From Candidatus Nanopelagicales bacterium (GTDB lineage Bacteria; Actinomycetota; Actinomycetes; S36-B12), in the NCBI GenBank assembly GCA_938091275.1, contig CALKMY010000058.1, forward strand, positions 1-27,991: 27,991 nucleotides of DNA. The letters are read 5' to 3'. The position numbers and the translations under genes were made by a program. Under the pieces are notes generated by a model. It made no database searches and was not told where the DNA came from. It was given only the letters and a program-made list of their open reading frames with translations. Shown here piece after piece: positions 1-27,991 of the stretch. Each line of letters starts with the position of its first letter. Position 1 is the first letter of the stretch.

Positions 1-1242
1 CTGTTGGTGGCGACCACACGCCCCCTGGAGGCACCCGACGATCTCCTGTCCCGACTTCCCGCCGGAGACAACGTCTGCTGGGTTCGTCGAGGGGAAGGCC
101 TTGTCGGTTGGGGCAGCGCTGCGCGCCTGCAGGTTCGCGGAGTAGAGCGCTTCGCCCGGACCCAGCGCTGGTGGACCGAGCTGTGCGACACGATGGCGAT
201 CGATGACTCCGTCAGCCTTCCCGGCACCGGACCGCTGGCCTTCGCATCGTTCTCTTTCGATCCCCACGACCCATCGGAAGTGGTCGTTCCTTCGACGCTC
301 ATCGGCCAGCGGGGAGATCAAGCCTGGGTGACGACTATCCACGCCCCTGGGGTCGAGCCGGAGACCGTGGAATCTGCACGCATCGACTCCACCGCCGGCC
401 GGAGCCACGCCTCCGTGAACTGGCGTGAAGGCTCCCTGACCGCACCGGAGTGGGAGAAATCCGTGGGGCGCGCTGTCGAGCGCATCAACGCTGGAGAACT
501 GGACAAGGTTGTTCTCGCCCGCGATGTCGTCGCCGACATCGACAGCGAACTCGACGTGCGCATCATTCTGGACCACCTCGCCCGTGACTACCCGACGTGC
601 TGGACGTTCAACGTCGCGAACCTCGTCGGTGCGACGCCAGAACTTCTGGTTCGCCGCACCGGCGACCTCGTCACCAGTCGCGTCCTTGCCGGGACGGTGC
701 GCCGCCGAGGAGACACCGAAGAGGACCACAGCCTGGCCCAAGCTCTGCTCGCCAGCGACAAGGACCTCGCCGAGCACTCCTATGCCGTGCGCTCTGTAGC
801 CAAGGCCCTGGCAACGCACTGCACCGACATGGACGTCCCCGAAAATCCCACGGTGCTCGAACTCGCAAACGTTCAGCACTTAGCCACCGACGTCACCGGT
901 CGGCTGGCAGACGATGCGTCGCTGCTCTCCTTGGCAGCCTCGCTGCACCCCACCGCGGCCGTCTGCGGCACACCCACCGAGCGCGCGCTCACCGTCATCA
1001 GCGAACTCGAAGGGATGTCGAGGGACAGGTACGCCGGACCCGTAGGCTGGTTCGACACCCGCGGAGATGGTGAGTTCGGTATCGCGCTGCGCTGCGGACT
1101 CGTGGACTCCAAGGCCAACACGATCCGAGCATTCGCCGGATGCGGAATCGTCGCCGGATCAGACCCCGAACACGAACTCGCCGAATCGCGGGCCAAATTC
1201 ATTCCGATGCGAAGCGCTCTCGAAGCGCGCTCATCGACCTAG
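1..1242 (+). CDS. menF: Isochorismate synthase (probably 5'-truncated by the window edge)
   Basis: Chorismate-binding motifs KVVLAR, GATPELL, LAGT, EH-Y-V, QHL, LHPTAAVCG, YAGPVGW, AGCGIV-GS, E-KF. The frame is open from base 1 (CTG TTG GTG), so the true start may lie upstream. Stop TAG 1240-1242. Adjacent to the men cluster. Confidence 0.9.
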   Translation: MLVATTRPLEAPDDLLSRLPAGDNVCWVRRGEGLVGWGSAARLQVRGVERFARTQRWWTELCDTMAIDDSVSLPGTGPLAFASFSFDPHDPSEVVVPSTLIGQRGDQAWVTTIHAPGVEPETVESARIDSTAGRSHASVNWREGSLTAPEWEKSVGRAVERINAGELDKVVLARDVVADIDSELDVRIILDHLARDYPTCWTFNVANLVGATPELLVRRTGDLVTSRVLAGTVRRRGDTEEDHSLAQALLASDKDLAEHSYAVRSVAKALATHCTDMDVPENPTVLELANVQHLATDVTGRLADDASLLSLAASLHPTAAVCGTPTERALTVISELEGMSRDRYAGPVGWFDTRGDGEFGIALRCGLVDSKANTIRAFAGCGIVAGSDPEHELAESRAKFIPMRSALEARSST

Positions 1243-1253
1243 GCGGCGACGAA

Positions 1254-2993
1254 CTAGACGTCGATCGCCTGGCGAACCGCGTCGCGCACGCTCGTGAGCA
1301 ACTCCGCCTCGACACCGCGATCGCACGTGCGCACAACAATCACATGCACGCCGTCGGAGAGTCGAGCGGCAACGGCCGTCGCGAGTTCGTCGGCATCGTT
1401 CACTTCACACACTGACGCACCGAAGCTCGTCGCCAGAGACGCGATCTGCACCCCCATCGGAACTCCGAATACTCGTTCGAAATACCGCGAGTAAGCGGGC
1501 TCGCCCTGCTCCAGAGTGGAGAAGATCCCTGCTCCGTTATTGTCCGCAACTACGATGACTAGATCGGGACGCTGCTCGTTGGCCGGGACGGCGAGGGCGT
1601 TGGAGTCGTACCAAAAGGTTTCATCGCCGATCAGTGCCACGCTCGGTCCACCCCCGAGTGACTGAAAGCCCAGCGCGGCACCCCAGGCGGTGGAGACACA
1701 CCCGTCGATGCCCGACGTTCCTCGGTTGCCGAGAACTTCGACCTCTGTCAGGGAGCGACCGGCGAAACTCCCCACGTGACGGACCACTGAAGAAGACCCG
1801 AGGAAGAACTGCGAGCCCTCGCCCAGACAGGCGGCCACCGTGCGCGCAACTTCCATGCCGGACATCGACGAATGGCGCGACCCCAACACTGTTTCCACCG
1901 CTGCCGCCGCCATCAGGTCTGCGCGCTCCCACGCTGCCCACCATTGCGGATCGGTATCCGCCTCCGATGGCGGCAGCGGGACCGCCGCAAGGACGAGATC
2001 CGCGGTGCGGGTGGGGTCGCTCCACGACGATCGAGAGTCGACAGCGACATGCATGCCGGCTTGTGCGATCACGCTCGCGACCGATCGGTAGAGCCCCACA
2101 CGCCCCACCGTCACGACGATGTCGGGAACATGACGCTGAACGAACATCGGGTCGTCGCACACCAACGGTCCGTGCGCGAGACTGAGATTGGCGCCATTGG
2201 ATCGACCCGATGGTTCGGAGACGACCGGCCATCCCAACGCGTCCGACAACTCGTCGACTAAATCCACGGCGTCGTCGTCATCGTGGTCGCCCACCACGAT
2301 CAAACCTCGAGCAGGAACAACGGCCGTTTCATCCAAAAGGGCTAAGACTTCGTCGACTTGGATGCTCATCCCGGCGACGAGGCGAGCATCCGCAGTCCAT
2401 GGCCGCCCACCCGGCCGACCAGCCAACTCCGGCGGCAGTTCTTTCGTGACGCTCTCATCCACCAGCGGCTCATCGAACGCTGCGTTGATGTGCACCGGAC
2501 CGGGGTCGATGGAATCTGTCGCGACCGCCACGCAGCGGGCGACGGTGGAGCGCCAGTACTGCGGTCGGAGATCTCGAGCTGCTTCCATATCGACGGCGAG
2601 CCTGGTGAACGAGCCGAAAATCCCACTCTGTGTGATGACCTGATTGGCGCCGACGTTCCGAAGTCGATCGGGGCGATCTGCTGTGAGCACCACGAGCGGA
2701 ATTCGCGACTCGTGCGCCTCCACCACAGCGGGAAGAAGATTCGCCACCGAGGATCCAGATGTCGTCACAACCGCAGCCGGAACACCCGTCGTCTTCCCGA
2801 GACCGAGTGCCACAAATCCGGCGACCCGCTCGTCGACGCGAACGTGAAGACGGATGTCTCCCCGGTCTTCCGCGGACGCGAGGGCGAGCGCAAGGGGGGC
2901 TGATCGGGATCCCACGCCCATCACGACGTCTGTCACCCCGCAGACGATGAGCTCATCCACCATCACCAATGCCTGGGCGACCGAGGGTGCCAT
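1254..2993 (-). CDS. menD: SEPHCHC synthase (2-succinyl-5-enolpyruvyl-6-hydroxy-3-cyclohexene-1-carboxylate synthase)
   Basis: Motifs GSRSAPL, DERVAGF-ALG, TTSGS-VANL-PA, LTADRP, GANQ, GPVHIN, NRGTSGIDG, ThDP-binding GD...NN (IGD-TF-YDSN...DNNG). Start placed at ATG 2993, which has GGAG upstream. GTG 3005 is the alternative. Confidence 0.95.
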   Translation of the reverse strand: MAPSVAQALVMVDELIVCGVTDVVMGVGSRSAPLALALASAEDRGDIRLHVRVDERVAGFVALGLGKTTGVPAAVVTTSGSSVANLLPAVVEAHESRIPLVVLTADRPDRLRNVGANQVITQSGIFGSFTRLAVDMEAARDLRPQYWRSTVARCVAVATDSIDPGPVHINAAFDEPLVDESVTKELPPELAGRPGGRPWTADARLVAGMSIQVDEVLALLDETAVVPARGLIVVGDHDDDDAVDLVDELSDALGWPVVSEPSGRSNGANLSLAHGPLVCDDPMFVQRHVPDIVVTVGRVGLYRSVASVIAQAGMHVAVDSRSSWSDPTRTADLVLAAVPLPPSEADTDPQWWAAWERADLMAAAAVETVLGSRHSSMSGMEVARTVAACLGEGSQFFLGSSSVVRHVGSFAGRSLTEVEVLGNRGTSGIDGCVSTAWGAALGFQSLGGGPSVALIGDETFWYDSNALAVPANEQRPDLVIVVADNNGAGIFSTLEQGEPAYSRYFERVFGVPMGVQIASLATSFGASVCEVNDADELATAVAARLSDGVHVIVVRTCDRGVEAELLTSVRDAVRQAIDV

Positions 2994-3009
2994 CGCAGAA
3001 TCCACTCCC

Positions 3010-4068
3010 CTAGCCTTCCATCTGCTGGTGTGGTGTTACATCGCCCGGCGCCTGGTCAACCAGGTATCGATAAGCGTCGACCAATCGGCGCTGCCACCAC
3101 CGCCGACGACTGTCCGGCACTGCCTGATTCGCTCGCATGAGGAGATCCACGTCGGGGGCGACCCGTTCAACGCGGATGCCACCGGCGGTCGGCACGAGCC
3201 CGGGTTTCACCAGATCTCGCTCAAAAAGTGTGCCGGTTCCCAGTCCGCTCGCCAGGGGAAGCTCGGGCAGACTCGCAGCGGTGGCCACGCAACTCGCCAG
3301 CCCGATCGACGAGTCCAACGAGCCACCGATGACGACAGGTACACCGATAGCCTCCGCGACTCGGCCGGTGGCCATGGCGCCACCGAGAGTCATCGGCTTG
3401 CAGATCGCGTAATCGGCGATGCCCTGCAGGCGAACGGTTGTTGGATCATCCGCGAGCCGGATGCCCTCATCGACAGCGACCGGGATATCGATCTCCGCGC
3501 GCAACCGAGCGACGTCTTCCAGATCACGACAGGGTTGTTCCACGTACTCGATTCCATATCGCCCCAACCGCCGAAGAGACGTCCGCGCCTGGTCCAGGCT
3601 CCACATGCCGTTCACGTCCAGACGAATGCGGCCGTCGACCCCCGTGGAGTCGAGGGCGTCGCGGACGGCAACAACGCGCGCTTCATCGTCTGTGAGGGAT
3701 GTTCCGATCTTCACCTTGATGGTTCGACACCCGTTTTCCACGATCGCGGCGCGCGCCAACGCGCCCGCGGCAGGCGACTCGACCGCGGGGATGATCGCAT
3801 TGACATCCACCGACGATCGATGCGCTGCGGGGAATACACCCCACGACGCTTCCAGCGCAGCCGCCAACCAACGCGCGCTGCGAGCGATGTCGTAATCGTC
3901 GAACGGCGCGAACTCACCCCAACCCGACGGGCCCTTGATGAGCACGCCCTCGCGGGACGTCAGCCCACGAAACGGAACCCGCAACGGTAGGGAGAAGGAC
4001 ACCGAGTCGGAGACCAACTCTTCTAGAGACGACGGGCCGAGGGTCTGCACAGTCGTCGTCGCATTCAC
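3010..4068 (-). CDS. menC: o-succinylbenzoate synthase (actinobacterial type, enolase superfamily)
   Basis: [12 protein letters not shown]...GWGEFAPF N-terminus, KxK (IKVKIG), DVNG, EQP, DEG, KPMTLGG. The GTG start overlaps the menB stop (GTGA). Confidence 0.93.
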
Positions 4069-4997
4069 GGACGGCGCGGAAACTGATCGAAGTCCGGACG
4101 CCGCTTATCTTTGTACGCGTCTCGTCCTTCTTGCGCTTCTTCGGTCATGTAGAACAACAGCGTCGCATCGCCGGCGAGTTGTTGGACGCCGGCAAGACCG
4201 TCGTCGACGGCGTTGTGCGAGGCCTTCAACATGCGCAGCGCGAGAGGGGACATCGCGAGCATGTCGCTCGCCCAGCGAACCGTCTCGATCTCCAAGTCTT
4301 CGATCGGAACAACCGCATTCACCAAGCCCCAGTCGAAGGCTTGCTCAGCTCCGTATTGGCGGCACGTGTACCACACCTCGCGCGACCTCTTCTGTCCAAT
4401 CGTGCGCGCGAGCAACCCGGAACCGTAACCGCCGTCGAAGGACCCCACTTTCGGTCCGGTCTGACCGAACCGGGCATTGTCCGCAGCGATGCTGAGGTCG
4501 CTGACGACATGCAGAACATGACCGCCGCCGATCGCGTAACCGGCCACCATGGCGATCACAGGCTTCGGGGTGCGACGTATTTGAATTTGCAGGTCGAGCA
4601 CATTAAGCCGACCTATCCCCTTCTCCGCGACGTCGTCATCACCGATGTAACCATCGTCGCCACGGATGATCTGGTCACCACCAGAACAGAAGGCAAGATC
4701 TCCCTGACCCGTCAACACGATCACACCGACCCGATCATCGTCCCGTGCACGATTCATCGCATCGGACAGCTCGAACAATGTCTGGGGTCGAAATGCATTC
4801 CGCTTGTGGGGTCGGTCGATGGTGATCTTCGCGATCCCTGCACTGTCGCCGGAGGAGACTTCGTAGCGAATGTCCGTATACGAGCCCACCGACTTCCACG
4901 ATGCTCCCGGTCGTACGGAGCTGTGGGCGGGGTCGTTCCACACCGGAGAATCCTCGGGAGCGACCGGGGGAAGTAGGTAGCGCGTGCGGGTATCCAT
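4065..4997 (-). CDS. menB: 1,4-dihydroxy-2-naphthoyl-CoA synthase
   Basis: [46 protein letters not shown] motifs. Start moved to ATG 4997, with TAGCGT 7 nt upstream and GGAG just before it. Confidence 0.97.
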
Positions 4998-5004
4998 GCT
5001 CTCC

Positions 5005-5010
5005 ACGCTA
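5005..5010 (-). promoter_or_regulatory. Putative -10 element (TAGCGT) for a leaderless menB-menC-menD transcript
   Basis: TANNNT hexamer exactly 7 nt upstream of ATG 4997. Confidence 0.55.
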
Positions 5011-5021
5011 CCGGCAGCACC

Positions 5022-5027
5022 TACGCT
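5022..5027 (+). promoter_or_regulatory. Putative -10 element (TACGCT) for a leaderless menE-menA transcript
   Basis: TANNNT hexamer exactly 7 nt upstream of ATG 5035, which has no Shine-Dalgarno. Confidence 0.55.
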
Positions 5028-5034
5028 CGGCACG

Positions 5035-6267
5035 ATGTCGATTCCCGATCGCTCCCGGCCCCTCAAACTCGTCGAGGTGCCGCCCGGTCCTGCGGCGATC
5101 GAGGCACTGTGGGGTCCGCTCGATGCCGCTCTGGCTCACGATGCACCGATCGCCCCCATCCCGCGCGAGTCCGCATCACTGCCCGCGCCCCTCGTTCGCG
5201 CCCTCCGCGATGCCGTTCGTCCCGAAGAACCGGTACCCCACGACACGGCGGTCGTCATCAGCACCTCCGGGTCAACCGGCCACCCCCGGGGCGTCATGCT
5301 CGGCGCGCACGCACTCACCGCCGCCACCGCCCAGGTGCACTCACGCGTGGAAGGCGAGCCGATCTGGGTTCTCGCACTGCCACCCACGTCCATCGGCGGC
5401 CTGAACGTGATGATTCGAGCCCACAACACCGGAATCCGCCCGATCGCCGTGCGAAGTATCGGTGGCGCCGAACCCTTCACCGACCATGCATTCGCCACGG
5501 CCGTGCGTGAGGCAACAGCTACGGGGCGTCCCATTGCGGTCTCGTTGGTTCCGTCGCAAGTGACGCGACTGCTCGCCAGCGCTGCGGGGCAGGAGTCTTT
5601 GCGCCAGTGCTCCCTCACGCTGGTCGGGGGCGGGCCCGTCGATCCACAACTGCCGAGTCATTGCCAGGATGCGGGAATCACCCTGACGACGACGTACGGG
5701 ATGACCGAAACCAGCGGCGGCTGCGTCTTCGATGGTCGCCCCCTCGACGGTGTCGAAGTGCGCATTGACGACGCCGATAGCCGCGTCTGCGTCTCGGGAC
5801 CGATGTTGGCGCAGGGGTATCGAGACGGCGACAACCGCGCATTCGATGGCCACTGGCTTCGAACGAACGACCGCGGCACATGGAAAGACGGGCTTGTGAG
5901 TATCGACGGTCGGCTCGACGACATTGTGAGCCTTCACGGCGTCAATGTGGATCTGGCGGCAGTCCAGGAAAGAGTCGATCAGCATCCGCGGATCGAAGCG
6001 TCGCTAATCGTTCCGACATTCGGCCAATCAAGCGATGCGGACACAACAGATGAGCCCCGTATCGCGATGATCTACGTCGGAGGGCCCGTCGACCACGAGG
6101 AGCTTCGAGCCTGGATCTCACCGACTCTCGGAGCTATCGCCTGCCCCACTGTCATCCGCCGGGTGGACACCTTGACGCGAACGTTGACCGGCAAGGTCGA
6201 TCGACAAGCCACCGCGGCATCCGCCGGCCTGGGGATCGGGACATCGCGGAAAGAAGGCGCCGCGTGA
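5035..6267 (+). CDS. menE: o-succinylbenzoate-CoA ligase (short actinobacterial form)
   Basis: ANL/AMP-binding motifs [30 protein letters not shown]. Located in the men cluster. Start placed at ATG 5035, since the ORF-track start overlaps menB. Confidence 0.88.
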
Positions 6268-7151
6268 CAACGTCTGCGCAATGGTGGGCGGGGGCGCGGC
6301 CTCGCACCCTCCCGGCCGCTGTCGCCCCCGTCGTCATCGGTACGGCTCTCGCCGGGGCCGACTGGATTCCCGCTCGCGCATTTCTCGCCTTGATCGTGGC
6401 GCTCGCACTGCAAATCGGCGTGAACTACGCGAATGATTACAGCGACGGCATCCGCGGGACGGACGCCGATCGCGTGGGCCCTCTTCGGTTGGTTGGTCAG
6501 GGAATTGCCGCACCCCGCGCCGTCCGAAACGCGGCCTTCGCAAGTTTCCTCATCGCCGCGCTTGCCGGACTTCTGCTCATCGCCCTTTCAGGATTCTGGT
6601 GGCTCCTCATCGTCGGCGCGGCGTCGATCGGCGCGGCCTGGTTCTACACCGGGGGAACACGACCCTACGGATACGCCGGTTGGGGTGAGGTCTTCGTCCT
6701 CGTCTTCTTCGGCCTGGTTCCGGTCCTGGGAACGCTCTATGTCCAAACGGGAACAGTGACCGCAGCAGCGATCGCGGCCAGCGTGGGCATCGGCGCGCTC
6801 ACATCCGCTATTCTCGTCACCAACAATCTCCGGGACATCCCCACCGATCGATCTTCCGGGAAGTTGACGCTCGCGGTTCGGCTCGGGGAAACGAAAACCA
6901 GACGCCTGTACGTCGCACTCATCGTGATCGCCTTCATCGCGGTCGTCATGGTGGCGCTGGTGAACTCCGGCGATGCGCTATGGCCACTACTGGGGCTGGC
7001 CGCACTCCCCTGGGCTGTCCCCCCGCTACGTGTGGTCACCTCGGGAGCCGTCGGACCCGGGCTCGTCGCCGCTCTCATCGGTACCGGCCGACTCGTCATC
7101 GCCTACTCTGTCGCGCTCTCCACCGGATTGGTCCTGCCCCTGTTCATCTGA
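6264..7151 (+). CDS. menA: 1,4-dihydroxy-2-naphthoate polyprenyltransferase
   Basis: ARPRTLPAA, NYANDYSDG..GTD and NNLRDIPTD UbiA-family motifs, multiple TM helices. GTGA overlap with menE. Confidence 0.95.
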   Translation: MTTSAQWWAGARPRTLPAAVAPVVIGTALAGADWIPARAFLALIVALALQIGVNYANDYSDGIRGTDADRVGPLRLVGQGIAAPRAVRNAAFASFLIAALAGLLLIALSGFWWLLIVGAASIGAAWFYTGGTRPYGYAGWGEVFVLVFFGLVPVLGTLYVQTGTVTAAAIAASVGIGALTSAILVTNNLRDIPTDRSSGKLTLAVRLGETKTRRLYVALIVIAFIAVVMVALVNSGDALWPLLGLAALPWAVPPLRVVTSGAVGPGLVAALIGTGRLVIAYSVALSTGLVLPLFI

Positions 7152-7454
7152 GTCATCCTCGGCTCGTGACGCGGCATCTATGCGGGCGTTTATCCCCCCA
7201 AAGAATCGACCCACCACCTCACCCATCGCCGAGCGCTGTCGATTCAAAGCGAAAGCACTGATGACTCCGGACAAGACGATGGCCACGACCAACGCCCACA
7301 ACCCCTGAAGCGGGGTGATGATCTGCAACACCAGCCATACGCCGAGAAATAAGCCGATTCGCAGCGCGGTGAAGACGATCACAGTGACGATGCCCGAGCG
7401 GTGGGGCCCGTCTCGCTGGTTATCCCACTCATTATCCGACTGGCGGTCGCTCAC
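7026..7454 (-). CDS. DUF4229-like small membrane protein
   Basis: Two TM helices, 'FTALRIGLF...IVLSGVIS-F-LNRQR' pattern, usual position next to menA. TACGGT lies 6 nt upstream of GTG 7454. The last 126 bp overlap menA antisense. Confidence 0.75.
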   Translation of the reverse strand: MSDRQSDNEWDNQRDGPHRSGIVTVIVFTALRIGLFLGVWLVLQIITPLQGLWALVVAIVLSGVISAFALNRQRSAMGEVVGRFFGGINARIDAASRAEDDSDEQGQDQSGGERDRVGDDESAGTDESGDEPGSDGSRGDHT

Positions 7455-7460
7455 GCTTCC

Positions 7461-7466
7461 ACCGTA
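7461..7466 (-). promoter_or_regulatory. Putative -10 element (TACGGT), leaderless DUF4229 gene
   Basis: TANNNT + 6 nt + GTG 7454. Confidence 0.5.
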
Positions 7467-7562
7467 CTCACCCTCAAGTTATCCAAGGGTCGCGTCGTCG
7501 GTGCGACGATCGGTGGTGGTCGAAGAGAGATCGCGACCCATCACGGTTACCATTATTGGATC

Positions 7563-7868
7563 ATGCTTCGAGTCATCCTCGTCCTGCTCGCCGTGGCGCT
7601 CTACGTCTACTTCATCATAGATGTGGCACGCACGCCGAAGGGCCAAGCACGCTCACTTCCGAAATGGCTATGGATGCTCCTGGTCATCGTTTTGCCGCTC
7701 GTCGGCGGGGTGCTGTGGTTGATACTCGGTCGTGCCTGGCCCGAGGGAGGGGGCTGGTGGCGACGAAGCGGCCCTGTGGCGCCCGATGATGATCCGCGCT
7801 TCCTTCGCAAGCTGGACGATGACGTGTGGAGCAAGAAGATGAAGCGCCGCCGGGGCGAGCCGACCTAA
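7563..7868 (+). CDS. PLDc_N (cardiolipin synthase N-terminal-like) domain membrane protein
   Basis: Two TM segments, 'LPKWLW..LVIVLPLVG..LWL..GR' and 'APDDDP-FL' motif typical of actinobacterial PLDc_N proteins. Start moved to ATG 7563. Confidence 0.8.
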   Translation: MLRVILVLLAVALYVYFIIDVARTPKGQARSLPKWLWMLLVIVLPLVGGVLWLILGRAWPEGGGWWRRSGPVAPDDDPRFLRKLDDDVWSKKMKRRRGEPT

Positions 7869-7901
7869 ACGCGCGCGGCACTGTGTCGACGAACCGAATG
7901 C

Positions 7902-8864
7902 TTACAAGCCGCCGTAAGAATGCAGGCTGTTGACGAAAATGTTGACGCCGAAGTAGTTGATCAAGAAGGTCACGAGCCCGAGGATTGCGATCCACGAAGC
8001 CCGATTCCCTCGCCACCCGGCGGTTGATCGGGCGTGCAGGTACGCGGCGTAGACCACCCACGTGATGAAGGCCCAGGTTTCCTTCGGGTCCCAGCCCCAG
8101 TAGCGCCCCCATGCATTCTCCGCCCAGATGGCACCGGCGATCACGGCGAAGGTCCACAGGGGAAAAGCGAAAGCGATGATGCGACTGGTGAAGGTCTGCA
8201 GCTTCTCCGTGGATGGCGTCGATGCCATCACCCCCTGCCAGGTCAGGCCCCGCTGCTCTCGCCTGGACTGCACCAGCGACAGGGCCGCCGCCGATGCAGC
8301 AACGGTGAAGGCCCCCGCACAGATGATTGCCGCCGAGACGTGGATGACCAACCAGTAGGACTTCAGTGCAGGTACCAGTTGCGCCGCTTCGGTGTACAGC
8401 ACCGTCACGGCGAGACCGAGCGTGAGCAACGCCGGCGTCACGACGAACAAGCCCAGCCACCGGAGGTCCCGGCGAGTCGATAGCACGAGGAAGACCACGA
8501 GTACGCCCCATGCTGAGCTGATCGAGAACTCGTACATATTTCCCCACGGCACCCGACCAGCCCATAGCCCGCGCAGGACCAGACCGACCGTCAGCAACCC
8601 GGTAGCCAGCCACGTGAGCGACATGGCAACGTTCGCCAACCGTCGGCCCGGTTCGGCGGCGACCGCGGTATCTACTCGGTCGATGACGGCAACGCTGCCC
8701 TCTGCTGTCTCCCGACTGGCGACGCTCGACGACGATGTGGTCCGGCGCCGACCGCTGGCGAAGGACGCAGCGAACAGGACCATCGCGACGGTCAGGGTGA
8801 CCATGGTCGCGTAAATGGCGGCGTTGCTGGCCTCGGCCAAGCTCATGGAACCACCGTCGGTCAT
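7902..8864 (-). CDS. ccsA: Cytochrome c biogenesis heme-handling membrane protein (CcsA/ResC family; often annotated CcsB in actinobacteria)
   Basis: WWD motif WAENAWGRYWGWDPKETW, PWGNMYEF, WLVIHV, LHSY. ATGA overlap with the resB stop. ATG 8846 is an alternative start. Confidence 0.95.
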   Translation of the reverse strand: MTDGGSMSLAEASNAAIYATMVTLTVAMVLFAASFASGRRRTTSSSSVASRETAEGSVAVIDRVDTAVAAEPGRRLANVAMSLTWLATGLLTVGLVLRGLWAGRVPWGNMYEFSISSAWGVLVVFLVLSTRRDLRWLGLFVVTPALLTLGLAVTVLYTEAAQLVPALKSYWLVIHVSAAIICAGAFTVAASAAALSLVQSRREQRGLTWQGVMASTPSTEKLQTFTSRIIAFAFPLWTFAVIAGAIWAENAWGRYWGWDPKETWAFITWVVYAAYLHARSTAGWRGNRASWIAILGLVTFLINYFGVNIFVNSLHSYGGL

Positions 8865-10465
8865 TGCTCGCTCTTCCTGTCGTCGTTCGACGTCGTTTCG
8901 TTCGCTGCTGCCTTACGTCCCGCGATGTGATCCGCCGCGATCTGCTGCACTGCTCGTACGTCCTCTGAGACGTCACCCGCTTCACTCTTGCTCAAGCCGG
9001 CGACGCCCACGAGGGTACTTCCCTGTTCGTCATCTCGCGCTCTGAGCCAGATGCGACGGCGGCGGGTGAACAACGACACCGTCAACGCGAGCATGGCCAG
9101 TACCGACGCGACCAATGCTGCCTCCTTGCCCGGATCGAAGGCGATTTGGAACGACGACCAGCGGGTCCAGCCAGTGAATTCGATCTCGCCCTGCGCGAAC
9201 TCCCACACCTGTCCAGGTACCAGCGCCCGGAGGCCGATCTGCTCCATCTCGTCGGTCGAGAGCGAGTAAATGCTCTGCGGCACTCCCGAGGCCAGCCCTA
9301 GGTCGCCGTACCAGGCGGACAGGAAGACCGAGGGGTCGTCTGCGTCGGGAAAGACCGAGTGAGGGCCGCGGATGTCATCGATGGCGGAGGTGGGGAGAAA
9401 CAGCCCGCGGAATCCCAGCTGCGGGTTGGAGTCAGGAATCTTGATGACGCCCGTGGACGTGAAGTTTCCATCTTGTGGGAGAAAGACGACGTCGTCATCG
9501 AAAACGACGTCGCCGGAGGAGTCGCGGACGATGAAGGATGGTGCGTAGCCATGCCCCACCAAGAAGACCTTCGCCCCTGCAATCGATATCGGGGAGTTGA
9601 CTTCGATGAGTTCCTCCCGAGCCCCCGCGCCAGGTTCGTTTTGCACAGCGACGCGTGCTTCGAAGAGGCGTGGAGCGCCCCGCTGTGCTTCGGACCGCTC
9701 GAACTCAACGTCGAAATCATCGAGAGTGAAGGAGAAGGGCGGAATGCTGTCTGCGGTGGCGAGTCGTCCCCCGCCCCACGCGTCGTATTGGGTGAGTGTG
9801 TTGGAGAACCCATTTCCTTCTTTGACGATGACGTTTCCTCGCCATCCGAAAAGACCACCCGCCGCGACGGCCACCAGAATCAAGACCAGCGCAAGGTGAA
9901 AGATCAAATTTCCCGTTTCACGCAGGTAGCCCTTTTCTGCTGACACCCATATGCCACCCGGATCCCCATCGACCGCGGCGTCCGAGCCGGTGCGTACCCG
10001 CCACCCGCGACGCCGCAACTCTTGGCTCACGTGGGACGAAACATCTGCAGGAGCAACGTCCACCGTTTCGTACGAGAAGGCTTGCATCCTGTCCAGGTTG
10101 CGCGGCGCTATCGGCGGCGGCGTGCGCATCGCCTTCCAGTGATGACCCACGCGGGGCAGGACACATCCGATGAGAGAGACGAAGAGCAGGAGGTAGATCG
10201 CTGCGAACCACGGCGCCCCGTACACATCGAAGAATCCGAGCCGGTCGAGCAGTGGACCGAGGATGGGTTGCTGGTCGATCCACTCGTCGACGAGGAGAGG
10301 GTTGTTGCCTCGTTGCGGAAGGATCGAACCCGGGACACTCGCGACAGCCAGGGCGAAGAGCAAAATCAGTGCGACCCGCATGCTGGTGAGTTGGCGCCAC
10401 GCCCACCGCAGGAAACCTTGGGAGTCCAACGGCGGCGCAACGGCTTCGACGCGGGTATCGCTCAT
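8861..10465 (-). CDS. resB: Cytochrome c biogenesis protein ResB
   Basis: 'LTSMRVALILLF-LA-ASVPGS--PQ', 'Y-APWF-AIY-LL..SL-GC', 'E-GNL-FH-AL' motifs. True start at ATG 10465 (ATGA overlap with the ccdA stop), not the ORF-track start. Confidence 0.92.
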   Translation of the reverse strand: MSDTRVEAVAPPLDSQGFLRWAWRQLTSMRVALILLFALAVASVPGSILPQRGNNPLLVDEWIDQQPILGPLLDRLGFFDVYGAPWFAAIYLLLFVSLIGCVLPRVGHHWKAMRTPPPIAPRNLDRMQAFSYETVDVAPADVSSHVSQELRRRGWRVRTGSDAAVDGDPGGIWVSAEKGYLRETGNLIFHLALVLILVAVAAGGLFGWRGNVIVKEGNGFSNTLTQYDAWGGGRLATADSIPPFSFTLDDFDVEFERSEAQRGAPRLFEARVAVQNEPGAGAREELIEVNSPISIAGAKVFLVGHGYAPSFIVRDSSGDVVFDDDVVFLPQDGNFTSTGVIKIPDSNPQLGFRGLFLPTSAIDDIRGPHSVFPDADDPSVFLSAWYGDLGLASGVPQSIYSLSTDEMEQIGLRALVPGQVWEFAQGEIEFTGWTRWSSFQIAFDPGKEAALVASVLAMLALTVSLFTRRRRIWLRARDDEQGSTLVGVAGLSKSEAGDVSEDVRAVQQIAADHIAGRKAAANETTSNDDRKSEQ

Positions 10466-11208
10466 AGGGCGGTCTCGAATCCGGGAATCGTCACACGAAG
10501 CCAGATCGTGAAGTCGAGCCAGAGCCCGGTGACAAGCAGCAGCCCGACGAGCACGAGCATCCCACCACCGATGCGCATAATCCACGTGTAGTGCCGCCGA
10601 ATGAAGTCGGTGGCGCGTGCTGCTCGCTCGATGAAGAAGGCGAAGGCGACGAATGGGATACCCAGCCCGATGCAGTAGCCGAAAGACAACAGCGCGCCGC
10701 GCAAGGCACTGGCTTCTGCGAGCGCGAGGGATTGCACGGCGGTCAGCGTCGGACCGATGCACGGCGTCCACCCGAGCCCGAACAGCACGCCGAGTCCCGG
10801 CGCTCCGATAACGCCCCACTTAGGCACCCGCATCCATCGGTACTCCCGCTGGAACCAGGGAATCACCCCCATGAACGCGAGACCCATGGCGATCACCAGA
10901 AGACCCATGACGCGGGTAATGACGTTCTCGTATCGCAGGAGAGCTGACCCGAGCCCACCAAAGAGCGCACCGTAGGACACAAAGACAACGCTGAAGCCGA
11001 GGACGAACAGCAGACTTCCTGCGAGCACGCGTGACTTTCGCTCACCCGTGGACAGCTCTACACCCGTCATTCCCGTGACGTAGGAGACGTATCCCGGCGC
11101 GAGAGGAAGAACGCAGGGGCTGATGAAAGCGACGAGTCCGGCCGCCACGGCGATAGGGAGGGCGACGAGCATCGACCCGCTCGTAATGATCGTGCCGATG
11201 TCACCCAC
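10462..11208 (-). CDS. ccdA: Cytochrome c biogenesis thiol-disulfide transporter CcdA
   Basis: SPCVLPL and WTPCIGP Cys motifs, about six TM helices, within the ccs operon. Confidence 0.95.
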   Translation of the reverse strand: MGDIGTIITSGSMLVALPIAVAAGLVAFISPCVLPLAPGYVSYVTGMTGVELSTGERKSRVLAGSLLFVLGFSVVFVSYGALFGGLGSALLRYENVITRVMGLLVIAMGLAFMGVIPWFQREYRWMRVPKWGVIGAPGLGVLFGLGWTPCIGPTLTAVQSLALAEASALRGALLSFGYCIGLGIPFVAFAFFIERAARATDFIRRHYTWIMRIGGGMLVLVGLLLVTGLWLDFTIWLRVTIPGFETAL

Positions 11209-11767
11209 GGTCAGCCACCTCGTCGATGACTCCCCGAAGTGTTGCGGCGCTCACTTTCCCCAGAATTCTCGCCGCCACCCGACCGTTGCCATCGATCACG
11301 AGGGTCGAGGGAATGGCTTGGGGCGGAAGCGAATCCGAGAACTGGAGTTGAACTTGACCATCAGGATCAAAGATGCTGGGAAAAGTCAGACCCATCGACT
11401 CGACGAATCCCTGCGCGGCGACGGTTGAGTCTCTGGTGTTCAAACCAACGAACTGCACCCCATTGCCCTGCTCTTCTTCCCAGACCTCCTGCAATTCAGG
11501 AGCCTCGGCACGACACGGCGCACACCAGGAGGCCCAGACGTTCATCACGACTGTTTCCCCGCGGTGATCGGCGAGGTCGAAGGTGTCGCCATCCAGGGTG
11601 GTGGCACGAACATCCGGGGCCGGCGCCCGCTGGGCCGGCTCTACGACGATGATCGATCCGTCACCGCCGACGAAACCGGATTCGGACTCGATCGAACTCG
11701 TTCCCCCCGCGTTACCGCAGGCGCTGACGGTTACAGCGAGGCACAGCAGGAGAACAAGCCGCTTCAT
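11201..11767 (-). CDS. resA: TlpA/ResA family thiol-disulfide reductase lipoprotein
   Basis: Lipoprotein signal (VSAC), WASWCAPCRAEAP, cis-Pro loop IPST. ATGA overlap with the upstream phosphatase. Confidence 0.88.
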   Translation of the reverse strand: MKRLVLLLCLAVTVSACGNAGGTSSIESESGFVGGDGSIIVVEPAQRAPAPDVRATTLDGDTFDLADHRGETVVMNVWASWCAPCRAEAPELQEVWEEEQGNGVQFVGLNTRDSTVAAQGFVESMGLTFPSIFDPDGQVQLQFSDSLPPQAIPSTLVIDGNGRVAARILGKVSAATLRGVIDEVADRG

Positions 11768-12408
11768 GCGCCGGCGATGGGACTGGCACCGGGGAGGAGA
11801 TCGCGCGCTGGCTCCGTATAAGAGATGGACATCAGTCGGTCACCATGGAAAGCCAGTGACGTGAGCGATGCCAAGTTGCACTGTCGGGAGCGGGGGTCGT
11901 GCCACAGCCGCCGGCCCTCCGCATCGAGCCGGGCGATCCAAATCGGCAACTGGTGGCTCACCAGAACCACTTCGCGACCGTCCGCCACTTCCAGAGCGTT
12001 CGCGACCGCCCGGCGCATACGTTCAGCGACGTCCTCATAGGGCTCTCCCCAGCTCGGGCGGAAGGGATTCCACAGATGCTTCCAGGTCCGCGGCTGTCGC
12101 AACACTCCATCCCCGACGCTCACGCGCTGACCTTCAAAGACATTGTCCGCTTCAATCGCCAAGGACTCGGTCCCGACGGTCAGCCCGTGCACCCGAGCGA
12201 TCGGGTCGGCGGTTTGCTGCGCACGTTCCATCGGCGAGGCAATAACTGCGGCTACGTCGTGCTGCGCGAGGGCCTGCGCGGCCATATCCGCCATCTGTAT
12301 TCCACGCTCAGAGAGCCGATATCCCGGAAGGCGGCCATACAGGACACCTTCGGGGTTGTGCACTTCCCCGTGGCGAAGGAGATGGACGACGCTGTGCTGG
12401 TCACTCAC
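11764..12408 (-). CDS. Histidine phosphatase (phosphoglycerate mutase-like) family protein
   Basis: LLRHGE catalytic motif, SP-ERA-QTA, VSHQLPI. Usual first gene before resA in actinobacteria. Confidence 0.9.
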   Translation of the reverse strand: MSDQHSVVHLLRHGEVHNPEGVLYGRLPGYRLSERGIQMADMAAQALAQHDVAAVIASPMERAQQTADPIARVHGLTVGTESLAIEADNVFEGQRVSVGDGVLRQPRTWKHLWNPFRPSWGEPYEDVAERMRRAVANALEVADGREVVLVSHQLPIWIARLDAEGRRLWHDPRSRQCNLASLTSLAFHGDRLMSISYTEPARDLLPGASPIAGA

Positions 12409-12414
12409 CCCTCG

Positions 12415-12420
12415 AGCCTA
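12415..12420 (-). promoter_or_regulatory. Putative -10 element (TAGGCT), leaderless ccs operon
   Basis: TAGGCT + 6 nt + GTG 12408, inside the 41-bp gap after hemD. Confidence 0.6.
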
Positions 12421-12449
12421 AGCACGACCGATGAAGGCGCATCTCGGGG

Positions 12450-14246
12450 TCACGACTTGCGCCGACCGGCCGCCCTTTTCTTGCTGGGGCGCCACTCATC
12501 CTCGCCTGCTTCCTCAGCCCGCTCACGCATGACGACTCCGTGAGCAGCCAACGCCTCCGCAAGGCCCTCAGGTGTGCTGTCCTCAGGGAGAACGTCCACA
12601 CGCAAGCCATGCTCCTCGGCCGTCTTCGCGGTGTGGGGACCGATGCAAGCAACAACGGTCGACTGATGCGGCTTGCCGGCGATCCCGACCAGGTTGCGCA
12701 CCGTGCTGCTTGAGGTGAACATCACCGCGTCGAACCCACCGGTCTTGATGGCCTCTCGCACAGGAGCAGGCGGCGGCGCCGCCCGCACGGTTCGAAATGC
12801 CGTGATGTCTTCGACTTCCCATCCCAATTCGGTGAGGCCAGCGGCCAGGGTGTCCGTTGCGATGTCGGCACGCGGCACAAACACCTTGTTGATCGGATCC
12901 AGGAGCGAGTCGTACGGCGGCCAGGCGTCAAGAAGGCCGCCGGTGCTCAAATCTTCCTCGGGAACCAGATCCGGTCGCACTCCGAACTCGATGAGGGCAT
13001 CGACTGTTCCCGGTCCACACGCAGCCACTCGAAGGCCGGAGAAGGACCGAGCATCCAGGCCGTAGTCGTAGAGCTTCTCGCGCACCGCACGAACCGCATT
13101 CGCCGAAGTGAAGCCAACCCACTCGTATCGACCTTCCACCAGACCCCGAACCGCACGCTCCACCTGCTGAGGGGTGCGCGGAGGCTCGACGGAGATGGTG
13201 GGCACCTCGCTGGGAACGGCACCCAGGCGCCGCAGACGAGTCACAAGACCAGCGGTGTTGTCCTGGGTACGGGGAATGAGAACGCGCCATCCGACCAGCG
13301 CCTTGCGCTCGAACCAGTCGAGTCGCTCCCGCTGCTCGACGACCTCGCCAATCACAACGAATCCACTTCGACGAGTCGTTGCAGCCTCGGCAGCTTCGCT
13401 CAAGGTCATGACAACGGTCTGTTGATCAACGGTTGTGCCATCTCGCGTGATGGCGACGGGGGTGTCGCCGGATCGTCCCGCCTCAAGCATGGCTCGTGCG
13501 ATGTGCACCAGATGATTGGCCCCGGAGGGGAACACCGCCGTGACGCGGGGAACAGCAAGTTCTTCCCAACGTACCGAGGAGTCCTGTGCGTCGATGACTC
13601 GGACTTCCTTGGCCTTGTTCCCTACGAGACCGAATCCGGCGTATGCCGGTACTCCCGTTATCTCGCTGACCGCGGGCACGATCTCTATGTCGATCTTGGC
13701 TCGACGTACGGCACCGACCTCACCCACGAGGCCCGACCCCATCATCGGGTCTCCTGCGAGCAAACGGACGACCACCGTTCCTGCCTTTGCGGCGTCAATG
13801 GCGGGCTTGATTCGATCCGCCGCCGGTCCGGCCGCGTCGGGGTCGACAACGTCAATGATGTCGGCCTCTACGAACGCTTCCGCGATCGGCACCGCCGCCT
13901 CGTCCGCGAGCACGTACCCCGCATCGCCCAGCATGCGAGCACCCCGGTGGGCGATCAAGTCAGGGTCTCCTGGACCGGCAGCAACGAAAGCGATGCACGG
14001 TGTGGCCGGCGTCTTCTTCTCAGACGCCTTCGTCACCACGGGCACATCGGCAACGTCGTCCACCGTTGACACCGCCGCACCGCCCGCCTTCTTTTTAGCA
14101 GCTGCTTTTGTGGCTGGCGCCTTGGCAGTCGGTGCCTTCTTGGCGGGTGCTTTCTTCACAGGTTCCTTCTTCACAGACTTCTCAGACTTCTCAGACTTCT
14201 TTGGCACTTTCTTCACGGGGGCCTTCTTTGCACTCTGGGAGCTCAT
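12450..14246 (-). CDS. hemD: Bifunctional uroporphyrinogen-III C-methyltransferase-like / uroporphyrinogen-III synthase (CobA-HemD fusion) with Lys-rich N-terminal extension
   Basis: N-domain GPGDP, RLLAGDP, PAYAG, GTT-DQ. C-domain W-VLIPRT, EVPTISVEPP, FTSANAV, PRADIA, FTSSSTV, CIGP-T. Residues 1-53 are low-complexity Lys/Ala/Pro. Confidence 0.92.
   Translation of the reverse strand: MSSQSAKKAPVKKVPKKSEKSEKSVKKEPVKKAPAKKAPTAKAPATKAAAKKKAGGAAVSTVDDVADVPVVTKASEKKTPATPCIAFVAAGPGDPDLIAHRGARMLGDAGYVLADEAAVPIAEAFVEADIIDVVDPDAAGPAADRIKPAIDAAKAGTVVVRLLAGDPMMGSGLVGEVGAVRRAKIDIEIVPAVSEITGVPAYAGFGLVGNKAKEVRVIDAQDSSVRWEELAVPRVTAVFPSGANHLVHIARAMLEAGRSGDTPVAITRDGTTVDQQTVVMTLSEAAEAATTRRSGFVVIGEVVEQRERLDWFERKALVGWRVLIPRTQDNTAGLVTRLRRLGAVPSEVPTISVEPPRTPQQVERAVRGLVEGRYEWVGFTSANAVRAVREKLYDYGLDARSFSGLRVAACGPGTVDALIEFGVRPDLVPEEDLSTGGLLDAWPPYDSLLDPINKVFVPRADIATDTLAAGLTELGWEVEDITAFRTVRAAPPPAPVREAIKTGGFDAVMFTSSSTVRNLVGIAGKPHQSTVVACIGPHTAKTAEEHGLRVDVLPEDSTPEGLAEALAAHGVVMRERAEEAGEDEWRPSKKRAAGRRKS
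14174..14200. repeat. Perfect 9-bp tandem repeat (CAGACTTCT)x3 within the hemD N-terminal tail
   Basis: Read directly from the sequence. It encodes the KSEKSEKS stretch on the minus strand. Confidence 0.9.
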
Positions 14247-15040
14247 GCGTTCATCACCTCTGACGTCTGACCGGTGGACGTCTGGTCGGTTGGTGGTGCT
14301 GGAGGTTCAAGTCGCGTGACCACCGAGCCATCCGGTTGCCTCCTGCGTTGCTCATGGAAAGCCAACACCTGAAGTTCGACGGCAAGGTCGACCTTCCTCA
14401 CCTCAACGTCCTCAGGGACGTTCAACACCACGGGGGCAAAGTTGACGATGCTCCGAACACCGGCGGCGACGAGACGATCGGCGATATCTTGAGCAGCATC
14501 CGCAGGTGTCGTGATGACGCCTATCCGAGCGTCGTTGTCTGCCACGATCGCACGAAGATTGTCCACAGATTCGACGGTGATCCGCCGGTCAACGACGGAG
14601 ACCACTGTCCCCACGACGTCGGGATGCGAATCGATCAAGCCGACGACCTGGAATCCACGACTGGCGAACCCTCGGTATGACACGAGCGCCCGACCAAGGT
14701 TTCCCACCCCGACGACAACGACTCCCCACGGACTCGTCAATCCGAGCTCGCGAGCAATTTGGTACGTGAGGAACTCAACGTCGTAGCCGACACCACGCGT
14801 GCCGTAGGAGCCGAGGTACGACAGATCCTTTCGAAGCTTGGCACTGGTGACTCCGCACGCGGTCGCGAGCTCTTCGCTCGAGACGGTGTGCGACCCAGAA
14901 TCGGCAAGCGACACCAGAACCCGGTGGTACACCGGCAGGCGTGCCACGGTGGCGTCAGGGATAGCCCGACCAGACATCGGGACCAGGGCCGGTCCGCGAC
15001 TATCGCTGGAGCGAGGTGCGGGAAGAGGCACGTGCGTCAC
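14243..15040 (-). CDS. rex: Redox-sensing transcriptional repressor Rex
   Basis: IPDATVARLP-Y, SSEELA, LRKDLS-LGSYGTRGVGY-V, Rossmann GVGNLG-AL, NFAP. Start uncertain (GTG 15040 or ATG 14977). Confidence 0.96.
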   Translation of the reverse strand: MTHVPLPAPRSSDSRGPALVPMSGRAIPDATVARLPVYHRVLVSLADSGSHTVSSEELATACGVTSAKLRKDLSYLGSYGTRGVGYDVEFLTYQIARELGLTSPWGVVVVGVGNLGRALVSYRGFASRGFQVVGLIDSHPDVVGTVVSVVDRRITVESVDNLRAIVADNDARIGVITTPADAAQDIADRLVAAGVRSIVNFAPVVLNVPEDVEVRKVDLAVELQVLAFHEQRRRQPDGSVVTRLEPPAPPTDQTSTGQTSEVMNA

Positions 15041-15116
15041 CTACATTGCAGTTACGGGGCACGGGAGCCATTCGGCGCTCAGCCACCGGGCCGTTGAGAG
15101 CCGAAAGAGTATGGCT

Positions 15117-15134
15117 TCGTGCACGAATGCACAA
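15117..15134. promoter_or_regulatory. Rex operator
   Basis: TCGTGCA-CGAA-TGCACAA is one mismatch from the perfect palindrome TTGTGCA-N4-TGCACAA and matches the known Rex box TTGTG(A/C)A-N4-T(T/G)CACAA. It lies upstream of rex. Confidence 0.8.
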
Positions 15135-15140
15135 AGTTTA
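15135..15140 (-). promoter_or_regulatory. Putative -10 element (TAAACT) of the rex-hemD promoter
   Basis: TANNNT directly abutting the Rex box on its upstream side. Confidence 0.6.
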
Positions 15141-15158
15141 CCGGACGTTTACGTCCGA

Positions 15159-15431
15159 TTATCGGTCTAATGCCTGACTCAACCGGACCGCATCTACCCG
15201 AAAGAAGTCGTGCCGTTCACCGTCTACGAGGACCACCGGGATCAACTCTGCGTACTCGTCGGCGAGGGCTGGGTCGTCATCGATGGAGATGACCTCGTAC
15301 CGCACCCCTCGTTGCACGCACACCTCAGAGACCACGGCCTCGGCCTCATCGCACAGGTGACAACCGGCACGGCCAATGATCTGCACACGCACTGCCAGGG
15401 CGTCATCGCCGGACCCGGCCCCACTCCTCAT
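15159..15431 (-). CDS. Glutaredoxin-like protein (DUF836/NrdH-like, CHLC)
   Basis: GCHLCDEA, 'Y-ELIPVVLVDG', usual position upstream of rex/hem genes. Start uncertain (ATG 15431 or GTG 15392). Confidence 0.85.
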   Translation of the reverse strand: MRSGAGSGDDALAVRVQIIGRAGCHLCDEAEAVVSEVCVQRGVRYEVISIDDDPALADEYAELIPVVLVDGERHDFFRVDAVRLSQALDR

Positions 15432-15456
15432 GTCCCTTATCTTGCCGACTACGCCG

Positions 15457-16332
15457 ATGTCTTACCCTGCCGATGTGGAAACTCCCGACGTGCTCACGTC
15501 TTATCGTCGCGCCGGGCAGGCATCGGCATCCGCCGCCGCGGACATTGAACACGATGTCTCCGCCACCGCGGCCTTCTTCGATGTCGACAACACCATCATG
15601 CGCGGGTCGAGCCTGTTCCATCTCGCCGTCGGTCTCGCCAAACGCAAGTACTTCAACGCACGTGAGATCAGTGGATTTGCCAGTAAGCAGCTGAAGTTTG
15701 TTCTCAGTGGCTCGGAGGACCTCGAGGACATGGCGTCGGCCACCGAGGCTGCTTTGTCGTTCGTGCAGAACCGCTCGGTCCAGGAACTGCAGGATCTGGC
15801 GGAGCAGATCTTCGACGCGGAGATGGTCGACAAATTGATCCCGGGATCTCTGGCGTTGGCCCAGGGACACCTCGACGCCGGGCAGCAAGTGTGGCTCGTC
15901 ACGGCTACTCCACAAGAGCTTGCGGCCGTGATCGCCCGACGCCTCGGCCTCACCGGAGCACTCGGGACGATTGCTGAAAGTCGCAACGGGATCTACACCG
16001 GAAAGTTGCACGGCCCTCCGCTGCACGGTCTCGCCAAAGCCGAAGCGGTACGCGCCTTGTCCACGAGCGAAGGCCTCGATCTCGGCGAGTGCAGCGCGTA
16101 TTCAGACTCCGTGAACGACGTCCCCATGCTGTCTCTTGTCGGTCACCCGACGGCCGTCAACCCCGACCCTGAGTTGCGTGCACATGCGATCGCCAATGAG
16201 TGGCGCATTCGCGACTTTCGACGCCGAGCTCGCATCAAGCCCTACGTGGCGCCTGTCGCCAGCGGCGCTGCCGGTATCGCCGTCGGCCTGGCGTCGGGAT
16301 ATCTCCTGGGACAGATGCGAGGTCGCCGCTAG
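15457..16332 (+). CDS. HAD-IB family hydrolase (SerB1-like)
   Basis: HAD motif I AFFDVDNT, motif II LVTA, K in KAEA, motif IV YSDS-ND. Start uncertain (ATG 15457 or 15430). Confidence 0.9.
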   Translation: MSYPADVETPDVLTSYRRAGQASASAAADIEHDVSATAAFFDVDNTIMRGSSLFHLAVGLAKRKYFNAREISGFASKQLKFVLSGSEDLEDMASATEAALSFVQNRSVQELQDLAEQIFDAEMVDKLIPGSLALAQGHLDAGQQVWLVTATPQELAAVIARRLGLTGALGTIAESRNGIYTGKLHGPPLHGLAKAEAVRALSTSEGLDLGECSAYSDSVNDVPMLSLVGHPTAVNPDPELRAHAIANEWRIRDFRRRARIKPYVAPVASGAAGIAVGLASGYLLGQMRGRR

Positions 16333-17399
16333 GCGAAAGCACCGCCGCGTTGGGCGAGCAGGTCATAGAGGCGACGCTGGATACGTTCGCGCACCTGGTC
16401 GGTGATCTCGAATAGGACGGCGGGGTCGTCGGCTGCCCCGGACGGTAAGTGATCCGTGGGGATCGGATCGTCGAAGTGAATCAGCCATTTGCTCGGCAGC
16501 GGCACCAAACCCAGCGGCCCCAAGAAGGGAAAGGTCGGGGTGATGGGGAAGTAGGGAAGCCCGAGAACGCGGGCCACGACCGACGCATTCGCCACCATGG
16601 GATAGATCTCCTCGGCTCCCACGATCGCGGTCGGGATGATCGGCGTCCCCGTTCGCACGGCGGCTGAGACAAAACCCCCACGTCCGAAGCGTTGGAGTCG
16701 GTAGCGCTCCGAAAAAGGCTTTCCGATGCCCTTGAACCCCTCCGGCCACACTCCGACGACCTCACCTGACGTCAGCAGGCGCTCAGCGTCGTCGTGGCAC
16801 GCCAGCGTGTGGCCGGCTCGACGAGCCACGTCCCCGAGGAAAGGCGTTTGGAATACGAGGTCGGCACCCAACATGCGCAAGAACCGGTGTGAGGGATGCT
16901 CATCATGAATAGCCACCTGGGTCATCACCGAATCCACCGCAATGGTGCCGGAGTGGTTGGCCACCACGAGGGCTCCTCCTTGATCCGGAATCGACTGGAT
17001 TCCCGAAACCTCTACTCGGAACCAGTTGCGATACAGCGGACGAACAGCCTGCAACAGCACCTTGTCTGTGAATTCCGGATCGAATCCAAAATCGTCGACC
17101 GCATACTCGCCGGCAAGTCGCTCCCGAAGCACGCTCCACATGCCTGGCGAATTGTCCGCATTCATCGGTGATGCGTCACGTGGCGGCGCATTGTTCAAAG
17201 TGACCGCTGTCTTGATCTTGCGCTTCTTGGGGGTGCTCGCACTACCGGAATTAGCAGTGCCGGAATTAGCGGCGCCGGCCTGTGCCGTGCGGGAATCAGA
17301 CGACCCCGCCGAAGGCGCGGCCAGCCGAGGACCGGTGGCTCCTACTTCACGTGCCGCCTTCGACGGACGCACGCGGTTATCAGGTCGAGAGTCATCCAT
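16329..17399 (-). CDS. Lysophospholipid/PlsC-type acyltransferase family protein (Rv0502-like)
   Basis: VDDFGFDPEF, NHSG...D, PEG-KG..K, RFGRGGF, PIIP-AIVGAEE, LPSKW. ATG 17399 overlaps the epimerase stop by 8 bp. Confidence 0.88.
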   Translation of the reverse strand: MDDSRPDNRVRPSKAAREVGATGPRLAAPSAGSSDSRTAQAGAANSGTANSGSASTPKKRKIKTAVTLNNAPPRDASPMNADNSPGMWSVLRERLAGEYAVDDFGFDPEFTDKVLLQAVRPLYRNWFRVEVSGIQSIPDQGGALVVANHSGTIAVDSVMTQVAIHDEHPSHRFLRMLGADLVFQTPFLGDVARRAGHTLACHDDAERLLTSGEVVGVWPEGFKGIGKPFSERYRLQRFGRGGFVSAAVRTGTPIIPTAIVGAEEIYPMVANASVVARVLGLPYFPITPTFPFLGPLGLVPLPSKWLIHFDDPIPTDHLPSGAADDPAVLFEITDQVRERIQRRLYDLLAQRGGAFA

Positions 17400-18357
17400 A
17401 ACTCGCTGCCTCCCGTCGACTGCCGCGCACGAAGGAACCGAAGGCGTCATAGCTCGAGTACTGACACTCAAAGCCAACCTCCACAGCAACACGCGTCGTG
17501 TCGAGCACACGTCCGTGGGTCAGGTACCTGACCTGGTCGCGGGAAAAGTCCGCCCAGGCACCTCGCGCCAACGTTCGCCCGACCGAGGGCACAAGGACGG
17601 CCGGCAGGGGCACACTCGACGCTCCGAGTCGACCCAATGCTTGCGACAAGAGCACGACCCCATCACCGGCGACGTTGAACGTCCCGGTTGTGCGCTGCAA
17701 GACCACCCGCCGCGTCACCTCTAGAGCGTCCTCCTCATGGACGAATTGCAGGCGCGGGTCAAAACCGAGAACGGTCGGAACAATAGGCATCATCAAGTAC
17801 GACGTCATTCCCGTCCGCATACCCGGCCCGACGATGTTGGCAAAGCGCAGAGTCGCCACCCCAACATCGGGTCTGCGGCGAGCAAATCCTCGAACGTACT
17901 CCTCGACTTCCATTGAGTCTTTCGCCCATCCGGACGTTGGAGGATGACGAGGAGAGGAGTCTTCCGTGATCAACGCCGGATCACGGGGTCCGCTGCCGTA
18001 GACGGCCGCGGTCGACTTCACGACCACGTGGCGAACACTGTCGACTCGCTGACACACTCCCAGTAATTGCATGGTGCCGATGACGTTGATGTCCTTCATT
18101 ACAGAACGGTTGCCCGCCTGCCGGGGAGTAGCGATAACACCCATATGGACCACCGTGTCGACCCCGGTACCGTCCAGAATCTTCGCTATCGACGGGTTTC
18201 GTATATCGGCGCGAATGAAGTCCGCTGCGAGGGGAGACGCGGGGGGGACGACGTCGATTCCGATGACCCGATCGACCCCCGGCTGGTGGACGAGTCGATC
18301 TGCCATCTTGCCGCCGAGATAGCGGGAGACCCCCGTAACGACGGCAACTATGCCCAC
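17392..18357 (-). CDS. NAD-dependent epimerase/dehydratase family protein (GalE2/Rv0501-like)
   Basis: N-terminal VTGVSRYLG Rossmann motif, NVIGT-QLL, KST-AVYG, LRFANIVG, RLQFVHE. Confidence 0.88.
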   Translation of the reverse strand: MGIVAVVTGVSRYLGGKMADRLVHQPGVDRVIGIDVVPPASPLAADFIRADIRNPSIAKILDGTGVDTVVHMGVIATPRQAGNRSVMKDINVIGTMQLLGVCQRVDSVRHVVVKSTAAVYGSGPRDPALITEDSSPRHPPTSGWAKDSMEVEEYVRGFARRRPDVGVATLRFANIVGPGMRTGMTSYLMMPIVPTVLGFDPRLQFVHEEDALEVTRRVVLQRTTGTFNVAGDGVVLLSQALGRLGASSVPLPAVLVPSVGRTLARGAWADFSRDQVRYLTHGRVLDTTRVAVEVGFECQYSSYDAFGSFVRGSRREAASYG

Positions 18358-18372
18358 AGTGGGGCCCTCTAC

Positions 18373-18471
18373 CTACTTCTTGTTGCGGCGTTGAACCCGC
18401 GTACGACGGAGCAGTTTGCGGTGCTTCTTCTTGGCCATTCGCTTACGGCGCTTCTTGACCACAGAGCCCAT
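18373..18471 (-). CDS. 30S ribosomal protein bS22 (actinobacterial; AURKAIP1/COX24 domain)
   Basis: Hand translation gives [32 protein letters not shown] (32 aa), the hallmark bS22 sequence. AAGGAG/GAGG upstream. Below the ORF-track length cutoff. Confidence 0.95.
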
Positions 18472-18551
18472 GAACTGCCTCTACTCCTTCATCGCCCGCC
18501 CAAGCGGGCAGTGTTCGCATCTACTGACGACCAGGTGATCGACGCCGCCGA

Positions 18552-18557
18552 AGTCTA
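18552..18557 (-). promoter_or_regulatory. Putative -10 element (TAGACT) for bS22-epimerase-acyltransferase
   Basis: GGG-TAGACT about 80 bp upstream of the bS22 ATG, within the 144-bp intergenic region. Confidence 0.45.
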
Positions 18558-18580
18558 CCCGCCTTCACTGTGGGAATGAG

Positions 18581-18610
18581 AGCGCGGCCTCAACACCAGG
18601 CGTTCGCGCT
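18581..18610 (-). terminator. Possible hairpin terminator after the HTH gene
   Basis: AGCGCG-GCCT-caacacc-AGGC-gtt-CGCGCT interrupted stem starting 5 nt past the stop codon. No U-tract. Confidence 0.35.
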
Positions 18611-18615
18611 GAATG

Positions 18616-18822
18616 TCAGGCGGTTTCGATGTAGGAATCGCGAAGGTAGTCGTGCACCGCTTGCTCTGGGACGCGGAACGAGCGCCCAACACGAACCGCC
18701 GGCAGATCCCCATTGTGCACAAGGCGATAGACCGTCATCTTCGAAACCCTCATGACCGAAGCTACTTCCGCCACGGTCAAGAACTTGACGTCACCAAGGG
18801 AGTTCTCAGATGTGTTGGCCAT
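18616..18822 (-). CDS. Excisionase-like HTH_17 DNA-binding protein (Rv0500A-like)
   Basis: FLTVAEVASVMRVSKMTVYRLVH-G-LPAVRVGRSFRVPE, 68 aa from ATG 18822. Usual position between proC and bS22. Confidence 0.92.
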   Translation of the reverse strand: MANTSENSLGDVKFLTVAEVASVMRVSKMTVYRLVHNGDLPAVRVGRSFRVPEQAVHDYLRDSYIETA

Positions 18823-18871
18823 GATGTGATCCGTTCTCGTCCTTGCCGGCTCCCCGGTCCCGTAAAGGGGA

Positions 18872-18877
18872 ACACTA
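18872..18877 (-). promoter_or_regulatory. Putative -10 element (TAGTGT) of the HTH gene
   Basis: TANNNT about 50 bp upstream of ATG 18822, with a T7 tract further upstream (A7 at 18911-18917 on +). Confidence 0.4.
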
Positions 18878-18955
18878 GTCGCGAAGGGTTCCCAGCGAAA
18901 GTCGATTCCCAAAAAAAGATTGCCACACGCCGACGCTCTCCGCCCTCAGGCGGCT

Positions 18956-19777
18956 CTACTCCTGATCTGCACGATCTGCGCGCTCGGCCGACATCTCACC
19001 GGCTCGCCCGTGGGCCGCCCGCATTCCGTTCTCGATGGTTCTGGCAAGGCCCTCGGAGTCGAATACGCCGATGGCAGCCGCCGTCGTCCCCCCGGGGGAG
19101 GTGACTGCCGCCCGCAGCGCTGCTGGATCGTCGGGCTCGGAGGCGAGAAGCAGTGCGGATCCCGCGATGGTTTCAGCCACGAGAGTGCTTGCCGTGGACC
19201 GATCGAGGCCGAGGTCCATGGCCGCCTTCATCATCGACTCGGCCAGGTAGAATACGTAGGCGGGTCCGCTGCCGGAGGTCGCGGTGAGCGAGTCGATGAG
19301 CGCCTCATCCATCACGATCACCGTCGAGACCGGATCCAGAAGGCGGACCACCTGTTGCAGTTGCTCCGCCGAACACGTGGTGCCCGCCACGAGGCCGACC
19401 ACCCCTCGACCGACCCGTACCGGAGTATTCGGCATGGCTCTGGCGACCGCGACCCCGTCCGGCGCATGTCTCTCGAGCACCGCCACCGGCACTCCCGCCG
19501 CGATCGAGACGACCACTCCGCTCGGGTTCACCGACTCGGCTGCCTGCCCGAGAACATCGGTGATCTGGTCCGGCTTGACGGCGAGGAAGATCACGTCGGC
19601 GTCGCTGACGGCTTCGGTCAGGTCTGCCACTCGGACATCTCCGCGATGGCGCCACATCTCCGCACGCTCGACGTTCGCCTCGACAACCGTCACCTGCGCA
19701 TCGGGGACACCACCGAGGATGCCTTCCACGATGGCTCCACCCATCGCACCGCCACCGACCATGGCCACTCGGTTCAT
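18956..19777 (-). CDS. proC: Pyrroline-5-carboxylate reductase
   Basis: VGGGAMG Rossmann, LAVKPD, SIAAG, RAMPNTP, TATSGSGPAY, VTSPGGTT. Confidence 0.97.
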   Translation of the reverse strand: MNRVAMVGGGAMGGAIVEGILGGVPDAQVTVVEANVERAEMWRHRGDVRVADLTEAVSDADVIFLAVKPDQITDVLGQAAESVNPSGVVVSIAAGVPVAVLERHAPDGVAVARAMPNTPVRVGRGVVGLVAGTTCSAEQLQQVVRLLDPVSTVIVMDEALIDSLTATSGSGPAYVFYLAESMMKAAMDLGLDRSTASTLVAETIAGSALLLASEPDDPAALRAAVTSPGGTTAAAIGVFDSEGLARTIENGMRAAHGRAGEMSAERADRADQE

Positions 19778-19783
19778 GGTTAC

Positions 19784-20389
19784 TTACTGTGCCACAGGAG
19801 CTGACAGCGGTTGGGTCGGATCGAGTAGACGCTGGATCGTCGGACCGACCAGTGCAACAACCTCGTCCTCAGATGCCGACGCGAGCGGCTCCACGGCAAC
19901 GCCGTAACGGGCGATGACGATGCCGCCGAGGAAAGACGTAATGAGGGCGCCGCGCATCTTGGCGTCCGGAATGCCAGCGCGAAGGAGAACCTGATCCACG
20001 ACCTCACCAGTGATGTACTCCCAGACCGCTCGAACGCTGCCGGGCGTGTTGGTCACCGCCCCCGGGATAAGCGGGCCGACCGCGCCTACGTCATCCCGTA
20101 GCTGCTCGTCTTGGGCAGCCCGCAAGGCCAAGCGAACCAACCGCTCTCCCAACCCATCAAGACCTGGTGCCACCAGGCGCGGGATCGCCGATGCGGGGTC
20201 GAACGGAAGATCCATGACGGCGGCAAAAAGTTCGGCCTTGTTCCGGTAGAAGGAGGACAGGACGGACGGCCCCACACCGGCAGCCACCGCGATGGACTTC
20301 ACTGTCACCGACGCGTAACCGCGACGCTCAAATATCGCCCGAGCAGCGCGGTCGATAGCGGCGCGCCGATCATCGTTGGGTGAGGTCAT
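19784..20389 (-). CDS. TetR family transcriptional regulator
   Basis: N-terminal 'AARAIF---GY---TVKSIA-AAGV' HTH. C-terminal 'G-GERLV...G-VIARY-V-VEPLAS' resembles actinobacterial TetR_C domains. Confidence 0.8.
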
Positions 20390-21177
20390 AAGGCACCACC
20401 GAGGTGCCTGCGAGCGAAATTCAGGGTCTCCCGCAGATCCGCGACTCGCTCATCGCGGCTTTGGGCGCTCCGCGTGGAAACCTCTGCGATCACGGAGCCA
20501 CCGAAGCTTGCTTCCGCCAAACGTGCAAGAACCTCAGCAACGGGCTGGTCACCGCGGCCGGGAACAAGGTGCTCATCACGCGCCGAATCGGTGCCATCGG
20601 CCAAATGCACGTGTGCGACCCGATCGGCCAAGTCACGCACCATGTCCCGTGGGTCGGTTCGTGAGACGGCGGTGTGCGAAAGATCCACCGTGGCGTGTCG
20701 GTAGTCCTGCTGGCGAATATCCCAGTTGGGGGCGTATGCACCCAACGATGACGGGCCGGCACGCCACGGATACATGTTCTCGACGGCGAAGAGTACGTCG
20801 GTTACTTCCTCCATCCGGGCAATTCCGTCTTCGAAAGATCGCGCATACTCACGTTGCCACCGAAAGGGGGGATGGACGACGACTGTCGAGGCGCCCAGTA
20901 CCTCGGCAACATCGCGGGCCTTATCGAGCTTTCCCCACGGGTCGGTCCCCCACACCCGCTGAGTGATGAGAAGACACGGCGCGTGGATGGAAAGAACAGG
21001 TACTTGGTAGTGATCGACCAGGCCCTTCAAGGTCGCGAGATCCTGACTCATCGCATCGGTCCCGACCATCACCTCGACACCGTCGTACCCGAGGTCAGCG
21101 GCCAATTCGAACGCGACGGCTGTCGATTCTGGGTATACCGACGATGACGACAAGCCGATCGTGTACTGCCGCGACAT
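20386..21177 (-). CDS. Sugar phosphate isomerase/epimerase (AP endonuclease 2 TIM barrel; Rv0498-like)
   Basis: [56 protein letters not shown] 21177 has an AAGGAAG RBS. Confidence 0.88.
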
Positions 21178-21179
21178 CG

Positions 21180-23549
21180 TCACTTCCTTGCCCGACGCCA
21201 ACGATCGGTCACTAAACCGGCCCCCCACACGGCCATGGCGCCAGCTAACCCCACTGCTATCGCCACCAGGCTGTACGGCTCTGGGCTCAAACTTAGGGCG
21301 AAGAATTCAGAAAGCGGCGGAATGTAGATCACCGCGCCGAAGCTCACAACCATCAGGCCGATGATGCCCCAACGAACAAGATTCAGCGGCCGCGCGGAAA
21401 TAGCTAGAACCCCTGTCGCCACAATGAACAAGGAGACCGTGGCTGCCTTCTGGGCGTTAAGAACGGGCTCCGACACCCACAGTGCTACCGCGTAGCTCGT
21501 CCAGGCCGAGGCGGCGGCGATGATTCCTGCGGGGATCGCGAAGGCGAGGACTCGCTTAAAGAACCCAGGACGAAATCGCTCCTCGTTTGGCATGAGAGCC
21601 AGGAAGAACCCCGGGATACCGATGGTCAGCGCGCTCACCAGCGACAGGTGGCGCGGCAGAAATGGAAACACCACGGCGAAAACACCGGTCAGAACCGAAA
21701 TCACCGTGGAGTACACGCTCTTGGTGAGGAAGACGTCGGAGACTCGCTCAATATTTCCCAGAACTCGACGCCCTTCGGCGACGACCCTCGGCAAGACCGA
21801 CCACTTGCTATCCAGCAGAACGAGTTGCGCCACCGCGCGGGTTGCGCCCGATCCATTTCCCATGGCGATGCCGAGATCGGCGTTCTTCAGCGCCAAGACG
21901 TCATTGACGCCGTCACCGGTCATCGCAACGGTCGACCCACCGAGTTGTAGCGCGTCCACCATCTGCTGCTTCTGGGCAGGCGTCACCCGACCGAATACCG
22001 AGTGCTCGGCCATAACGCCTGCCAATTCCTGCGTACTTGTCGGCGCGTGCCGAGCGTCGACTGGATCATCGGATCCAGGAATGCCTGCTTCATCGGCAAT
22101 GGCACCGACCGTTTCGGCATTGTCGCCCGAGATGACCTTGACGCGCACACCTTGATCGAGAAAGTACTCGACGGTGGCACGAGCATCGTCACGCAACTGT
22201 TGATCGATGACCACGACAGCCGCGGGAGCCACGGGACCCAGTCCTCGGTCGGCCGAGACTGCACTGTCGTGACTGTCCGACCGGGCAACAACAAGGACCC
22301 GCGCTCCTCGATTGGCATAACGCGTAGCGACGTCGACGACCTCCTGGTGGTCGGGCACTACCACGTCCGGTGCGCCAAGGACCCACACTCCGTGGTCGTC
22401 GAAAGTGACTGAGGACCACTTTCGGGAACTCGAGAACGGCACAGTGGATGCCACCGACCATCCGGGATCCGGGCATGAGCGAGCGATGGCGAGGATCGTC
22501 GGATTCGGCGATGCTTCCGCCGCCGCCAATGCTCCGAGCAGCTGGCGCAGCTCGTCGGCTGATTCTCGACCCACCGCGATGACATCGTCCAGGTGCATGC
22601 CGGGCTCGGTGAGTGTCCCTGTTTTGTCGGCGCACACCGTGTCGACCCGGGCCAGCACCTCGACGGCTGGTAAGTCCTGCACCAGAACGCGCCGTTGAGC
22701 CAGTCGAATCACCGAAACCGCCATGGCGATGCTGGTCAGCAGAACCAGGCCATCGGGAACCATCGTCACGACGCCTGCGATGGTGCCGCGTACGGCTTCC
22801 TTGACCGGCAACTCGGCGCGGATGAGTTGGGATGTCAACAAGAGCACACCGACGGGAACCAGGAAGTAACTGACAATTCTGATGAACTTGTTGATCGCGT
22901 CACGAAGTTCGGAATTCGTCAGCGCAAACTTCTTTGCCTGCTCCGTCAGCCCCGAGGCGAAGGACTCCCGTCCCACACGAGTGGCTTGATAGACCCCCGA
23001 GCCGGCCACGACGAAGGATCCCGACATCGCCGTATCCCCGGTTTGCTTGTCGACAGGGTCTGCTTCTCCGGTCAACAAACTCTCGTCGATCTGTAAGCCG
23101 ATGGTTTTCAAAATGACTCCATCGACCACGAGCTGATCGCCTGTTTTGACCACGATGAAGTCGTCAATCACCACATCCGCAGCCCGCACCTCGATATCGG
23201 CTCCGTTGCGACGCACTGTGGGCTTGGCTTCCCCGATAACCGCCAACTTTTCGAGGGTTCTGGCAGCGCGGTATTCCTGAACGATGCCGATCAGGGTGTT
23301 TGCCACGATCACGAACCCGAACAGGGAGTCCTGGATAGGGGCGACCACGAGCATGATCACCCACAGGGATCCGATCAGGCCGTTGAACCAGGTGAAGGTG
23401 TTCTTTCGGACAATGTCGGCGAAACTCCGCGAGTTGGCGACGGGAGCTTCATTGAATTCGCCCCGTTCGACTCGCGCACGCACCTCATCATCGGTGAGCC
23501 CACGCTCAATGTCCTTGGTGTGGGTGCTCATTCCCGGACCGCTTGTCAT
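21180..23549 (-). CDS. ctpE: P-type ATPase, CtpE-like (HAD-IC)
   Basis: [26 protein letters not shown] phosphorylation site, ISGDN, GDGVND-LA. Start at ATG 23549 (ATGA overlap with ppx) or 23531. The CtpE subfamily call is from recalled similarity. Confidence 0.85.
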
Positions 23550-24475
23550 CGAGGTAGCCCGTCCATGCGGCGGAGAATGACTCCCTCCCGCAATGCCCAC
23601 GGACACACGTCGAGTTGCTCAACATCGAGTAGATCCATCGCCGCTTCTGCGACCACGGCTCCGGCCAGCGATTGAGCAGCCCGGCCAGCAGACACCCCCG
23701 GCAAGGTGGCACGTTCGGCCACCGAGAGCCCCGAGAGAAGCGTGACCAATTCACGAACGCTGGACGCGTGCAACCGACGTCGAACGTGCACACCTTCCGA
23801 GGACGGCGGAGCCCCAGCAATGCGGGCGAGCTGCTTGAAGGTCTTGCTGGTCGCCACGCACAGCATCGGATCCGCGGCCCGACGCAGCGGGCCGATCGAA
23901 TCGGCGATCTGGGCCCGTGCGAACGTTCGCATCGCCTTGATCTGCGACTTCGACGGTGGGTCATCGATGATGAATTCACGCGTCAAGGCGCCTGCTCCAA
24001 GGGGCAGAGAAATGGCCACTTCCGGTTCCTCGTCCGGTCCGGTAGCCAATTCCAACGATCCGCCGCCGATATCCATCACCAACAACTGACCCGAAGACCA
24101 TCCGAACCACCGACGAACGGCAAGGAAAGTCAGCCGAGCCTCCTCTTCCCCAGTCAGGACATCAATGACGATCCCCGTGCGACGGCGAATCTCGTCAATG
24201 ATTGCGTCACCGTTGCTCGCACTTCGGATAGCAGACGTCGCAAAGGTGATGATCTCCGTCGCACCTTGATCCTCAGCGATGGTCTGGCTGTGATCGATAA
24301 ACGCAACCAGGGCGTCGATCAGCTCCTGATCGATGACCCCATCCGCATCCGTGTGCTCGGCCAGCCGAAGCGGCGCCTTGTGCTTGGACGCGGGGATCGG
24401 CGCAGCCCCGTAGTGCGCATCCACCAGCAGCAGGTGCACCGTGTTGCTTCCCACGTCGAGGACGCCCATCCGCAC
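23546..24475 (-). CDS. ppx: Ppx/GppA family exopolyphosphatase
   Basis: LDVGSNT, FATSA-R, EEARLTF, DIGGGSLE, ALREG motifs. Confidence 0.93.
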   Translation of the reverse strand: MRMGVLDVGSNTVHLLLVDAHYGAAPIPASKHKAPLRLAEHTDADGVIDQELIDALVAFIDHSQTIAEDQGATEIITFATSAIRSASNGDAIIDEIRRRTGIVIDVLTGEEEARLTFLAVRRWFGWSSGQLLVMDIGGGSLELATGPDEEPEVAISLPLGAGALTREFIIDDPPSKSQIKAMRTFARAQIADSIGPLRRAADPMLCVATSKTFKQLARIAGAPPSSEGVHVRRRLHASSVRELVTLLSGLSVAERATLPGVSAGRAAQSLAGAVVAEAAMDLLDVEQLDVCPWALREGVILRRMDGLPR

Positions 24476-24481
24476 AACGCC

Positions 24482-24487
24482 ACCCTA
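24482..24487 (-). promoter_or_regulatory. Putative -10 element (TAGGGT), leaderless ppx operon
   Basis: TANNNT + 6 nt + GTG 24475. Confidence 0.6.
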
Positions 24488-24534
24488 TGTCCCGGTCGTA
24501 CCCCCGCGCCCTCGCCAATGTCACCCTCGTCACC

Positions 24535-24540
24535 TAGGCT
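24535..24540 (+). promoter_or_regulatory. Putative -10 element (TAGGCT), leaderless Cys-rich gene
   Basis: TANNNT + 6 nt + GTG 24547. Confidence 0.6.
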
Positions 24541-24546
24541 TCCCGC

Positions 24547-25308
24547 GTGCCTGAAGTAGCCCTGGACTTTCCCCGACAGTGGGTCGAGTTCGTCGATCCC
24601 GCCGACGACAACCAACTGATCCGGGCTGATCTGACCTGGTTGACGTCCCGATGGACCTGCATCTTCGGTCGCGGCTGCAAGGGCATTGATGCCGCCCGAC
24701 CCGATGCGGGGTGCTGCGTCCACGGCGCCCACTTCGCAGAGAAGAAGGATCGCAAGCGCGTTGCACGTTGGGTCGAGAAGTTGACGCCCGAGCTGTGGGA
24801 GAACCACGACATCGGTCACAGGGGCGGCTGGACCGAGAAGGAGGACGGAGCGTCCAAGACCCGTGTCGTGGACAACGCCTGCATCTTCCACAACTCCGAA
24901 GGATTCGCCGGCGGCTACGGCTGCGCGCTCCATCACCTCGCCGACCAAGAGGGCGTCTCCTTCATCGAAACCAAGCCTGAGGTGTGCTGGCAACTTCCCC
25001 TACGCCGAGGATACGAAGATCTCGAGTATGAGGACGGATCCGAGCGCCTGGTGGTCGTCCTCGGTGAATACGACCGCCGCAACTGGGGGGAGGGAGGCCA
25101 TGACTTTCCCTGGTACTGCACGGGAAACCCGGAGGCGCACGTGGCAACCGACCCCGTCTACGTCGGCTCCCGGGACGAGATCATTGCGCTGATCGGACAG
25201 CCGGCCTACGACGTTCTCGCTGACCTGTGTGACAAGCGAGAGGCGCTCCTGCGTGCGAACCCCACCGACGCGGCTCTCGCACCTCACCCCGCCGATCCTG
25301 TTCCCTAA
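24547..25308 (+). CDS. Conserved actinobacterial Cys-rich hypothetical protein (Rv0495c-like)
   Basis: 'RADLTWLTS-W-CIFG-GC', 'GCC-HGAHF', 'ACIF-N--GF--G-GCALH', 'KP-VCWQLP-RR', 'WYC'. Divergent from ppx, as recalled for Mycobacterium/Streptomyces. Confidence 0.85.
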   Translation: MPEVALDFPRQWVEFVDPADDNQLIRADLTWLTSRWTCIFGRGCKGIDAARPDAGCCVHGAHFAEKKDRKRVARWVEKLTPELWENHDIGHRGGWTEKEDGASKTRVVDNACIFHNSEGFAGGYGCALHHLADQEGVSFIETKPEVCWQLPLRRGYEDLEYEDGSERLVVVLGEYDRRNWGEGGHDFPWYCTGNPEAHVATDPVYVGSRDEIIALIGQPAYDVLADLCDKREALLRANPTDAALAPHPADPVP

Positions 25309-25318
25309 CGCTATTCCC

Positions 25319-26728
25319 GTGCCAAAGTCCAAGCCCTCGTTCGCCTGTTCTGCCTGTGGGGCGACCGCGCTGCGTTGGACGGGCAAGTGCGTGAAGTGCG
25401 GTGAGTTCGGCACGGTCGCCGAGGTAGCGTCCGTCGCGCCGATTCCGGGCCGTCGAGCGTCCACCAGCGGCACAGCGCCTCTCACCCCCGCCCGCTCGGT
25501 ATCTGCTGTCACCGCCACCGGTCCGGTGGCGCGGATGAGTACCGGCGTAGGCGAATTCGATCGAGTGCTCGGCGGTGGTCTGGTGGCCGGTCAGGTGCTG
25601 CTCGTCAGCGGTGAGCCGGGCGCTGGCAAGAGCACCCTGCTGCTTGACGTCGCGAACGCCATCGCTGCGAGTACCGGTCGCGCCGCACTGTATGTATCCG
25701 GTGAGGAGAGCGTCGACCAGATCGCCGTGCGGGCATCACGAATAGGTGTCGACGACGAGCACCTGTATCTCGCAGACGAAACAGATCTCGCGAATGTCAT
25801 CGGACACATCGACGCGCTCGGCTCGGATCTGTCTCTCGTCATCGTCGACTCCGTTCAAACCATCGCCTCGGCAGACGTGGATGGACGGGCTGGAGGCGTT
25901 GCGCAGGTCATGGAGGTGGCGCACGCGCTGACGCGAGTAGCCAAAGCGCGCGGAATCCCGGTCTGCCTCGTCGGTCAAGTGACGAAAGAATCCACCGTGG
26001 CCGGGCCGCGGGCTCTCGAGCACATCTGTGACGCGACGCTCTCCCTCGAGGGTGATCGACACACATCTCTGCGACTGCTGCGGGCGGTGAAGAATCGTTA
26101 CGGCCCCGCCGACGAGGTTGCATGCTTCGAGCAAACCGACGGTGGCCTGCGCGAAGTGGTCGACCCCAGCATGCTCTTTCGAGAAGATCGTCGATCTCCC
26201 GTCCCCGGCACGTGCATCACCGTCACCATCGAAGGCCGCCGGGCCATGCTGGCGGAGGTGCAATCCCTCGTTGCCCCCACCACCAATCCGAACCCACGCC
26301 GCGGAGTGTCCGGTTTGGACTCGTCGCGAGTTGCCATGCTCGTCGCCATCACCGAGCGGGTAGCCGGCTTGAAGCTCGCCGACAAAGACGTGTTCGTGGC
26401 AACCGTCGGAGGAATCCGGCTTGTCGATCCGAGTACTGACCTGGCGACGTGCTTAGCAATCGGATCCGCCGCCAACGATGCCCCTCTGCCGCTCGATATT
26501 GCCGCCATCGGTGAGGTCACACTGTCTGGAGATGTTCGCCGGGTGCCGATGGTCGGTCAGCGCATAGCGGAGGCCATTCGGTTGGGCTACGCCCGCGTTC
26601 TCGCACCCATTGGCGCGACGGCCGCACTCGAGTCGCGCACGTCGGACGTGGAAATCATCGAGGTTCGCGACCTAGCACAGGCATTCGCCTTTCTGTCGGG
26701 AATGCGTGAGCCTGACCCGACCTTCTAG
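25319..26728 (+). CDS. radA: DNA repair protein RadA/Sms
   Basis: C4 zinc finger (CSAC..CVKC), Walker A GEPGAGKST, Walker B DSVQT, KNRYG, Lon-like C-terminus. Start moved to GTG 25319. Confidence 0.96.
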   Translation: MPKSKPSFACSACGATALRWTGKCVKCGEFGTVAEVASVAPIPGRRASTSGTAPLTPARSVSAVTATGPVARMSTGVGEFDRVLGGGLVAGQVLLVSGEPGAGKSTLLLDVANAIAASTGRAALYVSGEESVDQIAVRASRIGVDDEHLYLADETDLANVIGHIDALGSDLSLVIVDSVQTIASADVDGRAGGVAQVMEVAHALTRVAKARGIPVCLVGQVTKESTVAGPRALEHICDATLSLEGDRHTSLRLLRAVKNRYGPADEVACFEQTDGGLREVVDPSMLFREDRRSPVPGTCITVTIEGRRAMLAEVQSLVAPTTNPNPRRGVSGLDSSRVAMLVAITERVAGLKLADKDVFVATVGGIRLVDPSTDLATCLAIGSAANDAPLPLDIAAIGEVTLSGDVRRVPMVGQRIAEAIRLGYARVLAPIGATAALESRTSDVEIIEVRDLAQAFAFLSGMREPDPTF

Positions 26729-27366
26729 TTTTTCCTGTTACTCAAGGCAAACGCCGTGCCATCGCTCGTGACTTTGAGGTTCCTACCGACCACCTCATAG
26801 CGACCAGCCTTGGCCTTCCTGCCCTTGCCTTCGTCCGGGCATCCCTTCTGACTCAGTCGGCTGTTCCAGGTCAGTGTCGACACCGCTTGTTTTCCGGGGG
26901 CCATCAACGTTCTGTTCGACTCATCGCTGGTGGAACAGTCGTCACTCGACCACACGTGATACCCGCCGGAGGTGATCTCCAACTCGTTCGCCTTCGGCCC
27001 GATATCCCGGAAGCAGGGAACGTCTCCGACATTGGTGATCGTGAGCGTGAGAATCGGATCTTGCTGCCCGACGCGATACGTCGAGGAGTCCGTTGTTGCC
27101 GTGACCTCAATAGCCGAATCGAGGCATTCGGTTGGCTCTGCAGGTGTAGCCAGTGCCTCTTCAGTTGGTGCGGACCCATCGTCTTCGAGCACCTCGGTCT
27201 CCTCGGCGGCGACCTCGGTCGACGTATCCGGCGTGGCTGCGCTTCGAGATCCGAGGAACCACCAGCCACCCAGCACCAGGGTGACGACGACGAGAAGCAG
27301 GGCTCCCCTGCGGACCCAGTACACGACGGGTGGCTCGGGTCCCACGGGTTGCATCAGGCCGGACAT
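26725..27366 (-). CDS. Conserved membrane-anchored protein (Rv3587c-like)
   Basis: 'PVGP-PP-VYW-RR' followed by one TM helix, an acidic linker and a 4-Cys extracytoplasmic domain. ATG 27366 has TAACGT 7 nt upstream. Confidence 0.8.
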   Translation of the reverse strand: MSGLMQPVGPEPPVVYWVRRGALLLVVVTLVLGGWWFLGSRSAATPDTSTEVAAEETEVLEDDGSAPTEEALATPAEPTECLDSAIEVTATTDSSTYRVGQQDPILTLTITNVGDVPCFRDIGPKANELEITSGGYHVWSSDDCSTSDESNRTLMAPGKQAVSTLTWNSRLSQKGCPDEGKGRKAKAGRYEVVGRNLKVTSDGTAFALSNRKN

Positions 27367-27373
27367 GTTGTCC

Positions 27374-27379
27374 ACGTTA
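27374..27379 (-). promoter_or_regulatory. Putative -10 element (TAACGT), leaderless Rv3587c-like gene
   Basis: TANNNT + 7 nt + ATG 27366. Confidence 0.55.
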
Positions 27380-27415
27380 CTGCGACGTTCGCTCTCCCAT
27401 GGAACGATCCGTACC

Positions 27416-27991
27416 GTGGCGCACAACACACGTCGGGTCGCCAGCGTGTGCTCCTGGTTTGATGACAACGCCCGCCCCCTCCCCTGGCGGAACTCCACCC
27501 CCTGGGGGGTTGTCGTGTCCGAGTTCATGCTCCAGCAGACACCGGTACATCGAGTCGAGCCCGTCTGGCAGGACTGGATGGCGCGCTGGCCCACGCCGCA
27601 GGCTCTGGCCTCGGAGCCTTCGGGTGAGGCGGTTCGGGCGTGGGGACGATTGGGCTACCCGCGGCGGGCACTTCGCCTGCACGCGACCGCCCGACAGATC
27701 ACCGATCAACACGGCGGTCGCGTTCCTTCCAGCGATGAAGCACTTCGTGCGCTCCCGGGCGTCGGGGAATACACAGCTGCTGCCATTCGTGCCTTCGCAT
27801 TCGGGCTCGAATCCATCGTGCTGGACGTTAACGTGCGTCGAGTCATCTCTCGAGCCTGGAGCGGAATCGACGAGCCACCATCCCACTTGAGTGCCGTCGA
27901 GCGCACGTTGGCGAAATCACTGGCCACCGCGGCCGATGATCCTTCTGCATGGGCAGCCGCCAGCATGGAACTCGGGGCCATCGTGTGCACG
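27416..27991 (+). CDS. mutY: A/G-specific adenine glycosylase (3'-truncated by the window edge)
   Basis: Hand translation: WFDDNARPLPWR, VSEFMLQQTPV, WGRLGYPRRALRLH, HhH LPGVGEYTAAA, LDVNVRRV, MELGAIVCT. Absent from the ORF track because there is no stop in the window. Confidence 0.95.
   Translation, partial: MAHNTRRVASVCSWFDDNARPLPWRNSTPWGVVVSEFMLQQTPVHRVEPVWQDWMARWPTPQALASEPSGEAVRAWGRLGYPRRALRLHATARQITDQHGGRVPSSDEALRALPGVGEYTAAAIRAFAFGLESIVLDVNVRRVISRAWSGIDEPPSHLSAVERTLAKSLATAADDPSAWAAASMELGAIVCT

Follow-up and report, generated by a model that had tools for sequence, protein, structure and literature searches.

Organization of the rex-cobA-hemD-ccs locus

The window analyzed here is a contig of 27,991 nt from a Candidatus Nanopelagicales MAG. 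On its minus strand lie, in this order, rex, a gene for a CobA-like/HemD fusion (hereafter cobA-hemD), a histidine phosphatase gene, resA, ccdA, resB and ccsA. The redox-sensing repressor gene rex (14243..15040) scores 343 bits against NF003992 (cut-off 226), and upstream of it, on the same strand, is a DUF836 glutaredoxin-like gene (15159..15431; PF05768, 61.6 bits). The TGA stop of rex overlaps the ATG start of cobA-hemD in an ATGA read directly from the sequence (14243..14246), and the identical 4-nt overlap recurs in relatives from the genus. The retained orphan gene (12450..14246) codes for 598 aa and matches both PF00590 and PF02602. Between its stop and the GTG start of the phosphatase gene (His_Phos_1, PF00300, 117 bits; 11764..12408) there are exactly 41 bp (12409..12449), where prototrophic relatives have hemB and hemL. 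Then follow the genes for a ResA-like thiol-disulfide oxidoreductase (11201..11767; PF00578 and PF08534), ccdA (10462..11208; PF02683), resB (8861..~10460; PF05140, 457.7 bits) and ccsA (7902..8864; PF01578, 167 bits), a heme-requiring machinery that is kept in the window. The maximal ORF of resB extends to 10819, with the PF05140 match beginning at aa 147 of this long ORF; the orthologs have 515-533 aa, and the true start probably lies near 10460.

The original prediction held that hemA, hemC, hemB and hemL were absent from their conserved locus around an intact hemD, which was said to be joined to rex by an ATGA and separated by 41 bp from the phosphatase-resA-ccdA-resB-ccsA genes, with no pseudogene fragments at either junction. 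Our reading agrees on the absences, on both junctions and on the fragments, for which the rex overlap and the 41-bp gap leave no room. The gene itself was described less accurately: a UROS-domain gene is indeed retained, but as a CobA-like/HemD fusion rather than a plain hemD.

The claim that hemD is still under Rex control is tentative and draws on the ATGA overlap with rex together with a candidate operator, an operator-like palindrome upstream. This palindrome, TTGTGCATTCGTGCACGA in the minus-strand reading (15117..15134), lies ~94 nt upstream of the rex start and has 3 mismatches to the Streptomyces consensus TTGTGAA-N4-TTCACAA. It is the sole such site in the window, where 0.4 are expected by chance and at least one occurs in 35 of 100 shuffles; with N6 spacing no Rex operator was found. 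The 18-mer is invariant across 12 loci of the genus. A Rex ortholog heads an operon from which hemA and hemC are missing.

Heme biosynthesis genes in the MAG and its genus

We searched for the missing genes elsewhere in the MAG, which is 70.5% complete, since they might merely have been relocated. HemA, HemB, HemC (PF01379) and HemE gave no match, and for HemL nothing exceeded the cut-off. The first four were also not found in 18 of the 19 genomes of the genus, some of them 93-98% complete. Among five relatives of 93-99% completeness, none had a ferrochelatase, ChdC or NIR_SIR/siroheme enzymes, and each had a single other TP_methylase of ~295 aa and no additional corrin methylase, so that neither siroheme enzymes nor a corrin pathway, the possible consumers of precorrin-2, were found in these five. 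With no complete variant of the heme pathway found and the MAG 70.5% complete, the lineage is probably a heme auxotroph.

The one exception in the genus is the nearest relative of the MAG, G015, whose contig C47 carries hemE-hemA-hemC/D-hemB-hemL. Its GC content is 58% versus 63%, and it is only 37-65% identical to a second type of heme cluster that occurs in family f1 (see below), so that it looks foreign. We dropped plain contamination as its explanation once second-type clusters proved genuine in other f1 genera, and we likewise rejected C47 as a genuine f1 cluster of this type, since its divergence is too high and its GC content too low.

Recurrent loss around cobA-hemD in related families

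The actinobacterial gene order on which the prediction relied was recovered within the same order of bacteria. In ten HemC-positive genomes, which represent seven other families, the locus reads rex-hemA-hemC-cobAhemD-hemB-hemL-HisPhos-resA-ccdA-resB and bears the same flanking epimerase, acyltransferase and HAD genes; together with 73 loci of other Actinomycetes, these genomes verify the cluster type. Relative to it, hemA-hemC and hemB-hemL have been deleted on either side of cobA-hemD, and the deletion is recurrent. The reduced locus is present in 23/23 f1 loci examined, and also in family f7 and in the f10 genera g35 and g37. In f85, cobA-hemD follows directly after rex; the orphan cobA-hemD of f88 does not adjoin rex. 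By order-level counts, HemC occurs in 22 of 70 f1 genomes and 5 of 42 f7 genomes, and HemD in 69 and 41 of them, respectively. The f7 genomes have ~49% GC and 1.2-2.1 Mb, and a clade uniting f1 and f7 is rejected by both the locus proteins (p-AU 0.003) and RpoB+RpoC (p-AU 0.006).

A second heme cluster is found elsewhere in the genome in some members of f1 and f7; it comprises a CysG-like gene, hemA, hemC, a hemD of its own, hemB and hemL. These genomes still have rex-cobAhemD-HisPhos, and cobA-hemD is thus kept even where it is redundant. Three complete genomes of family f99 (1.4-1.5 Mb) lack both HemC and HemD but keep ResB, as do G237 and G357 from other classes, and HemB is absent from G533, the one f99 genome tested for it. 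The protein is therefore dispensable for heme use and cytochrome c maturation, and these same genomes rule out the idea that retention of HemD tracks cytochrome c maturation.

Domains of the fusion protein and selection on its gene

The protein begins with a Lys/Ala/Pro-rich tail (aa 1-84; 13995..14246, minus strand, delimited by alignment), which is missing in f7 and in those HemC-positive orthologs whose start can be placed (e.g., G027). In environmental contigs this tail shows in-frame indels of 9 and 18 nt at 14173/14174. Next comes a tetrapyrrole-methylase-like domain (aa 85-314; 13305..13994, minus strand; TP_methylase profile match at aa 85-285, 100.6 bits). It matches the structures of CysG and NirE, that is, the tetrapyrrole methylase fold, and is divergent from bona fide SUMT, missing the curated SUMT cut-offs of NF004790 (113.5 vs 198 bits) and TIGR01469 (106.4 vs 185 bits). 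The motifs YDRL, GDPxxFGRGGEE and THR, which are functionally important in characterized SUMTs, are absent from the protein, with LADEA, GDPMMGSGL and VGNK in their place. Prototrophic orthologs of the order likewise lack the canonical motifs.

The HemD domain, which has the UROS fold (aa 321-566; 12549..13286, minus strand), matches PF02602 (HEM4) at aa 334-563 with 199 bits and, by profile, the solved UROS structures 4es6, 3mw8, 3re1 and 1jr2; beyond the HEM4 match lies a basic C-terminal tail. It is 67-70% identical to the Streptomyces and Aeromicrobium orthologs, a conservation far above what is usual for UROS. Over its whole length, the protein is 51-60% identical to the sole HemD of the HemC-positive genomes, which lies at the corresponding position, with the same genes on either side. 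Residues that stay invariant include the FTS and TSSS loops, which are characteristic of the ligand cleft in UROS; WRPS and RR in the C-terminal tail are invariant in 22 orthologs whether heme genes are present or not.

Selection on hemD was tested and is not relaxed. Neither this test nor the search for intact heme genes in the 70.5% complete MAG, the two checks named by the prediction as able to refute it, did so. The dN/dS is 0.092 for the whole gene, 0.27 for the N-terminal tail, 0.107 for the methylase-like domain and 0.031 for the HemD domain, and 0.03-0.19 for the neighboring genes. Relative to these neighbors, the HemD domain evolves at a rate of 0.45 in HemC-negative f1 genomes and 0.39 in prototrophs, and the methylase-like domain is ~1.7x faster in the former than in the latter. 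Prototrophs conserve 143 columns, and f1 and f7 both keep 115 of these; none of the 88 orphan orthologs examined has a frameshift or stop. Metatranscriptome mapping was discarded as proof of transcription, as it gave contigs only, some spanning divergent genes.

Loss of a catalytic-site hydroxyl in orphan lineages

Profile alignment to 1jr2, 4es6, 3re1 and 3mw8 places Phe484 (codon 12795..12797, minus strand) at the site of the conserved UROS tyrosine, Tyr168 in the human enzyme. Wherever the family or locus has retained the heme genes, this residue is Tyr (103/103 orthologs, made up of 30/30 from other families of the order and 73/73 from native-context loci of other orders). Among the 82 orphan orthologs from f1 and f7, 38 have Phe (24/61 and 14/21, respectively), that of the window included, and more than half retain Tyr. 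At least 6 changes between the two states are required on the tree, and loss of the hydroxyl is confined to orphan lineages. Phe484 does not prove inactivity, because the Tyr168Phe substitution reportedly does not abolish human UROS activity.

Possible roles of the retained HemD domain

Given that the flanking heme genes are deleted and cobA-hemD is under strong purifying selection, the protein probably has a second job beyond heme synthesis. No HemC was found, so that there would be no hydroxymethylbilane (HMB) to act on. Searches for HemE, a SUMT-dependent pathway, ferrochelatase and ChdC were likewise negative, which would leave the product without an enzyme to use it. With neither a substrate source nor users of the product found, the canonical UROS reaction cannot explain the retention. 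A non-catalytic role is the most likely reading for the retained cobA-hemD.

Our best overall explanation, which we rate at a probability of about 50%, is that tetrapyrrole synthesis was lost and the HemD domain retained as a non-catalytic tetrapyrrole-binding module. The organism would have stopped making tetrapyrroles and lost hemA-hemC and hemB-hemL on either side of cobA-hemD, with selection preserving the gene that remained. The conserved interdomain cleft of the HemD module would bind scavenged heme or porphyrin, which might then be buffered or passed on within a respiring cell that scavenges heme. The ATGA overlap ties the gene to rex, and downstream it is linked to the ccs genes; expression of the module would go together with that of Rex and of the genes for cytochrome c maturation. 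As for the methylase-like domain, it may be an accessory under weaker constraint. Heme or porphyrin as the ligand is speculative; the two carboxylates of heme, compared with the eight through which UROS grips its ligand, speak against the heme-ligand model.

The same data accommodate a wider idea, which we offer tentatively. The fused CobA-like/HemD of Actinomycetes may have an old second function free of catalysis, either in cytoplasmic handling of heme or other tetrapyrroles or in regulation tied to Rex and respiration. Such a function would account for the class-wide conservation of the HemD domain; it would have been exposed after heme synthesis was lost, with the Tyr then free to become Phe. 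The Mycobacterium, Corynebacterium and Streptomyces orthologs are treated as plain UROS/SUMT, and a second role, if true, would matter for heme metabolism there. More generally, a mid-pathway enzyme that was spared in several separate pathway losses, is strongly selected and repeatedly loses a catalytic-site hydroxyl is a clean natural experiment, one that points to moonlighting or to a pseudoenzyme.

It is possible, though on balance unlikely, that the role has nothing to do with tetrapyrroles and that the protein is a scaffold or regulator binding protein or nucleic acid, for example a partner of Rex, with the HemD surface and the basic tails as interacting parts. Translational coupling to rex fits this, as do the identity to Streptomyces that is unusual for UROS, the invariant WRPS and RR of the C-terminal tail, and the heme-scavenging lineages that keep ccs genes and manage without the protein. 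However, the invariant residues include the FTS and TSSS loops of the UROS cleft, and the Lys-rich N-terminal tail of f1, missing in f7, is fast-evolving.

We consider it improbable that the pathway is simply relocated in this MAG, in the form of a second-type cluster within the unassembled 30%. The completeness of 70.5%, the contig of G015 and the occurrence of such clusters in 22/70 f1 genomes would allow for this, but four unlinked searches of the MAG were all negative, the genes are missing from 18/19 genomes of the genus, near-complete ones included, and C47 differs from both its host and the f1 clusters in the GC content and identity given above. Even with relocation, the retention of cobA-hemD would need explaining, because a second-type cluster brings its own HemD.

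Still less probable is a working uroporphyrinogen III synthase that obtains HMB from an unrecognized HemC analogue or from a neighbor organism and feeds its product into an unknown pathway. The fold is preserved, as are most residues of the cleft, and the catalytic-site Tyr persists in the majority of orphan orthologs. But HMB cyclizes chemically within minutes (review PMC13564367), which makes its uptake implausible, there is no HemC-like match in 48/70 f1 and 37/42 f7 genomes, the enzymes that could use the product (HemE, ferrochelatase, ChdC, siroheme enzymes or an extra corrin methylase) were not found, and the Tyr hydroxyl was lost at least 6 times, in orphan lineages only. Finally, a relic that is being lost and persists because its deletion would upset promoter position, translational coupling or polarity in the rex-ccs operon, as the tight 4-nt and 41-nt junctions, the loss in f99 and the faster methylase-like domain might indicate, is largely refuted by the selection data and highly improbable: operon spacing would not hold the dN/dS of the HemD domain at 0.03, nor would it keep the 115 columns conserved while several independent lineages diverged to the level of families, and the 88 orphan orthologs examined are free of frameshifts and stops.

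Comparison with known systems

In flanks, gene order and the fused CobA-like/HemD, the locus resembles the rex-hemACD operon of Streptomyces and the hemA-hemC-hemD/cysG-hemB ... hemL-phosphatase-thioredoxin-ccdA-resB-ccsA arrangement of M. tuberculosis. It differs from these actinobacterial rex-hemACD(B)/hemL-ccs clusters in being without hemA, hemC, hemB and hemL, in the direct coupling of rex to cobA-hemD and in having Phe for Tyr.

An orphan HemD is not unique to this lineage, having already been noted in Porphyromonas: in the heme-auxotrophic Bacteroidota P. gingivalis and relatives, HemA, HemL, HemB and HemC are absent and a HemD homolog is present in all species analyzed (PMC13096392). 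Genomes of that type, however, keep HemN/W, HemG and HemH or a corrin pathway as possible users of the product, none of which was found here, and the protein here, unlike the Porphyromonas HemD, is of the fused, highly conserved actinobacterial type within a rex-ccs operon. Early tetrapyrrole genes are likewise gone and later ones retained in tetrapyrrole-precursor salvagers, which keep a contiguous downstream part of corrin ring synthesis (Shelton et al. 2018, PMC6461909); in contrast, a single mid-pathway gene remains here, and genes upstream and downstream of it in the pathway were not found. When pathways are scored by completeness, a gene retained in this way can go unnoticed or be misinterpreted.

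Heme auxotrophy is recognized as common in abundant aquatic bacteria, and the intracellular handling of scavenged heme is poorly understood. The lineage resembles acI in that respiring planktonic Actinomycetes have lost the de novo heme pathway and kept the hemoprotein machinery. The acI genomes are without all middle-pathway heme genes, HemD included (Kim et al. 2021, bioRxiv 10.1101/2021.01.11.426183). We had considered that f7 might be acI, with the gene overlooked in that study, and dropped this, as f99 has complete genomes lacking HemD that match the paper. Unlike acI, the lineage of the window retains HemD under selection, and it is f99 that represents the acI-like, HemD-less state.

Organization of the rex-hemD locus

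All genes of this finding lie on the minus strand. As had been predicted, rex (14243-15040; NF003992, 343 bits vs a cut-off of 226) is joined to hemD through ATGA, in which the rex stop overlaps the next start (14246..14243), and a 41-bp spacer separates hemD from a histidine-phosphatase gene, which is followed in order by a resA-like gene, ccdA, resB and ccsA. On its upstream side, rex is preceded by a glutaredoxin-like gene (DUF836). The rex-hemD-phosphatase layout stands, but the gene read as plain hemD is a CobA-like/HemD fusion (cobA-hemD, 12450-14246, 598 aa), in which a Lys/Ala/Pro-rich N-terminal tail (13995-14246, aa 1-84) precedes two domains, tetrapyrrole methylase (PF00590, 100.6 bits) and UROS (PF02602, 199 bits), and the C-terminal tail (12453-12548) is basic. 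The methylase-like domain scored below the cut-off of both curated SUMT models and lacks the CysG-type motifs YDRL, FGRGGEE and THR, which are also absent from the prototrophic (HemC-positive) orthologs of the order. More of its glycine and aspartate positions are altered in the window's genus. The domain was not classed as a SUMT. Beyond ccsA are menaquinone-type genes (1254-7151) for a MenD-like TPP enzyme (1254-3005), a MenB-like enoyl-CoA hydratase (4065-5066), a MenE-like AMP-binding enzyme (4984-6267) and a UbiA-family prenyltransferase (6264-7151), which fits a respiring organism.

Apparent loss of the heme pathway

The ancestral gene order given in the original prediction is real for this group, since rex-hemA-hemC-cobAhemD-hemB-hemL-HisPhos-resA-ccdA-resB was found in ten genomes that have HemC and belong to seven other families of the order. 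The epimerase/acyltransferase/HAD genes beyond rex are common to the window and these ten genomes. Compared with this gene order, the window has lost genes in two separate deletions that flank cobA-hemD. It is contig C58 of a 70.5%-complete metagenome assembly (MAG; 234 contigs, 1.24 Mb), in which profile searches found no HemC, HemB, HemA or HemE; matches to the HemL model were far under the cut-off and correspond to ordinary aminotransferases. HemC, HemB, HemA and HemE were also sought in 19 further genomes of the genus, including several that are 93-98% complete, and G015 alone was positive. With this sole exception, the profile searches of the MAG and these genomes gave no sign of relocated heme genes, in line with the prediction. 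The heme genes of G015 sit on a single 18.5-kb contig (L039, G015:C47:6000-18543) with 58% GC vs 63%, whose proteins share only 37-65% identity with those of the heme clusters in other members of f1, the MAG's family. Because of this low GC and low identity, the contig is probably foreign, being either mis-binned or recently acquired. Ferrochelatase, ChdC and siroheme-type reductases were absent from five near-complete relatives (G004, G005, G017, G023 and G030), whose only other TP_methylase gene encodes about 295 aa. Neither a predicted route to the HemD substrate nor a predicted user of its product was found.

Recurrence of the reduced locus and a second heme cluster

Among 200 genomes of the order that were at least 85% complete, HemC and HemD were detected in 22/70 and 69/70 genomes of f1, and in 5/42 and 41/42 genomes of a second family, f7. 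The reduced arrangement (rex-cobAhemD-HisPhos without hemA, hemC, hemB and hemL) was present in 23/23 f1 loci and 2/2 f7 loci examined. Two genera of family f10 also lack HemC and carry rex-cobAhemD-HisPhos-resA-ccdA-resB (L270-L272; G059, G069, G088), the rest of the family being prototrophic; their genomes are 3.4-3.7 Mb, and therefore the pattern is not tied to genome streamlining. Outside the order, G519 (family f85) and G522 (family f88) are without HemC and HemB and have kept the fusion gene, directly 3' of rex in G519. An f1+f7 clade was rejected by five locus proteins (p-AU 0.003) and by RpoB+RpoC (2460 columns, p-AU 0.006), in tests where the grouping was chosen after tree inspection and the f7 branch is long and AT-shifted. 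These trees argue against a sister relationship of f1 and f7, which, together with the f10, f85 and f88 cases, implies that the same outcome arose several times.

The HemC-positive f1 and f7 genomes keep the reduced rex locus and carry their heme genes at another site, in a divergent cluster (L051, L053, L055, L056, L058, L060 and L061; G052, G129, G203, G041, G154 and G133). This cluster contains a CysG-like gene (NAD_binding_7 + TP_methylase, 162 bits), hemA (about 30% identity with the hemA native to the order), hemC, a hemD of its own (either separate or in fusion with hemC), hemB and hemL. G203 carries two such clusters. Where the second cluster is present, the rex-locus protein is redundant for both nominal activities and is still kept.

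Selection and the catalytic-site tyrosine

The hemD that the original prediction regarded as intact is not under relaxed selection. Across six closely related genomes, dN/dS was 0.092 for the whole fusion gene vs 0.03 to 0.19 in neighbouring genes, and by domain 0.27 (N-tail), 0.107 (methylase-like), 0.031 (HemD) and 0.24 (C-tail). At deeper divergence, the HemD-domain rate relative to five neighbouring proteins was 0.45 in HemC-negative f1, 0.42 in f1 genomes carrying the second cluster and 0.39 in families of prototrophs; that of the methylase-like domain went up from 1.06 to 1.81. In 30 orthologs from the order's other families, 143 HemD-domain columns show at least 95% conservation, and 115/143 of these stay at or above 90% in both f1 (n=61) and f7 (n=21). 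UROS sequences are usually poorly conserved; this domain shares 67-70% identity with its orthologs in Streptomyces, Aeromicrobium and Kribbella. According to a review, UROS sequence conservation is unlike that of other heme enzymes (PMC13564367). The N-tail is found in f1 only, being absent from f7 and from HemC-positive orthologs with a placeable start (e.g., in HemC-positive G027 the methylase domain starts at aa 15), and environmental contigs carry in-frame repeat indels in it at 14173/14174 (a 9-nt insertion or an 18-nt deletion). In the C-tail, a W-R-P-S motif and two Arg further on are invariant in 22/22 aligned orthologs of the order, whether or not heme genes are present.

In a profile alignment of 22 HemD domains, the Tyr of TAYRTV aligns with that of ITVYQTV in human UROS (chain index 189 minus 21 extra residues, i.e., Tyr168) and in three bacterial UROS structures. 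Schubert and co-workers reportedly proposed in 2008 that Tyr168 aids departure of the substrate hydroxyl, and Mathews and co-workers are said to have found in 2001 that Y168F lowers UROS activity without abolishing it. The position is Tyr in all 30 sequences from the order's other families (28 from HemC-positive genomes) and in all 73 native-context loci of other orders, with no Phe in either set. Tyr and Phe number 37 and 24 in f1 and 7 and 14 in f7, the window protein having Phe484, and the tree requires at least six changes of state. Another tyrosine, Y374, follows this trend as well, and the remaining HemD-domain changes are all conservative. This pattern fits a pocket that may still be required, its chemistry no longer being so.

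Possible function of the fusion protein

The HemD domain is as tightly constrained as in prototrophs though its canonical reaction would have neither substrate nor sink, and the fusion gene is kept beside a second HemD and through repeated independent pathway loss. The best reading is that of a second, non-catalytic function that would be older than heme loss. We favour a putative tetrapyrrole binder in a cell that scavenges heme, given that it is the cleft motifs that are conserved and that the gene lies between rex and the ccs genes. A putative role in partner binding or regulation is almost as likely as tetrapyrrole binding. Hidden enzymatic use is unlikely, since HMB is chemically unstable (review, PMC13564367) and no downstream enzyme was detected. 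The selection data argue strongly against a neutral relic.

Comparison with other lineages

Among 300 genomes from other orders of the phylum (at least 90% complete), HemC and HemD are kept or lost together: HemD is also missing from 67/70 HemC-negative genomes, the 3/70 exceptions with HemD being two sub-threshold matches and one assembly of 810 contigs. Four unpublished genomes (G216, G263, G303 and G335) and G537 enter the tallies as HemC-positive members only, and none of the conclusions depends on them. Most lineages negative for both are also without ResB; G237 and G357 keep ResB without HemD. So do the complete single-contig genomes (1.4-1.5 Mb) of family f99 of the same class (G533, G569 and G593), which have no HemC or HemD; HemB, sought in G533 alone of the three, was absent. 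HemD retention is thus characteristic of this Actinomycetes group without being obligatory. Cytochrome c maturation does not require the fusion protein. The loss of HemD in f99 agrees with the published description of acI, and heme auxotrophy in aquatic actinobacteria was already reported there (Kim et al. 2021, bioRxiv 10.1101/2021.01.11.426183). An orphan HemD in heme-auxotrophic Porphyromonas has been published without explanation (PMC13096392), and the papers searched contain no mention of the orphan fusion gene in Nanopelagicales-type genomes. The second heme cluster, the tally of independent loss events, the selection values per domain, the contrast with other lineages and the recurrent Tyr-to-Phe change are new.

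Regulation and environmental RNA

About 94 nt upstream of rex is the palindrome TTGTGCATTCGTGCACGA, with three mismatches to the Streptomyces Rex operator; taken alone it is not significant, but 12 loci of the genus share it unchanged. Contigs 96-99% identical to the locus (window 10400-16400) occur in marine, salt-marsh and seawater metatranscriptome libraries, including one contig of 7.6 kb that spans ccdA through rex, such contigs being no proof of transcription. The genus is apparently brackish or marine, not strictly freshwater.
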